Below the pieces are notes generated by a model. The model was not told the DNA's origin and did not search any database. It saw only the letters and a list, made by a program, of their open reading frames with translations. Source: Ignavibacteriales bacterium (GTDB taxonomy: Bacteria; Bacteroidota; Ignavibacteria; UBA10030). From it: DNA of 64,000 bases. Positions 1 to 64,000 of this stretch are shown in pieces (positions within the stretch are counted from its first letter, which is position 1; the number at the start of each line of letters is the position of its first letter). The translations under genes and the position numbers were made by a program. The stretch spans positions 12,779 to 76,778 of the forward strand of contig JAPLFP010000355.1 in assembly GCA_026390585.1 (NCBI GenBank). The letters run 5' to 3'.

Positions 1-159
1 GTTCCGCTCATCACACTTCAATTCATGGGCGGGAATGTTTGGATGTGCCCCCAGTGTCTTCCTATTCTCATTCATTCTCCACACAAATTGACCGGAAAGC
101 TCCCGGGCGCCGAAACGATGGACGCCTCAGAACACAGTCACTGACATGTGACAGTCCGT

Positions 160-210
160 TGCAGCAAAAACAGAAACCCCTTCAATGCACACAGTGCAAG
201 AAGGGGTTTT
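160..210 (-). terminator. rho-independent terminator downstream of serC (hairpin aaaccccttc...gaaggggttt followed by U-run on minus strand)
   Basis: 9-10 bp GC-rich inverted repeat at 174-209; on the minus strand it is followed by TCTGTTTTTGC; lies just 3' of the serC stop. Confidence 0.6.
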
Positions 211-275
211 GAGTTTCATGAAGAAGGTGACCTTCTTCCCGGATTGGATCCTGCTGAAGGTGACCTTCAAATAAG

Positions 276-1364
276 CTACTGCTTGTTCGCAGCGTAGAAC
301 TCCTCCATGAACTTCGCCAAGGCTTCAACCGATTCGACCGGACAAGCATTGTATTGTGAAGACCGGACTCCGCCGACTGATCGGTGACCCTTCAGTCCGA
401 CCAATTGCTTCTTCTTCGCTTCTGCAACAAACTTCTCTTCCAGTTCAGGCGTCGAGAGATTCCATGTGAGGTTCATGATGGACCGATCCGCTTTGTCGCT
501 CACCGATCCCTTGTAGAAACCTGAGTGTGCATCGATTACATCGTAGATCATCTTTGCCTTCTTCTGATTGCGGGCTTCGACAGCTTCGAGCCCACCCTCC
601 TTCTGGATCCACTTGAGGGTTCTGCCAACAACGTAGATGGCGAAGACCGGCGGAGTGTTGTAAAGCGACACACCATCGACATGCGTTTTGTATTTCAGCA
701 TCGAGGGGATCTGCTGTTTTGCTTTGGCTTCAACATACGCCCGTTTGACGACAATCATGGTGACGCCGGCGGGGCCAAGATTCTTCTGCGCGCCCGCATA
801 GATGAGGCTGTACCTACTCCACTCGCGTTTCGTACCAAACATGTCGGAGGACATATCGGCAATCAACGGCACGCTGCCGACCTCGGGGATCGATTTCCAT
901 TCAGTCCCGTAGATCGTATTGTTCGTTGTGATGTGCACATAGTCAGCATCGGGTAAGAAGTTGAAGCTCTTCGGCAGGTAGTTGAAGTTCTTGTCCTTCG
1001 AACTTGCAGCCTCGTTCACAACACCGAACAATTTTGCCTCCTTCGCGGCTTTTGTCGCCCATTCGCCCGTAACGATATAGTCGGCTTTGGTTTGCATGAA
1101 GTTCATCGGGATCATCGCGAACTGCAGACTTGCCCCGCCGCCGACGAATATCACGGCATAGTCCTGCACTGAGAGACCCATGAGGGCGAGCACATCTTTC
1201 TCCGCATCCTGAATGATGGCTTCAAAGTCTTTGGACCTATGGCTGATCTCGAGTATGGACATTCCGAGAGAACCAAGGTTCGCTACAGCATCCCGTGTTT
1301 CCTCGAGCACCGTCAAAGGAAGAACAGCGGGACCCGGATTGAAATTATGTGCTCGATTTGGCAT
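276..1364 (-). CDS. serC: phosphoserine aminotransferase
   Basis: 362-aa ORF with hallmark SerC motifs (SHRSKDF, GHRSVGGVRSS); adjacent to serA. Confidence 0.9.
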   Translation of the reverse strand: MPNRAHNFNPGPAVLPLTVLEETRDAVANLGSLGMSILEISHRSKDFEAIIQDAEKDVLALMGLSVQDYAVIFVGGGASLQFAMIPMNFMQTKADYIVTGEWATKAAKEAKLFGVVNEAASSKDKNFNYLPKSFNFLPDADYVHITTNNTIYGTEWKSIPEVGSVPLIADMSSDMFGTKREWSRYSLIYAGAQKNLGPAGVTMIVVKRAYVEAKAKQQIPSMLKYKTHVDGVSLYNTPPVFAIYVVGRTLKWIQKEGGLEAVEARNQKKAKMIYDVIDAHSGFYKGSVSDKADRSIMNLTWNLSTPELEEKFVAEAKKKQLVGLKGHRSVGGVRSSQYNACPVESVEALAKFMEEFYAANKQ

Positions 1365-1685
1365 GGCAATTCTCCTTCATCATGTGATACTGAGCATCGA
1401 ATTGTACATCGCCAATATACAAATTTTTCAATTCATCGAGCATCGCTGTCGATTCACGAAGGAATGTCCAGGGTATTGAACATCGCGCCGTGAGCTTTCT
1501 CCTATTTCTGATTTCTAGAAACCCCCATTCGCGACATGAGTATTCTGCAGTTGTGACTTGCTCGGAATTTCCTTACGTTTCGACCATAAAATGAGGAGAT
1601 GTAGAGGAAGTTCGAAAAACGGTTGCACCCCATCGGAAACCTCACCTCCCATCTCAAAAGTGTCTTCCTGTCAAAGGAGGCTGCC

Positions 1686-2606
1686 ATGAAAATACTTGTA
1701 ACAGACGGTATATCGCCGGAAGGGGCAAAAATCATGCTCGATGCCGGCCATGATGTCGACCAGGTGAAATATACCCCTGAGGAACTTGTGGCGAATATCG
1801 GAAAGTATGATGCCATCATCGTCCGATCGGCAACGAAGGTGACGAAAGATGTCATCGAAGCAGGAAAAAACCTAAAAGTCATCGCCCGTGGAGGCATCGG
1901 CTTGGACAACATCGATGTCGAGGCTGCCAAGGCGAAGAACCTCCTGGTGCTCAACACACCTGGAGCGTCTGCGATCTCTGTCGCTGAGCTTGCCGTCGGC
2001 CACATGTTTGCCCTCAGCCGTTTCCTCCACGTCAGCAAGATGGAAATGATGGCCGGAAAATGGCCCAAAAAGGAATACTCAAAGGGAATTGAACTGTTCG
2101 GCAAGACGCTCGGTGTGATGGGATTCGGGAATATCGGGAAAGAAACTGCCCGCCGCGCTCTCGGTCTCGGCATGAACGTTCTGGCGTACGATCCACCATT
2201 TACCCTGATGGATTTCGTTGTGCGCATCACAACGCGCGAGAAGCTTCTGGCGGAATCCGATTTCATCACACTGCACATTCCTGCTGACAAAAAGGGGGGC
2301 CCGGCGATCGGGAGGAAAGAATTTGACATGATGAAGAAGGGTGTCATCATCGTCAACTGCGCCCGCGGTGGAGTCGTCGACGAGGTCGCGTTGCTCGAAG
2401 CACTGGAGAGTGGCAAGGTCGGCGGTGTGGGTCTCGATGTGTTTGCCAATGAGCCACCCACCGATGCCCAAAAGGCTCTCCTCAACCATCCGCGCGTCAG
2501 TGTATCACCGCATATCGGAGGATCAACGATCGAGGGGCAGGAGCGTGTCGGCATCGAGATCGCCCAAAAAGTCGTGAAGGCGTTTGATCCGGAAGCATTT
2601 CATTAA
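1686..2606 (+). CDS. serA: D-3-phosphoglycerate dehydrogenase (D-isomer-specific 2-hydroxyacid dehydrogenase)
   Basis: GFGNIGKETARRA Rossmann motif; AAGGAGG RBS 7 nt before the ATG at 1686 (the ORF-track start at 1623 lies upstream of the RBS); serC neighbour. Confidence 0.85.
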   Translation: MKILVTDGISPEGAKIMLDAGHDVDQVKYTPEELVANIGKYDAIIVRSATKVTKDVIEAGKNLKVIARGGIGLDNIDVEAAKAKNLLVLNTPGASAISVAELAVGHMFALSRFLHVSKMEMMAGKWPKKEYSKGIELFGKTLGVMGFGNIGKETARRALGLGMNVLAYDPPFTLMDFVVRITTREKLLAESDFITLHIPADKKGGPAIGRKEFDMMKKGVIIVNCARGGVVDEVALLEALESGKVGGVGLDVFANEPPTDAQKALLNHPRVSVSPHIGGSTIEGQERVGIEIAQKVVKAFDPEAFH

Positions 2607-2624
2607 GAGGAGCCCAAAGATTGT

Positions 2625-3866
2625 ATGTCGACTGTACGTCCGTTCAAAGCATTTCGGCCCAAGCCTGAGTACGCGGGAGAGGTCGCAGCAAAACCGTACG
2701 ATGTGTTGAACTCGGATGAAGCACGCGTGGAAGTCAAAGGACATCCACTCTCGTTTCTCCACATCGGGAAGCCGGAGATTGATCTGGATCCGGGAATTGA
2801 TCTCCACGACTCAAAGGTTTATGCGAAGGGGAAGGAGAATCTTCGGAATCTCATCGACCAGAAGGTGCTCGTTGAGGATCCCGAACCTTATCTCTATGTG
2901 TATGCTCAGACCATGGAGGGGCGGACTCAATACGGAATCGTCGGATGCGCTTCGGTGGAAGAATATTGGAACGACACGATCAAGAAACATGAGCTCACTC
3001 GGAAGGATAAGGAAGAGGACCGCTGCAACCACGTCCGCGTGACAAACTCGCACTCCGGTCCAATCTTCCTCACCTACCCGGACAATGCCGAGATAAACGC
3101 CATCGTAGCAAAAGTCGTGAGTGCGCCTCCGGAAAATGATCATGTAGCAGCTGACGGTATCCGGCACCAGTCGTGGGTCGTCAACGACAAATCGACGATC
3201 CTGAAGCTCCAGCAGCTCTTTGCAGCAACTCCTCATCTGTACGTCGCTGATGGACACCACCGCTCTGCAGCAGCCGGCATCGTGGGACGCGAAAGAAAAC
3301 TGGCGAATCCGAAGCATCGGGGAGACGAAGAGTACAACTTCTTCCTCGCTGTTTGTTTTCCCGCGAGTCAACTGAGAATTCTCGACTACAACAGAGTGGT
3401 GAAGGACTTGAACGGACTTTCCACGCGAGAATTCGTCGACAAGCTGAAGGGGAAGTTTTCTGTGCAGCCCATTCAAGGCCGCCCGAGACTTTCAAACAAA
3501 GGCGAGTTCGGTTTGTACCTCGATGGCAAGTGGCATATCATGACTGCAGCAGAATCATTGCTCAAGGATAACGATCCCGTCGAGCGTCTCGATGTCGCGA
3601 TCCTGCAGAATCACTTGCTGGATCCCATCCTGGGAATCAAGGACCCTCGGACGGACAAGAGAGTTGACTTCGTCGGTGGAATACGCGGCATGGGTGAGCT
3701 CGAGAAGCGTGTTGACTCAGGTCAGATGAAAGTGGCGTTCAGCATGTTTCCCACATCGGTTCATGAACTCATCGCCATTGCCGACGCCGGCAAGATCATG
3801 CCTCCCAAGTCCACCTGGTTCGAACCGAAGCTGCGGGATGGGCTCTTTGTGCATTTTTTGGATTAG
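2625..3866 (+). CDS. DUF1015 family protein (conserved serA/serC-associated protein)
   Basis: N-terminus MSTVRPFKAFRP...KPYDV and central ADGHHRSAAA are characteristic of DUF1015; conserved synteny with serA in FCB-group bacteria. Confidence 0.7.
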   Translation: MSTVRPFKAFRPKPEYAGEVAAKPYDVLNSDEARVEVKGHPLSFLHIGKPEIDLDPGIDLHDSKVYAKGKENLRNLIDQKVLVEDPEPYLYVYAQTMEGRTQYGIVGCASVEEYWNDTIKKHELTRKDKEEDRCNHVRVTNSHSGPIFLTYPDNAEINAIVAKVVSAPPENDHVAADGIRHQSWVVNDKSTILKLQQLFAATPHLYVADGHHRSAAAGIVGRERKLANPKHRGDEEYNFFLAVCFPASQLRILDYNRVVKDLNGLSTREFVDKLKGKFSVQPIQGRPRLSNKGEFGLYLDGKWHIMTAAESLLKDNDPVERLDVAILQNHLLDPILGIKDPRTDKRVDFVGGIRGMGELEKRVDSGQMKVAFSMFPTSVHELIAIADAGKIMPPKSTWFEPKLRDGLFVHFLD

Positions 3867-3970
3867 GGAATTAGTGAAGAGGCTAATTGGTTAATTAGTT
3901 AGTTGGTTAATTGGCCAGGAAGAAATCACCAGTTAACCATTCACCAATTAAAGAGCTTTGGAGGGATGTG

Positions 3971-4504
3971 ATGAAAGGAATTTTGACGGTATTGTTGACT
4001 TGCGCGCTTGTTGTGGGCGCTGCCGCTCAGCACGATATGCAGAAGATGACGAATGGCCCTGCCAAAGCCGTCGCCGTTGTCTATCCTGCAAAAGACAAGA
4101 CAGTGAAGGGTATCATTACCTTCACGCAGATGGAGAATGGTGTTAAGGTTGTTGCTCACCTCGAGGGTTTAACTCCGGGCAAGCATGGGTTCCATGTGCA
4201 TGAGTTCGGCGATTGCAGTGCCCCGGATGCGACCAGCGCGGGCGGCCATTTCAATCCTACACAGATGACACACGGCGCTCCTACCGATGCCATGCATCAC
4301 TCCGGCGACCTTGGAAACATTGTCGCTGACGACAAAGGAGTGGCGGATCTCGAGTGGCTCGATCCCATGATGCAGCTTTCCGGACCCCAGTCAATCATTG
4401 GCCGTGCGGTAATTGTACACGCTAAAGAGGATGATCTGAAGACTCAGCCTACAGGCAATGCTGGAGCGAGAGAGGCGTGTGGAGTAATCGGAGTAGCGAA
4501 ATAG
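3971..4504 (+). CDS. sodC: periplasmic Cu/Zn superoxide dismutase
   Basis: signal peptide plus HVHEFGDC, GGHFNP, HAKEDD, and ACGVIG motifs of SodC. Confidence 0.85.
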   Translation: MKGILTVLLTCALVVGAAAQHDMQKMTNGPAKAVAVVYPAKDKTVKGIITFTQMENGVKVVAHLEGLTPGKHGFHVHEFGDCSAPDATSAGGHFNPTQMTHGAPTDAMHHSGDLGNIVADDKGVADLEWLDPMMQLSGPQSIIGRAVIVHAKEDDLKTQPTGNAGAREACGVIGVAK

Positions 4505-4535
4505 GATCTGTCGGAATTTCATCAGACACAACAAG

Positions 4536-4566
4536 GCCCGGAGAAATCTGGGCTTTTGCTTTTTGT
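4536..4566 (+). terminator. sodC rho-independent terminator
   Basis: aaggcccgg agaaatc tgggcttttgcttttt hairpin plus T-run directly after the sodC stop. Confidence 0.6.
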
Positions 4567-4909
4567 GCGCGCACCACAGCGCTTCACGATCAACTTTTTC
4601 TGCAAAGCGTTCGCGCTTGATACCGCGGAAGATGACCTTGATATTGTCATCGTCAAAAGCCAGCGACCTCCCCTTTGTCCCCTCCTTGCGATGGAAGCAG
4701 TCTGGATGGTGTGTCCCGACACTCAACTCTCAGCGTAGGATTGATCTTCCACCTCCCCTTAATGAGGCTGTCTCAAAAGTCGAGTTCGTAGACATCTTGT
4801 CAGTACTGGCGTTGCTGAATCGCGGATTGTGATTTCAATTCGCGATCGGATTTTCAACACCTGAACAAATGTCACGGTAAAAATAACTTTTTAGACAGCC
4901 TCACATGGG

Positions 4910-5335
4910 GTGGTCAAGCGACAGCGATTTACGATGACCCTGCACTTCAACACGATCCAGCAAAAGAATCGGCGGCGCTTTCTTCGGAGTCATCTCCCCA
5001 AAGCCGAGGCCGTTCTTTGGATGCATCTCTCTCGCCGCCAAATGCTGGGATACAAGTTCCGCCGACAGTACAGCGTTGATCAGTACATCATAGATTTCTA
5101 CTGCCCAGAACTGAAGCTCGCCATTGAGGTAGACGGTGAATGTCACTTCACTGCACCAGCAAGAGAATACGACCGTAATCGTCAAGATTTCATCGAATCT
5201 TTTGGAATCAGATTCCTTAGGGTGACAAACGCAGATGTCCTTGACAATCTTCATGGTTTACTGGATAAGATAGCAGCAACAATCGGGGAAATCCAAAAGG
5301 CTAAAGCCTCAGTCCAGCCATCTCGACCGGCTTAG
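4910..5335 (+). CDS. DUF559 domain protein (Vsr-like / restriction-endonuclease-fold)
   Basis: AEAVLWMHLSRRQMLGYKFRRQYSVDQYIIDFYCPELKLAIEVDGECH...RFLRVTNADV matches the DUF559 signature; GTG at 4910 or ATG at 4934. Confidence 0.75.
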   Translation: MVKRQRFTMTLHFNTIQQKNRRRFLRSHLPKAEAVLWMHLSRRQMLGYKFRRQYSVDQYIIDFYCPELKLAIEVDGECHFTAPAREYDRNRQDFIESFGIRFLRVTNADVLDNLHGLLDKIAATIGEIQKAKASVQPSRPA

Positions 5336-5337
5336 AA

Positions 5338-5510
5338 TCAATCATTGGCGGTGTGGTCATTGTGCATGCGAAGATGGATGATCTGAAGACCCAGCCTGCC
5401 GATAACGCGGGAGCAAGAGAGGCGTGCGGGTTATTGGGGTGGCAAAATAATCGGACTGGTGCACAAGACAAATAAAAGAAGGCCCGGAACACTCCGGGCC
5501 TTTTGCGTTT
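5338..5510 (+). pseudogene. diverged duplicate of the sodC 3' end (encodes SIIGGVVIVHAKMDDLKTQPADNAGAREACGLLGW) plus duplicate terminator
   Basis: ~80% nucleotide identity to 4391-4565, including the ggcccgg..ccgggcc terminator hairpin; no start codon. Confidence 0.65.
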
Positions 5511-5540
5511 CACTTCATTTATCAAATTACGCAGCTCGCA

Positions 5541-6977
5541 TCACCACCCTAGCGCTTTCTTGACCCCTTCGGCATACGACGGATCAGCTTTCGCGAAATG
5601 CATAAGCTGCCGTTCGATGATTGCCTTCGGAACACCAACCATGGCGCCTGCAATTGCCTGATGCAGCCGCTTGCGTTGCTCGGGACCGAGAAGCCGGTAC
5701 AGGTCTCCTGCCTGAGTGAAATCATCATTTCCCATTCGATGATCGTACCGGTCGGCATCTCCCGATATCTTCAAAGGGGGTTCCTTAAATTTTGCATCCT
5801 CCTTCGGACCTCCCATGGTGTTCGGTTCGTAGTTGACGGACCCTCCACCGTTCCCGTCAGCCCGCATGACCCCATCGCGATAGTATGTATCCACGGAGAC
5901 GTGAGGACGATTCACCGGAAGACTTTCGTAGTTGACGCCGAGTCGGTGTCGGTGCGCGTCTGCGTACGATACGATGCGGAACTGCAGCATTTTGTCAGGG
6001 CTGTGACCGATTCCCGGTACAACATTCGCCGGAGAAAAGGCGGCCTGTTCAACTTCTGCAAAGTAGTTCTCCGGGTTCCGGTTCAATTCCATGATGCCGA
6101 CTTCGTGCAGGGGATATTCTTTGTGCGGCCACACTTTTGTGAGATCGAAAGGATTATACGGCGTCTTTTCCGCATCCGTCTCCGGCATCACCTGCACCAA
6201 TACCCGCCACTTTGGAAAGTCGCCGCGCGCAATTGCTTCGAAGAGATCTCGCTGATGGCTTTCCCTATCCTTCGCAATGATTGCCGCAGATTCTTCGTCA
6301 GTCATTGTCTTGATCCCCTGCAGCGTCTTAAAATGGAACTTGACCCAAAACCGCTGTTGCTTTGCATTGATGAAACTGTACGTGTGGCTTCCGTAGCCGT
6401 TCAAATGCCGATAGCTGCGCGGAAGACCACGATCTGAAAATAGGATCGTGACTTGATGCAGGCTTTCAGGAGACAACGACCAGAAGTCCCACATTGCAGT
6501 CGCACTCCGGAGGTTCGTCTTCGGGTCGCGCTTTTGTGTATGGATGAAATCCGGGAACTTGTACGGATCCCGGATGAAGAAGACCGGCGTGTTGTTCCCC
6601 ACCAGATCCCAGTTTCCTTCGTCTGTATAGAACTTGAGCGCAAATCCTCGGACATCCCGCTCCGCGTCGGCTGCACCTCGTTCACCAGCGACAGTGGAAA
6701 AGCGGAGGAAGCATTCCGTCTTCTTTCCCACCTTGGAAAAAATGCCGGCGGTTGTATACTTACTGATGTCCTTCGTCACTTTGAATACGCCATAGGCACC
6801 AGACCCCTTGGCGTGAACAACGCGTTCTGGAATTCGCTCACGATTGAAATGAGCGTGCTTCTCGAAAAGCTGCCAGTCTTGCACCAGCAACGGACCACGC
6901 GGTCCGGCTGTCAATGAGTTTTGGTTGTCTCCAACCGGAATCCCGGCCGAAGTGGTCAATTGCTTCTTCTTTGCCAT
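5541..6977 (-). CDS. katA: monofunctional heme catalase
   Basis: 478 aa; canonical catalase motifs ([22 protein letters not shown]-like, proximal-Tyr region RLFSYADAH variant). Confidence 0.9.
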
Positions 6978-7038
6978 GTTCGCCTCCAGTTAGTTTAGTC
7001 GGGGAGTGAAGTTTCAGATGCAATTCAGAAATAGCACA

Positions 7039-9891
7039 TTATCTCTTCTCCAGCTCGTACGCCCGCGTCTTTCCCTTCTCGATCGCAGGAAGCCCTATCG
7101 TCATCCACACCGGAGCCGGCTGGCCCATCAGATAATGATCGAAGAACTGCAGCATACGAATAGACAGATCTTTTCTGTTTTTCCGCTGGACCAGATTGTG
7201 CGCTTCCCCGTTGTAGGTCAACATCCATACAGGTTTGTGCAACCTGCGCAACGCGGCGAACAACTCGATTCCCTGATACCACGGCACTGCTCCGTCTGCA
7301 TCGTTCGCCATGATCAGCAGAGGCGTCGTTATGTTCGGTGCACGGAAGAGTGCAGAGTTTTCCAGATACAGCATCGGCTTTTCCCATAGGGTGGCTCCGA
7401 TGCGACTTTGCTCCTTTTCATACTGCATCATCCGGCTCACGCCTGACTCCCAGCGAATGCCACCATAGGCGCTTGTCATGTTCGAAACGGGTGCTCCGGC
7501 TCCCGCCGCCGCGAACATGGTAGAGTTCGCAACCAAATATGCCACTTGATAGCCACCCCAGCTCTGTCCTTGAATTGCCACCTTCGAACTGTCAATGAAT
7601 CCCGCCTCAATCAACTTCAGGATTCCTGGCACAATGCAATCATACGCACTCTTGCCGGGATAGCCGACTCTGTACCGGATGTCTGGAACAAAGACAACGT
7701 AGCCGCGACTAGCAAAAAGGGCGATGTTCACTGTAGAGGCAGACGGCGCCGGCGGAATGTAACGATGGAGGAGATCAGAGTTTCTTTCATAGAAGTACGA
7801 TATCAGCGGATACTTCTTCTTCGGATCGAAGTTCTCCGGTTTGTAGAGAAGTCCGTCGATCGGCTTTCCATCTCCGGCGACCCACGACACGAGTTCAACA
7901 CTTCCCCAGAGATAGTCCTTCTGCTGGGGATTGATATCGCTGATGCGATCGAGATGAGTCATCGCCATGCCGGTCACGTACAGATCCGGGCACTCGCGGA
8001 AATTGCTCCGCGTCATGATCAGCTTGTCACTGTTTTCCGCCTTTTGAGGCGCCGAGAAAACGTATGGCTGCATGATGATCTTCCGTGGCGGGAGAGTCTC
8101 ATTCAGCTTCAAGGTGCAGAACCCTGATGACTTGTCAGTATAGGAGAACGCATCGAGAAGCACCTGAGCGTCAGAATTCAAAAACTTCTCGTCGCGATCG
8201 AGCCGTACATATCGCAGGCGGAGGTTCTCTTTGCGCCCCATGCGGGTGAGATTCTCTGCCGGACGTTTCCCTTCCGGATCGAGCCTCCAGATGTCATGAC
8301 GATCGTAAACGAAAACATCTTTGTCATCCTTTGTCCATCCCATCATCCCATGGGGCGAAGGATCACCGGGAACATCATTGAGCTCATTGTAGACTGGGAA
8401 TGGAACCGTTGCCGAAATGTTGACCGTTTTCTCCTTCTTTACCGAGTAGGCTCGCCAACATGTATCTTCTTCCGCATACCAGGTAATGTACTGAGCCCCA
8501 GGAGAAAGGGCTGCGCTCCCTTGAGTCTTCGTCGCAATTTTCTTTGCCTCTCCGGTAAGGAGGTCAACAAGATATACGTCGCGATAGACCGCATCCCATG
8601 ATATCAACTGGCGGTACGGAATTTCCGATATGCCGACGGCCATGTCTGCATTCCCTTCGATTCCCGCCGTGACGGTCGGCATATTTGGGTTCGCAAGCTG
8701 AACGAATTTCCTTTTCTTCAGATGAACTACTGCCGAATAGGAGCGCTTCTTTTCATTGTCGAGATTCTTCAACTGATGCGGCTGCAGATACGGGTCCTGC
8801 CAATTCCATATGTCAAGTTTGGCCGTCTCCTCATCATTCATCGTGGTGTCTTCGGGCATCGGCACCGGAGCAGTTCCAAAAAGGAGCCGCTTTCCGTCCT
8901 TGGAAAAGAAGATCCGACCGTTCTCGCTGACCAGCCATTTCTTCGGCATGCCCTGCGTCAGAGTATCGACAAGAACTTCGGCAGACTTCACATTCTCTGA
9001 CCAATAGTACAGCGAATAGTACCGTTGCTTGGCTTTGGAGGTATCCCGATCGGCAACGAAGGCGGCTTGTGTTCCCTCTTCATCGCAGACCACCCCTTTG
9101 AATTTCCCTTTTCCGACCACCAACGTATCGCAAAAGAACTTTGCAGTGTCGACGGCAGATTTCTCGGTATTGACGGTGAACACGCCTGCCTTGACAGTGC
9201 TGTCATTTCCCGTCGTTGCCACAATGAACCGCTTCCCGTTTTTCGAGAAGGCAAATTCACTGCCAAACGAGAAGCTGTATTCTTTGCCAGCAATCAGGTT
9301 CCGCAAGACAATCGTGGTTCCTTTCTCTTCTTTCTTTGGAGTTTCCTCGTCGGCCGGATCTGCGGCATCGTCCTTGTTCTCGAGGGCCTTCTTTCCCTTC
9401 TTCGTGGTGTCCGTTGGCTCCTTTTCATTTTGATAGGCAACCCAACCCGAGCCCTTCTCGGGGAGTTTGAATGACTTCACGCGAGGGATCTTTATGAGTT
9501 TCGACGTCGCCAGATTGTAGATGCCGAGTGAGTCCTTCGGCAGATCGTCCTCTTTCTTCTTTGCGATCTTCAGCTTCTTTACCTCCGCATAGAACGGCTT
9601 TATCGAGAACACGACGAAATCGGAGGCTTCGGCGATCTTCGCGTTCATGCCGCGCGGAATGGTGTCGTACTTCTTCGAGTCCGTATTGAAAACGACAAGA
9701 TGAGCATCCCCTTCCTGCGGTTCGACGGAATAGACAACCCACTTTCCATCATTCGAAATGGATTCACCATTGACTTTCTTCCAGTTGTCATAAACATCGT
9801 GATTCAGGGGCTTCTTTGCTGTCGTCTGGCAGAGCGCGGTTTGCATGAGAGCGGCTGCAAGCAAAGCAAGAACGATGGTGCAAGATTTCAT
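7039..9891 (-). CDS. secreted S9 family serine peptidase (prolyl oligopeptidase / dipeptidyl-peptidase-like with N-terminal beta-propeller)
   Basis: GQSWGGYQ catalytic-Ser motif in the C-terminal alpha/beta hydrolase domain; signal peptide begins at MKSCTIVLALLAAA (start 9891, GGAG RBS). Confidence 0.8.
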   Translation of the reverse strand: MKSCTIVLALLAAALMQTALCQTTAKKPLNHDVYDNWKKVNGESISNDGKWVVYSVEPQEGDAHLVVFNTDSKKYDTIPRGMNAKIAEASDFVVFSIKPFYAEVKKLKIAKKKEDDLPKDSLGIYNLATSKLIKIPRVKSFKLPEKGSGWVAYQNEKEPTDTTKKGKKALENKDDAADPADEETPKKEEKGTTIVLRNLIAGKEYSFSFGSEFAFSKNGKRFIVATTGNDSTVKAGVFTVNTEKSAVDTAKFFCDTLVVGKGKFKGVVCDEEGTQAAFVADRDTSKAKQRYYSLYYWSENVKSAEVLVDTLTQGMPKKWLVSENGRIFFSKDGKRLLFGTAPVPMPEDTTMNDEETAKLDIWNWQDPYLQPHQLKNLDNEKKRSYSAVVHLKKRKFVQLANPNMPTVTAGIEGNADMAVGISEIPYRQLISWDAVYRDVYLVDLLTGEAKKIATKTQGSAALSPGAQYITWYAEEDTCWRAYSVKKEKTVNISATVPFPVYNELNDVPGDPSPHGMMGWTKDDKDVFVYDRHDIWRLDPEGKRPAENLTRMGRKENLRLRYVRLDRDEKFLNSDAQVLLDAFSYTDKSSGFCTLKLNETLPPRKIIMQPYVFSAPQKAENSDKLIMTRSNFRECPDLYVTGMAMTHLDRISDINPQQKDYLWGSVELVSWVAGDGKPIDGLLYKPENFDPKKKYPLISYFYERNSDLLHRYIPPAPSASTVNIALFASRGYVVFVPDIRYRVGYPGKSAYDCIVPGILKLIEAGFIDSSKVAIQGQSWGGYQVAYLVANSTMFAAAGAGAPVSNMTSAYGGIRWESGVSRMMQYEKEQSRIGATLWEKPMLYLENSALFRAPNITTPLLIMANDADGAVPWYQGIELFAALRRLHKPVWMLTYNGEAHNLVQRKNRKDLSIRMLQFFDHYLMGQPAPVWMTIGLPAIEKGKTRAYELEKR

Positions 9892-10170
9892 AGGAACTCC
9901 AGACTGCAGGTTGTGGTGGATTGCTGACGGGACACAATACAGGACGCCGGTGTGAGACGATGATACCAATATTCTCGAATGCATTCAAATTGAATCTTGA
10001 GATGGCAACCCCCAGATGATGCGCAGCCCCAGGCAGGCGCATGCCCCTGACCAGCCCCATCGTTCAGAATGTACGATGTCGATCTCCCCCTTTGATTTTA
10101 CCCACCGTTTCCCTTAGATTAGCACCGTAGCGCCGAACCCCTCCATCCCATAGACTGGTCAAACCACGCA

Positions 10171-13100
10171 GTGACCACACCCAAAGAAATCGTCAAGCTT
10201 GTCGAGCGCTTCGACCACAACAGAGATCAATACCTCTCGGGCAAGTACAACGAGGCGCAACTCCGACAGGAATTTGTCAATCCTTTCTTCGCTGCTCTTG
10301 GCTGGGACATCGAGAACCGCCTGGGCTACGCCGAGCCATACAAGGAAGTCATACATGAAGATGCAATCAAGATCGGAAGCGCGACAAAGGCGCCAGACTA
10401 CGCATTTCGTATCGGGGGAACGCGAAAATTCTTCGTTGAAGCAAAGAATCCTTCCGTCAACCTCAAGGAAGACGCCACACCCGCCTTTCAGCTTCGCCGC
10501 TATGCCTGGTCCGCAAAACTGCCGCTGAGTATTCTAACAGACTTCGAAGAGTTCGTGATCTACGACTGTCGCACGAAGCCGCTCAGCAGCGACAAAGCCT
10601 CTACCGCTCGCGTGCAATACCTCACTTATAAAGAGTACATCCCGAAATGGGAGACGATTGCATCGGTCTTTTCGAAAGAGTCGGTCCTCAAGGGTTCATT
10701 CGACAAATATGCAGACTCTGCCAGGGGGAAGAAAGGCACGGCCGAGGTCGACGATGCGTTCCTGAAAGAGATTGAATCGTGGCGTGAGCTTCTGGCAAAG
10801 AACATCGCACTCCGCAACCCGAAACTCTCGCAGCCAGAGCTCAACTTCGCTGTGCAGCGTACCATTGACCGTATCATTTTTCTGCGCATTTGCGAGGACC
10901 GGGGAATCGAGCCCTACGGCCGACTCCAGTCGCTTGTCAACGGAGAGCACATCTATCGGCGACTGTACGAACAGTTCTACCGGGCAGATGAGAAATACAA
11001 TTCCGGACTTTTCCATTTCGAGGCGGAGAAAGGGCGGCCGGAGCTACTGGATGAGCTGACCCCCCACCTGCACATCGACGACAAGCCTCTCAAAGAGATT
11101 CTCGCGAACCTGTACTATCCCGATTCTCCGTACGAATTCTCCGTTCTTCCCGCAGACATACTCGGCCAGGTGTACGAGCAGTTTCTCGGCAAGGTCATAC
11201 GGCTTACCGCAGGACACCAGGCAAAGGTCGAAGAGAAGCCGGAAGTGAAGAAGGCCGGCGGTGTCTACTATACACCGACATACATTGTCGATTACATCGT
11301 CAAGAACACCGTCGGCAGACTCTTGGACCCCGAGCCCCCTCTCCTCGTGGGAGAGGGTGAGGTCGGCAAACGCAAAGCCGCGAAGCCCATCACCGGAGTT
11401 GGCAAGCTCATCGAACCCGAGCCCTCTCCCCCTTCACAAGGGGGAGACAAAGAGGCGGTCAGCAGCAAGCAACTCGCAAAGCCCTTGACACCAAAAGAAG
11501 CATCCAAGCTCCGCATACTCGATCCCGCGTGCGGCTCAGGCTCGTTCCTCATCGGGGCGTATCAATATCTTCTCAACTGGCACCGTGATTGGTACGAGAA
11601 GGACGGAGCGGAGAAACACGCAACCGGCAAGACCGCAGAGATCTTTCGCGGGCCAGGCGGAGAGTGGCGGCTCACGACAGCCGAGCGCAAGCGCATACTT
11701 CTCAACAACATTTATGGCGTTGACATCGATTCGCAAGCTGTGGAGGTAACAAAACTCTCCCTCCTCCTGAAGGTGCTTGAAGGCGAGAACGAGCAGACAA
11801 TTAGCCAGCAGCTGAAGATGTTCCATGAGCGTGCACTCCCCGACCTCGGCAGCAACATCAAGTGCGGTAATTCGCTCATCGGTCCCGATTTCTACGAAGG
11901 CAAACAATTGTCGTTGCTCGATGACGAAGAAAAAAACCGGATAAATGTGTTCGACTGGAAGAGCGAGTTCAAGGAGATCATGGATGCGGGTGGGTTTGAT
12001 GCGGTGATTGGGAATCCGCCGTACGGCGTACCGTTCTCGCCACAAGAGTTAGGCTACCTGAGCGTGAAATACAAGAAAGCCGCGAAATTCCCAGACAGCT
12101 ACTGTTACTTCATTATTAAATCAGTTGATATCCTACGTTTAAAAGGCGCGGTCTCGATGATCGTGCCCAACACCTTCTGTGATTTGGAAAATTGCGACGA
12201 TTTTCGCAAATGGCTCTTGACAGAATGCATGCTTGGAGAAATATGGCAAACCGGCTGGGCTTTCAAATCGGCGATAGTCGATACGTTGGTATTTCGAATC
12301 ACGAGGCAGACGGCTCGTGGAGCCTTAGAAGTCACAATAAAAATCGGAAACAGGAGCTACAAAAGGCTCTTGCAGGAATTTACCGAAAACGATCTCGCAA
12401 AGATAGACTATCGCAACACTCCTGACAATCAAATCATATTACGAAAAGTCACGAAGGACAGCATTCAGTGTGGTTCGCTCTGCACCATAAAAGCTGGTGT
12501 AAAAATGTATGAGAAGGGGAAGGGAATTCCCCCGCAAAGCGACAAGACCTTACAGGAGAGGCCCTATTCAAAGAAGGGCAAACAGCCGAAGGGCTGGAAG
12601 CCTCTATATAGAGGCGAGCATGTATCGCGGTATGCCTTGAGCACCACTGATGAATTCGTAGAGTATGGACCATGGCTTGCGGCTCCTCGCAGCGTCGAAT
12701 TGTTCGCGGGCCAAAAGATACTGATGAGAAGAACTGACGACAAGCTCCGAGCATGCCTCGAGTCCGATTCCGCAATTTGCGTCAACTCATGCCATGTGAT
12801 ACGACTGAAAGAGGGTTCGCCCGGTTCGTATTCACCTCATTATCTGCTCGGAATTTTCAACTGCAGATTATTGCAGCGCATCTTCGAACTGCAAAACCCT
12901 CAAATGGTTCAGAAGGTTTTCGCGGAAATAAAGGTGATTTATGTTGAGAGGCTACCTATCCGTGCAATCGACTTCTCCAATCCGTCCGACAAATCCCGTC
13001 ACGACAAGATGGTGCAGTTGGTTGAGCAAATGCTCTCGTTGCACAAGCAGCTTCCCGCGGCGAAGACGGAGCAAGAGAAGACTGTGATACAGCGGCAGAT

Positions 13101-13185
13101 CGAAGCAACGGATAAACAGATTGATGCATTGGTTTACGAGTTGCATGATCTAACAAAAGAAGAGATCGCCATCGTCGAAGGATAA
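10171..13185 (+). CDS. Type IIG restriction-modification enzyme (fused REase - N6-adenine MTase - TRD, Eco57I/MmeI/PglX-like)
   Basis: GTG start; DPACGSGSFL (motif I), IGNPPYG (motif IV), and a C-terminal YELHDLTKEEIAIVEG tail typical of this family; no separate MTase or BREX partner genes nearby. Confidence 0.8.
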   Translation: MTTPKEIVKLVERFDHNRDQYLSGKYNEAQLRQEFVNPFFAALGWDIENRLGYAEPYKEVIHEDAIKIGSATKAPDYAFRIGGTRKFFVEAKNPSVNLKEDATPAFQLRRYAWSAKLPLSILTDFEEFVIYDCRTKPLSSDKASTARVQYLTYKEYIPKWETIASVFSKESVLKGSFDKYADSARGKKGTAEVDDAFLKEIESWRELLAKNIALRNPKLSQPELNFAVQRTIDRIIFLRICEDRGIEPYGRLQSLVNGEHIYRRLYEQFYRADEKYNSGLFHFEAEKGRPELLDELTPHLHIDDKPLKEILANLYYPDSPYEFSVLPADILGQVYEQFLGKVIRLTAGHQAKVEEKPEVKKAGGVYYTPTYIVDYIVKNTVGRLLDPEPPLLVGEGEVGKRKAAKPITGVGKLIEPEPSPPSQGGDKEAVSSKQLAKPLTPKEASKLRILDPACGSGSFLIGAYQYLLNWHRDWYEKDGAEKHATGKTAEIFRGPGGEWRLTTAERKRILLNNIYGVDIDSQAVEVTKLSLLLKVLEGENEQTISQQLKMFHERALPDLGSNIKCGNSLIGPDFYEGKQLSLLDDEEKNRINVFDWKSEFKEIMDAGGFDAVIGNPPYGVPFSPQELGYLSVKYKKAAKFPDSYCYFIIKSVDILRLKGAVSMIVPNTFCDLENCDDFRKWLLTECMLGEIWQTGWAFKSAIVDTLVFRITRQTARGALEVTIKIGNRSYKRLLQEFTENDLAKIDYRNTPDNQIILRKVTKDSIQCGSLCTIKAGVKMYEKGKGIPPQSDKTLQERPYSKKGKQPKGWKPLYRGEHVSRYALSTTDEFVEYGPWLAAPRSVELFAGQKILMRRTDDKLRACLESDSAICVNSCHVIRLKEGSPGSYSPHYLLGIFNCRLLQRIFELQNPQMVQKVFAEIKVIYVERLPIRAIDFSNPSDKSRHDKMVQLVEQMLSLHKQLPAAKTEQEKTVIQRQIEATDKQIDALVYELHDLTKEEIAIVEG

Positions 13186-13386
13186 CCGCGCTCTATCCCC
13201 TCCCATTGACCCCCTCCTGCCTTCCCCTGTGAGGGGGAGTGTCTGCTTCGTCGACACCTGCCTTGCTCTGTAAAAAATCGGAACCACCACCAGTCCTCCA
13301 GCGAATTCTGCATTGCAGTTGAAGACAATTCTCCCGTCCTTGAACGGCATTCGAAACTCACTTGAAGGATGGAGAGGCAACGATAG

Positions 13387-14805
13387 ATGGTTGGGAGTAA
13401 TTTTGGGGGTGGCAAGCACATCGTTGCATCCTTCCTTCTCGTCGTATTGACCCTCCTCGTTGCCAGCGAAAGCAGCGCTCAGGTTCCCCTTCGCCAGAAG
13501 ATCGGCCAGATGGTGATGGTCACCATGACAGGCGACTCTCTTGACGGGAAAGCTTCACCCAGCGTCGACACCATGAAATCTGATCTCGCCAACGGCTTCG
13601 TCGGCGGGGTCATCATGTTCACCTGGAGCAACAACCTCAGGAATCCGCAGCAAATTGCCCATCTCACCAAGAAACTCCAGGAACAATCCTCTACTCCGCT
13701 TTTCATTTGCATCGACGAAGAAGGAGGGCAGGTCGCCCGACTGAGCGCCGCAAATGGATTTGCCAATACCCCATCAGAGTTCCAGCTGGGAAGCGCAAAC
13801 AACGAGTCGAACACCAGGGCAACGGCGTCAACCATGGCCGGGTGGTTTATGCAAACCGGACTCAACCTCAACCTGGCACCCGTCGTTGACGTCAATGTCA
13901 ATCCCAATAGTCCGGCGATCGGAGCACTCGGTCGCAGTTTCTCGTCGAATCCCGACATCGTCGCTGCCAATGCATCCTGGTTCATCGATGAGTTTCACAA
14001 GAAGAACATCCTTACAACATTGAAGCACTTCCCAGGTCATGGCAGCGCTGCGACGGACTCGCATCTTGGACTCGTCGACATCACCTATACGTGGTCGGAC
14101 AAAGAGCTCACTCCGTATCGACAGCTTCTGAGCGCAGGAAAAGTTGACGCGATCATGACTGCGCATGTGTTCAATGCCAAACTCGATAGCCTCTATCCGG
14201 CCACTCTCTCGCAGAAAATCCTCACAGGGATCTTGAGGAATCAGCTTGGTTACAATGGCGTTGTTGTAAGCGATGACATGAGTATGCAAGCCATTGTCTC
14301 ATACTACGGGTTTGATGATGCAGTCACACTTGCCGTGAATGCCGGCCTCGATATCCTTCTCTATACCAGCAACCTGCACGACGCCAGTTCTTCTCGGGCA
14401 AGACACGTCGTTGACCTCATCGAAAGAAAAGTCAAGGACGGGACGATCGACGCGAAGAGGATCGATGATTCCTACAACAGGGTCATGGCACTCAAGCGCC
14501 GCTCTATCGCCAGCGGAGTGGAGTTTGCGCTCTCGGCAGTGCCCGATCACTTCATTCTGAGAAACTATCCAAACCCATTCAATCCCTCCACAACGATTGC
14601 CATTCAGATCCCGCAGCGAGAGCACGTCAGTCTGAAGATCTTTGACCTGCTAGGCAGGGAGATTGTCACCCTCCTGGATGACAATGCCCCCGCTGGAACC
14701 AGGCTCGTCACGTGGAATGCGTCAAATCTCGCCTCTGGGATCTATATCGCACAGCTGAGAACCAGCCGGGAGATTCACAACCTCAAGATGGTGCTATTGA
14801 AGTAG
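13387..14805 (+). CDS. glycoside hydrolase family 3 beta-N-acetylhexosaminidase-like protein with T9SS C-terminal sorting domain
   Basis: KHFPGHGSAATDSH GH3 motif; C-terminal NYPNPFNPSTTI...GIYIAQL Por-secretion tail. Confidence 0.75.
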   Translation: MVGSNFGGGKHIVASFLLVVLTLLVASESSAQVPLRQKIGQMVMVTMTGDSLDGKASPSVDTMKSDLANGFVGGVIMFTWSNNLRNPQQIAHLTKKLQEQSSTPLFICIDEEGGQVARLSAANGFANTPSEFQLGSANNESNTRATASTMAGWFMQTGLNLNLAPVVDVNVNPNSPAIGALGRSFSSNPDIVAANASWFIDEFHKKNILTTLKHFPGHGSAATDSHLGLVDITYTWSDKELTPYRQLLSAGKVDAIMTAHVFNAKLDSLYPATLSQKILTGILRNQLGYNGVVVSDDMSMQAIVSYYGFDDAVTLAVNAGLDILLYTSNLHDASSSRARHVVDLIERKVKDGTIDAKRIDDSYNRVMALKRRSIASGVEFALSAVPDHFILRNYPNPFNPSTTIAIQIPQREHVSLKIFDLLGREIVTLLDDNAPAGTRLVTWNASNLASGIYIAQLRTSREIHNLKMVLLK

Positions 14806-14842
14806 AACCTATCTCAAAAACACACTAGGGAAAGAAAATAGT

Positions 14843-14995
14843 CTCACGCAAAGTCCCGCTCTGCAACGAGTCATTGCGAACGCTTTCTGCGAAGCAATCT
14901 GTCGATAGATTGTCCCGCTTCTGGATTCCGCTTATGAGCGGGATTCAGAGAGCGGAACTTCGTCGCTTCGCTCCTCGCAAAGACTGGAAGCTAGT
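14843..14995. repeat. MITE-like palindromic repeat, copy A (GTCATTGCGA...GCGAAGCAATC family)
   Basis: shares caacgagtcattgcga..ctgcgaagcaatc and ccgcttatgagcgggattc modules with the copies at 32060-32276 and 53765-53905. Confidence 0.7.
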
Positions 14996-15208
14996 TGTCA
15001 CTGCACCAAATATGTCTCTGCGCCCTTGGCGCCTATGCCCCGAAGGGGGTCACTTCGAAACGTGACATTTTTGAGATGACTTCTTGTATGTTGCTGTTGC
15101 GCACTTGCCTTTTTTTTCGTACCGTTTCGGGAGCGATCGGTTCTCCAACACCCACCATCCGTCGCTTCGAATTCCATTCCGTCAATCTCTCTTCGTCAGG
15201 AGTCCGTC

Positions 15209-18200
15209 ATGGCCCGCTCGTTCGCAATTCTGTTTCTTACAATATTGAGCTGCAACCTCTTTGCTGAATCCCCGAGGGGATACTATCGATTCCCGGCACT
15301 CTCAGCCGACAAGATCATCTTCACTGCCGAAGGTGATCTTTGGAACGTTGAAATGCGCGGAGGAATCGCTCAACGACTGACTTCTCACCTGGGAACAGAA
15401 TCAAACGCTTCCGTTTCTCCGGATGGAGTGCTTATCGCGTTCTCTGCACAATACGAAGGACCAACCGAAGTCTACACAATGCCCATTGATGGCGGCATAC
15501 CAACACGACGAACGTACGACGGCGAGACAGCGACGGTGATCGGATGGACGCTCGATGGGAGGATCATTTATCAAACTTCCCACTTCTCGACGCTCCCGAA
15601 CCGACAGCTTCTGACCATCGATCTCAAAGGCGGACATGCCGACGTGCTTCCGCTCAGCCAGGCAAGCGACGGAAGCTTCGATGAAAAGGGAACGACATTG
15701 TATTTCACCCGCCTCCCCTTTCAGGGCAGCCATACGAAACGCTACAAAGGTGGAACTGCTCAGAACCTCTGGAAATACGAGCTTGGGAAACCCGAAGCCT
15801 TGCCACTCACAGCAGACTTTCCCGGCACGAGCAAGACTCCGATGTTCTGGCATCAGCGCGTTTACTTCGCGAGCGATCGAGACGGTACAATGAACATTTG
15901 GTCGATGAATGATGACGGAAAAGACCTGAAGCAACTTACATTCCACAAAGGTTGGGATGTGAAGTCGCCTTCACTCCGGAATGGCAAGATTGTCTATCAG
16001 GTGGGTGCGGACATTTTTCTTTTTGATGTTGCCGCGAACGTCGAGAATCTCGTCTCCATTTCCCTTGCGTCCGATTTCGACCAGGAGCGAGAGAAGTGGG
16101 TAAAGAAACCCATGGAGTATCTGACCGCAAGCAATCTCTCTCCGAACGGCGACAGGATTGCTCTCACGGCACGCGGACAAGTGTTCGTCGCTCCAGCCCA
16201 GCAAGGAAGACTTGTGCAAGCCACGAAAAAGGGGACTGTCCGTTTTCGAAATGCCAGGTTCATGCCCGACGGCAAGTCGCTTCTCATGCTCTCTGACGAA
16301 TCAGGCGAGCTTGAATTCTGGAAGGTACCCGCCAACGGCGTCGGAGATCCGGAACAACTCACGAGGGACGGAAAGGTGTCTCGATCAGAGGGCGCCCCCT
16401 CTCCGAATGGAACAATGTTTGCATTCGACGACAAGAATGGGAAACTGTGGATCTACAATATCGAGGAGAAGATGATGATCGAGGTCACGACCTCGACAAT
16501 TGCTGGAGGAATCGTCGGTTTCAGCTGGTCGCCGGACAGCAAGTGGCTCGCGTTCGTCGCATCGGCTGATAACAACAACCAGCAGATCAAACTCTATCAT
16601 GTCACTGATGGAAACACCATTGTCCTTACGCGGGACAGAGTCGAAAGCTACAGTCCGACATGGAGCGAGGACGGAAAGTGGCTCTATTTCCTTTCGGATC
16701 GTTTCTTTCAATCCCTGGTCGGCAGCCCCTGGGGGGCCAGACAGCCTGAGCCATATTACGACAAGACCACGAAGATCTATCACGTTTCGTTGAAGAAAGA
16801 CGGACGTTCGCCCTTCCTCCCCACAGATGAACTGGCAGCGATTCAACAAGAGAAGGACAAGGAGAAGGAGAAGGACAAAGAGAAAGACAAGAAGAAGGAG
16901 TCCGACGATCAGAAGAAGGAAAAGAGTGTGGATGTCGTCATCGATCTCGAAGGGCTCCAGGACAGGATCTGGGAAGTTCCCATCTCCGCCGGCAACTATG
17001 GCAGCTTGACGATGAACGAGAAGAACCTCTTCTGGCAGGAATCGGACCCTTCGCAGAACTTCAAGACAAAGCTCGTAGCACTGGAGATTAAGAACAAGGA
17101 CATCGCATCAAAAACGCTGGTTGAAGATATCGGCGGCTACGAACTCTCGCGTGATGGTAAGAAACTCTTCGTTCAAAAGAGCGGCGATCTGTTCGTGATC
17201 GACGCCTCGTCGACGCCACCAACGGAAATGTCCAAGAGCAAAGTCAACCTGGACAACTGGACGATGACGGTCAATCCACGGGATGAATGGCGACTCATGC
17301 TTCGTGAAGCCTGGCGACTCGAGCGCGACTACTTTTACGACACGAAACTCCACGGTATTGACTACAACGGGCTTCTGGCAAAACATCTTCCGCTCGTTGA
17401 CCGTGTGACTGACCGCGACGAACTGAACGACCTCATCTCAAGCCTTGTCGGTGAGCTTGCAGCGCTTCACACATATGTTTTTGGAGGTGATCGACGAACA
17501 ACGCTCGATCAGGTATCCCTTGCCTCATTCGGCGCGCTCCTCACCCGAGACGAGACGAACGGAGGATACAGAATCCAGCATATCTACAAGGGCGATCCGG
17601 ATTATCCGGAAGTTTCGTCCCCCCTCATCAGGAACAGCCTCGACATTCACGAGGGAGATGTCATCAAAGCGATCAATGGTGTACCAACCCTTTCCGTTGC
17701 ATCACCGTATCTTCTTCTTCGCAATCAGCTGAATCAGCAGGTGCTCTTGAAGCTCAAGTCTGCCAGTACGGCCAAAGAGTTCGACGCCATCGTGAAACCG
17801 ATTTCACAAAACGAGGAATTCAATCTCCGGTACACTGAGTGGGAGTATACGCGGCGACTGCTTGTCGATGAAACCAGCAAGGGGGACATCGGTTACGTTC
17901 ATCTGCGTGCGATGGGAGGTGGCAACTATACGGAATGGGCCAAGAACTTCTACCCCATCTTCAATCGGAAAGGGCTGATCATTGACGTCCGCCACAATAG
18001 CGGTGGTAACATTGACAGCTGGATACTGGAGAAACTGCTGCGAAAGGCCTGGTTCTATTGGAAGAACCGCCAAAATCAGCCGACGTGGAACATGCAGTAC
18101 GCATTCCGGGGACATCTGGTGGTACTCTGCGACGAACGGACAGCCTCTGACGGCGAAGCCTTCACAGAGGGGTTCCGAAGACTCGGCCTTGGGAAGGTCA

Positions 18201-18502
18201 TCGGCACGCGGACATGGGGAGGCGAGATCTGGCTTTCAACCCGGCCATGGTTGCAGGACAAAGGATTTGCGTCTGCAGCGGAAATGGGAGTCTATGGCCC
18301 TGAGGGAGAGTGGCTGATTGAGGGACATGGTGTCGATCCGGACATCGTCGTGGATAACCTCCCGAAAGCGACCTTTGATGGTAACGATGTTCAGCTCGCA
18401 GCTGCGATCAAATATCTGCAGGAGCAAATCAAGCTGCACCCGATTGAAGTCCCTCCTGCGCCGCGATTCCCGAACAAGGCATTTGACTACGACAAGAAAT
18501 GA
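15209..18502 (+). CDS. tricorn protease homolog (S41 family, beta-propeller + PDZ + C-terminal peptidase)
   Basis: 1097 aa; N-terminal YRFPALSADKIIFTAEGDLW and the C-terminal S41 catalytic region ASDGEAFTEGF...GTRTWGG. Confidence 0.8.
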   Translation: MARSFAILFLTILSCNLFAESPRGYYRFPALSADKIIFTAEGDLWNVEMRGGIAQRLTSHLGTESNASVSPDGVLIAFSAQYEGPTEVYTMPIDGGIPTRRTYDGETATVIGWTLDGRIIYQTSHFSTLPNRQLLTIDLKGGHADVLPLSQASDGSFDEKGTTLYFTRLPFQGSHTKRYKGGTAQNLWKYELGKPEALPLTADFPGTSKTPMFWHQRVYFASDRDGTMNIWSMNDDGKDLKQLTFHKGWDVKSPSLRNGKIVYQVGADIFLFDVAANVENLVSISLASDFDQEREKWVKKPMEYLTASNLSPNGDRIALTARGQVFVAPAQQGRLVQATKKGTVRFRNARFMPDGKSLLMLSDESGELEFWKVPANGVGDPEQLTRDGKVSRSEGAPSPNGTMFAFDDKNGKLWIYNIEEKMMIEVTTSTIAGGIVGFSWSPDSKWLAFVASADNNNQQIKLYHVTDGNTIVLTRDRVESYSPTWSEDGKWLYFLSDRFFQSLVGSPWGARQPEPYYDKTTKIYHVSLKKDGRSPFLPTDELAAIQQEKDKEKEKDKEKDKKKESDDQKKEKSVDVVIDLEGLQDRIWEVPISAGNYGSLTMNEKNLFWQESDPSQNFKTKLVALEIKNKDIASKTLVEDIGGYELSRDGKKLFVQKSGDLFVIDASSTPPTEMSKSKVNLDNWTMTVNPRDEWRLMLREAWRLERDYFYDTKLHGIDYNGLLAKHLPLVDRVTDRDELNDLISSLVGELAALHTYVFGGDRRTTLDQVSLASFGALLTRDETNGGYRIQHIYKGDPDYPEVSSPLIRNSLDIHEGDVIKAINGVPTLSVASPYLLLRNQLNQQVLLKLKSASTAKEFDAIVKPISQNEEFNLRYTEWEYTRRLLVDETSKGDIGYVHLRAMGGGNYTEWAKNFYPIFNRKGLIIDVRHNSGGNIDSWILEKLLRKAWFYWKNRQNQPTWNMQYAFRGHLVVLCDERTASDGEAFTEGFRRLGLGKVIGTRTWGGEIWLSTRPWLQDKGFASAAEMGVYGPEGEWLIEGHGVDPDIVVDNLPKATFDGNDVQLAAAIKYLQEQIKLHPIEVPPAPRFPNKAFDYDKK

Positions 18503-18517
18503 CCTGAAAGTCCGATG

Positions 18518-18562
18518 TGACCGTCACCTACCTGCGAACTCTGCGTAAGGTGACGGTCATCT
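18518..18562 (+). terminator. hairpin after tricorn gene (tgaccgtcacc...ggtgacggtca)
   Basis: perfect 11-bp inverted repeat with a 19-nt loop immediately after the stop codon. Confidence 0.45.
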
Positions 18563-18899
18563 TACTCCGCGATTCGGCACGCTCAGCACACCCTTCGTCT
18601 TCGCTCGCAAACAACCCTCGCTTCGCTCAGGGTGTGACACGTCTTTTTGTGGGATGGTGGACCAAACAAAACCGTGACACATCCTGAGCGCCTGCCCGCC
18701 CGCCGACGTCCCGAGGACTTAGGCGGGCCCGCCAAAGCGGAGCGCAGGCGGGGAGGGAGCGCTTTTTGCGACCGGAGTCGAACCCTTCGACACCTCTTAG
18801 ATAATACTTCGAAGTCGCTCAGGGTTCGACCCCGAGTGTAGTCGAGGGATCGAAGGATGAACCAAGCCGGCCTTCATGTCTACGGATATCCTAAATCGG

Positions 18900-21413
18900 T
18901 TACGGCCCGAATGGAGCGACGCTCGGCCGTAATGGTACCGCTTCTAGCCTCACTATTATCGACTCTTCTTTGAACCCATCAGACGATGCCTTCAGATCGA
19001 GCGTTCCAGCCTCCTTTATCGACTGGACAATGACCTGGCATTTTCCATTGAACAATCGCCGCCGGTATTGGCCGACAAGATACTTGTCAGGTTCGTGACT
19101 GCTTGGGTCACCGTTGCCAACGCCGATGATCTTGCCCATTCCCTTGAGGTCGAACCGGATGAGATTGTCCGCGACCGGCACTTCTCTTCCTTTGTCGTCA
19201 AGCGCTGTAACGGTCACAACAGTGACATCCTCCCCATCGGCTTGAATGAGAGTGCGATCCGCTACCATCTTGATCCTCACGGGTTGCCCCGTCGTTTCAA
19301 CTTTTCTCACCATCTGTTTACCGTTTCGCATCCCGCGAGCTTCAAGAATTCCGGGCTGGTAGGGAACCTTCCATTCAAGGTGAGAATTGAGCTCCATCGT
19401 TTTCTTCCCGAGGCTCTTGCCATTCAGGAAGAGTTCCACGCTTTCGCAATTGCTCTGGCACCACACATCGATCATCTGCCCTTCTTTCCCTCGCCAGTTC
19501 CAGTGCGGTGCAATGTGAAGAACATCCTTGTCAGACCACCACGACTGGTAATAGAAGAAGTTGTTCTTCGGAAAACCGCACACGTCCATGATACCAAAAT
19601 GCGAGTTGATGCAAGGCCAGCTGTAGGGAGTCGGCTCGCCGCGATAGTCGAAGCCGGTCCACACAAATGCTCCTGCAAGCCATTCCCTTGCGGCATAAAA
19701 TTTCCACCATTTTTCCGCGGTCGCCCCCCAACCCGGCGGGTAGAGATCGTAGTCGCACATGTACCCTCGTGCCGTGTCATTCGCGTAGATCCCTCTCGTG
19801 CACAACGTACTCGCCTCTTCGCTCCCCAGCAGAATCTGCTCGGGATGTTCCTTCCGGTACTTGTCGATATCACTTATGCTCATATAGTTGAAGCCGCGTA
19901 TCGGCAGTATGCCGTTGATGCCGTTGAACATGTTGCCATTGTTTGCAGCGTAGGTGTACAGACGCGTCGGATCGAGTTGTTTCAGCCGCACGATCAACGA
20001 TTGTGCGATCCGCTTGCCAATGTCTGTATTCTGAATGACCCATTCTTCGTTTCCCAGCGACCATAGGATGACCGACGGATGATTCCTGTCGCGGAGAACG
20101 AGCCTCTCGAATTGACCGATCAATTCCGGTGTACTTCCCATCAAACGGTTTTCGTCCAACACCAGCATACCGAGCTTATCGCACGCCTCGAGCAGCTCGT
20201 TCGTCGGTGGATTGTGACTCGTTCTGTACGCATTGCTTCCCATTTCCTTTAATCGCTCTATCCTGTAATACTGGAGTCGGTCAGGAAGAGCTGAACCGAC
20301 ACCCGCATGGTCCTGATGGTTGCACACACCCTTGATTTCCACCCGCTTGTCGTTGAGGAAAAGCCCCTTGTCTTTGTCGAAGTGGACGGTCCGGATGCCG
20401 AAGGCGGTTCTCACGCTGTCGACCGTCACACCGTGTGATCGGACAACGGAGACGAGCGTGTACAAGTGAGGTTGCTCGATTGACCAGAGGAGGGGATTAT
20501 TCACAGCCAGTTCACCGCGAACTGTCGTTCGCTCATTCGCCGGAACGGCAGTCTCTTTTGACGAAGACGCAGCAATTGTTCCGCGCTCGTCAATGACAAA
20601 CGAAGACAGAGTACATGGAGTGCCCGTTTCAGATGTGTTGATCACATCTGTTTCAGAGTACACCTGAGCCACATTCTTCGAGACAGCGGTGTGAACGAAG
20701 ATTCCATAATCCGGGATGTGTACGGGATCTGTCTTGATCAACCAGGTGTGGCGGTAAATGCCAGCCCCTTCGTAGAACCATCCTTCATATTGGCTGACAT
20801 CGACTCTTACAACGATGACGTTCTTCTGACCATATTGCAGATAATCTGTGATGTCATAGCTGAACTCCGAATAGCCGCTGAGGTTGTTCCCGAGGTAATG
20901 TCCGTTAAACCAGACGATGCAATCACGGAATACCCCATCGAATTTCACCTCCAGCCGGCGTCCTTCGTCCTCCTTCGGAACGAAGAAGGCACGCCGGTAC
21001 CAGCCGACGGTGGACTTCGCAAATTGCCGGCCAATTGGCTTGTAACCATGGCTTTTGACATCTTCGTCTTTCACGTTTACGAAATCCAGTTCCACCGCCC
21101 AGTCATGCGGCACATCAAGAGTACGCCACGTGCTGTCGTTGAAGTTGGGGTGAATTGCGCCGGCGGTCTCTCCCGCTTTCGCGAAGGTCGCTTGCACGCC
21201 GTACTCAAAATCATTTTTGGGATCGGAGGCATCACCGAGATGAAATTTCCAACCAGAATCGAGGAGGAGTTTTTCTCTGACGGCGTGAGGAGGGTTCAGT
21301 CCTAGTACGTCGGATGCACTTCTATTTTGAGTGAGGGAGAGTGAGGTCGAGAGAAGGCACAAGCTCATCAGGATTGCCATATGACGCAAGATACTTCCGG
21401 TTTTCGTAGCCAT
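18900..21413 (-). CDS. glycoside hydrolase family 2 (beta-galactosidase/beta-glucuronidase-like), secreted
   Basis: GH2 TIM-barrel motifs (NAYRTSHNPP, WSLGNEEW) and an N-terminal signal peptide. Confidence 0.8.
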   Translation of the reverse strand: MATKTGSILRHMAILMSLCLLSTSLSLTQNRSASDVLGLNPPHAVREKLLLDSGWKFHLGDASDPKNDFEYGVQATFAKAGETAGAIHPNFNDSTWRTLDVPHDWAVELDFVNVKDEDVKSHGYKPIGRQFAKSTVGWYRRAFFVPKEDEGRRLEVKFDGVFRDCIVWFNGHYLGNNLSGYSEFSYDITDYLQYGQKNVIVVRVDVSQYEGWFYEGAGIYRHTWLIKTDPVHIPDYGIFVHTAVSKNVAQVYSETDVINTSETGTPCTLSSFVIDERGTIAASSSKETAVPANERTTVRGELAVNNPLLWSIEQPHLYTLVSVVRSHGVTVDSVRTAFGIRTVHFDKDKGLFLNDKRVEIKGVCNHQDHAGVGSALPDRLQYYRIERLKEMGSNAYRTSHNPPTNELLEACDKLGMLVLDENRLMGSTPELIGQFERLVLRDRNHPSVILWSLGNEEWVIQNTDIGKRIAQSLIVRLKQLDPTRLYTYAANNGNMFNGINGILPIRGFNYMSISDIDKYRKEHPEQILLGSEEASTLCTRGIYANDTARGYMCDYDLYPPGWGATAEKWWKFYAAREWLAGAFVWTGFDYRGEPTPYSWPCINSHFGIMDVCGFPKNNFFYYQSWWSDKDVLHIAPHWNWRGKEGQMIDVWCQSNCESVELFLNGKSLGKKTMELNSHLEWKVPYQPGILEARGMRNGKQMVRKVETTGQPVRIKMVADRTLIQADGEDVTVVTVTALDDKGREVPVADNLIRFDLKGMGKIIGVGNGDPSSHEPDKYLVGQYRRRLFNGKCQVIVQSIKEAGTLDLKASSDGFKEESIIVRLEAVPLRPSVAPFGP

Positions 21414-21466
21414 GGCACGTTCGCCTTTCCACAGAGTATTTACGGAAAACCTCCTATTACCGGATC

Positions 21467-21916
21467 CTACACAATACGCTCAAGTTCTCCTTCGCCCATA
21501 TAGATAAGCGTGACGCCGATCTCTTTTGCGTACGCCGTTATTCTTTCGTCCTTGTAGAATTCCATGTAGTAGATGACCTTGATACCGCAGTTGACGACAA
21601 GCTTGAAGCACGCAAGACACGGAGAGGCGGTGACATAGAGCTCGGAATCGTTGATGGCAACGCCATTCTTCGCCGCCTGAGCTACGGCGTTCGCTTCGGC
21701 ATGAACCGTTCTCACGCAGTGACCGTTATCGATATCATGGCCCACGTCGTCGCAGTGTGCTGCTCCCCGCAGACTGCCGTTGTATCCGGTCGAGAGGATC
21801 GTCCGGTCCCTCACAATAACCGCACCGATGTGTTTTCGATCGCAGGTGCTGCGAGTGGCCACCTGTTCAGCGATTTTCATGAAGTACTCATGCCATTCTA
21901 TTCGTTTGTCATCCAT
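21467..21916 (-). CDS. dCMP deaminase / ComEB-type cytidine-deoxycytidylate deaminase
   Basis: HAEANA and PCLACFK zinc-binding motifs. Confidence 0.85.
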   Translation of the reverse strand: MDDKRIEWHEYFMKIAEQVATRSTCDRKHIGAVIVRDRTILSTGYNGSLRGAAHCDDVGHDIDNGHCVRTVHAEANAVAQAAKNGVAINDSELYVTASPCLACFKLVVNCGIKVIYYMEFYKDERITAYAKEIGVTLIYMGEGELERIV

Positions 21917-22483
21917 GGAGGTGCCTCTCTGTGCGGCAAGATTGTTGCAGGTAAGAACCCCGACTTCTCATATTGACCCTGTCGTAGAAGTCGGGATTCT
22001 ACACTTAGCAGGATTGATTCGACCTGCCAATGATATTCAAACAATGGACTGAAAGCAAGGAGCGTGCTGTGTGTGGTTGATCGGCAATTAGTCATTTCGT
22101 GAAGAGAGGATGGAGCCCAGGTTGGTTTCGGAGTTCTATTTACGCCTTAAGTGTCACGCTCACACCCCAGAAGACATCACCACGAGGACCAGCGTTGGCA
22201 CAACTGAGAAAAGACTCCGGTGAGGAACTTGACTTTCTCAGCTGAGAACTCTAGATTTGCATTGTCGTTTCAAACAGGGAGAGTACCTACCTACATTTTG
22301 CCACGCTGTTAGTTCGCTTCACGTTTTCATAGAAGGCATTTATCTCACTTCTGGAGGCATCGCTCCGTTCTTGCTAACGCTTTGGCACTTTTGCGACCAA
22401 ACGCCATTTCATTCCACTCAATGAGCAAGGGAGCGCTTATGACCATCATCACCTGTCCGACCTTTGCCGGGACACAGAATAGC

Positions 22484-24664
22484 ATGCGTCGTGCCGTTGT
22501 TGTTTCGTTTGCGACTTTCATCGTGGTATTCGGGAGCCTCGCTCAAGATCACGCGACGGTCTGGGGTGTCGTGTCCGACGCTGCAACAAACCAGCCCATC
22601 TCTCAAGTCAATATTACGCTTCAGAATCAGAAGAGCGGAACGTCCACGGACTCTTTGGGGAAGTATGTATTGCATGTCACGCCAGGTGTTCAATCGATCA
22701 GATTCAGTCACATCGGCTATCGGGTGGGGCTATCCACCGTTACGATTGACGTCGGAGAATCTCTACGCGTTGACATGACTCTCAACGCGACATCCATACC
22801 GCTCGACGAGGTGACGGTGATTGCGGATTCGCTTCCCGTCTCGCGAATACGGTCGCTCGGCGCAATCGTCTTCTCACCGATCAAGTTGCAGAATATTTCC
22901 GGAGCATTTGGAGACATTGGCAAATCGCTCCAGATCATGCCGGGAGTGACCTCAAACAATGAGATGTCAAGCCAGTTTAACGTTCGCGGCGGAACGATGT
23001 TTGAAAACCTTCTTCTTCTGAATGGAATAGAACTGATCGAGCCCTATCATTTGAAGGAATCCCCGAATACCAGTCTCGGTATCTTTAATGTGTCACTTCT
23101 CAATCGTGCGCTTTTCGTCCCGGGGGGATTTACTGCGCGCTACGGTGATCGGCTGTCGGCCGTTGTCGATCTGGAGCAGCGCGAAGGAAGAATAGACAGG
23201 TTTGGAGCGCTATTGGATCTTTCGCTTTCCGACGTCATGGCCGTTGTAGAAGGACCGATTGCCAAGAACGGCAGCGCCCTCTTGAGTTTCCGTTCGTCAT
23301 ACAGCGACTTCGTTGCGAGGTACTTGACTGATCAGAACCAACGATGGCCAACGTTTTATGATTTCAACGGATCTGTCGCCCTGGAACCCTGGAAAGGCCA
23401 TCGCCTTGCGGTGCAGATTCTCCATTCGCTAGATCAAACACACGGTCTCTCCGAAGGAGAATACAGCACTACGCTGATCGGCATCCATGGCGCATCGAGC
23501 ATCAATCCCTTTCTGATGGTTCACAGTTCGCTCTCCTTCTCCCGGCAATATGAAGACCTCCGTCGAAGCGCAAGTATCGTGATGAATGATGCAGTGAATT
23601 GGTCGAGAGATAGTGCGCGAATCGTTCTCGCCGAAGCAAAAGTCCATCTCGATGCGAAGTTAAGCGATGCCTATTCTCTTGCCACCGGTTTCCGGGTTCA
23701 AAGCTGCAACTATGACGGTATCCGAAACGAGTCTCTGCGTATCGATAGCATCGATCAGTTCCTTAAGGGATCTCTCGACAAAGCGGTGATCAAGACCGCA
23801 TTGTACGCTGAGAACATCGTGCAACTGACACGGGACCTTCTCGTCAATGCAGGATTGCGTTGCGATGTCTTCTCATTGACCCATGAGGTCAAGATGGCGC
23901 CGAGGATCCTCGTGTCGTATCAAGCAGGCGAACGAACGTTTCTCAAAGCCGCGTCCGGGCTTTACTACCAAACCCCAACGTATTATCAACTGCTTGCTGC
24001 CAATCAGGCCGGCGAACAGCCTCAGCGGATGCAGCGAGCCATTCACTACCTGATCGGCGTCGAAAGGACACTTGAGAAGGGCATGCGAGTGCACGCGGAG
24101 ATTTACTTCAAGCAACTCGATGCATTGATTTCCTATGCCCGGTTGCGAAGCGGAGATTTTGTCTATTCGCCACGCAACGACTCACGCGGTGAGATCAAGG
24201 GGGTTGACTTGGAAGCGTTGTTTAGTGACGATCGAGTGACCGGGTGGTTGAGTGTCTCGTGGATGGACGCAAAAGAAGTGAAGGACGGTCCGGGAGAGAA
24301 ATGGCATCTTCGACCGACCAGTCAACGCTTGACTCTCAACTTCGTATTCGAGCCCCGACTTGCGGAGAACTGGGTGCTGAGTCTCAGGTCATTGTATGGT
24401 ACCGGGTTTGCTTATGCAAATGATTTGCCCGGAACAAAGTATTACCAAATAAACCATTACCCCGACTACAAGCGAATCGATTTACGCTTGAATTATTCTT
24501 TCGAGGCTGGGCGAGTGCGGTCGACCACCTTTGTTGAAATCACAAACCTGTTTTCAATGCGAAACGTGCTCTCATTCCAGGGTACGCTCAACGACCCGAC
24601 AACGCCAGACTACACACTGCTCCTCCCGATGATTATCAATGTCGGGATGAAGTTCGAGTACTGA
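22484..24664 (+). CDS. TonB-dependent outer-membrane receptor with N-terminal CarboxypepD_reg-like domain
   Basis: signal peptide, a carboxypeptidase-regulatory-like beta-sandwich, a plug region, and a C-terminal ...GMKFEY beta-barrel terminus. Confidence 0.7.
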   Translation: MRRAVVVSFATFIVVFGSLAQDHATVWGVVSDAATNQPISQVNITLQNQKSGTSTDSLGKYVLHVTPGVQSIRFSHIGYRVGLSTVTIDVGESLRVDMTLNATSIPLDEVTVIADSLPVSRIRSLGAIVFSPIKLQNISGAFGDIGKSLQIMPGVTSNNEMSSQFNVRGGTMFENLLLLNGIELIEPYHLKESPNTSLGIFNVSLLNRALFVPGGFTARYGDRLSAVVDLEQREGRIDRFGALLDLSLSDVMAVVEGPIAKNGSALLSFRSSYSDFVARYLTDQNQRWPTFYDFNGSVALEPWKGHRLAVQILHSLDQTHGLSEGEYSTTLIGIHGASSINPFLMVHSSLSFSRQYEDLRRSASIVMNDAVNWSRDSARIVLAEAKVHLDAKLSDAYSLATGFRVQSCNYDGIRNESLRIDSIDQFLKGSLDKAVIKTALYAENIVQLTRDLLVNAGLRCDVFSLTHEVKMAPRILVSYQAGERTFLKAASGLYYQTPTYYQLLAANQAGEQPQRMQRAIHYLIGVERTLEKGMRVHAEIYFKQLDALISYARLRSGDFVYSPRNDSRGEIKGVDLEALFSDDRVTGWLSVSWMDAKEVKDGPGEKWHLRPTSQRLTLNFVFEPRLAENWVLSLRSLYGTGFAYANDLPGTKYYQINHYPDYKRIDLRLNYSFEAGRVRSTTFVEITNLFSMRNVLSFQGTLNDPTTPDYTLLLPMIINVGMKFEY

Positions 24665-24765
24665 GCCACGAATAAGAGATGTCCCTTCCATTTGTGGCAT
24701 TAGACGCGTATCTTAGACACCGTTGTTTCACTGAACCAAGCCCTCATCAGACCTGAAGCAGAACT

Positions 24766-25476
24766 ATGGGAAGAATATTCGAGAAACGTAAACACAAGAT
24801 GTTTGCGAGATTCGACCGTATGTCGAAGGCATTCAACCGGATCGGGAGAGAAATTGAAATTGCCGTGAAGGCTGGCACGGCCGACCCGAAACTGAACCCG
24901 CGACTGCGCATGGCAATTCAGAATGCGCGTAGCGTCAATATGCCGAAAGACCGCATTGAAGCGGCGATCAAGCGGGCATCGTCCAAGGAGACTGCGGGAT
25001 ACCAGGAAGTATTCTATGAAGGGTACGGGCCGCACGGAATCGCCATCCTCGTAGAGTGCGCTACCGATAACCCCACCAGGACCGTTGCAAACATCCGCGT
25101 CGCCTTCTCCCGCCATCAAGGGACCCTCGGATCGAGCGGCTCCATCGCTTTCATGTTCGAGCGCAAAGGCGTCTTCCGGGTTGCCACCGCGAAGATCCCA
25201 AACCTCGACGAGTTTGAGCTGGAGATGATCGATCACGGACTGGAAGATCTCGTTCACCAGGAAGGGGACGTATTCATCTACACATCGTTCCAGGACTTTG
25301 GGAAGATGGCGAAAGCGCTGGAAGAGAAAGGTGTCGATGTGACCACAACGGAGCTCCAGTACGTTCCGACATCTACGAAGGAACTCTCCGAGGCTGAGGC
25401 AAAAGAAGTTCAGGAACTGATCGACAAGATCGAGGAAGACGACGACGTGCAATCAGTGTTTACATCAATGGGGTAA
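24766..25476 (+). CDS. yebC: YebC/PmpR family transcriptional regulator
   Basis: GKIFTKL-like N-terminus, NPRLR, and NMPKDRIE motifs of the DUF28/YebC family. Confidence 0.85.
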   Translation: MGRIFEKRKHKMFARFDRMSKAFNRIGREIEIAVKAGTADPKLNPRLRMAIQNARSVNMPKDRIEAAIKRASSKETAGYQEVFYEGYGPHGIAILVECATDNPTRTVANIRVAFSRHQGTLGSSGSIAFMFERKGVFRVATAKIPNLDEFELEMIDHGLEDLVHQEGDVFIYTSFQDFGKMAKALEEKGVDVTTTELQYVPTSTKELSEAEAKEVQELIDKIEEDDDVQSVFTSMG

Positions 25477-25477
25477 C

Positions 25478-25560
25478 CACGTCAAACTCGAAACTGAAAG
25501 TCCGAAACGACAAGGAAAAGTCAAAAACAAAGTTCAAATCGAAGTGCTTTGGCAAAGAGT
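25478..25560. repeat. A/T-rich left arm of IVS-like inverted repeat flanking four-helix-bundle gene
   Basis: cgaaactgaaagtccgaaacgacaaggaaaagtcaaaaacaaagttcaaatcgaag; approximate reverse complement of 26016-26085. Confidence 0.5.
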
Positions 25561-25650
25561 AACTTCGCAATTCGATTGACCGACTTTTCGTCATCGACCT
25601 AATCCTCCTCAAAATCTCCTATATTCTGCCGGACATTCTCAGGAACTCGA

Positions 25651-26013
25651 ATGGATCAGACAGAATCGCCCCACCCATACGATCTGGAAGACCGGACCCT
25701 TCGATTCGCAAAAGCTGTGTTCGCATTCGTGCGCACACTTCCACCTTCCGTCGCAAACATTGAAGTTTCGAAACAACTGGTTCGATCCGCGGGTTCAGTT
25801 GGCGCCAACTACATCGAAGCCACTGAATCACTCGGAAAGAAAGACTTCTTAATGAAAGTGAAAATTTCCAGACGAGAAGCAAAGGAAAGCCGGTATTGGC
25901 TTGAGCTGGTGCACAGCGGACCAGATGAAGCGAGCGCGCAAGAAAGGCTCATCAATGAATCCGTCCAGTTGATGAAAATCTTCGGAGCAATTATCAGAAA
26001 CCGGCAATCCTAG
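25651..26013 (+). CDS. four-helix-bundle protein (23S rRNA intervening-sequence protein family, TIGR02436/PF05635-like)
   Basis: GANYIEA and REAKESRYWLEL signature residues of the family. Confidence 0.8.
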   Translation: MDQTESPHPYDLEDRTLRFAKAVFAFVRTLPPSVANIEVSKQLVRSAGSVGANYIEATESLGKKDFLMKVKISRREAKESRYWLELVHSGPDEASAQERLINESVQLMKIFGAIIRNRQS

Positions 26014-26015
26014 CT

Positions 26016-26085
26016 CTTGGTTTTTGAAATTTTGAGCTTCCTTTTGTTTTTCGATCTTCGGATTTGATTTTTCGCAGTGTGGATT
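26016..26085. repeat. A/T-rich right arm of IVS-like inverted repeat
   Basis: ctcttggtttttgaaattttgagcttccttttgtttttcgatcttcggatttgatttttcg; reverse complement resembles 25478-25560. Confidence 0.5.
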
Positions 26086-26094
26086 GATTGGGAG

Positions 26095-26135
26095 CAACAA
26101 AAAAAAGCCCCACACTTGTGAGGCCCTTTGTCCTA
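26095..26135 (-). terminator. rho-independent terminator of the oxidoreductase operon
   Basis: on the minus strand, ggcctcacaagtgtggggc followed by a T8 run. Confidence 0.6.
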
Positions 26136-26175
26136 CCAGACCAGCCGCCGATGTGAACCGACGACTGCAAGATTC

Positions 26176-26745
26176 TTACGCCAAAACCTTCTCAGGTTCC
26201 CCCTTCAATAGTTTCAGTCCGTACTCATATCCCTTCTCAAAGGCGGCGAAGTTAAGTTCTTCCGTCCCTTTGGGGACAGAGACCTTCACGGCATTCCGTG
26301 CAGCTTCGCGGCCCACGATGTTGGTGATCGCCGTCGCGAAACCGAGCATCACAATGTTCAGCACAAGCCGTTTTCCAAGTTCCTCTGCGAAGCGGGTCGC
26401 CGGAATCGAATAGTGCTTGACGTCGCTCCGAAGATTGTGCGTCGCAACCAGATCCTCTTCGGTGAGGAGCATCCCGCCCGGCGCAAGCTCGGGAGAGAAT
26501 TTCGAGTACGCTTCCTGCGACATCAAAACCATCACATTCGGCGCCACGATGTACGGATAGGTGATCGGCTCATCCGAGATGATCAACTGTGCACTCGTTG
26601 CACTACCACGCGCCTCAGGCCCAAATGCCTGAATCATGGTCGCATTTTTGTTATCGAAGATGGAAGCCGCTCTTCCAAGAATATATCCGCTGAGAATGAC
26701 TCCCTGACCTCCAAAACCTCCAATTTTAATCTCGGTCCTAGGCAT
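26176..26745 (-). CDS. 2-oxoacid:ferredoxin oxidoreductase, gamma subunit
   Basis: MPRTEIKIGGFGGQGV N-terminus typical of POR/KOR gamma. Confidence 0.85.
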   Translation of the reverse strand: MPRTEIKIGGFGGQGVILSGYILGRAASIFDNKNATMIQAFGPEARGSATSAQLIISDEPITYPYIVAPNVMVLMSQEAYSKFSPELAPGGMLLTEEDLVATHNLRSDVKHYSIPATRFAEELGKRLVLNIVMLGFATAITNIVGREAARNAVKVSVPKGTEELNFAAFEKGYEYGLKLLKGEPEKVLA

Positions 26746-27640
26746 GGAATACCTTCCTCATTTCTTCAGAGGGAACGTATCGGTCCCCGAATTTCTTCTG
26801 ATAATGTTGGTTCATCGCTTGCAGATAGGTCGGTCGTTCTTTGTCGACGAACTTGCCAACGACGATGTCGCCCTGGAACTCGAGCGCTACAGTCTTCGTA
26901 TCGGCTCCGTTCTTGATCTGGCTGTGGTCACGATAAAACTCCATCTGGTCGAGGCCATCTCCAAGTTTGTTGCGGCGGCTGTAGAGCGTCGGGCACGGGG
27001 CCAGGATCTCGATGAACGAAAAGCCCTTCTTCGCCAACGCCTCCTTGATGGATTTCGTCAGATGTCTGACGTGATGGGCTGTCCATCGTGCCACATAAAC
27101 GGCTCCGCATGACTCCGCAAGAAACGGCAAATTGAAAGTCTCCTCGAAGTTGCCATGCGGCGTGGTGGATGCTGTTGCTCCGACGGGCGTTGTCGGTGCC
27201 ACCTGTCCACCTGTCATTCCATAAATCATATTATTGATCAGGATGACCGTGATATCCATGTTGCGACGCGCAGCGTGGATGAAGTGATTGCCGCCGATCG
27301 CTGTGAGATCACCGTCGCCGCTGTAGACCACGACCTTCAACTCTGGATTGGCCAGCTTGAGACCTGTGGCAAAGGGTATCGCCCGACCGTGCGTTGTGTG
27401 AAAGGAATCCAGGTTCATATAGCCCGCCACACGTCCCGTGCAGCCAATCCCAGAAACCATCGCTACCTTGTCGAGATCCAGTCCGCTGGTCTGTAGAGCG
27501 CGCACGAAACAGTTCACCGTTGTGCCGATCCCGCAGCCCGGACACCAAATGTGCGGCATCCGATCCATCCGGAGGTACTCTTCAATCGGATTCGCCGGGA
27601 TATTGGCTTCTATTTCATAAAGTTCTTCTGGCATGATCAC
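26738..27640 (-). CDS. 2-oxoacid:ferredoxin oxidoreductase, beta (TPP-binding) subunit
   Basis: TPP-binding GDG motif and a conserved Cys cluster; overlaps its operon neighbours. Confidence 0.85.
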   Translation of the reverse strand: MIMPEELYEIEANIPANPIEEYLRMDRMPHIWCPGCGIGTTVNCFVRALQTSGLDLDKVAMVSGIGCTGRVAGYMNLDSFHTTHGRAIPFATGLKLANPELKVVVYSGDGDLTAIGGNHFIHAARRNMDITVILINNMIYGMTGGQVAPTTPVGATASTTPHGNFEETFNLPFLAESCGAVYVARWTAHHVRHLTKSIKEALAKKGFSFIEILAPCPTLYSRRNKLGDGLDQMEFYRDHSQIKNGADTKTVALEFQGDIVVGKFVDKERPTYLQAMNQHYQKKFGDRYVPSEEMRKVFHA

Positions 27641-28806
27641 TTCCCTCGAATAGATTTTTCAATTGCCGCCAGGATATCCTTCGGCTGATGAACTGTTCCG
27701 CCGGCGTGGGGAACGGAAACGATGTTACACTTCCCTGCTGCGCAGCGCTCGACTTCATACACCATCTGGCCCATGTTCAATTCGGGCACGACAATCGACT
27801 TCACACGCCCGGCCAGCTCTCTGATGCGTTTCTCGGGAAACGGCCAGCACACAATAAGTCGGAGATGTCCAACCTTCAACCCTTTGGCCCTTGCCTGCTC
27901 GATCGCCGGAATGGCTGTTCGTGATGTGATCCCATACGTCACGACGACAATATCCGCCCCCTCGATGTTCTCTTCTTCGTACTTGATGATGTCGTCGGCA
28001 TGCAGCCGAATTTTGTCCATCAGTCGTTGGACGAGTTTCCCCTGCGCACTGACGGACATGTTGGGATATCCCTTTTCGTCGTGAGTCAATCCCGTCACGT
28101 GAATCCGGTAGCCGTCGCCGGCTTTCACCATCATCGGAACAAGATCCCTCCCCGCTTCGAATGGGAGGTAATTCTCTTTCGGTCCTTCATACACTTTTCG
28201 ATTGTGCACTTCAATCTTTTCCGCCGCTGGGATGACGACTCGTTCGATCATGTGACCGACACATTCGTCCATCATCATCATGACTGGAACACGATAGCGC
28301 TCGGAGAGGTTGAATGCGTGGATCGTGAGGTCAAAACATTCTTGCGGAGAGTTGGGTGCAATGGCGATGATCTGATAGTCCCCATGCGAACCCCAGCGCG
28401 CCTGCATCATGTCGCCCTGGGCGGGCATGGTCGGCAAGCCGGTGGACGGACCCGCACGCTGAACGTCAACGAACACACACGGAGTCTCGGTCATAGCAGC
28501 GAGTCCAATGTGTTCCATCATCAGCGAGAAGCCGGGACCGGACGTTACCGTCATTGCTTTCTTGCCGCCCCAGACTGCTCCCTGGATGGCGATGGATGAT
28601 GCGATTTCATCTTCCATTTGAATGAAGACTCCACCGACGAACGGAAAGCGATCCGCAATTCGTTCGACAACTTCCGTCGATGGTGTGATGGGGTATCCGG
28701 CAACGAACCGACAGCCTGCTGCGATTGCTCCTTCGCTGCACGCGTGGTCACCATCGATGAAATGAGCTCCCGTGAGAACTCCAATTGGATCTGCGTGCAC
28801 GATCAA
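27637..28806 (-). CDS. 2-oxoacid:ferredoxin oxidoreductase, alpha subunit
   Basis: 389 aa; POR/KOR alpha domain architecture. Confidence 0.85.
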   Translation of the reverse strand: MIVHADPIGVLTGAHFIDGDHACSEGAIAAGCRFVAGYPITPSTEVVERIADRFPFVGGVFIQMEDEIASSIAIQGAVWGGKKAMTVTSGPGFSLMMEHIGLAAMTETPCVFVDVQRAGPSTGLPTMPAQGDMMQARWGSHGDYQIIAIAPNSPQECFDLTIHAFNLSERYRVPVMMMMDECVGHMIERVVIPAAEKIEVHNRKVYEGPKENYLPFEAGRDLVPMMVKAGDGYRIHVTGLTHDEKGYPNMSVSAQGKLVQRLMDKIRLHADDIIKYEEENIEGADIVVVTYGITSRTAIPAIEQARAKGLKVGHLRLIVCWPFPEKRIRELAGRVKSIVVPELNMGQMVYEVERCAAGKCNIVSVPHAGGTVHQPKDILAAIEKSIRGK

Positions 28807-29066
28807 GCCTCCTTGGTTTTCTTCTTCATGATGTAGCCATAGATTGCAAAATCAGGACAGACCATTCCGCAAATGTCGCATCCGGTGCATTGATCACGCT
28901 TCACCAGAATTGGTGTGTGGTAGCCTTTCGAATTATATTCGCTCGCGAGTTCCAGCACTTCGGGAGGGCAAAACTCAACGCAGAATCCGCAACCCTTGCA
29001 TCGCTCTGCCGAGATGACAACACTCCCTTTTGCAGCTTTTTTTGTCTGTTCTGCTACTTCGGCCAT
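28803..29066 (-). CDS. 2-oxoacid:ferredoxin oxidoreductase, delta subunit (2x[4Fe-4S] ferredoxin)
   Basis: CKGCGFCVEFCP and CTGCDICGMVCP motifs; start likely at MAEVAEQ (29066) rather than the ORF-track start. Confidence 0.7.
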   Translation of the reverse strand: MAEVAEQTKKAAKGSVVISAERCKGCGFCVEFCPPEVLELASEYNSKGYHTPILVKRDQCTGCDICGMVCPDFAIYGYIMKKKTKEA

Positions 29067-29359
29067 ATCTGCTTTCCCTTTTGGATTTTTGGGTCTTAAA
29101 AATGATACAATATGTATGCCGACCGAAATTCTGGCCGTTTCATGCATTTTGGCAAACAGAAGGAGGCTTGAAGTGTCGGAATTCCTATTTCTGGAAATGG
29201 GAATCCGAATCATAGGTTTGCCGGGGAATCAGAGGCACATTTGGAACGGTGTTCAGCAACTGCGCAGCATAGTCTCGCCACAAGGGCACAAAGACACCAA
29301 GCAAAGTATTTCAGATTTTCAATTCTCTATTTGTGTCCTCGTGTCTTCGCGGCACGTCA

Positions 29360-30940
29360 TTAGAACTTGTACGTGTATTTGCTCCACAGCTCTTCCTGCA
29401 GCTGCCAGTACCGAGCTACCGCGTCATTGGCGATCTTTTGACTGTACTCTGTGAGAAGCCGCTTCACTTGTGCTGGATCTTTTTTGAACATGGCCAGCAT
29501 TTTTGTTTCGAATTCAGGTTGACCGGTGAAGGCCTTTGCTTCAATCTCCCTCCATACATGCTCCACATTTTTCACCATATCCTGATATCGCAAATAGCAC
29601 AGTTGCCCAACAGATCTGAATGCCCACCACGCACAATCCTTCCGGAATTTCGTTCGTCCGTCGACCATGTAACTCTTCGGCATGCTCTCGATGCCACAGT
29701 AAAATGGTGTATGCGGAGTCGTCACAGGATTGTCATATCCCAACCAAACGACGCCGCCAATCGGATCCGGCAGCCAGCTTCTCGATTGCGTGACATGCAC
29801 GTATGTTGCTCGTGGACAAGCAATCGTCCGTTCACTCTTCACGTTGAACAACTGTTTGTAGTCATTGTTCATGAACGGATTCGCAACAGGACTCTTGACG
29901 ACCTTGCCGCTCTTATCTTTCGCAACAACTCCGTTCGTCATGTCGAAATCAGTGTCCTGGTAGTAATCGCGAAACAGGTTGAGGATGTCGCTCACGGAAA
30001 GTTTTCTTTCGGCCTTGACGGAGAGCGGAAAGTTCTCCGCGTTCGGATCCAGTCTCAGAGACGGAGCGGCCATGCTTAGCACGCGCCATTCTCTCCGCCT
30101 CGAATACATGCCGTTCCTGTCCGCATACGCATAGCAGAATTCGAAAGGCTGATCACTCTCAGGCTTCCACCACCCCTTCTCTTGTGCGAGAGTGAAGACA
30201 TTTGCTGATGCCATGAAGCTGTCGGGATCCTTCAGGTTGATCTGACGGATTCTGCTGGCGTTTGCCGAGACCCCGACGTGATCGTCAGGTATTCTCACGG
30301 CTGCCCACACGGCTCCCTTCTTTCCTTTGCCCGGCCCAAGAATTTCGAAATGCCACGTTTCCTTTGTATCGGCAAACGTGAAGCACTCCCCATAGTCGTT
30401 ATACCCATACTGCTTAGTCAGTTCGTCGATGACTCTGATCGCTTCCCTTGCTGTGGTTGCCCTCTCCAACGCGAGCCGGTAGAGTTCGGGGCAATCAAGC
30501 ATGCCCTCATCGCTCTTGAGTTCAATCCTACCTCCGAACGTCGTCTCTCCGATGGCGAGTTGATGTTCATTCATCACTGGATACGCTGAGTTGATGTAGG
30601 CATACGTTTCCGGAACCTGCGGTATCTCACCAACCGATATTGCGTCCGGGTCATTCGGCCCCTTGGTTTCCTTCGGACTCATGTAGACAGGCACCTTTTC
30701 CGCGGCCTTGTGTTTCATGTTTGGAACAACGTTCATCCACGTTCTGTCAGTTTGCGAATCGCACGAATGCGAGGTCATTGTAGACCCATCAATGGACGCA
30801 GCCTTTCCGACGATAATGCTTGTGCAGGCATCGAATTCAGCTTTGTTCCCCTGATCGCTTCGATTGATCGTCGTGCTGCTCAGGATGAAGCAGAGAATGA
30901 AAACGAAGAGAGACGCGGAAACGGAGAGAGTTCTTTTCAT
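29360..30940 (-). CDS. secreted C69 family dipeptidase
   Basis: N-terminal nucleophile Cys in DACTSIIVGK directly after the signal peptide; Peptidase_C69-like length. Confidence 0.7.
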   Translation of the reverse strand: MKRTLSVSASLFVFILCFILSSTTINRSDQGNKAEFDACTSIIVGKAASIDGSTMTSHSCDSQTDRTWMNVVPNMKHKAAEKVPVYMSPKETKGPNDPDAISVGEIPQVPETYAYINSAYPVMNEHQLAIGETTFGGRIELKSDEGMLDCPELYRLALERATTAREAIRVIDELTKQYGYNDYGECFTFADTKETWHFEILGPGKGKKGAVWAAVRIPDDHVGVSANASRIRQINLKDPDSFMASANVFTLAQEKGWWKPESDQPFEFCYAYADRNGMYSRRREWRVLSMAAPSLRLDPNAENFPLSVKAERKLSVSDILNLFRDYYQDTDFDMTNGVVAKDKSGKVVKSPVANPFMNNDYKQLFNVKSERTIACPRATYVHVTQSRSWLPDPIGGVVWLGYDNPVTTPHTPFYCGIESMPKSYMVDGRTKFRKDCAWWAFRSVGQLCYLRYQDMVKNVEHVWREIEAKAFTGQPEFETKMLAMFKKDPAQVKRLLTEYSQKIANDAVARYWQLQEELWSKYTYKF

Positions 30941-31142
30941 TGGTTTCTCGCATAACGTAAAACAGAGGTGTCGGGACTTTGGTCCTGACACTGCGACGCC
31001 TGATTTCGAGACATCGTCATATCAGCGTCAGGAGGTAACTCCTGACGCCACAGCGCTAATTCGTTGCCTTGGCCGCTAGGATCCACACCTTGGCGGTGAA
31101 CCGCTGAGGCTGTCCCACAGACCATAGTTGTCATTTCGAAGG

Positions 31143-31235
31143 AGCCCCGCCTTTGGCGGGGTAGACTCCGCGACTGAGAAATCTGAATGAAACGAAAGAT
31201 TTCTCCCTGCGGTCGAAATGACAATGACACTTTTG
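31143..31235. repeat. palindromic element related to MITE family (TIRs gtcatttcgaagg / gcggtcgaaatgac) with two internal hairpins
   Basis: 11-bp terminal inverted repeat; internal ccccgcc tttg gcgggg and gagaaatct..agatttctc hairpins. Confidence 0.5.
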
Positions 31236-31251
31236 GACGACCTCGTAGGTT

Positions 31252-31932
31252 CTAATAACCCAGTTCTTCACCCACGAGGAAGATGTTCAGCCGATCTTTC
31301 ACCCGATTCGATTCGATGATGGTGATCTGGCTGCACGCTCTTGCCGGAGGGTGACAGTTGTCGTCGTCGCAGAATCCTGTATGTGTGCACGGCGTATCGT
31401 ACCCCAGGCGAATACAGTTCAAAGGAGCTGCGATATCCTTGATCCGTGAAAGGCCGTCTGCCAGCGTCGGAACGATCTTGTTTATCCCCACCATGAGAAT
31501 GACCTTCTTCGGTCCAAAGATCAATCCTGCAACCCGATTTCCCCTGCCGTCCTCATTCACCAGCTTTCCATCGGCCGTAATTGCGTTAGAGCTTGACACG
31601 AGAACGTCGGCAGTCATGCCGCGGAGCATGATTCGCTCCACTTCATCACTGCTGATACCCAGGCGGTAGCGGTCGAGCAATTCAATGTTCATCGATCTCA
31701 ATGCGGCCAGCAAACCCGATTGCATCACGGAAACAGAGCCGCCAAGAGCCACCGTCGCCTGCTGCGGTATCAACTTGCAGATCTCCACAATGGCCTCTGC
31801 GGCAGTACGATAGTAGCAGGCGTTCATGTCTCTTTTCTTGAGGTTCTCGATGACAAATTCGGCTTTTCTTTGATAGATGGCTTCCTTTGGTTTTGTGATG
31901 ATCTCATTCAAATCCATCATGACTGTAGACAT
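31252..31932 (-). CDS. LUD domain protein (LutC/YkgG-like, DUF162)
   Basis: domain-level similarity; GGAGG RBS before MSTVMMDL, so the start is placed at 31932 rather than the ORF-track 32019. Confidence 0.65.
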   Translation of the reverse strand: MSTVMMDLNEIITKPKEAIYQRKAEFVIENLKKRDMNACYYRTAAEAIVEICKLIPQQATVALGGSVSVMQSGLLAALRSMNIELLDRYRLGISSDEVERIMLRGMTADVLVSSSNAITADGKLVNEDGRGNRVAGLIFGPKKVILMVGINKIVPTLADGLSRIKDIAAPLNCIRLGYDTPCTHTGFCDDDNCHPPARACSQITIIESNRVKDRLNIFLVGEELGY

Positions 31933-32059
31933 AACAACCTCCGGCAAAAGTGCGTCAGCGATATGTGTGAGATGACCTGGAAAGAATGTAACACCTTTTC
32001 CAGACATCCTCTCAATCAAAATGCGCTAGAATTCATCCCAAAAAGGATAAGAAAATCTG

Positions 32060-32276
32060 ACGCTAAAACTCGCTGCTCGCAATAGACTATAGCAACGAGT
32101 CATTGCGAGCGTTCTTTGCGAAGCAATCTATACATGGACAGATTGCTTCGTCGTCCCGTCAGAAAGCAACGGGACTTCTCGCAATGACTTGGTTGTATGT
32201 ATTGGTCTGCGCCTTTGCATTTCCGCCCTATGAATCCCGCCTATGAGCGGAATCCGAAAGTGGGACTTTGCGTGAG
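32060..32276. repeat. MITE-like palindromic repeat, copy B (most complete)
   Basis: arms agtcattgcgagcgttctttgcgaagcaatc / gattgcttcgtcg...ctcgcaatgact, plus cccgcctatgagcggaatcc and gggactttgcgtgag modules. Confidence 0.75.
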
Positions 32277-32426
32277 ATTATTAGCTGAGACAGATTCATT
32301 TTTGAGGTGGTTTCTGAACACCAGGCATGAAATAAAAATGCGCCGAATGGTCTCAGCGCATTTCTTCAGGTGCAACAATATGTCATCAGTCAATTCATTG
32401 CCACAAATGCGAAATCAGGCTCGGAC

Positions 32427-32906
32427 TCAGTGGTGCCCGCCGGATCCATGAACATGACCGTGGTCGAGCTCATCGGGCGTCGGTTCCCGAACGCCGACAA
32501 CCTTCACCTCGAAATTCAGAGTCTTTCCGGCGAGTGGATGGTTTGCGTCGACGGTGACAGTATCCCCCTCGACTTTTGTGACGGTAACAATTTGTTCCCC
32601 CGTGCTGCTGTGGACGCCGAATTGCATTCCGGTTTGCACGTCGTCGACACCGCTGAACTGAGTCTTCGGGATTTCGATGATCTTCTCCTGATCCCACTCA
32701 CCGTACGCATCGACCGGCGGCACGGAGACTTTCAATGTCTCACCAGCGCTCTTTCCCTCGAGCGACGCCTCGAGCCCGGGGATGATGTTTCCGATGCCAT
32801 GAATGTAAGTCATCGGTTCCTGGCCTTCAGAGCTTTCGATCAGAGCACCGGATTCGTCTGTCAATATATACTCGATGGTGACGACTTTGTTTTTCTGAAT
32901 TGTCAT
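32427..32906 (-). CDS. slyD: FKBP-type peptidyl-prolyl cis-trans isomerase SlyD (His-rich C-terminus)
   Basis: FKBP domain plus an IF-like insert and an HGHVHGSGGHH tail. Confidence 0.8.
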   Translation of the reverse strand: MTIQKNKVVTIEYILTDESGALIESSEGQEPMTYIHGIGNIIPGLEASLEGKSAGETLKVSVPPVDAYGEWDQEKIIEIPKTQFSGVDDVQTGMQFGVHSSTGEQIVTVTKVEGDTVTVDANHPLAGKTLNFEVKVVGVREPTPDELDHGHVHGSGGHH

Positions 32907-33059
32907 TGCAGTCTTTTGTGTTGGGAAAAAGTTGAACATGCAAGATAGAAAGAACCGTACAAACTGCAAGGAATTTCGGGGAGTGTTGCACCAAGCTGCG
33001 GCTTCAATAGGTGCTCACTCTATATTATGGGAGATCACTGGTGGATTACAGCGGTGGTG

Positions 33060-33312
33060 CGGAAGGATGAATCTGGAAATACCAAGGAAACTCTAAATCC
33101 GTAGTCAAATAAATCCTAAATTCCAAATTCGAAGTCTCAAAGAAATCTCAAACCCTAAATCCGAAATCTCAAAGAAATCCCAAACTTGAAATTGCAAACA
33201 AACACAAGACTCGAAAACCAAAGCAGGAACCCATTTGAGATTTGTCATTTAGGATTTCGTATTTCCTTTGTATTCCCTTGGGATTTCGATATTAGAGTTT
33301 CGGATTTTGCCC
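33060..33312. repeat. A/T-rich low-complexity inverted repeat ('empty' IVS-like element)
   Basis: left half is rich in AAATC/CAAAG units (aaatctcaaagaaatc x2); the right half is its approximate reverse complement (gagattt, ggatttcg). Confidence 0.5.
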
Positions 33313-33322
33313 TTCACTCTTG

Positions 33323-33715
33323 TCAGTTCACGATTTCCACGATCCCACGTTTCGTTGGTGACACTCGGATGCGGACGCGAATCGAATCTCCGTCGCTGGC
33401 GACAATTTTCCCAACGCCAACAATCACACAGTCATCATCTTGTGCACTTTCGACGTAGTACCGTGCGTTTGGGTTTTCCCCCATCGCGGCTATTTGTCCG
33501 ATCGTCACACCGTTGAAACTCTTGTTGCCTCCTCCTTGCGTCGCCGGTTTCCAGTAATACGTCAGCGCTTTTCCTGCGAAGGCGTGCAGGTCGGTCATGA
33601 TCGCACTTCGGGTGTTTTCAACTGCGTTTGCTGAGAACATGGAAACGCCGACGAAGATCGCTACACCGACAAGAATCACAGCCAAAATAACGAGCAGGAG
33701 TTGTGTTTGTCCCAT
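33323..33715 (-). CDS. hypothetical membrane-anchored protein (pilin-like N-terminal hydrophobic helix)
   Basis: N-terminal TM helix followed by an ~100-aa beta-rich domain; no confident family assignment. Confidence 0.4.
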   Translation of the reverse strand: MGQTQLLLVILAVILVGVAIFVGVSMFSANAVENTRSAIMTDLHAFAGKALTYYWKPATQGGGNKSFNGVTIGQIAAMGENPNARYYVESAQDDDCVIVGVGKIVASDGDSIRVRIRVSPTKRGIVEIVN

Positions 33716-33736
33716 TGCTCTGCAATTTTATAAGGA

Positions 33737-34408
33737 TCACACTTCCTTCTTGCTGTATAGCCGAGCCGAAATCTGAACGGAGACTGCCATGCTAGCAATT
33801 ATGAAAACACCCGCAAGCAGTAGCCAATTCGACAACCCAAAATACAGTGTTTCGTGGTCAGAAAACGGGAGCAGGCAGTCGACAATTCGTGGCCAGGCTA
33901 TTACCAGAATCAGATATCCGATCAAGATACGCCACAACGTGCCGTGGCGAACAATCAAAGGAATCACGACGGCAATTGTGAGGCTAAGTGCAAGCGCCCG
34001 AGCGATCAAGTTCTGCGCGAAACCATAATACAAATCGCCCAAGCGGACAGCGGTAAACGCAAGAGGTCCCAACGCTTCGTCCGAACCCACGATTCTTTGA
34101 GAAAAGAAGCCGTAAAGCACATTGGCCATTACGAGCAGAAGAACAAACAAGTATCGTGCGCTCATGACTTTGACATGGCTGATCGGGAGACTCCGATATA
34201 CAACTTGGTGCGCATTCTGTACTTCTCTCAGGAATACAGCGAGTACCATCACTGAAGCAGACATCAAACCCAATTGAATTCCACCAATGCCATAGTTGGC
34301 GAGCATGGCCAGGTGGCCCAAGGCGACCTCGACCAGAATGTAGATAGCAAGCGTCCAAAGGAGGAGAACCGCATTGAGCTTGAAATCATTTATGATGAGC
34401 CTGAGCAC
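33737..34408 (-). CDS. ABC-2 type transporter permease
   Basis: multi-pass membrane protein; part of a GntR-ABC operon; paralog of 34609-35151. Confidence 0.55.
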   Translation of the reverse strand: MLRLIINDFKLNAVLLLWTLAIYILVEVALGHLAMLANYGIGGIQLGLMSASVMVLAVFLREVQNAHQVVYRSLPISHVKVMSARYLFVLLLVMANVLYGFFSQRIVGSDEALGPLAFTAVRLGDLYYGFAQNLIARALALSLTIAVVIPLIVRHGTLWRILIGYLILVIAWPRIVDCLLPFSDHETLYFGLSNWLLLAGVFIIASMAVSVQISARLYSKKEV

Positions 34409-34608
34409 GACTAACCCCCTTGTGCATGAATTCGGACCGCGTAGTCAACAATTCCTTCTAGATCGGAAGTACTGAAAGTTCACAGAAGAACAGAATTGGC
34501 CGTATTTTCAATTGTTTCAGTTACCGTCTCCATGAAATCTATGCAGCGGTGCTTCAAGCGACGTTCCTTGACAATCACAATTGTCTCTATCCATCAGGTC
34601 AGGTCCTC

Positions 34609-35151
34609 TCATAGTTCTTTCCGAGCGTACAACCAAGTGGAGAGCCGGATGGACACGGCCAAGATCACGATCATGAAGACCACCACCAAAAACACCGATC
34701 CGAGTGATCCGAAGACGAGTGCCGAAGAAACTGACCAGCGTTGCAAGTAAGGAATACATCTCGACCAACCAACCATTACAACAACGAAAAGGAAATACAA
34801 ATCCATATGGCTAATCCATTCAGGCAACCCGACGACGCGCTGATAAAACATGCCATACAACATATTGGCAATTACAAAGAGAGCAACTGACAAATATCTG
34901 GCGTACACCGCCTTTGCGTGACTGATCGGGAGGCTGCGGTTGATAATCTGGCCCCTGTTCTGCTCCTCTCTTAGGAACACAGCAACTACCATCGCCGAGG
35001 CGAATGCGATTCCAGACTGGAGTCCGCTCAAGAGGTATTTGCCGGGTCCACCCAGCCAAGCCATCAGGACCAGCTGTACGTTAAAGAGAAGAAAAACCCA
35101 GAACACAAAAACCGCGTTCAACCTGAAATCATTTGCGAGGAGTCTGAGCAT
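34609..35151 (-). CDS. ABC-2 type transporter permease (paralog)
   Basis: N-terminus MLRLLANDFRLNAV parallels MLRLIINDFKLNAV of the neighbouring permease. Confidence 0.55.
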   Translation of the reverse strand: MLRLLANDFRLNAVFVFWVFLLFNVQLVLMAWLGGPGKYLLSGLQSGIAFASAMVVAVFLREEQNRGQIINRSLPISHAKAVYARYLSVALFVIANMLYGMFYQRVVGLPEWISHMDLYFLFVVVMVGWSRCIPYLQRWSVSSALVFGSLGSVFLVVVFMIVILAVSIRLSTWLYARKEL

Positions 35152-36010
35152 TATCGCCTCCCTTATGCATAAAGAAGATCAGATCTTCCAGCGTCGGTTT
35201 ATCAATCAATACTTCGGAACTCAGCTGTTGCCGCACCACAGGGACATCTGACGTCAGCGCTTCGAACCCGTGCTGATGCTTTCTCCATCCTCTGAAAAAG
35301 TGCTTGTTGTCGCTTGTGATGAAGTCCTCACGGGCTTTCACAATTCCCCATTTCTCCTGAATTTCATCCTTCCATAAAGAGCAGCGGAGCTCGCCGTCCT
35401 CGATGAGGATTACATGATCCGCAATTCTGTCCAAATCGGAGGTAATGTGAGTCGAGAAAAGCACAGACTTCTCTTCACTCTGCATTATTTCACTGAGCAT
35501 TTCCAGGAACTCCCGCCGGAAGAGTGGATCGAGCCCTGTGGTCGGCTCGTCCATGATAATCAAGTCTGCATCGTGCGACAACGCCAGTGCCAGCGAGAAC
35601 TTGGTCTTCATCCCTTTCGAGAGGGCGCTGAACCTCTTCTTGCGCGATAGTCCAAACCGGTCGAGCAAGCCGAGGAATTGTTTCTCGTTCCATCGAGAAT
35701 AAAACGGGCCTATGGACCGCATGAGGGTGAGCAGGTCCTGATCTTCATAGAAATAGGGCGTATCGTACACAAAGCCAATTCTATCCTTGACCTCAACTTC
35801 ATGCTTCTTATTATCCAGGCCGAAGACCCTGATTGTTCCTTCATCCCTCCGGATCAAGTTCATAATCAGCTTAATGATCGTTGTCTTCCCGGCACCATTG
35901 GGACCAATCAGTCCTGTGATGTATCCTTTCGGGATGGCAAATGAAACGTTCCTGAGAATGAAATCTTTGTATGTCTTGCGAAGTGATTCGATCTCGATGA
36001 CGTTTTCCAT
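35129..36010 (-). CDS. ABC transporter ATP-binding protein
   Basis: Walker A GPNGAGKTT, signature LSKGMKTK, and Walker B IIMDEPTTGLD. Confidence 0.85.
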   Translation of the reverse strand: MENVIEIESLRKTYKDFILRNVSFAIPKGYITGLIGPNGAGKTTIIKLIMNLIRRDEGTIRVFGLDNKKHEVEVKDRIGFVYDTPYFYEDQDLLTLMRSIGPFYSRWNEKQFLGLLDRFGLSRKKRFSALSKGMKTKFSLALALSHDADLIIMDEPTTGLDPLFRREFLEMLSEIMQSEEKSVLFSTHITSDLDRIADHVILIEDGELRCSLWKDEIQEKWGIVKAREDFITSDNKHFFRGWRKHQHGFEALTSDVPVVRQQLSSEVLIDKPTLEDLIFFMHKGGDNAQTPRK

Positions 36011-36137
36011 CAGTCTTCCTCTAGGAGTAATGAGAGCATCCGCTCGAGTTCCTTTTTCTTGACTCCAAGCCTCTTCGCCGCTTCTACTGCTTCTGTCAGC
36101 TTTGATTCGATGAGCTTAGCTTCTTTTCTTTCAGAAG

Positions 36138-36383
36138 TCACTTATTCTTCGCTGAGATGAATGTCCCCTTTCCTGCGACGGATGAGATAAGTCCCTCCTT
36201 CTCCAGGTCATCGTAGGCCCGCTTCGTGGTGATGACGCTGATTTGCAGGTCGAGTGCCAGCTTGCGAATCGACGGCAGAGCTTCGCCATGAGAGAGATCG
36301 CCAGTGACGATCTGGCGTGTGATCTCGGATTTGATCTGCTCGTAGATTGGATCGGAAGATGAGTTGGAAATGAGGATTTTCAC
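36138..36383 (-). CDS. GntR family transcriptional regulator (short YtrA-like)
   Basis: wHTH segment LPSIRKLALDLQISVITTKRAYDDLEKEGLI. Confidence 0.75.
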   Translation of the reverse strand: MKILISNSSSDPIYEQIKSEITRQIVTGDLSHGEALPSIRKLALDLQISVITTKRAYDDLEKEGLISSVAGKGTFISAKNK

Positions 36384-36420
36384 TGAGCGTGTCTACCTGT
36401 GAAGAATGACAGGATCTCGT

Positions 36421-36456
36421 CACTGTATATACTGTATATAAGCTATATATACAGTT
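36421..36456. promoter_or_regulatory. candidate GntR operator: ACTGTATATA-AGC-TATATACAGT palindrome with extra upstream half-site
   Basis: perfect 10-bp inverted repeat 38-70 bp upstream of the GntR start codon; matches the GntR-type T-rich operator style. Confidence 0.55.
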
Positions 36457-36623
36457 GGAGAAAGTCAAGTGAAAAATGAGCCTTGAATCGGTTCCGAAGG
36501 ATGCTCAGATTTCGGTGGGAGCCTTAGATAAAGAGGATGCGACTATGCTGAATGATCGAACCTGAGACAGGCACAACCCGTGCCTGTCTCAGCGAGAGAG
36601 TAAAGTGAAACACCGTTTGCCGT

Positions 36624-37973
36624 TTAGTGCTTTTCTGCCGCCTGTATTTCCCTCGCCACGCGCTCGGCTTCCCTCCACACACGAAGCAGGTTTTCTCCCC
36701 AGATTTTCCTGATGTCGTCTTCCGTGTATCCGCGTTTCACCAGCTCCAGCGTGATATTGAACGCATCGTCCGCACCATTCCACCCGGTGACGCCGCCTCC
36801 GCCGTCGAAGTCGGACCCGATTCCCACATGGTCCACGCCGATGACTTTCACAATATGGTCAATGTGGTCGACCATATCCTGCACAGTGACTTGCGGACGC
36901 GGGAATTTCGCATTGATCTCCGCCGTCTTTTCCCGGTATTTTGCCCGCTGCTCCTGCGTGAGTGCCTGCATTGCTTGACGTGCTCCTGCCCCGCGCCCTT
37001 CCGGCAACCCATATTCTTTGCGGAGGGCCTCTAACGCCGCCACACGCTCAGGCGAATCCTGCCTGGTCTTGATATACTCGGCTAGGGAAACCACTTGCAC
37101 AACGCCGCCATGCGCTTTGATCGCCTGAAGTGTTTCGTCATCAACATTGCGCGGATTCTTGCTTACCACATCCGCACCTGAATGAGAGGCGATCACCGGA
37201 GCTTTGGACAGCGTAAGAGCTGCTAGCGTTGCCTTTTTCGAAGCGTGCGATACATCGACCATGATCCCCAATCTGTTCATTTCCTGCACTACCTGTACGC
37301 CAAACGGACTGAGACCGCCATAAAGCTCTTTCGCTTCATCATCTCTGGGTGTCGAAGAATCACAGATCTGATTGTGGTCGCTGTGCGTCAACGTGATGTA
37401 CCGCGCCCCTTTGTCATAGAATTCTTTCACTCGGCTGAGATCCGTGCCGATCGGATAGCCGTTTTCGACGCCGATGCACGCAACAAGCTTCCCGCTCTTG
37501 TGAATCCGGACAACGTCATCTGCCGTGTACGCAATGTCGATTTGATCGGAATAGTTCGTCGGGAGGCGATGAACTACATCGAAGAGATTCTGGGCATTCC
37601 GATACGCGTTCTCATACGCTGAGTCTGTTCGCACGCCGACCGGTGTGAACACTGCGAAGAACTCTGCATCCAATCCCCCTTTCCGCATCTTTGGAAGGGT
37701 GACCTGCCGCTTGTTCTCTGGACTGCCGACATCATCTTTTTCCGATGCAAAATTGGCGGAGATATCCGCATGCGTATCCATCGTGAGCGCGCGTTCATGG
37801 ATACCCTTCGCCAGCGCGCGTATTTCTTCTTCGCTCCCCGTTCTCGGCTGTCGCTGGGTCGTGCTCAGCGAAGAACATCCTTGAAGAAAGAGAAAGAGTG
37901 TCACCAGAATTAATACAGGCAAAGCCTGCAAAACGTGAAGTGATCTTAGGAAACGGAAATCGAGGGAGGACAT
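36624..37973 (-). CDS. membrane dipeptidase (peptidase family M19), lipoprotein
   Basis: M19 metal-binding motifs (HxD region, DVSH, SHSGA, IGSDFDGGGG); LQGC lipobox. Confidence 0.8.
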   Translation of the reverse strand: MSSLDFRFLRSLHVLQALPVLILVTLFLFLQGCSSLSTTQRQPRTGSEEEIRALAKGIHERALTMDTHADISANFASEKDDVGSPENKRQVTLPKMRKGGLDAEFFAVFTPVGVRTDSAYENAYRNAQNLFDVVHRLPTNYSDQIDIAYTADDVVRIHKSGKLVACIGVENGYPIGTDLSRVKEFYDKGARYITLTHSDHNQICDSSTPRDDEAKELYGGLSPFGVQVVQEMNRLGIMVDVSHASKKATLAALTLSKAPVIASHSGADVVSKNPRNVDDETLQAIKAHGGVVQVVSLAEYIKTRQDSPERVAALEALRKEYGLPEGRGAGARQAMQALTQEQRAKYREKTAEINAKFPRPQVTVQDMVDHIDHIVKVIGVDHVGIGSDFDGGGGVTGWNGADDAFNITLELVKRGYTEDDIRKIWGENLLRVWREAERVAREIQAAEKH

Positions 37974-38107
37974 GGGAGTTTGTTCAGCAAATGGTTGATG
38001 TCGGTCCGTGCGTGACCATTGTGGTTAGGTAAAACAAATGTAGGGGAGTTTTCCGGGAAAGCAAGCGCAAACCAGACAGAAGAACTGAGATTTGATGCTT
38101 TAGAAGC

Positions 38108-39187
38108 TTATCTCACAGCAGGGAGAACACTGTTCATGATGATTTCTATCGTGCTCATCCATTGATCGTTCCCGGTTCTCCCGGAGTAGGTCCAGTTGCT
38201 GCGGGTCACCACGACAAGTCGTAGGGCAGGAACGACAACGATGAATTGCCCACCATAGCCATTGGCGAAGTAATAGTCGTACTGGCCTGTGCGGCCAATC
38301 CACCAGAGATACCCGTATCCAGACCCATGGGGAATGACGTTGTTTGTGGAAATCTGTCCCCGCGTCGATGCACGCACCCAATCTGCCGAGACAATCCTCC
38401 TTCCTCCAAATTCCCCTTCATTCAAATAGAGCAATCCGATGTTCACCATATCCATTGGCTTCAGGGAGAGTTGGTAGCCGCCATAGTTGTAGCCGCGTTC
38501 ATCAGCCATCCAGGGACGATCTCCCATCATGCCGAGGGGTTCAAACAAGTTTTGTCTGGCGAATTCCAGCAGATTGACCCCCGTGGCCTTCTTGAAGATC
38601 GCTGAGAGTAGTTGGCACGCTGCCGTGTTGTACGTGAACGTGGTGCCAGGAGTGTTGACGACCGGAAGCTGAAGCGCATGTTGAACGTGATCGGGAGCGT
38701 AGTACCAGCTGTCGAGAGACGAAGAGTTCTGAAGTTCTTCCCATTGAAAGCCACCGCTCATCGTCAGAAGATTTCGGATGGAGATGGTGCTCGTTATCGA
38801 GGGGATCGCATCGTAGGAATCGCCCAGATAGTCATTCACGGTCGCATCGAGGCTGCGAATCATTCCTCTATCGACTGCAATTCCGAAGAGGATGGAGACA
38901 ACGCTCTTGGTGACCGACCGGACATGATAGAGAACTTCACGTCCGTCGCTCCGGAAGTACTCTTCTCCAACCAGAACGCCATTCCTGACAACGAGCAGGC
39001 TCATGACGCCCTGATTCAGTTTGGCTTCATCATAGGCTTGTGCAAGTCTCGTCGCATCGATGTTCTGTGCCGAGGCTTGGGGAAAACGCACATCATCGGC
39101 GTTGACTGGTTTGTCGCCGGCGCAGGAAACGAACGCAAGCGACACCAAAAGAGCCAGTACGGCCTGTGTGATTATATCTGTCTTCAT
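38108..39187 (-). CDS. serine hydrolase, beta-lactamase/transpeptidase-like family, lipoprotein
   Basis: S-x-x-K motif SVTKSV; class C/PBP-like fold; lipobox VSCAG. Confidence 0.75.
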   Translation of the reverse strand: MKTDIITQAVLALLVSLAFVSCAGDKPVNADDVRFPQASAQNIDATRLAQAYDEAKLNQGVMSLLVVRNGVLVGEEYFRSDGREVLYHVRSVTKSVVSILFGIAVDRGMIRSLDATVNDYLGDSYDAIPSITSTISIRNLLTMSGGFQWEELQNSSSLDSWYYAPDHVQHALQLPVVNTPGTTFTYNTAACQLLSAIFKKATGVNLLEFARQNLFEPLGMMGDRPWMADERGYNYGGYQLSLKPMDMVNIGLLYLNEGEFGGRRIVSADWVRASTRGQISTNNVIPHGSGYGYLWWIGRTGQYDYYFANGYGGQFIVVVPALRLVVVTRSNWTYSGRTGNDQWMSTIEIIMNSVLPAVR

Positions 39188-39474
39188 TCGACCACCAATC
39201 AAGAACAGTTTGTTTGGCCGATACTTCACTTTGGCGTCGCAGCGGGCGGCTTCAGGCTTGTCACTCTACTGTTGCTTGGGGCGTCCCGCTTGATTACTTC
39301 GTACAGCGAACCGTAGCTAGAGGCCCGGGTGAAAACCCTCTCAGGTGGTGTGAGGACTTTCGCTCCGACACGACTGCGCACTTTTTTGCTGTCTGGAGGA
39401 AACTCTCCGAAGGAGCCCTTCGGGCCTGACAGCAAACACGTGGTTTTCTTCCGAGCTTCCAAGGAAGGGGAACT

Positions 39475-40257
39475 CTACGTCTGTTCTCTTTTCGTGAAGA
39501 GCAACGCCGACCACGTATCGTCAATCGAGCAGATCTTGTAGTCCACCAATCCTTCGGAGAGACCTGCTGCCCGTACGATGGGCTGTGTCAAATCCGTCGA
39601 TTGCGGACCGCCCTTCTTCGGCCACGCGATCCACAGCTTCCCTTCTCCGATCATCGCGATCATCGGGCGTAGCATTCGGTTGAATTCCCTATGGGAGCGA
39701 TTGAACCAAATAGTCAGATCGCGGGCCTTCGAGGGACGGTTCGTCAGCCGCACGTGTTCAGGCAGTGGGTCGAGTTTTGTTTTGAAACCACGCGGTGCAC
39801 AGGCGAGCACAACGATCGTCCCCGGTTTGATCCCGAGTTTCTTTGGAAGCGACGCCCCCGCATATCCATCGAAGACAGACTTCGGCTTCAACGGTTGTGT
39901 CGGCGGGTGATCGATGGCCTTTCTGAGCGATGAGAGAATATTCGTCCATCGGGCGAAAACGGCGTCCGGCAAAAGCTCTTTGATACGCTCAACTTTGATT
40001 GGGTCGCCATCCACAAACACCAGCGGGGTGCTTCGCGTCCGTTTGTATTGGCGCATCAACAATGCGATGTCACGCCCTTGAGACGGAAGCCGTGAGAGAT
40101 CAACAACGACAGCGTCCGGTGGATTCTCGCCGAGAAGCCGTATGGACTTCAAACCTGCGGGAATTGTTGCGTCAATCCGATAGCCGGCTGCTGTCAGCAT
40201 CAACGCGCGCGCTTGCGCCTCTTCTGAGTTCCAGAGTATCAACTTGACATTTCTCAT
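39475..40257 (-). CDS. hypothetical protein with degenerate receiver-like N-domain and DUF3052-like C-domain
   Basis: the CheY-like fold lacks the acidic pocket; C-terminal LWIAWPKK region; no confident function. Confidence 0.4.
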   Translation of the reverse strand: MRNVKLILWNSEEAQARALMLTAAGYRIDATIPAGLKSIRLLGENPPDAVVVDLSRLPSQGRDIALLMRQYKRTRSTPLVFVDGDPIKVERIKELLPDAVFARWTNILSSLRKAIDHPPTQPLKPKSVFDGYAGASLPKKLGIKPGTIVVLACAPRGFKTKLDPLPEHVRLTNRPSKARDLTIWFNRSHREFNRMLRPMIAMIGEGKLWIAWPKKGGPQSTDLTQPIVRAAGLSEGLVDYKICSIDDTWSALLFTKREQT

Positions 40258-40700
40258 AGTCATAACCTGATGATCGATCAAGGATATGCGAAGACATTGA
40301 CGGCCAATCCGCCCTCGTTGCGTCCGTTCTTCTCAACGGTGGGACCGGAAGCCCCATAGATAAGCGATGTGTACGTCGCGGACCGTTCGGCGATACAATA
40401 CATGATCAGCCGCCAAAGAACAGTCAAAAACTGACGAGCTACGCGTTTCCAGTGCCGAGGGTGCAGAAGCAGTCAGACATCCGTATTTTCCATTGTTGCG
40501 CCTGCATCGGGCCACATTCATGAGGAAGACACTGTTGAGGCGGAGCCCCAAACCCCGCAAACCCCCGCCAATCATGAAGTGTTGTACGTGTGACGGCAGG
40601 CACGGTGAGCCCAGTCGGCAGTGCTTATCGTATCAAAAGGTACATCAATCTACGATCGAACGGAATCGGTCAACAGTGCACAGGTGTTTTTGGGAGTTCT

Positions 40701-41465
40701 ATGGATCAATCCGACGTTCTTCGTGTCCTTGTCGCTGAAGATGAGGAATCATTCTTAAGGGTTCTGACGACAGTTCTGGAATCAACGAAACGTTTCACCG
40801 TCTACCCCTTCGAAGAAGGCGAAGAGGTCGTTAAGGCACTGAAGACATCACATTTTGACATCGTCATCCTGGACTACAAGATGCCAGGGATGTCCGGACT
40901 CAATGTGCTTCAGTGGATCCATGAGCAGAAGCTGGATATTCCAGTCATCATGCTCACTGGTGCCGGTTCGGAGAACATTGCTGTCGAGGCGATGAAGCTC
41001 GGCGCGTACGACTACATCCGGAAGGACTCCTTCGACAGGACGCATTTTCCCGTCATCGTGAATGGCGTGTATGAACGATACCTCTTCAAGAGGGACAAGG
41101 AGCAGCGCGAAGCCAGAGCACGAAAGTTGGAGAGGGACATTGTCGCATTCGAACTTCTGAGCACTTCCCTTTCTTCATTCGCTCAAGATGTGAGTGCGAC
41201 GCTATCGGCGGTGACGCAGTTGACGGATGAAAGTGAGCGAACCTTGCATCCACTCCTTCCCCCACATGGAAAAGAGTATCTCAATACCTACCTCAAGAAG
41301 ATCCGGGAAGAATACAGAACCCTCATTGCAATCGGCCGATCGATTGTCAGCCTTTCGAAGGTGGTCAACGAAAACTACCTCAAGATGCAGAGTATGCATA
41401 AGTCAGAAGTCGACCTGATCGCGAAGTTGAAAACGCCTTCTGAGAACACATCTCAAACCAATTGA
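40701..41465 (+). CDS. response regulator (receiver domain + coiled-coil C-terminal domain of unknown function)
   Basis: canonical receiver residues (AEDEE, ILDYKMP, MLTG, YIRK); no DNA-binding domain recognised. Confidence 0.7.
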   Translation: MDQSDVLRVLVAEDEESFLRVLTTVLESTKRFTVYPFEEGEEVVKALKTSHFDIVILDYKMPGMSGLNVLQWIHEQKLDIPVIMLTGAGSENIAVEAMKLGAYDYIRKDSFDRTHFPVIVNGVYERYLFKRDKEQREARARKLERDIVAFELLSTSLSSFAQDVSATLSAVTQLTDESERTLHPLLPPHGKEYLNTYLKKIREEYRTLIAIGRSIVSLSKVVNENYLKMQSMHKSEVDLIAKLKTPSENTSQTN

Positions 41466-41736
41466 TGTGAGGAGATCGAGAGGTATCCTCACGGACATCG
41501 GCCCGGAACCTGCCCAACGTTCACCGCACAGCCTTGCTGCATCCCACGGGAATGGAGCCGGCACATTTTGACGCCGGTGTCTGTCGCATTCTTGCCGACT
41601 ACTCTCTGAAGATCTGAATTCACTCCACGACCTACACAATCATCGGCACGAGTCCAAAGACTCACCTGGGCACGGACGACGCTTTGAATGCCTCCATGTC
41701 GTGCATCAACCTTCTGAAAATATCTAGTCGAGATGA

Positions 41737-41955
41737 CTATTTTTTTCGTTGCAGAGGGGAATCTGAAAGAATGGGAGAGCGTTTCGGAGCTTTTGGTGCG
41801 TTCTCTATCCTGATGACCTGCTCACATTCGCTGCAGACATACACAAGCTGAGTGTACTGAAATGAATGGTACTGAATCAGCCAGGCCCACTTGATCCGTT
41901 TGGAACAGTGCGAGCAGATGAGATCGAGCTTTGCTTTTTCGACGCGGGATTTCAT
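41737..41955 (-). CDS. small zinc-ribbon protein (CxxC...CxxC)
   Basis: 72-aa ORF from MKSRVEK with CSHC...CSEC; short, so low confidence. Confidence 0.35.
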   Translation of the reverse strand: MKSRVEKAKLDLICSHCSKRIKWAWLIQYHSFQYTQLVYVCSECEQVIRIENAPKAPKRSPILSDSPLQRKK

Positions 41956-42438
41956 TCTCGAAATGCCATTGAAGATTGGAAAACGGACAGCGAGACATCC
42001 GGAGGTGTACAAAGGTACTCTTTGCTGTCTCTTGCCAATAGCGGCCTTCCGCACCCTCGCTGGGAAGAACCAGGAGTTTTGGCCCATCGTCTCCCTAGGT
42101 TGCTCCTTAAGTTGCATAGTATAGAAGACAAAAGAAACTCCCATTGGGAATTCGTTACCCGTTTTGCGCAGGCTCCTGAAAACCCCTCATATATCCTCAG
42201 AAATGGGCAATTTCGTTGCTGTGGCTTTGGTAGCAACACTACTAAGTAGACGCCTGCACCGCTCTTCAAGTTCCTCCCCTGGCGTCCACCTCGTCACCGC
42301 TTTCGTCGCGTTCACGTCTCTTTTCGTCCCCTTCAGCGAAAAACCAAATCCTCTCGACCACCCTAGCGTAATGCCAAGTGAACCTAGAACACAGACCTTC
42401 ACTTAAACACAAACTACAAAATTGCGACGGAGGACGAC

Positions 42439-42897
42439 ATGAAGAAGAGAGGAACGATATTCGGAGTGATCGTTCTAGCGATCACCATGGCCCTGCCAGC
42501 GACGGCACATGAGATGCGAAAAGATGTTGGCGAAGCGAAGTACGATCAGGCGGTGAAGAATCTGCTGGTGGGAGTTAGCGACGAGATCAACAATACCGGC
42601 TTGCGCAGAAGTGCAATATACATGCTCGGACAGCTCGAAGCGAAGGAAGCTGTAATTCCTTTGATGAAGGTTTTGCATTCTTGCCCGGACGAGAGGTCCC
42701 GAATGGCCGCGGCCTGGGCGCTGTGCCAGATCGGCGATGGCCGGGGAGAGTATGCGGTGAAGCAAGCGGTACGGTTTGACGAGAATGCAAAGGTGAAGAT
42801 GCATTGCGCCTGGTACTATAATCTCTACGTAAACGACGGTACCTTCGCATTCTATCCTTCTGCAAACGCACCAACGCAGATTGCTGAGTTGCAATAG
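42439..42897 (+). CDS. secreted HEAT-repeat (PBS-lyase-like) protein
   Basis: signal peptide plus repeated RxxAxxALGxIG-like HEAT units. Confidence 0.5.
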   Translation: MKKRGTIFGVIVLAITMALPATAHEMRKDVGEAKYDQAVKNLLVGVSDEINNTGLRRSAIYMLGQLEAKEAVIPLMKVLHSCPDERSRMAAAWALCQIGDGRGEYAVKQAVRFDENAKVKMHCAWYYNLYVNDGTFAFYPSANAPTQIAELQ

Positions 42898-43111
42898 ATT
42901 TCAGAAGATCATCAATACCAACTTCGTGTCCCAACGGGTGGCCCAACAGCCACCCGTTTGCGTTTGTTTGCCAGCCTCGTCCTACAGCTCCCCGGTTTCT
43001 TAAATCCTTCGAAACGGCGCTCTGTGGATTCAAATGGATTTTCCGTACAATGGCATGAATGTTTGAAGATGTGAATCCTGAATTCTCATCAGTTTTTCTG
43101 AGGGAATACCG

Positions 43112-43918
43112 ATGACGCGGATAATCGCGTTGCTACTCACCGCGACAACTCTTGCCTTCTGCCAGCAATCAACACCGTACCTTCAGCATCGCCGGGTTGA
43201 CCGTCCGCCCTACACTCCCCCTTCGCTTTTACTGAAGGAACCCCCGCCCCTTCATCCGGTTGATCCACTCGTTGTGCTTCACGGACAACGTGACAAGAAA
43301 GTCGTCGCTCTGACATTTGACGCTTGTTCAACGCGCAAACCGAGCCAGTACGACGAACGCATCACAAAGATCCTGGTCGAGACCAAGACCGCTGCGACGT
43401 TGTTTCTCGGGGGAAAATGGATGGAAGACGATACCGAGCAGACAAAATATCTTTCGAGTATCCCGTACTTCGAGCTGGGGAATCACACGTTTCTCCATCC
43501 GCACCTTCTCAAGATGTCGGATGACCGTATCCGGCAAGAACTAGCGTGGACGCAGCAACTCCTGTTTTCACTCACCGGCAAGCAGACAACGTTGTTTCGT
43601 CCGCCGTACGGTGAAGAGGACGGCCGTGTGGTCCGCATCGCAGCATCAATGGGGCTTACGACGATTCAATTCGATCTCGCCTCGGGAGACCCCGATTCCA
43701 GCATCTCAAAGGAGAGGCTGATCGAACATGTCTCTTCGATGGCGAAGAGCGGCTCGATCATCGTGATGCATATCAACCGTCGTGGATGGCACACTGCTGA
43801 GGCGCTCCCGGAGATCATTTCCCGACTACGAAAGCGAGGGTTCACGTTTGTGACCGTGGGAGAGCTGTTGTCAGGACTGAAGCCATCCAGGACCACAAAA
43901 CAGAAGGCCAGGGAATGA
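43112..43918 (+). CDS. polysaccharide deacetylase (CE4 / NodB homology domain)
   Basis: TFDA/C, HTFLHP, and RPPYG NodB motifs; signal peptide. Confidence 0.8.
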   Translation: MTRIIALLLTATTLAFCQQSTPYLQHRRVDRPPYTPPSLLLKEPPPLHPVDPLVVLHGQRDKKVVALTFDACSTRKPSQYDERITKILVETKTAATLFLGGKWMEDDTEQTKYLSSIPYFELGNHTFLHPHLLKMSDDRIRQELAWTQQLLFSLTGKQTTLFRPPYGEEDGRVVRIAASMGLTTIQFDLASGDPDSSISKERLIEHVSSMAKSGSIIVMHINRRGWHTAEALPEIISRLRKRGFTFVTVGELLSGLKPSRTTKQKARE

Positions 43919-43956
43919 TCCCCGGCCTTGAGTGTACTCTCCGATTTTATTTCCGC

Positions 43957-45015
43957 CTAATCGTGAAGCGTCTTGACCTCCGACGAGATCTTGACCTTTC
44001 CCAGATGCGACACCTTGTTGCGTCCTGACCGCTGCGCATCGAATAGAGCCTCCTTCACCGACAACAGCAGGTTCTCCAGGTCCGACGCGTGTTGCGGATA
44101 GACCGTGACACCAACGCTGACAGTCGTGAGGATCCCGCGGTCTGTAAACGATGTCCGGCTGATTGCCTCCCGCACCTCATCTGCAAACATGACCCCATCG
44201 ACAAGCTCGGAGTTCGATCTCAAAACGATGAACTCGTCAAACCCATGCCTGCCGGGTACATCGACATCTCTCAACCGGCCTTTGATCAGATCAGCCATCT
44301 GCCGGAGCATTTCCCTCGAGGCATCATAACCGTACGTGTTGGTGACATGTTTGAAGTTGTCGACATCAAAAATCATGAGAGAGAAACTCTCGTGAAGCGC
44401 GTTGGAACGATCGATGGCGGAGCGAATCCTCTCGAGGAATGGAGCGTATTTTTCCAACTCAGTCTCGTGGTCGATCCGATCGAGTCGGAGGTTGTCTTCA
44501 AAGAGCTGCGCTTTGTGGAGTGCGACCGCTGCGAAGTCTGCAAAGCTCTGAAGAATGTGAACATCTTCCACTGTGAAGGCGTCCCTGTGAAGACTATCGA
44601 CGTACAGGTATCCCAGGCTGCGATGATTTGCGGAAATCTGAACGCACACCGCGGAGACGAACGGCTGTTCCAGTTTCACCTCTTCGGCTTGTTCGGGAAA
44701 GGTCGTGCTGTCACGAATCAGGATCGGAGAGCCCGTCCATAACAACCGGCCTATGGCACCCGTCGCGAGCTTTCGACGGAACGCTTTGGCAAACGTGTGC
44801 GAGATTCCGTGTCCAAGCGCAACGTTGAGGTACTCGGTAGCGGGATCGACCAGAACCACGGCGCACGTCTGACAATGGTACATCCGGACAATGCGGTCGA
44901 CAATGAGATGCAGGACTTTTTCGTGCTGGTGGGTTGATTTGAGAACGTTGAGAATCTCGGAGACAAACCCGAGACATTCTTCGTATTTCATGGCAATCAC
45001 CTCCTTTTCTGGCAT
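43957..45015 (-). CDS. GAF domain - GGDEF domain protein with degenerate signature (RHGFDEF)
   Basis: GAF N-domain; the GGDEF fold is conserved (FDVDNFKHVTNTYGYDASREML) but the GG(D/E)EF motif is replaced by GFDEF. Confidence 0.7.
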   Translation of the reverse strand: MPEKEVIAMKYEECLGFVSEILNVLKSTHQHEKVLHLIVDRIVRMYHCQTCAVVLVDPATEYLNVALGHGISHTFAKAFRRKLATGAIGRLLWTGSPILIRDSTTFPEQAEEVKLEQPFVSAVCVQISANHRSLGYLYVDSLHRDAFTVEDVHILQSFADFAAVALHKAQLFEDNLRLDRIDHETELEKYAPFLERIRSAIDRSNALHESFSLMIFDVDNFKHVTNTYGYDASREMLRQMADLIKGRLRDVDVPGRHGFDEFIVLRSNSELVDGVMFADEVREAISRTSFTDRGILTTVSVGVTVYPQHASDLENLLLSVKEALFDAQRSGRNKVSHLGKVKISSEVKTLHD

Positions 45016-45252
45016 GTGCTGCAGAAAGAGCGATTGCTCTGGAACTAGGCATTCTCAGGTAGGCGTTCACTGCTGACACAACGGAAAGCTGCTTTGCCCA
45101 GCGCCAGGGTGTGATCTACTCTGACATTTCAAAACTCGCGCAAGCGAATCGCGGTCGCATTCTCTCACGCTTTCTCCGATTCCCAAGTTGTGTGCTGCTG
45201 GAAATGGAGGAACGATGTGCCTCCTTTCTCAGAAACTCGCCTGCGTTTCAAG

Positions 45253-47181
45253 CTACTTCCTTTCTTCGAAACGCTTGACAATGTTTTTGTTCTGGTGATT
45301 GCAGGCGTCTTTTCCTTCCGCCGTAAGCGTGTAGTCGATGCGGTTCTTGTAGAATTCCGCAATGCGTCCACGCACAATCTTCATTGTGCTGTTCATCAAA
45401 CGGTTTTGCTCGTTGAATCCTTCACCGAGCACAGCTATCGCTGCAGGCAACCAGCGCTCCGGGAACATACCCGCGCTCTTGTTCCCTTCACGATACCGAT
45501 CGATCTCTGATTGAAGAAGGCGCAACGCCGTCGTCTGTCCTTCGTCGGTATGACACGAGAGATGTTGATGCTTCAGGTACGCCAGGATTGCATCTTTGTT
45601 CGGTACAATGAGTCCGACAGTATAGGCTGAGTGATCGTTGTACAGCATCACCTGCTCGATGAAAGGAGAGTGAGCCACGATCGTCTCTTCGATCCCTTCC
45701 GGACTGTACTTCTCGCCGTCATGACTGATCAAAACGCTCTTTTCGCGCCCCAGGACAAACACAAACCCATCCACATCCAGGTAACCGATGTCACCCGTGT
45801 GCAACCATCCATCGCGGATCGTTTCGCTCGTTGCGCGCGGATTGTTCCAGTACCCCGCCATCACGTTTTCCCCTCGCAACACGATTTCACCCTTCTGTCC
45901 AACAGGCAGAGTGTTGCCCTGATCGTCGCACACCTTGATGTCTATGCCAGGCAGCACCGTGCCGGAGGACCCGAATTTGTGCTTTGTTGGAGTGTCACAC
46001 GAGACAACAGGCGAGGCTTCGCTGAGACCGTACCCTTGATACATGGGAACGCCGATGGCGTTGAAGAACCGCTGCAGCTCAATGTCGAGGTGTGCTGCAC
46101 CACCGACGAAGTAATCGAGCCGGCCCCCAAAGCTCGCGCGTATTTTTCTGAAAATGAGGGCATCGCAGAGGGTGTACACTGGATGTTTCGGTTTGCCGAC
46201 ATCCTTCCCACCATTGTAGCCATCACCATAATGCGCGTAGGCAATCTCCAATCCCTTCTGAAAGAGATTCCAGACCAACTTCCCTTTCTCGCTGATTCCT
46301 TTCTCAATGTTCTTTTTGAAGTTCTTTGCCAGTGCCGGCACACTCAGCAGAAATGTCGGCTTGATTTCCTTGATGTTGGTCGGGATGTTTCTGAGCGTCT
46401 CCAGCGCGGTCTTCCCCGTCTGTATGGAAGCCATACTTGCACCGATACTCGTGAGCAAATAAACACCCGCGGTATGTCCGAACGAGTGGTCCCATGGTAT
46501 GATAATCAGCGAACAGTACCAGTCAGGTTGCGGCAAGTGGGTCGAGCATTGCTTGACATTCGCCGTGTAGTTGCGATGGGTGAGTGTTACCCCCTTCGGG
46601 TCTGCTGTCGTGCCCGAGGTGTAACTGATCGTCGCCGCATCAGATTCCTGGATCGACTGCCACCGCTTCTCGAAATCGGAGCGATGACGCCTGAGATATT
46701 CCTTGCCCTGTTCGCGCAGTTCGGGTAATCCGATTTCGTCCTCAGCGAGTTTGCCTTGCGGGTCGAGAAGAATGATCTTTTCGAGGTCAGGAAGGTCAAC
46801 CCTCATTCGAGCGACCTTGTGCGCTTGCCCCCCGGAAACGACAACCATCCTGCACCCCGAATGAGCGAGGCGAAACTTCAGATCCGACCGCTCTTCGAGC
46901 TTCACGGAGAGAGGGACATTGATGGCACCGACAAAGAGTATCCCAAGCTCAGCGATGACCCAGTCATTACGCCCTTCAGAAATCAGTCCAATCCGGTCCC
47001 CCTTCTCAACACCCAGGCTTATGAGCCCTGCAGCACATTGATGCACGGACTCCTGGATTTCCCGATAGGTGGCGCCGTTGTATGCCGCCTCTTTCTTTTC
47101 CCACATCATCACTTTCTGTGAGAATTTCTGCACACTGTCTTCGAAAAGGCGCGGGATTGTACGCGGTTGTGAGGAGGTCAT
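45253..47181 (-). CDS. long-chain-fatty-acid--CoA ligase (AMP-dependent synthetase)
   Basis: AMP-binding motif TSGTTADPKGV; 642 aa FadD/FACS-like. Confidence 0.85.
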   Translation of the reverse strand: MTSSQPRTIPRLFEDSVQKFSQKVMMWEKKEAAYNGATYREIQESVHQCAAGLISLGVEKGDRIGLISEGRNDWVIAELGILFVGAINVPLSVKLEERSDLKFRLAHSGCRMVVVSGGQAHKVARMRVDLPDLEKIILLDPQGKLAEDEIGLPELREQGKEYLRRHRSDFEKRWQSIQESDAATISYTSGTTADPKGVTLTHRNYTANVKQCSTHLPQPDWYCSLIIIPWDHSFGHTAGVYLLTSIGASMASIQTGKTALETLRNIPTNIKEIKPTFLLSVPALAKNFKKNIEKGISEKGKLVWNLFQKGLEIAYAHYGDGYNGGKDVGKPKHPVYTLCDALIFRKIRASFGGRLDYFVGGAAHLDIELQRFFNAIGVPMYQGYGLSEASPVVSCDTPTKHKFGSSGTVLPGIDIKVCDDQGNTLPVGQKGEIVLRGENVMAGYWNNPRATSETIRDGWLHTGDIGYLDVDGFVFVLGREKSVLISHDGEKYSPEGIEETIVAHSPFIEQVMLYNDHSAYTVGLIVPNKDAILAYLKHQHLSCHTDEGQTTALRLLQSEIDRYREGNKSAGMFPERWLPAAIAVLGEGFNEQNRLMNSTMKIVRGRIAEFYKNRIDYTLTAEGKDACNHQNKNIVKRFEERK

Positions 47182-47349
47182 CGTTCGAGACCTTTGATAA
47201 TTGTGAAGTGGGATCGTTCTGGTGCAACTCGGTGCGTGTTTTTCGAAATAGCCTCTGCTAACTCGCCTGCAATCTATAAAAGAAAATCAAGATCTGCACG
47301 GCAATTGACAGGAATACGGTCTGGGTGTCTCATTTGTGAGAATCTTCTG

Positions 47350-47382
47350 TTGGACGGAATGCCATTCCGTCCAACAAATCAG
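47350..47382. terminator. perfect 15-bp-arm palindrome (ttgttggacggaatg c cattccgtccaacaa) downstream of ABC-F gene
   Basis: perfect inverted repeat 20 bp after the ABC-F stop codon; weak U-tract, so it could instead be a protein-binding site. Confidence 0.45.
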
Positions 47383-47402
47383 TGAAACGAACGGAAGCCG
47401 GT

Positions 47403-49355
47403 TCAGTGCTCGCTTCGGACTTTTTCTATCTCGCTCTGGATTGTGTCCCACTGATCGTATGCTCTCGCGAGAAGCTGCTCAAGTTCCTTTCGTTCCACGG
47501 AGATCTTCTTCGCTTCAGCACCGTTCTTGTAGAGCTCGGGGTCGAGCATCGCTGCTTCAATTTCCTTATGACGCGATTCGAGTTTCTCAATCTCGCGTTC
47601 CATTGTCTCGACTTTTAGTTTCAGCGGTCGCAGTTTGACGGAGAGTTGTTGACGGTGCTCGGCTTCGATGCGTTTCCGATCTTTGTCGCTCTTCTCGAAC
47701 GCTGAGGCCGCTTTCTTTTCTGCCGCCTCCGATTTCACAGAGGCTTCTCTTTCCTCCCGTTTTTTCGCGATGTAGTCTGAGATGTTGCCGATGAATGTCC
47801 TCACCGTTCCGCTCCCCACTTCCAACACTTTGTTGACAATCGGATCGAGAAAGTACCGGTCGTGCGAAACGATCAAGAATGTCCCATCATAATGAAGAAG
47901 GGCTTCCTGCAGGACTTTTTTCGATTTCATGTCCAGGTGATTCGTGGGCTCGTCGAGGACCAAAAAGTTTGCCGGTTTCAGTAGCATCTTTGCAAGGGCA
48001 ACCCGGCTTTTCTCGCCGCCGGAGAGAACAGAGACTTTCTTGAACACGTCGTCGTCATGAAAGAGAAATGCACCGAGCAACGAGCGCAGCCGCCTTCTGA
48101 TGTCCCCCTCGGCAATCTCATCAATGGTATCGAGCACTTCTTTGGATGGATCGAGCTCTTCCGCCTGATGTTGCGCGAAATAAGAGAGCGTCACGTTATG
48201 ACCGACGATGCGCTTTCCCGAGTTGAATGACTCGACGCCGGCAATGATCCTCGTCAGCGTGGACTTTCCCGCGCCGTTGAGTCCAACGATAGCAATTCTC
48301 TCACCTCGTTCGACCTTGAGATCGAGGCTCTCAAAGACCTCGATCGGCCCGTAGCTTTTCGCGAGGTCCTTCAGTTCCATCACGATGCGGCCACTGGGAG
48401 GGGGCTGCGGAAACTCGAAACGGATGCCGCTCTCCTCAGGCTCGACTTCAATGATTTCCACCTTCTCCAGTTGCTTGATGCGGCTCTGCACCTGGCGTGC
48501 CTTCGTCGCCTTGTATCGAAATCTCTCAATGAACTCCTGAGTTTCTTTCAGGCGCTGCTGTTGATTCTTCATCGCCTGGATCTGAAGCTCCCGGCGTTTT
48601 ACACTTTCGGTCTCAAAGAAGGAATAGTTGCCCGAATACTGCTCAAGCCTTGTCATCGTCAGCGCAAAAGTCCTCGAACAGAGATTGTCCAGAAATGTCC
48701 GATCGTGCGACACCAGGACGACAGCCCCATGATAGCTCCGCAGATACTCTTCCAGCCATTGCAGTGTTTCGAGATCGAGATGGTTGGTTGGCTCGTCCAG
48801 CAAAAGGACCGACGGTTCCCGTAGCAACAGCTTTGCCAGCTCTATTCGCATTTGCCATCCACCGCTGAACTCTTCCGTCATTCGGGTGAGATCCGATACA
48901 GAGAATCCGAGCCCCATGAGCACGCTCTCGACCTTCGACTTCATCCGGAAGGCGTCCAGGTCTTCGAGCTTGTGCTGAAGTTCACCATAGACTTCTATCG
49001 TTTCGGCGTATTCTTCGGACTGCGGATCGAGCCGTATCATGCTCCGGTGCGCCTCGTCGAGTTCCTGCTGGATCTCGAGAACATCCTCGAACGCAGACGC
49101 CGCCTCTTCATAGAGCGTCCTTCCGCAGACAGCAACACCTTCTTGTTGCAGGTATCCAACTGTGACGAATTTGGCCTTGCTGACGGTGCCGGAATCGGGC
49201 TGCACCAGTCCGGTGATGATCTTCAGGAGCGTCGTCTTGCCGGTACCGTTGGAACCCACCAATCCAATGCGATCATGCGGACTGATCATGCAGGAAAGGT
49301 CGTTGAACAGAACACGACCTCCAAATTGGAGCGCTATGTGTTCGAGGGAGAGCAA
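47403..49355 (-). CDS. ABC-F family ATPase (Uup/EttA-like, two ABC domains + C-terminal coiled coil)
   Basis: duplicated Walker A/B and LSGG signatures; the conserved N-terminus LSLEHIALQFGG begins at a TTG (49355), with no in-frame ATG nearby. Confidence 0.8.
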   Translation of the reverse strand: MLSLEHIALQFGGRVLFNDLSCMISPHDRIGLVGSNGTGKTTLLKIITGLVQPDSGTVSKAKFVTVGYLQQEGVAVCGRTLYEEAASAFEDVLEIQQELDEAHRSMIRLDPQSEEYAETIEVYGELQHKLEDLDAFRMKSKVESVLMGLGFSVSDLTRMTEEFSGGWQMRIELAKLLLREPSVLLLDEPTNHLDLETLQWLEEYLRSYHGAVVLVSHDRTFLDNLCSRTFALTMTRLEQYSGNYSFFETESVKRRELQIQAMKNQQQRLKETQEFIERFRYKATKARQVQSRIKQLEKVEIIEVEPEESGIRFEFPQPPPSGRIVMELKDLAKSYGPIEVFESLDLKVERGERIAIVGLNGAGKSTLTRIIAGVESFNSGKRIVGHNVTLSYFAQHQAEELDPSKEVLDTIDEIAEGDIRRRLRSLLGAFLFHDDDVFKKVSVLSGGEKSRVALAKMLLKPANFLVLDEPTNHLDMKSKKVLQEALLHYDGTFLIVSHDRYFLDPIVNKVLEVGSGTVRTFIGNISDYIAKKREEREASVKSEAAEKKAASAFEKSDKDRKRIEAEHRQQLSVKLRPLKLKVETMEREIEKLESRHKEIEAAMLDPELYKNGAEAKKISVERKELEQLLARAYDQWDTIQSEIEKVRSEH

Positions 49356-49546
49356 GGAGTATGAAGTATGGAAGTAATAAGTAATAGAGTACGGATGCAG
49401 ACAGTATGCAGAGTTCAGCGGGCAGACTGTTTCCGGGTTCTCTTGTGATAGGAATATACGGAATTGGACGTGAAGATGAGAGCAGGGCGTGGCAAAAAAA
49501 GAGCCCCCTACGCGGGGGCTCTTCATTTTTGGTTATTTCTCATTAG

Positions 49547-50512
49547 CTACTTTATCAACTGCATCGTCCGTTCCTGCACGAACTCTCCGCTGCGGATTCT
49601 GTAGATGTATGTGCCGCTGGCGAGATTCTTCCCATCAAACGTGACCGTGTGAGTTCCCGCACCAAGTTCAGAGTCGACGAGTGTGCCTACTTCTTTGCCG
49701 AGCATGTCGTAGACAACGAGGGTAACATGGTCCGCCCTTGGAATCGTGAACGAGATTTTCGTTGATGGATTGAACGGATTCGGATAGTTGGTTTCCAGCG
49801 CATAGCCATCCGGAGTCACAGAGTCCGCGTTATCCGGACTTGTGGAATCGTCGCTCAACATCCGGTTCACTTCCGGCAGATCCTGTCCGTCCCAGAGCAT
49901 GAACTTGGCAGCCGCAAGCTTTCCCTTCATATCGTCACCCATCAATGCCCCGAGCGTCTTGAGCCGCTCGATGGCTTTTGCCAAAGCCGCCTTGAATCCC
50001 ACCGACAGATCTTCTTTGTGGACTTCATACCATCTCAATCCTACTCTTTTGATTCCAGCTTTCCATTCGGTGCCGAACGGCTTCGCATCTTTGCCGATAC
50101 TCTCTAGTGTCGCTTTGTATTTGACGCCGAGAGGCTTCAGGTCCGTAAGGAGGGCCTGCCGATCCGTCGCAAGCTCTTTTATCTTCTGCCGGTACATTCT
50201 GATATCGCTCGCATTGTTGTTTTGCATGGCCTTTTTCAAAGCAAGAGCGAGTCTCGTCCCCTTCATTTTGAGCTGCGCGGCACGATCCCGAAGCGCATTC
50301 AGAGCACGGAGGTCGGCTGGAGCCATGGAACGGTCCAGTGTGCCTTTCCATTCCTTCATTTTCGGGATGATGTTCCCCTGCGCATAGTCACGGACACCCT
50401 TGTAGAGTTCCTTGAGCGCATCTTTTGTTTTTTGATCGAGGACTCTCCCCTGGGAAAACGCACTGCTGCCGATGAACACCACCAGAGCAATGAGTAACAG
50501 CATTTTTTTCAT
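49547..50512 (-). CDS. secreted protein with T9SS C-terminal sorting domain
   Basis: signal peptide; C-terminal NYPNPFNPSTKI...GTYIYRI Por_Secre_tail. Confidence 0.6.
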   Translation of the reverse strand: MKKMLLLIALVVFIGSSAFSQGRVLDQKTKDALKELYKGVRDYAQGNIIPKMKEWKGTLDRSMAPADLRALNALRDRAAQLKMKGTRLALALKKAMQNNNASDIRMYRQKIKELATDRQALLTDLKPLGVKYKATLESIGKDAKPFGTEWKAGIKRVGLRWYEVHKEDLSVGFKAALAKAIERLKTLGALMGDDMKGKLAAAKFMLWDGQDLPEVNRMLSDDSTSPDNADSVTPDGYALETNYPNPFNPSTKISFTIPRADHVTLVVYDMLGKEVGTLVDSELGAGTHTVTFDGKNLASGTYIYRIRSGEFVQERTMQLIK

Positions 50513-50782
50513 ACATGCCTCCCTTTTCACTGATGAACAATTACTTGGAAACTTATGCCAAACTTGCGCAGGTAAATGCTTTGTTGCCTGCTTGGGGATT
50601 CGATGCTAAAACCCTTGGTTCGGTTTAACGGGCAAGACGGTAGAATTCTCTCTTTCCAAGTTCGCTCTTGAAAGACAAATATGCAACAGGATGAGAATCT
50701 GCGTTGGTTTGGCTATTCTCCGTTCAAAACACTACATTTGTGTCAATCTTGCACATAGTCTGGGCTTTTGACAGGAAGGATC

Positions 50783-51274
50783 ATGCAAATCAGGGTTTTC
50801 GTCACAGGCGGGACATTCGATAAAGAGTACAATGAACTCGACGGGAGGCTCTACTTCAAAGATACACACCTGAAGGAGATGCTGTCCCTCGGCAGATCCA
50901 AAGTCAGGGTCGACATCAGGACACTGATGATGGTGGACAGCCTGGAAATGACGGACCAGGACCGGCAGATCATTCTCGACCAATGCTCGAAGTGCACTGA
51001 AGACAAGATTCTTATCACGCATGGCACCGATACAATGGAAGTGACTGCGCGGGTTCTCGGGCAGTCAGTGAAAGACAAGACGATCGTCCTGACGGGAGCA
51101 ATGATTCCGTACAAATTTGGGAGTTCCGACGGTCTCTTCAATCTTGGAAGCGCACTCGCCTTTGTTCAGACGCTGCCGCATGGAGTCTATGTTGCGATGA
51201 ATGGAAAGTGCTTACCCTGGAACAATGTTCGCAAGAACAAGCAAACTGGCGAATTCGAGGAGATCACGAAGTAA
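50783..51274 (+). CDS. asparaginase-family N-terminal-domain protein
   Basis: VFVTGGT...THGTDTM threonine-containing motifs of L-asparaginase; only ~163 aa; GGAAGG RBS. Confidence 0.55.
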   Translation: MQIRVFVTGGTFDKEYNELDGRLYFKDTHLKEMLSLGRSKVRVDIRTLMMVDSLEMTDQDRQIILDQCSKCTEDKILITHGTDTMEVTARVLGQSVKDKTIVLTGAMIPYKFGSSDGLFNLGSALAFVQTLPHGVYVAMNGKCLPWNNVRKNKQTGEFEEITK

Positions 51275-52536
51275 TGTCGGCACTGAAATCAGATCCGGAT
51301 ATTGTGATCGTCGGTGGTGGACTCGCGGGCCTGGCTTGCGCTCGGCACCTTCAACAGCATGGCATCTCATTCCAAATCATCGAAGCATCGGACGGCCTCG
51401 GAGGCCGCGTACGAACGGATCGCGTTGCAGGATTCCTTCTCGATCGCGGTTTTCAGGTTCTTCAGACTGCATACCCCGAAGCACAAAGGGTGCTAGACTA
51501 CACCAGACTTGGTCTCCGCACGTTCTTCCCTGGCGCGGTAATTCATATCGATGATCAATCTTACCGCGTCGCAGATCCGCTGCGAATGCCCCTCGCGGCA
51601 TTTGAATCTCTCTTCTCCCCCATCGGGACGATGAGCGACAAGGTCCGTCTTCTTGCTCTTCGTCAGCGCCTTCGCAGACAATCGATCGACTCGATCTTCA
51701 AGAGCGAGGAGCGGACGACACTGGACGCTCTGCAGCGCGAAGGATTCTCTCCCACTATTGTCTCAACATTGCTTCGTCCCTTTCTCAGAGGGATCTTCCT
51801 TGAGAAGGGACTGAAGACGTCGAGCAGGATGTTTGAATTTGTCTTCAAGATGTTCGCCGATGGACACGGTGCCCTTCCGGCAAATGGAATGGGAGCCATT
51901 CCGGATCAACTGGCAAGCACGCTCCCGGCGGAGTCGGTCCGACTCAATACCAGAGTTATTTCCGTGTCACCCAACTCGGTGACCCTGGAATATGGTGAGC
52001 ATGTGCAAGCTCGTGCAGTCGTCGTGGCGACAGAAGGGCCCGAAGCATGTCGACTCATCCCGGGACTTGAGCCTGTGATCTCTTGCAGCACGACCTGCAT
52101 GTATTTCGTCGCGGACTATGATCCTCTCGGTTCTCCGATTCTGGCATTGAATGGCGACGGGTCCGGAGTCATCAACAGTCTCTGCGTCCCAAGCTCGGTC
52201 GCTCCATCGTACGCTCCTGCCGGGTCTTCGCTAATTTCCGTCTCAATTCTCGGGATCCCGGAGGAAGACAACAAGAAACTCGAGACGTCTGTACGTTCTC
52301 AACTCAAGTCCTGGTTCGGACCAAAAGTCGACTCGTGGAGGATTTTCCGCACCTGCCGGATTCTTCATGCGTTGCCGAGCCAGGCGTTTCCTGCCCTCTC
52401 TCAGCCACAGCGACCGGTGAAGATGGAACAGGGATTGTATGTTTGCGGCGATCACCGCGATACCGCGTCCATTCATGGCGCCCTCGTCTCCGGCCGAAGA
52501 ACTGCCGAGACAATTCTCGAAGACTTCGCATTCTAA
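51274..52536 (+). CDS. NAD(P)/FAD-dependent oxidoreductase (amine-oxidase / phytoene-desaturase-like)
   Basis: IVIVGGGLAGLACA dinucleotide-binding motif; start overlaps the previous stop (TAATG). Confidence 0.75.
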   Translation: MSALKSDPDIVIVGGGLAGLACARHLQQHGISFQIIEASDGLGGRVRTDRVAGFLLDRGFQVLQTAYPEAQRVLDYTRLGLRTFFPGAVIHIDDQSYRVADPLRMPLAAFESLFSPIGTMSDKVRLLALRQRLRRQSIDSIFKSEERTTLDALQREGFSPTIVSTLLRPFLRGIFLEKGLKTSSRMFEFVFKMFADGHGALPANGMGAIPDQLASTLPAESVRLNTRVISVSPNSVTLEYGEHVQARAVVVATEGPEACRLIPGLEPVISCSTTCMYFVADYDPLGSPILALNGDGSGVINSLCVPSSVAPSYAPAGSSLISVSILGIPEEDNKKLETSVRSQLKSWFGPKVDSWRIFRTCRILHALPSQAFPALSQPQRPVKMEQGLYVCGDHRDTASIHGALVSGRRTAETILEDFAF

Positions 52537-52563
52537 GTCATTACCCCCTCACTACCATCCCAT

Positions 52564-53160
52564 ATGGCCACGCACCTGTCCGATGAAGAGCTGATCAAAC
52601 GAGCGAAGAAAGGCGACGAGCGAGCCTTCACGCAACTTGTGCGGAGGTACGAGTCTCTCGTTTACAGCTTCGCGTTCAAGGTCTGCAGGAACGAGGAAAA
52701 AGCGAGCGAGACGTGGCAAGATACGTTTGTCAATGTCTTCAGAAAGCTCCATCAGTTTGATGGACGATCGAAGTTCACAACGTGGCTCTACAGCATTGTG
52801 ACCAATAGCTGCCGAATGAAGCGGCGGCAGCGCAAGCTGGATAAGGCTTCCGTATCCATCGAGTCACCAACGGAGTCTCACGATGGTTCTGATGACGATC
52901 CATCCGTGCTGACGATTCCCCCGTGGAAAGACACGCCCCTGGATGCTGTGATTGACAAGGAATTGCGAACTCTGCTCGATGAAGCGATTCAACGATTGCC
53001 GTATGACTACAGGGTTGTCTTTGTTCTGCGTGATGTCGAAGGTATGTCCGCCGAGGAAACCGGAAAAATCCTGAAACTGAGTGTACCGGCCGTGAAATCA
53101 CGCCTTCGACGGGCCCGGGTCTTTTTACGCGAACAGCTCAATCCCTACATGACCGCATGA
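52564..53160 (+). CDS. ECF (sigma-70 family group IV) RNA polymerase sigma factor
   Basis: sigma2/sigma4 regions (FTQLVRRYE..., VLRDVEGMSAEETGKIL). Confidence 0.85.
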   Translation: MATHLSDEELIKRAKKGDERAFTQLVRRYESLVYSFAFKVCRNEEKASETWQDTFVNVFRKLHQFDGRSKFTTWLYSIVTNSCRMKRRQRKLDKASVSIESPTESHDGSDDDPSVLTIPPWKDTPLDAVIDKELRTLLDEAIQRLPYDYRVVFVLRDVEGMSAEETGKILKLSVPAVKSRLRRARVFLREQLNPYMTA

Positions 53161-53396
53161 AAAAGAAAACTGTGCGTTGCGACGATGTCCTGAACCATAT
53201 ATGCGAGGAGCTCGATACCAAGCTCACGTCTGCCAAATGCCGTGAGCTCAAACGACACCTCGAACGATGTCCAAACTGTACGGCATATCTCGACAGTCTG
53301 CGCAAGACCATTATGCTGTACTCCTCCACACCCAACCCGCGATTACCTCAGAAGGCCCGAAGACAGCTTTTTGCCGCTCTCAAGCTCAAATCCTAG
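53157..53396 (+). CDS. zinc-binding anti-sigma factor (ZAS/RsrA-like, HxxxCxxC)
   Basis: HLERCPNCTAYLDSL motif; ATGA overlap with the sigma gene stop. Confidence 0.65.
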   Translation: MKKKTVRCDDVLNHICEELDTKLTSAKCRELKRHLERCPNCTAYLDSLRKTIMLYSSTPNPRLPQKARRQLFAALKLKS

Positions 53397-53494
53397 CTTC
53401 CGAGACGTCCTCCAGAATCCTTTTCGCGATGCAGGCATCTCAAGTAGTGAATCATCGTACACTGAAGTTCATTCACTTTCCTAGGGAGGCTGTT

Positions 53495-53701
53495 ATGAAG
53501 AAAAACATGGGTACCGTTGACCGGTCGATTCGGGTTCTCTTGGCTCTCATCGTCGCAGTATTGTATTTCACAAACCAGATATCGGGTACGGCCGCTATCG
53601 TTCTCGGTTTGTTCGCTGTGATCTTCCTGATAACGAGTTTCATGGCATTTTGCCCGTTGTATGTTCCATTCAAGATATCGACGAAGAAGGAAGCGGCATA
53701 A
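53495..53701 (+). CDS. DUF2892 (YgaP-like) small membrane protein
   Basis: 68-aa two-TM protein with an N-terminal GTVDRxIR motif; GGAGG RBS. Confidence 0.6.
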   Translation: MKKNMGTVDRSIRVLLALIVAVLYFTNQISGTAAIVLGLFAVIFLITSFMAFCPLYVPFKISTKKEAA

Positions 53702-53764
53702 ATCTGAAGAATCAGTCTCAAAATGGATAAGACATTCTTACGCCAAGTCGCGCCGCTTCCAATG

Positions 53765-53905
53765 AACTATAGCAATAGGTCATTGCGAGCGTTTTTTGCG
53801 AAGCAATCCGTCGTGGGATACATGGATGGATTGCTTCGTCGTCGAAAAGAAAAGCAACGGACTCCTCGCAATGACTGGGTTGTATGTGTTGCTCTGCGTC
53901 TTTGC
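53765..53905. repeat. MITE-like palindromic repeat, copy C
   Basis: actatagcaataggtcattgcgagcgttttttgcgaagcaatc...gattgcttcgtcgtc...ctcgcaatgactgggttgtatgt; near-identical over ~120 bp to copy B. Confidence 0.75.
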
Positions 53906-53950
53906 ACCATGGATGATCGTTTTTGAGACAACTTGTAGTCACCGGGATCG

Positions 53951-54202
53951 ATGATGAAGCGGATCCACAAACATAGCGCATTGTGCCGCGAAGTAGCGAG
54001 GCATATTCAGAATCAACTCGACGCCGAGCTGCTCTCCCCTGCTTGCCGGGAGATCAGGAAGCACCTGCGCCGTTGTCCGACCTGCACCGCGTACCTTGAC
54101 AGTCTGAAAAAAACCGTGCTTCTTTATAGGCGCTATCCCGACCCACATGTCCCCGCGATCATGAGAGAAAAGCTGTTCGCCATTCTCAAGACCACTACCT
54201 GA
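53951..54202 (+). CDS. zinc-binding anti-sigma factor paralog (ZAS-like)
   Basis: KHLRRCPTCTAYLDSL; ~45% aa identity to the 53157-53396 product. Confidence 0.6.
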   Translation: MMKRIHKHSALCREVARHIQNQLDAELLSPACREIRKHLRRCPTCTAYLDSLKKTVLLYRRYPDPHVPAIMREKLFAILKTTT

Positions 54203-54301
54203 CAGCCCAATGCATTAAATCATGGAGATCTGTTATGACGAAAGAAGTTGTTCTCAAACAAGTCCAGGGAATTACATTCGTCGCAAAAGGGAATTCCAGT
54301 C

Positions 54302-54689
54302 ACTGGGTGCCATGGATGGCTCTACAGAGTTTGGCGGAAACCTCGCCGGCTCGACGCCGAAGGAGCTTCTGCTGATGGCGCTCGCTGGCTGCACAGCGAC
54401 AGACGTCGTCCCGATTCTGAGGAAGAAACGCGCACCGTTGCAGAAGCTTGAAATCAATGTCAAAGGAAACGAACGCGAGGAACATCCCCGCATATTTACT
54501 GACATCCATGTCGAGTATGTTTTCTACGGTGAGGGCCTCAAGGCTGAGGACATTGAACGCGCCATCGAGCTTTCAACAACGAAGTACTGTTCGGTGAATG
54601 CGATTCTGGCAGCCAGCGCGCCGATAACTCATTCCTATCGGATCGAATCAAGAGCGACACCGGCGGTGGCTACCGCGACAGCGATGTGA
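54302..54689 (+). CDS. OsmC/Ohr family peroxiredoxin-like protein (N-terminus apparently frameshifted; see findings)
   Basis: EFGGNLAGSTPKELLLMALAGCTATDV and C-terminal OsmC fold motifs; the expected N-terminal strand is encoded in another frame (54235-54313). Confidence 0.6.
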
Positions 54690-54765
54690 CCCGCAAGGAG
54701 GGCATGGAGTTTAGAAGAACTATACCCTTCACGAACTCGAGAATCCTCAACGATGTCTCAAGGAA

Positions 54766-54990
54766 TTGCTGCGTATTCAGAGCCCTCATTGCCGAATCGT
54801 GCTCGGTGATTTCAACGAAACCGGGTTTGAGGCAATGCAGGAGGTCCATGGGGTGATCTATGGAGACAGCCATTCCCTCGGGTCGCTGAAAATTGCAGAT
54901 GCAGAAGTCATCCTCAAGCGCGCCTACTCTGATCTCGAAATGGTTGTAACACCTCTGAATATCACTTATATTGCCTCCCGCAAGAAATGA
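54766..54990 (+). CDS. hypothetical small protein
   Basis: 74-aa ORF between OsmC and Usp; no recognisable domain; an alternative 55-aa ORF at 54694 has a strong AAGGAGG RBS. Confidence 0.2.
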   Translation: MLRIQSPHCRIVLGDFNETGFEAMQEVHGVIYGDSHSLGSLKIADAEVILKRAYSDLEMVVTPLNITYIASRKK

Positions 54991-55060
54991 CCTGATGAGG
55001 GCATACGCTCTCTCGATCGTGCTGACGAATCTTTCCGATGTTCCCTCTTGTTGAGGTCGC

Positions 55061-55972
55061 ATGTATAAGATCGAACGCATCCTCTGCCCCACGGATTTCT
55101 CCCCGGCGTCTATCGAAGCCATTCGCTTTGCCTCATTCCTCGCCAGCCACGGCAGCTGCCAGTTGACACTCATGTATGTCGACGAGGAAGAGAAAACCCC
55201 GATGGGGTACTTCGAAAAAGATGAACACTCGCTGAACCAACGCCGCGAACTCATCTCCGGATTTGCCCACAGCAAGTTTTCAGAGATTATCAAGGAAGAT
55301 GGACTGAGGGCGGATCGCACCTCCATGCTCGTTCGCTTTGGGACTGCGTACCACGAGATCATTGAAGTCGCTGAAGACAACCGATACTCCCTCGTTGTGA
55401 TCGCAACGGAGGGACTCGGCCGCTCGTCACCCCATCTCATCGGCCGAACGGCCGAACGCGTGGTTCGTCTGTGCCGAACGCCCGTGGTCACTGTCAAGCC
55501 GCATGTGGAAAAGCACGAGTGGAAAATCGAGACCATTCTCTGTCCGACAGATTTCTCCGAGTACAGCAATTTTGCCATTCCTTACGCGGTGTCGCTTGCA
55601 AAAAGCTACAACGCCCGGATCATTCTGCTTCATGTAACGGACCTTGGGACACATCACCCCGAAGCCTTGCTTGAGAAATTTCCAGATCCGCGGTTCTATC
55701 ACGACGACGCAGATAAGATCCACATTGAGAAAATCGTAGGGAGAGATGTCGAACCGGAGAACACCGTCGTGCGCCTCGCCGAAGAATACCAGATTGATCT
55801 CATCGTCATCGGAACGCACGGTGCACGCGGCATGCGCAGGGTGCAAATCGGCAATACTGTCGAAGAAGTCGTTCGTCGCACCAGCTCGCCCGTCCTGACC
55901 ATCACTCATCCGATCCACAAAGCCGTGTTTCCACGCCGATTTAAGGAGGATTACGCTGCAAACGATTCGTAG
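55061..55972 (+). CDS. tandem universal stress protein (2x UspA domain)
   Basis: two repeats of ILCPTDFS...G(x)HG ATP-binding Usp motifs. Confidence 0.8.
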   Translation: MYKIERILCPTDFSPASIEAIRFASFLASHGSCQLTLMYVDEEEKTPMGYFEKDEHSLNQRRELISGFAHSKFSEIIKEDGLRADRTSMLVRFGTAYHEIIEVAEDNRYSLVVIATEGLGRSSPHLIGRTAERVVRLCRTPVVTVKPHVEKHEWKIETILCPTDFSEYSNFAIPYAVSLAKSYNARIILLHVTDLGTHHPEALLEKFPDPRFYHDDADKIHIEKIVGRDVEPENTVVRLAEEYQIDLIVIGTHGARGMRRVQIGNTVEEVVRRTSSPVLTITHPIHKAVFPRRFKEDYAANDS

Positions 55973-56246
55973 AGATCCAGCCGCAGAATCGTGCCACGAA
56001 GACACAAGGACACAAAACTTCACAGAAGTATAAAGAATCGAAAACCCGACTTCACCATTTCTCCATTTTGCCTTGGTGCCTCAGTGCCTTTGTGGCTGAC
56101 AACGGGTTTTTTGCTCGAGCATCTGAAAGACGCCCGCAACGCTCATCTTGGTTTTTTGGAAATCCTTCTCTATCTTCGTCGCACACCGAAATGCGATTTG
56201 TCGCATGTGAACTTCCAGACATTTGTAGATTGAAGGAGAGAGACCT

Positions 56247-58250
56247 CTGAATACCCCATCGGTCGACCAACTTTGCATCAACACGATTCGGACGCTTGCC
56301 ATGGATGGTGTCCAAAAAGCAAAATCCGGCCACCCTGGATTGCCCATGGGTGCCGCCGCGATGGCCTATGTGCTTTGGACACGCCACTTGAAGCACAATC
56401 CGACGAATCCACACTGGCACAACCGTGATCGTTTCGTTCTCTCTGCAGGTCACGGCTCAATGTTGCTCTACAGCCTTCTCTATCTCACAGGCTACGAGCT
56501 CACGCTGGACGATCTGAAGAACTTCCGTCAGTTTAAGAGCAAGACACCCGGCCACCCCGAGTATCATTGGACCCCCGGCGTCGAAACGACAACGGGACCG
56601 TTGGGACAAGGGTTTGCCAACGGTGTTGGGATGGCCATCGCCGAGCGATACATGGCATCCCGGTACAATCGACCGAATTTCGAGATTGTCAAGTATCGCA
56701 TCTACGGCATTGTGAGTGATGGCGATTTGATGGAAGGGGTCTCCCACGAGGCAGCTTCACTCGCAGGACACCTCAAGCTCGGACATATCATTTATCTCTA
56801 CGACGACAATCACATCAGCATCGACGGGAACACCAAGATAGCGTTTACAGAAGATGTCGCAAAAAGGTTTGAAGCGTATGGCTGGCATGTTCAGATTGTC
56901 GACGATGGCAATGACCTCGAGGCAGTTCACAACGCTCTCAAGGCAGCGCAAGATGAGGTGAACCGTCCGTCGATCATCAAAGTGCGGACGCACATCGGTT
57001 TCGGAAGTCCAAACAAGCAGGACACGTCCGAAGCGCACGGCTCACCCCTCGGTGAAGATGAGGTGCGTTTGACCAAACGCAAGCTCGGTTGGGACCCGGA
57101 TAAGCAATTCTTCGTGCCTGCCGAGTCGTTGCAGCAATTTCGGAAGGCAGTTGAGCAAGGGAAAAAGTGGGAGGCGCTCTGGAAAACGATGTTCGATGGA
57201 TACAAACATGCACATCCAGACCTCGCCTCTGAACTGGAGCACGTGCGAGAAGGGGACTTCGGTGCAGCATGGAAAAATGCTCTCCCATCGTTTGCAGCAG
57301 AGGCTGGTTCGATGGCAACCAGAGAGGCCTCCGGAAAAGTGTTGAATGCGCTCGCTCCACACTTGCCGACGCTCATTGGCGGTTCGGCCGACCTCGCGCC
57401 ATCAAACAACACCTTCCTCAGTGGCATACCGGAATTTCAAGCTGGTGTGTATGCCGGACGCAACTTCCGTTTTGGCGTACGTGAACATGCGATGGGTTCG
57501 ATTCTCAATGGCATGGCGCTGACAGAAGGAATCATCCCATACGGCGGGACGTTCCTTGTATTCTCAGACTACATGCGCCCACCAATCCGCATGGCGGCTT
57601 TGATGGGAATACGGCCAATCTATGTTTTCACACATGACAGCATCGGATTGGGCGAGGACGGACCGACTCATCAACCGGTGGAACAGTTCGCCGCTCTGCG
57701 CGCAATACCGAATATCACCTTTATACGCCCCGCTGACGCCAACGAGACCTCGGTTGCCTGGAAGACTGCGATCGAACACAGAAGCGGCCCTGTCGCCCTT
57801 GCTCTCTCACGGCAGAAGATGCCCATCATCGATCGGACAAAGTACGCCTCCGCGGAGAACCTGGCCAAAGGCGCGTACATCCTCGGCGAGAACTCGCCGA
57901 CTCCGAAGATTATCCTGATCGGTACCGGTTCAGAGCTGCAGTATGCGCTCGGAGCCTACGAGCAGCTCGTCAAGGAACAAATTCCCGCCCGCGTTGTCAG
58001 CATGCCTTCCTGGGAGTTGTTTGAACGGCAGCCGAAGGAATACCGCGATTCCGTACTCACTCCCTCCATCAAGAAACGCGTCATCGTCGAAGCTGCATTA
58101 CCCATGGGATGGCACAAGTATGCTGGCGATGAAGGAATCGTCATCGGCATGAACTCCTTTGGAGCCTCTGCCCCCTATGAACTGCTCTATAAGGAATTCG
58201 GCTTTACTATCGAGAATGTCCTGAAGAAAGCCAAAGAACTTCTCCATTGA
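56247..58250 (+). CDS. tkt: transketolase
   Basis: [18 protein letters not shown] and TPP/pyrimidine-binding domains; conserved N-terminal helix [12 protein letters not shown] is encoded upstream of the first ATG (56301), implying a CTG start at 56247 after an AAGGAG RBS. Confidence 0.8.
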
Positions 58251-58285
58251 CTCAACTCTGATGAACAATCAACAATCGACCGACA

Positions 58286-59692
58286 ATGACGCAAACCGCA
58301 CTGGAACGCCCTGTTTTAAGCGCTGAATTCCGAAGACAGCGAGTCATCAACTGGCTGTCTCTTGGATTTCTCTACGCGTTTTTCTACATGACCAGATACA
58401 ACTACACCGCGGTGTCCCCCATCCTCGCAGACCTTCTTGGATGGAAGAATACGGAGCTGGGCGTATTCGAGACGATCATGCCTCTCGTCTACGGACTTTC
58501 CGTTGTGCTGAACGGACCATTCGCCGACCGCATCGGCGGAAAGAAGGCGTTCCTTTTTGGGGCTGTCGGCGTTGCCCTCATGAATTTCCTTTTTGGTTTG
58601 GCAAGCCTTGCGATTGTCAGTCCGGCGGTGTGGGAAGGAACGGGGATTGCACGACACGTGGTAACACCTGCAGGTCTCAGTTACGGTTTGTCGGGGGGAA
58701 TGATTCTGACGTTGATGGCAATCGTCTGGGGTTTGAACGGTTACTTTCAGTCGTTCGGCGCCCTCTCGATTGTGAAAGTCAATGCTCAATGGTTTCATGT
58801 CAGGGAACGCGGCACGTTTGCCGGAATCTTCGGAGTGCTCATCCGGATGGGTCTGCTCCTCGCCTTCCAGGGCGTACCTCTAATTCTTCTCGTTCTCCCG
58901 TGGCAATACGCCTTCTGGATTCCCGGAGCATGTGTGGTCGTGTTGTTCATCATCAACTACTTCCTCATGCACAATTCTCCGAAGGATGCAGGATTGGGCG
59001 AATTTGAAACCGGCGATGAGGTCGAAGACGACGAGAGCAAACCATCGTCGTTGAAATTTGTCATCAGGAAGGTCTTCGCTTCACGAGTAATGTGGATGAT
59101 TGCTGTCGGTTCCATGATGATTGGATTTGTCCGGCGGAGCGTTGTCGACGCCTGGTGGCCGAAGTATTTCGTCGATTTCCATGGTGCCGACAAGAGTGGG
59201 TTCGCAACCTATCTTCCATACATCGTCGCCACGTGGGGGATTGCCCTTGCTGGTATCGCAGGCGGGTTTGTCTTTGGTATCGCTTCGGATCGCACGTTTG
59301 GCGGGCGTCGTGCACCGGTCATTGTGTTTGGGTTCCTCGGTATGGCAATCGCCCTTGCATTGTTCGGCGTTTCTGATTTCCTGAACTTTGGGCCCCTCGC
59401 TGCTGCGTGCTGCCTTGTCGTTCTCTCGTTCTGCGTGAATGGTGCGCACGGAATGATTAGCGGTGCAGCGTCGATGGACTTTGGCGGAAAGCGGGCGGTG
59501 GCGACGGCAGCCGGACTCTTCGACGGCATGCAGTATCTCGCGGGAGCATTCGTCGGCATGGGTGTTGGCTACATCACAACAAACTGGGGTTGGGGAGCCT
59601 GGCACTGGGCGCCGATTCCGTTCGCCCTTGTGGGCGCATACCTGATGTCCCGGCTCTGGAACGTCATGCCACGAGGAAGGAAGGGGCACTAA
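58286..59692 (+). CDS. MFS transporter (organophosphate:Pi antiporter / OFA-like)
   Basis: 12 predicted TM helices; MFS motif MTRYNYTAVSP region. Confidence 0.75.
   Translation: MTQTALERPVLSAEFRRQRVINWLSLGFLYAFFYMTRYNYTAVSPILADLLGWKNTELGVFETIMPLVYGLSVVLNGPFADRIGGKKAFLFGAVGVALMNFLFGLASLAIVSPAVWEGTGIARHVVTPAGLSYGLSGGMILTLMAIVWGLNGYFQSFGALSIVKVNAQWFHVRERGTFAGIFGVLIRMGLLLAFQGVPLILLVLPWQYAFWIPGACVVVLFIINYFLMHNSPKDAGLGEFETGDEVEDDESKPSSLKFVIRKVFASRVMWMIAVGSMMIGFVRRSVVDAWWPKYFVDFHGADKSGFATYLPYIVATWGIALAGIAGGFVFGIASDRTFGGRRAPVIVFGFLGMAIALALFGVSDFLNFGPLAAACCLVVLSFCVNGAHGMISGAASMDFGGKRAVATAAGLFDGMQYLAGAFVGMGVGYITTNWGWGAWHWAPIPFALVGAYLMSRLWNVMPRGRKGH
59631..59692 (+). repeat. left copy of ~60-bp direct repeat (3' end of MFS gene) bracketing the RM cassette
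   Basis: gcgcatacctgatgtcccggctctggaacgtcatgccacgaggaa is identical (45/45) to 61557-61601. Confidence 0.85.
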
Positions 59693-59852
59693 CAAAGCCG
59701 GAACCGGTTGTTTGCGGTTGGCTCATGGCTGTTAGATGTCAGCATTGCCGTGTAATAATGAGAATGCCGACGTGGAGGTTGGGTCCAATTTCTTCGCTGA
59801 ACAGATTATCGGCTCGAGTTTCGCTATCTTGGGATCAACAAAATGGAGCCAT

Positions 59853-60590
59853 ATGAGTAAAATCGACAACCTAAACAAGCACTTATCTAAGGCAATCTCC
59901 CATTATTGGCGAACTCGTCAAACACAATCTCAGAAACAGGCCAAATCTGGTCGGGCTGATCAAGGTGCACGGAGCGCAGTAACCGGCGGCGCTCATATGG
60001 ACGGATTTATCGGTCTGATCAGCGAGCTGATTGTCGATGCCGGTGCCCGTGAATCCGACATTTTCTACAATCAACATCTTGAGTTACCGGGATTCTTTCG
60101 CCCTACGAAAGAATGGGACTTTCTGATGGTGAAGGACAACCAGCTCATTCTCGCGTTGGAAGCCAAATCTCAAGTGGGCCCATCGTTTGGAAACAACTTC
60201 AATAATCGAACCGAGGAGGCTATGGGCAGCGCACTTGATTTATGGACGGCTTATCGAGAGGGTGCCTATAATAAAACGGTCAAGCCCTGGCTTGGCTATG
60301 TGTTCTTGTTGGAAGACTGCCCGGAATCCCGAAAGCCTGTGAAAGTCAAGGAGCCGCATTTCAAGGTTTTCCAAGAATTTGTAGGTGCTTCATATGCGAA
60401 GCGTTATGAGCTTTTCTGTAGAAAGCTCGTCCGAGAACGTCATTATAACGTTGCAGCCTTTCTTCTCTCCGACAAGACAAATGGAGCTAGGGGACGTTAC
60501 ACGGAACCTGCTGACGATCTGAGGTTTGACATTTTCGCCAGATCACTTGTCTCCCAAGTCACAGCCTTTGGTGTTTCGAAGAACCGATGA
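59853..60590 (+). CDS. type II restriction endonuclease, XhoI/PaeR7I-like family
   Basis: ALEAKSQVGPSFGNNFNNRTEEAMGSALDLW with a PD..(E)xK-like core recalled from the RE_XhoI family; GGAG RBS; ATGA overlap with the downstream MTase. Confidence 0.55.
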   Translation: MSKIDNLNKHLSKAISHYWRTRQTQSQKQAKSGRADQGARSAVTGGAHMDGFIGLISELIVDAGARESDIFYNQHLELPGFFRPTKEWDFLMVKDNQLILALEAKSQVGPSFGNNFNNRTEEAMGSALDLWTAYREGAYNKTVKPWLGYVFLLEDCPESRKPVKVKEPHFKVFQEFVGASYAKRYELFCRKLVRERHYNVAAFLLSDKTNGARGRYTEPADDLRFDIFARSLVSQVTAFGVSKNR

Positions 60591-61531
60591 CACCAAAAGA
60601 AAATATCGCGCGCGACATAACAACACATCGTCTCGTCCAAGGGGATGCCAGACAAGTTCCATTTCTAAAAGACCAATCTGTTCATCTTGTCATAACGTCG
60701 CCACCCTATTGGACGCTCAAGAAATACAACGAGAACCCGAGTCAACTTGGGCACATCGCGGACTATGAAGGATTTCTTGAGGAATTGTCCAAAGTGTGGC
60801 AAGAAATGTACCGCATCTTGGTGCCAGGTGGCCGTCTCGTATGCGTAGTCGGCGATGTTTGTCTCTCACGCAAGGCATATGGCCGACACGTCGTGGTTCC
60901 ATTACATTCCGACATTGCAGTCATATGTCGCAAGATTGGTTTTGACAACCTCAATCCCATTATTTGGCACAAGATTGCCAATGCCAATTATGAAATCAGC
61001 AATGGCTCAAAGTTCTTTGGTAAGCCTTACGAGCCGAATGCTATCATCAAAAACGACATCGAATTCATATTGATGGAACGGAAATCGGGGGGCTACCGTC
61101 AGCCGACCGAGCGACAACGCAAGCTCAGTATGATTTCCAAGGAAGAGTACAGCAAGTGGTTCCAGCAATTTTGGAATTTAACTGGTGCGTCTACTAAGAA
61201 ACATCCTGCTCCATTTCCAGTGGAGCTTGCGTACAGACTTGTCAGAATGTTCTCATTTGTTGGCGATACGGTAGTTGATCCTTTTTGCGGGTCGGGTACG
61301 ACGATGGTTGCGGCGATTAAAGCAGGACGAAATAGTATCGGAATTGAAATTGATCCCGAGTATTGCAAAATGGCTGAGGAGCGTCTTCGGCAAGAGAACT
61401 CGGATATTTTTTCGTCAGCCACTCTCGAGTTCATCTACCCCGCCCAAGAAATTGAGTCCAAAGTGGCGGTGGGTGATAAGCGAGCGAAATATTCAACTCG
61501 CAAGAAGAAACCCTCCAAGCAACGACCTTAG
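60587..61531 (+). CDS. DNA amino-methyltransferase (beta-class, motif IV SPPY preceding motif I FCGSGTT), cognate methylase of the RM cassette
   Basis: VITSPPYW ... DPFCGSGTTMVAA motif order. Confidence 0.8.
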   Translation: MTPKENIARDITTHRLVQGDARQVPFLKDQSVHLVITSPPYWTLKKYNENPSQLGHIADYEGFLEELSKVWQEMYRILVPGGRLVCVVGDVCLSRKAYGRHVVVPLHSDIAVICRKIGFDNLNPIIWHKIANANYEISNGSKFFGKPYEPNAIIKNDIEFILMERKSGGYRQPTERQRKLSMISKEEYSKWFQQFWNLTGASTKKHPAPFPVELAYRLVRMFSFVGDTVVDPFCGSGTTMVAAIKAGRNSIGIEIDPEYCKMAEERLRQENSDIFSSATLEFIYPAQEIESKVAVGDKRAKYSTRKKKPSKQRP

Positions 61532-61553
61532 TCATTGTTCTCGTATTACCTGT

Positions 61554-61614
61554 CGGCGCATACCTGATGTCCCGGCTCTGGAACGTCATGCCACGAGGAA
61601 AGGGAAGACACTAG
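61554..61614 (+). repeat. right copy of direct repeat bracketing the RM cassette
   Basis: see 59631-59692. Confidence 0.85.
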
Positions 61615-61653
61615 CCGATTCAAGGCTGGCCGTCTGCTCTGTGTTGTGAAAAA

Positions 61654-61690
61654 CAAGAAAGCGAGATCAGACGATCTCGCTTTCTTTTGT
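61654..61690. terminator. bidirectional rho-independent terminator (aagaaagcgagatc agac gatctcgctttctt)
   Basis: perfect 14-bp stem flanked by A-run and T-run on opposite sides. Confidence 0.7.
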
Positions 61691-61786
61691 ACAGCCCAAC
61701 TGTCCGACGGGATGACATCCCGTCGAGACTTGTCGGAGAGACGGCGTCCACTTGTCTGACGGGACTGCGTCCCGTCGCACGGAGCA

Positions 61787-62497
61787 CTATTTTTTCATCC
61801 CCCAGAGTTTCTTTGTCGCTCTCTCTAATTCCTGTCCGATCAGCTTCGGGTCAAGCGTCTTCTCCGGTTCATTCTCAAAGACGGCGTAGGGGATCTTGAA
61901 TCCTTTTACCTCGATGAAGTTCGGATCTTTCGCTTCCAGCTTCTCCCAATCATTCGTTTTGTAATAGAAGTCCATCTTCTCATCGGGCAACGAATGGTAC
62001 AGGATGGAATCTTCCTGACCTTTTCGGGCTCTGCGATGGTTCTTGCGAACGGATTCTTCGTAAGAAACCCGGATGTACATCAGCGTGACTCGACGGAGAA
62101 TGTCCTCGTGAAGACAGCTAAGCGCTTCATGGATTCCGTCGTCGCCACCGCGGGCAAACTCGATGAGTATCGTTTTCCCGTCGTGGTAGTTCGGATCACG
62201 GGCGAGCTTCTTTCGGTACTCCAGATTGATACGCTCGATGTAGAGGTTCCAGATGAAGTGCTCTTTGAACCAGTACTTCTCGTCCGTCCAGATCCGTGGT
62301 TTCGCGTGTTTGGTCAGCATGTCGTCAATTTCGAAGGTCTCCCAGACGTACACAAAGTCGTCCAGTTCTTCGAAGTCGGCGATATGAAAACGCTCCAACC
62401 GTTCTTTGGCGTCGGCTTTCTTCAGGAAGTCAATGACCTCGGACTTGCCTGCAGCAGGCCGACCGGTAATAATGAGTATCGGGAAGTTGTTGTTCAT
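61787..62497 (-). CDS. P-loop NTPase / kinase-like protein of unknown function
   Basis: Walker A ITGRPAAGKSE; weak resemblance to AAA_33/PFK2-type kinases. Confidence 0.45.
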   Translation of the reverse strand: MNNNFPILIITGRPAAGKSEVIDFLKKADAKERLERFHIADFEELDDFVYVWETFEIDDMLTKHAKPRIWTDEKYWFKEHFIWNLYIERINLEYRKKLARDPNYHDGKTILIEFARGGDDGIHEALSCLHEDILRRVTLMYIRVSYEESVRKNHRRARKGQEDSILYHSLPDEKMDFYYKTNDWEKLEAKDPNFIEVKGFKIPYAVFENEPEKTLDPKLIGQELERATKKLWGMKK

Positions 62498-62513
62498 AGT
62501 GCTCCCTAGTCAA

Positions 62514-64000
62514 TTACTTGAGTTCTTTGATCCCACCCTTCAGACTCCCCGGCACGTTTTTCATAGTACGAATCATTTTCTCGGTGGCCTTGAACACCGT
62601 TTCGTCGAGATATGTCAGCTGAGGCGTGTCAATCCCGAGGTACCGTTTCGCTTCACCCATCATATAGTCGCTGGCAGCCCCGGTGTACACGGACTCATCC
62701 TCGACAGGTTTGCCATTGACCAGAAGTTTCACAATCTCAATGTGCACGAGGCCTCGGCGTTGCCACTCACACTCCACGCCTGACATCTGAAAACCAGACC
62801 TATCGATGATGTTCTTAAGGACAATATCATGCACTTGCTTGCCGGTGAGTTTGAATGAGACCAGGATGTTCCGGAACGGCAGCACTTCAAAAAGGTCTTG
62901 CTTCGTGATCGGCCCCGGCGAGAATCTCTTGCGAATGCCGCCATTGTTCATGAAACCAAGATCCGCGCCTGCCCCTTCGCGTTGCGCCTCACAGAGGAAG
63001 TTGCCGAGACGACGGTCCGAGCCTTCCGCATTCGCCTCAACGCTCCACGTGCCGATTACCTCGCTATACTCCTTCGCGATATCGGTCTTGAAAGAATCCA
63101 CCAGCGCTGTCACCACTGTCTTCCGGTCCGGATGATACCACAGTTGATGGAGCTCCCCGCTCCATCTTGTGACGGCATGATCCTCCACCGTAAGATCGAG
63201 CACACCGAGGTTTTCGCAGTTTGCTCCCGACTGCGCAATGATCACACCGTTGATGTATTTCGGCGTCTTCAGTCGCGTGTGCGAGTGCCCCCCGATGATC
63301 ACATCGAGCCCCTTCACATTGATCGCAATCAGCGAATCCTCATCCACCCCCACATGCGTCACAGCGACCACAAGATCGACCTGAGGACGGAGCATCTCGA
63401 TCAACCGTCTGGCGATTTTGATCGCGGGCATCAGCTTTACCCCCTTGGAGCTGTTCTGATTGACCAAACCGTAGTACTCGCTCGATATGACTCCAAAGAT
63501 CCCTACTTTGATTCCGTTTTTCTCGATGATCGCATATTCCCTGTTGGTGATCGGCTTCCCGCTTTTTTCATCCATCAGATTGGCCTCCACGACGGGGAAT
63601 TTTGCCATCGCGACCAGCTTCAGGAGGTTCGCATACGAAATATCAAAGTCGTGGTTCCCTGGCGTCCACCCTTCATAGCCGATCAGATTCATCATCTCGA
63701 CGAGAGCCCCGCCGTCCACTCCTTTATAGAGACGATCGGAGATCGGGTTACCGGTCATCAAGTCGCCGGCATCAAGCACCAGCGAGGTCGTTCTGATCTT
63801 CCGGATGCTGTCAACCGTGAACGCAAGCTCGTTGAATCCGCCGACGAACGGTTTGGACGTCGACCTCAACCAATATGCCTCATGCGGGAGAAAGCTTGCG
63901 TGCATATCGTTTGTGTGGAGTATCGTGATCTGTTTCGGCTGCGAGAGAATGGGCAGCACAAAAAGCATGAGCCCGGCACCAAGGAGCGCCAGACATCTGG
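62514..64000 (-). CDS. bifunctional metallophosphatase / 5'-nucleotidase (UshA-like), 5' end beyond window
   Basis: N-terminal calcineurin-like motifs (HTNDMH, GNHDFD) and a C-terminal 5'-nucleotidase domain; the signal peptide runs off the window end. Confidence 0.8.
   Translation of the reverse strand, partial: RCLALLGAGLMLFVLPILSQPKQITILHTNDMHASFLPHEAYWLRSTSKPFVGGFNELAFTVDSIRKIRTTSLVLDAGDLMTGNPISDRLYKGVDGGALVEMMNLIGYEGWTPGNHDFDISYANLLKLVAMAKFPVVEANLMDEKSGKPITNREYAIIEKNGIKVGIFGVISSEYYGLVNQNSSKGVKLMPAIKIARRLIEMLRPQVDLVVAVTHVGVDEDSLIAINVKGLDVIIGGHSHTRLKTPKYINGVIIAQSGANCENLGVLDLTVEDHAVTRWSGELHQLWYHPDRKTVVTALVDSFKTDIAKEYSEVIGTWSVEANAEGSDRRLGNFLCEAQREGAGADLGFMNNGGIRKRFSPGPITKQDLFEVLPFRNILVSFKLTGKQVHDIVLKNIIDRSGFQMSGVECEWQRRGLVHIEIVKLLVNGKPVEDESVYTGAASDYMMGEAKRYLGIDTPQLTYLDETVFKATEKMIRTMKNVPGSLKGGIKELK

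Follow-up and report, generated by a model that had tools for sequence, protein, structure and literature searches.

The locus and its genes

In the window, by which we mean the whole 64-kb stretch of DNA that was analysed, it is nearly certain that a restriction-modification (RM) unit sits at the 3' end of an MFS transporter gene, framed by direct repeats, at a place where relatives have empty sites. The MFS gene, the RM genes and the repeats are read on the forward strand. The transporter gene (58286-59692; Pfam MFS_1, E 7e-33) is intact, with 468 residues and a TAA stop, and its length equals that of its orthologues in L001, L012 and other relatives. Its last 63 nt (59629-59691), the true 3' end of the reading frame, form the first copy of the repeat, and they run into what we shall call an A-type tail (59679-59751), consisting of the residues RKGH, the stop codon and a 59-nt spacer, homologous to and collinear with the tail and spacer of L012 and with the corresponding stretch of the contig L134. 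Then come the leader of the RM unit (59752-59852; homology to RM units of other contigs begins at 59759), the gene of a restriction endonuclease (REase, 59853-60590), that of a methyltransferase (MTase, 60587-61531) and a short segment (61532-61550) that holds the right junction and what little is left of the 3' untranslated tail of the unit. The second copy of the repeat (61551-61613) is an orphan, promoterless 3' fragment of the MFS gene, which has kept its frame down to a TAG at 61612-61614. It continues as a B-type tail (61601-61654), with the residues KGRH, the stop codon and a spacer, this being the haplotype of the empty sites of L002 and L001. A hairpin terminator with a 14-bp stem (61655-61686), common to L001, L002 and L134, closes the locus; it has a minus-strand terminator score, with an A-run ahead and a T-rich stretch behind, and it now serves both the RM operon and a convergent gene coding for a protein of 236 residues.

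The REase, 245 residues long, matches the Pfam XhoI profile (PF04555) over its whole length (E 1e-91) as well as the PADLOC model REase_II (E 2e-89), and its more than 8000 homologues mostly have the same 245 residues; NCBIfam gave no family match and a PDB sequence search no solved relative. The MTase, 314 residues long, is recognized as an amino-methyltransferase of the beta class (Pfam N6_N4_Mtase, PF01555, E 1e-45; PADLOC MTase_II), its nearest solved relative being TTHA0409 (PDB 2zie, E 9e-112), with the order of motifs typical of that class: an SPPY motif IV at residues 38-41, then the FCGSG SAM motif near residue 225. The original prediction had named precisely an XhoI/PaeR7I-family enzyme and a beta-class SPPY partner, with the reservation that the REase might resemble no endonuclease family, a reservation which the full-length match to PF04555 removes. 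The start of the MTase gene overlaps the stop of the REase gene (ATGA), and these two are, as had been foreseen, exactly the genes found between the repeat copies.

Members of the XhoI/PaeR7I family recognize CTCGAG, and in PaeR7I the M gene, which codes for a larger methylase, precedes the R gene. The present REase is typical of the family in its profile match and its length, whereas the order R then M, the ATGA overlap and a small SPPY methyltransferase related to that of T. thermophilus depart from it. Between the window and L134 the dN/dS ratio is 0.07 for the REase and 0.09 for the MTase, and the RM genes are under purifying selection. Judged from its genes, the operon is a functional-looking Type II system with a translationally coupled MTase, and its specificity is probably CTCGAG.

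A direct repeat, and empty sites in relatives

A repeat search over positions 58000-63500 yields a single strong direct repeat, which pairs 59629-59691 with 61551-61613 over 63 nt at 89% identity (56/63), with a spacing of 1922. Its perfect core of 46 nt (59633-59678, identical to 61555-61600) occurs only twice in the 64-kb window even when three mismatches are allowed, where 100 shuffles give an expectation of zero. The repeat that had been proposed, with copies at 59631-59692 and 61554-61614 and a 45-nt core, is real, these figures being 1-3 nt off. The insert between the copies, 1859 nt long, contains two long open reading frames only; it has about 47% GC, as compared with 52-60% on either side.

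At the same locus the closest relatives, L001 (PMZI01000074) and L002 (JBGPAN010000270), have one copy and no RM insert: the MFS stop is followed by about 115 nt that include the same terminator, and then by the gene of the 236-residue protein. These are the empty sites that had been anticipated, with the terminator directly behind the MFS stop, and, both relatives being single-copy, the contrary observation of a duplication devoid of RM genes did not turn up. The MFS genes of the window, L134, L001 and L002 are about 87-88% identical in all pairs, and their phylogeny is star-like.

How did the unit come to be there? Neither transposase nor recombinase was found with it, and no integrase within 45-64 kb of the window, its neighbours being housekeeping genes; a tRNA scan of the 64-kb window found no tRNA gene, the Rfam scan being empty as well. 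The marks of a transposon or insertion sequence (transposase, terminal inverted repeats (TIRs), short target duplication of fixed length) are missing from the locus, and so are those of an island at a tRNA gene, namely a tRNA or tmRNA target and a tyrosine or serine recombinase; the absence of transposase and TIRs, which had been claimed at the outset, is borne out by repeat and domain searches. One candidate pair of TIRs (59779-59794 and 61446-61461, 16 nt, 81%) did not stand up: the right arm belongs to the MTase coding sequence, homologues do not conserve the pair, and chance pairs of this kind are plentiful.

RM systems act as selfish mobile units. To our knowledge, no explanation has ever been given of how 'naked' R-M pairs come to insert with target duplications that are long and variable, though such insertions have been described since 2000. 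This mode of settlement, 'insertion with long target duplication', goes back to a report of that year on Helicobacter pylori and was taken up by Furuta, Abe and Kobayashi (2010, NAR 38:2428, PMC2853133), who asked for R and M genes, an insert of less than 20 kb without other mobile-element genes or TIRs, a direct repeat longer than 30 bp, and a relative with a single copy; a further feature of their cases is that both copies are highly similar to one target along their length. At our locus there are an R and an M gene, 1859 nt free of mobile genes, a 63-nt repeat, and single copies in L001 and L002. The likeness extends to the R and M genes standing alone in 1.86 kb, to a GC content unlike that of the host, and to the lack of transposase, integrase and tRNA.

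Two flanks of different ancestry

For the further feature the picture is less simple. The 62 nt that follow the core in copy 1 (A) and in copy 2 (B) were compared, similarity being expressed as z. Between A and B there is no detectable similarity (z 0.4). Flank A is related to L012 (z 11.8) and to the copy-1 flank of L134 (z 8.5), and flank B to L002 (z 18.4) and L001 (z 4.0). With L012, an RM-free outgroup whose MFS gene is about 76% identical and which is the only RM-free genome with an A-type flank, flank A shares 28 of 38 positions, collinear from the stop codon, a score reached by none of 300 shuffles. As far as the core, the body of the window's MFS gene resembles that of L002 (about 92%); over the 63 nt of the repeat, identity to L002 is 84% for copy 1 and, as judged by eye from alignments, about 90% for copy 2. 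Two haplotypes of the MFS 3' end are combined in this chimeric locus, and its flanks differ in ancestry.

The contig L134, which comes from the assembly of another sample, tells how old this arrangement is. It aligns to positions 59272-61576 of the window at 86.5%, in the same order (MFS, A flank, RM, MFS fragment, B spacer, terminator), and has the window's left junction (...AGATGTCAGCATT), its right junction and its terminator loop. The dS values between the two are 0.62 for the REase, 0.28 for the MTase and 0.63 for the 3' part of the MFS gene. Copy 2 of L134 has decayed, with 24 of 31 positions matching its own copy 1 and a 45-nt deletion, while the core of the window stands at 46/46. Because L134 has both junctions at about 13% divergence, and a decayed copy 2, the insertion is old and predates the split between the lineage of the window and L134. 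The chance of a 46/46 core is about 6e-6 at the decay rate of L134, and about 0.002 at the lowest dS. With an insertion of that age and such decay in L134, the perfect core of the window is better read as the outcome of gene conversion than as a sign of recency.

The same contig bears on a trivial explanation, that of an assembly artefact in which two strain variants, or a small circular element, were joined via the 46-nt identical stretch. The contig of the window is evidently metagenome-derived and the identical core is short, which would invite such an accident, but the order is the same in the independent assembly of L134, and 46 nt is below the usual final k-mers and read lengths, so that an artefact is exceedingly improbable.

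What had been predicted, an insertion with long target duplication, therefore stands as far as the formal criteria of Furuta et al. (PMC2853133) go, and fails as a fresh and simple duplication of a single target, in view of the z of 0.4 between the flanks and of L134. The published copies are both highly identical to their target over the whole repeat, whereas here the 46-nt core alone is identical and its continuations are those of two haplotypes; the insertion is common to two lineages about 13% apart, and the host, an Ignavibacteriota-like MAG, lies outside the listed taxa. One could still imagine a single step in which some 60-120 nt were duplicated by break-and-repair, a later exchange with an RM-free relative having replaced the right side of copy 2 or the tail of copy 1. 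Besides the agreement with all the formal criteria, such a course would have precedents in other homologues whose long flanking repeats resemble plain duplications (L139/140/141, about 165-185 nt, 88-90% identical, with evenly spread mismatches; L102, about 300 nt), and the identity between the window and L134 is mosaic, which shows that homologous exchange is frequent at the MFS/RM locus. Yet an extra event is needed, with its boundary exactly at the end of the core, and A on the left with B on the right is already found in both RM-bearing lineages. Divergence in situ does not suffice, since A is still recognizable against an outgroup with 76% MFS identity when A and B are at z 0.4; the flank comparison rules out that a longer duplication, of about 120 nt, diverged into A and B on the spot. 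All this makes the single step unlikely. It counts against the reading favoured below that the A/B pattern could also come from a plain duplication followed by one-sided allele replacement.

Kinship with integron cassettes

The close homologues of the RM unit, on many other contigs, are integron-type cassettes with attC hairpins, a kinship that the original prediction had missed. A GTTATGT or GTTAGGC core precedes the ATG by about 100 nt, and an attC begins 25-33 nt past the MTase stop, in L081-L085, L087, L090, L091, L103, L104, L135-L138 and L142; the elements of L083 fold as attC-like hairpins (z -3.7 to -6.0). These calls were made from repeat families, core motifs and fold z-scores; a heuristic combining regular expressions with folding was discarded as unspecific, as it gave dozens of matches within coding sequence, the window included. 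No integrase was seen in the available flanks of the cassette-borne homologues. Homologues with 80-93% amino acid identity stand in arrays whose short cassettes are set apart by attC-like hairpins, next to toxin-antitoxin pairs and another RM system (L083, L127), all of which recalls the integron defence cassettes described recently (bioRxiv 10.1101/2024.07.02.601686). In contrast to these, the copy of the window has neither attC, nor array, nor nearby integrase, and lives in a conserved housekeeping neighbourhood.

Folding of the window's DNA around the unit is at z -1.4 (59680-59760), -0.5 (59626-59760) and 0.07 (61532-61660), no better than in shuffled sequence, and no attC is present. The possibility that GTTAGAT at 59731-59737 and CACTAAC at the MFS stop are the remains of an attC was rejected, in view of the fold z of -1.4 and of the homology of this stretch to the L012 spacer. 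On the left, a degenerate GTAATAA (59752-59758) occupies the position that the attC core GTTATGT has in cassette-borne homologues. On the right, where those homologues run into attC, the window passes into MFS-derived sequence 12-20 nt past the MTase stop, and L134 likewise continues with sequence from the MFS gene. The unit of the window most likely descends from an integron-type cassette that has lost its attC.

It would then be natural to think of an integron integrase that inserted the cassette at a secondary chromosomal site, the more so as the left limit of homology (59752-59759) falls within about 13 nt of the cassette boundary. This coincidence is partly forced, the upstream sequence of arrays being other cassettes. 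Such an insertion would leave an attC at the right end and no long duplication, but the window is without attC, and no integrase lies within 45-64 kb of it. For the present structure this route is largely refuted and highly improbable; it could hold for the first landing of the unit in a donor.

One-sided recombination as a possible origin

The reading that we favour, to which we would grant a little less than an even chance, is one-sided homologous recombination, i.e. homology-facilitated illegitimate recombination (HFIR) with displacement of a 3' end; both the mechanism and the direction of transfer are what we infer. Incoming DNA from a related genome would already have carried the RM unit some 60 nt behind its own MFS gene, with A tail and spacer. 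At its left end it would have aligned with the resident MFS gene and undergone homologous recombination there, and its right end, 12-20 nt past the MTase stop, would have formed an illegitimate joint about 63-75 nt before the stop codon of that gene. The donor tail would thus have completed the MFS reading frame, and the resident end, with B tail, spacer and terminator, would have been displaced downstream as the orphan fragment that we see as copy 2. After the split of the lineages, copy 2 decayed in L134, and in the window gene conversion would have homogenized 46 nt.

The junctions are those that such an event should leave: an A-type tail and spacer after the core in copy 1, and the resident B tail, spacer and terminator after copy 2. 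A candidate for the microhomology expected at an illegitimate joint, TCCGT / GTG..CGC, appears between the consensus of the cassette 3' tail (...CTCTCCGTGCCGCC) and the MFS sequence (...TTCCGTTCGCCCTTGTGGGCGC), but the joint itself has diverged in both the window and L134, too far for a confident reading. Among the loci compared there is no donor-type locus, i.e. an A-type MFS gene followed by RM without duplication, and the first step is for that reason hypothetical; L012 is not itself the donor, since at about 76% MFS identity it is too diverged. No donor-like tract is seen in the MFS gene to the left of the core.

HFIR, and the orphaned 3' ends that it leaves, have been described (PMC3240628, PMC5361080). 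Much what we propose is seen in the 'orphan 3' end' arrays of Rhs/CDI/T6SS loci (PMC3240628; Kirchberger et al., 2017, PMC5361080): a module arrives with its own 3' end of a conserved gene, homologous recombination takes place at that end alone, and the resident 3' end is moved downstream and survives there as a fragment. The differences are that the cargo in the window is an RM operon placed after a stop codon, not a toxin domain with its immunity gene, that a single displacement is seen, and that the mechanism is deduced.

A circle would produce a similar chimera. If the RM unit with one copy of the repeat had been excised from another RM-bearing relative, by recombination between its flanking repeats, and had re-integrated in the Campbell manner, by a single crossover in the 46-nt core of an empty B-type site, copy 1 would join the resident left part to a circle-borne A tail, copy 2 would join a circle-borne, diverged left edge (61538-61550) to the resident B tail, and the core would be perfect, all of which agrees with the locus and with the 'release and re-infection' that has been hypothesized as part of the life cycle of RM units (PMC2853133). 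But the same junctions with a decayed copy 2 in L134 imply that the structure pre-existed, a single crossover within 46 bp is inefficient, an identical core requires identical donor and recipient sequences, and no circular or tandem form was observed. The available data do not tell such a crossover from gene conversion. We deem the circle improbable.

In yet another scenario the empty sites of L001 and L002 were left by excision: the RM-bearing chimera would be ancestral to the four genomes, and these two would have lost the unit by recombination between copies 1 and 2 and inherited the B tail. Both indeed have the B tail and spacer, found after copy 2, not the A type found after copy 1 and in the outgroup L012; the four genomes are equidistant, and with a star-like phylogeny such a loss of RM in both stays conceivable. 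It would take two losses of an addictive RM system, however, the terminator loop and the B spacer unite the window and L134 against L001 and L002, and the first source of B is unexplained, which together make this scenario quite improbable.

What the repeats around RM units may tell

A two-gene RM unit with flanking repeats is a known mode of RM settlement, and the differing ancestry of its copies suggests how the duplication arose. The case comes from an uncultured phylum, and the loci with which it can be compared are unusually informative: two sites without the unit, one occupied site that has diverged, the haplotype of an outgroup, and homologues borne on cassettes. Together they show that flanking repeats need not derive from one target, that repeats can be kept identical by gene conversion or else decay, and that the RM unit passes back and forth between integron arrays and ordinary places on the chromosome. 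It is a rather doubtful extension of the one-sided reading that what are called 'long target duplications' of RM units were left behind by homologous recombination on one side, and not made at insertion. If this were so, an RM unit that had landed by a conserved gene would spread to relatives with that gene as sole anchor, displacing the resident end, and the repeats left around it would then permit gene conversion, excision and re-entry. Integron cassettes would likewise escape into ordinary chromosomal sites by one-sided recombination. A mode of RM mobility known since 2000 would thereby be given a concrete, testable mechanism, the one-sided-recombination reading, if right, being open to direct test by transformation.

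The leader and its CTCGAG site

The window has a CTCGAG site in the leader of the RM unit (59813-59818) and a second one within the MTase gene (61424-61429). It had been suggested that the first might serve in autoregulation, and such a role is possible, but conservation does not support it: the site, at about -40, is retained in 7 of 40 homologous loci, the closest seven only, and is mutated in other close loci (L103, L130, L133, L086). The hexamer is not avoided in the window, where 22 sites are found against 26.8 +/- 5.3 expected. Immediately downstream of the leader site a conserved box, TTTCGCTATCTTG (59819-59831), is likely to be a promoter element, and the leader contains a ribosome-binding site, GGAG.

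A restriction-modification unit between two copies of a gene end

A repeat search of positions 58000-63500 revealed a single strong repeat, a pair of direct copies of 63 nt (59629-59691 and 61551-61613, forward strand) spaced by 1922 nt and identical at 56 of 63 positions, with a perfect core of 46 nt (59633-59678 and 61555-61600). The core has no further occurrence in the window with up to three mismatches, and none would be expected by chance. Copy 1 is the end of the forward-strand ORF of an MFS transporter (58286-59692, 468 aa); copy 2 keeps the MFS frame through to a stop codon and lacks a start. The copies are separated by two forward-strand ORFs that overlap by ATGA. The first (59853-60590) matches the whole Pfam XhoI profile (PF04555, E = 1e-91) and is a Type II REase for PADLOC, and the second (60587-61531) matches Pfam N6_N4_Mtase (E = 1e-45) and is a Type II MTase for PADLOC, with the beta-class enzyme TTHA0409 as its nearest solved relative (PDB 2zie, E = 9e-112). 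Its SPPY motif, at residues 38-41 and N-terminal to the SAM motif, is that of N4-cytosine enzymes, where CcrM has DPPY (PMC10406627), and the MTase is therefore predicted to methylate N4-cytosine. The GC content of the insert is ~47%, against 52-60% in its surroundings, and a hairpin is present at 61655-61686. When sequence, ORFs, repeat and domains were checked, the original prediction of a two-gene unit bracketed by a duplicated MFS gene end proved right to within a few bases.

It had also been proposed that a CTCGAG hexamer upstream of the REase gene might allow the unit to regulate itself, and CfrBI is reportedly (in a preprint) an example of a methylation-sensitive promoter in another restriction-modification (RM) system. 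The RM locus carries CTCGAG at 59813-59818 and 61424-61429. The first, at -40, recurs in 7 of the 40 loci homologous to that of the window; close relatives display CTCACG (contigs L103 and L086), ATCGAG (L130) or CTCTAG (L133), and conservation of the adjoining TTTCGCTATCTTG box reaches much further. Conservation lends no support to autoregulation. The window as a whole has 22 CTCGAG sites, where 26.8 +/- 5.3 are expected.

Vacant sites and the class of the insertion

Scanning species-representative genomes with the MFS protein yielded 80 loci, all from MAGs labelled Ignavibacteriota, Bacteroidota or similar. The two closest, L001 and L002 (95% and 98% amino-acid identity), share a gene order of transketolase, MFS transporter, ~115 nt with the terminator hairpin of the window, a 236-aa gene and 5'-nucleotidase; in both, the repeated sequence is single-copy and the RM genes are absent. 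That these vacant sites could be scars left by excision of the unit seems to us very unlikely. There are no tRNA genes in the 64-kb window, no Rfam families in its 50-64 kb part, and no recombinase or transposase among the neighbouring genes. With the single-copy RM-free sites, this places the locus in agreement with all four explicit criteria of 'insertion with long target duplication' (Furuta et al., 2010; PMC2853133). It is a real and well-documented RM insertion whose descriptive class is known and whose lineage is new. What it adds is of a mechanistic nature: the chimeric copies, an old insertion held in common, probable gene conversion set against decay, and a probable cassette origin of the unit.

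Two haplotypes joined by the unit

The sequences that continue from the two copies, MFS tail and spacer, belong to distinct types, A after copy 1 and B after copy 2. The 59 nt that follow the MFS stop on the left (59693-59751) align collinearly with the spacer that the RM-free outgroup L012 has behind its own MFS gene, with 28 of 38 positions identical, a score reached by none of 300 shuffles. In the 62 nt after the core, the similarity of A is to L012 (z = 11.8) and to the copy-1 flank of L134 (z = 8.5), an independent contig with an occupied site, and that of B is to L002 (z = 18.4) and to L001 (z = 4.0); A and B compared with one another reach only z = 0.4. Either flank starts with what could well be the C-terminus of an MFS protein, RGRKGH in A, as in L012, and RGKGRH in B, where L002 has RGKGGH. 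Up to the core, the body of the MFS gene is L002-like (~92%). To judge from these flanks, the occupied locus is a chimera, in which two MFS 3' haplotypes are linked via the RM unit.

We considered that B might be an in-situ duplicate of A that had diverged. This was ruled out because A is still recognisable in L012, the MFS gene of which is only ~76% identical to that of the window. A plain duplication followed by replacement of an allele, which would also account for unlike flanks, is in our view rather unlikely. Our tentative preference, over a duplication made at insertion, goes to homology-facilitated illegitimate recombination, because the layout matches its expected product: shared homology would be followed by a donor-type tail and spacer, then by the RM cargo, an illegitimate joint and the resident end of the gene, followed by its own terminator. 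For the orphan 3' ends at Rhs, CDI and T6SS loci, others have argued along the same lines (PMC5361080). Candidate microhomology at the right joint is no longer legible. Re-entry of an excised circle, in the manner of Campbell, predicts copies that are likewise chimeric and fits a hypothetical step, 'release and re-infection', in a proposed life cycle (PMC2853133); we nevertheless deem it improbable.

Age of the insertion

The closest REase of the protein database (P0001, 91%) led to L134, a contig of 2.6 kb that aligns with 59272-61576 of the window at 86.5% and also with 61624-61723. Its left side is the MFS 3' end, with host sequence as in the window to the left junction (...AGATGTCAGCATT), followed by the RM genes and by a right junction placed, as in the window, 12-19 nt past the MTase stop; the terminator, loop included, is common to both. 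Among the window, L134, L001 and L002 the MFS gene is ~87-88% identical in any pair. Between the window and L134, dS is 0.62 for the REase, 0.28 for the MTase and 0.63 for the 3' part of the MFS gene, with dN/dS of 0.07-0.09; purifying selection has long maintained the RM unit. The insertion is old and common to both lineages.

Identity along the unit is mosaic (window 59853-61531 against L134 535-2213), at 94-98% in the MTase and ~82-90% in the REase, with ~82% in its 5' part, where L134 is nearer to the cassette-borne allele of contig L083 than to that of the window. This suggests allele exchange inside the unit, and homologous exchange is evidently frequent at the locus. L134 further lacks ~33-37 nt of the RM leader (L134 455-470 against window 59749-59785), a gap that includes a degenerate cassette core, GTAATAA, and leaves CTCGAG and the promoter-like box in place.

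Given this age, identity at 46 of 46 core positions is unexpected for a non-coding fragment. In L134, copy 2 is degenerate (24 of 31 positions identical to its own copy 1, then a 45-nt deletion), and at that rate of decay the probability of an intact core is ~6e-6; at the lowest dS it is ~0.002. The core of the window calls for gene conversion or for its re-creation by a later recombination, and the two lineages would then set probable gene conversion in one against decay in the other.

Probable cassette origin of the unit and repeats around its relatives

Nucleotide homology to RM units elsewhere is limited to 59759 to ~61531-61540. Many contigs have GTTATGT, GTTAGGC or GTTAGAC ~100 nt upstream of the ATG of the unit, and ...CACTTCACATAAC... 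25-33 nt downstream of its stop. In L083 these elements repeat between short sets of ORFs and fold as hairpins, ACATAAC pairing with GTTATGT (z from -3.7 to -6.0), and in L127 the unit sits amid HicA, HTH and Eco29kI-RM cassettes with repeated elements between them. Such attC-like hairpin arrays (ACATAAC ... GTTATGT) hold close homologues in L083 (1-5955), L127 (1-16211), L090, L142 and L135-L138, together with HicA/HTH pairs and Eco29kI-type RM genes. They are arrays of the integron cassette type, even though the sequence available on either side of the homologues revealed no integrase. No attC is present in the window (fold z of -1.4, -0.5 and 0.07). Its unit falls within the cassette-borne alleles, and so in all likelihood goes back to a cassette whose attC has been lost.

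Long direct repeats of a kind other than attC flank several of the 30 loci where the complete RM unit and both flanks are available, in agreement with the excess of flanking repeats described around RM genes (PMC2853133). In Ignavibacteria bacterium RBG_16_35_7 (MHAG01000324; L139/140/141), a related unit with a REase 84% identical lies between repeats of ~165-185 nt (L139 3624-3822 and 5552-5760), 88-90% identical, made up of a terminator hairpin and the 3' end of an OPT transporter gene that runs convergently, the downstream copy being the genuine gene end. It has the appearance of another long target duplication, independent of the first and at a different locus. In L102, which belongs to the same family at a greater distance (REase 66% identical), the repeats measure ~300 nt (221-521 and 2383-2683) and are 80-89% identical, within a pyrimidine-rich region of low complexity, of CCTTNATCCTT type; the repeat of L133 is 19 nt long.

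The MFS spacer and the neighbouring gene

Conserved beside the MFS transporter at over 50 related loci, the 236-aa gene (61787-62497, minus strand) encodes a protein with an N-terminal Walker-A-like motif, GRPAAGKS, for which Pfam, NCBIfam and PADLOC give no match. Two similar GACGGGA...TCCCGTC hairpins (61706-61726 and 61757-61777), single in L001, L002 and L134, stand between the terminator and this gene's end and look like a small local duplication. In several more distant relatives the spacer between the MFS and 236-aa genes is filled with 1.3-4 kb of other DNA (L012 7408-8713; L003 and L018, 7405-11400), and it appears to be a variable spot. The spacer ORF of L012, which extends past the end of its contig, carries an MGWNSW motif with a putative resemblance to GH27 alpha-galactosidases.
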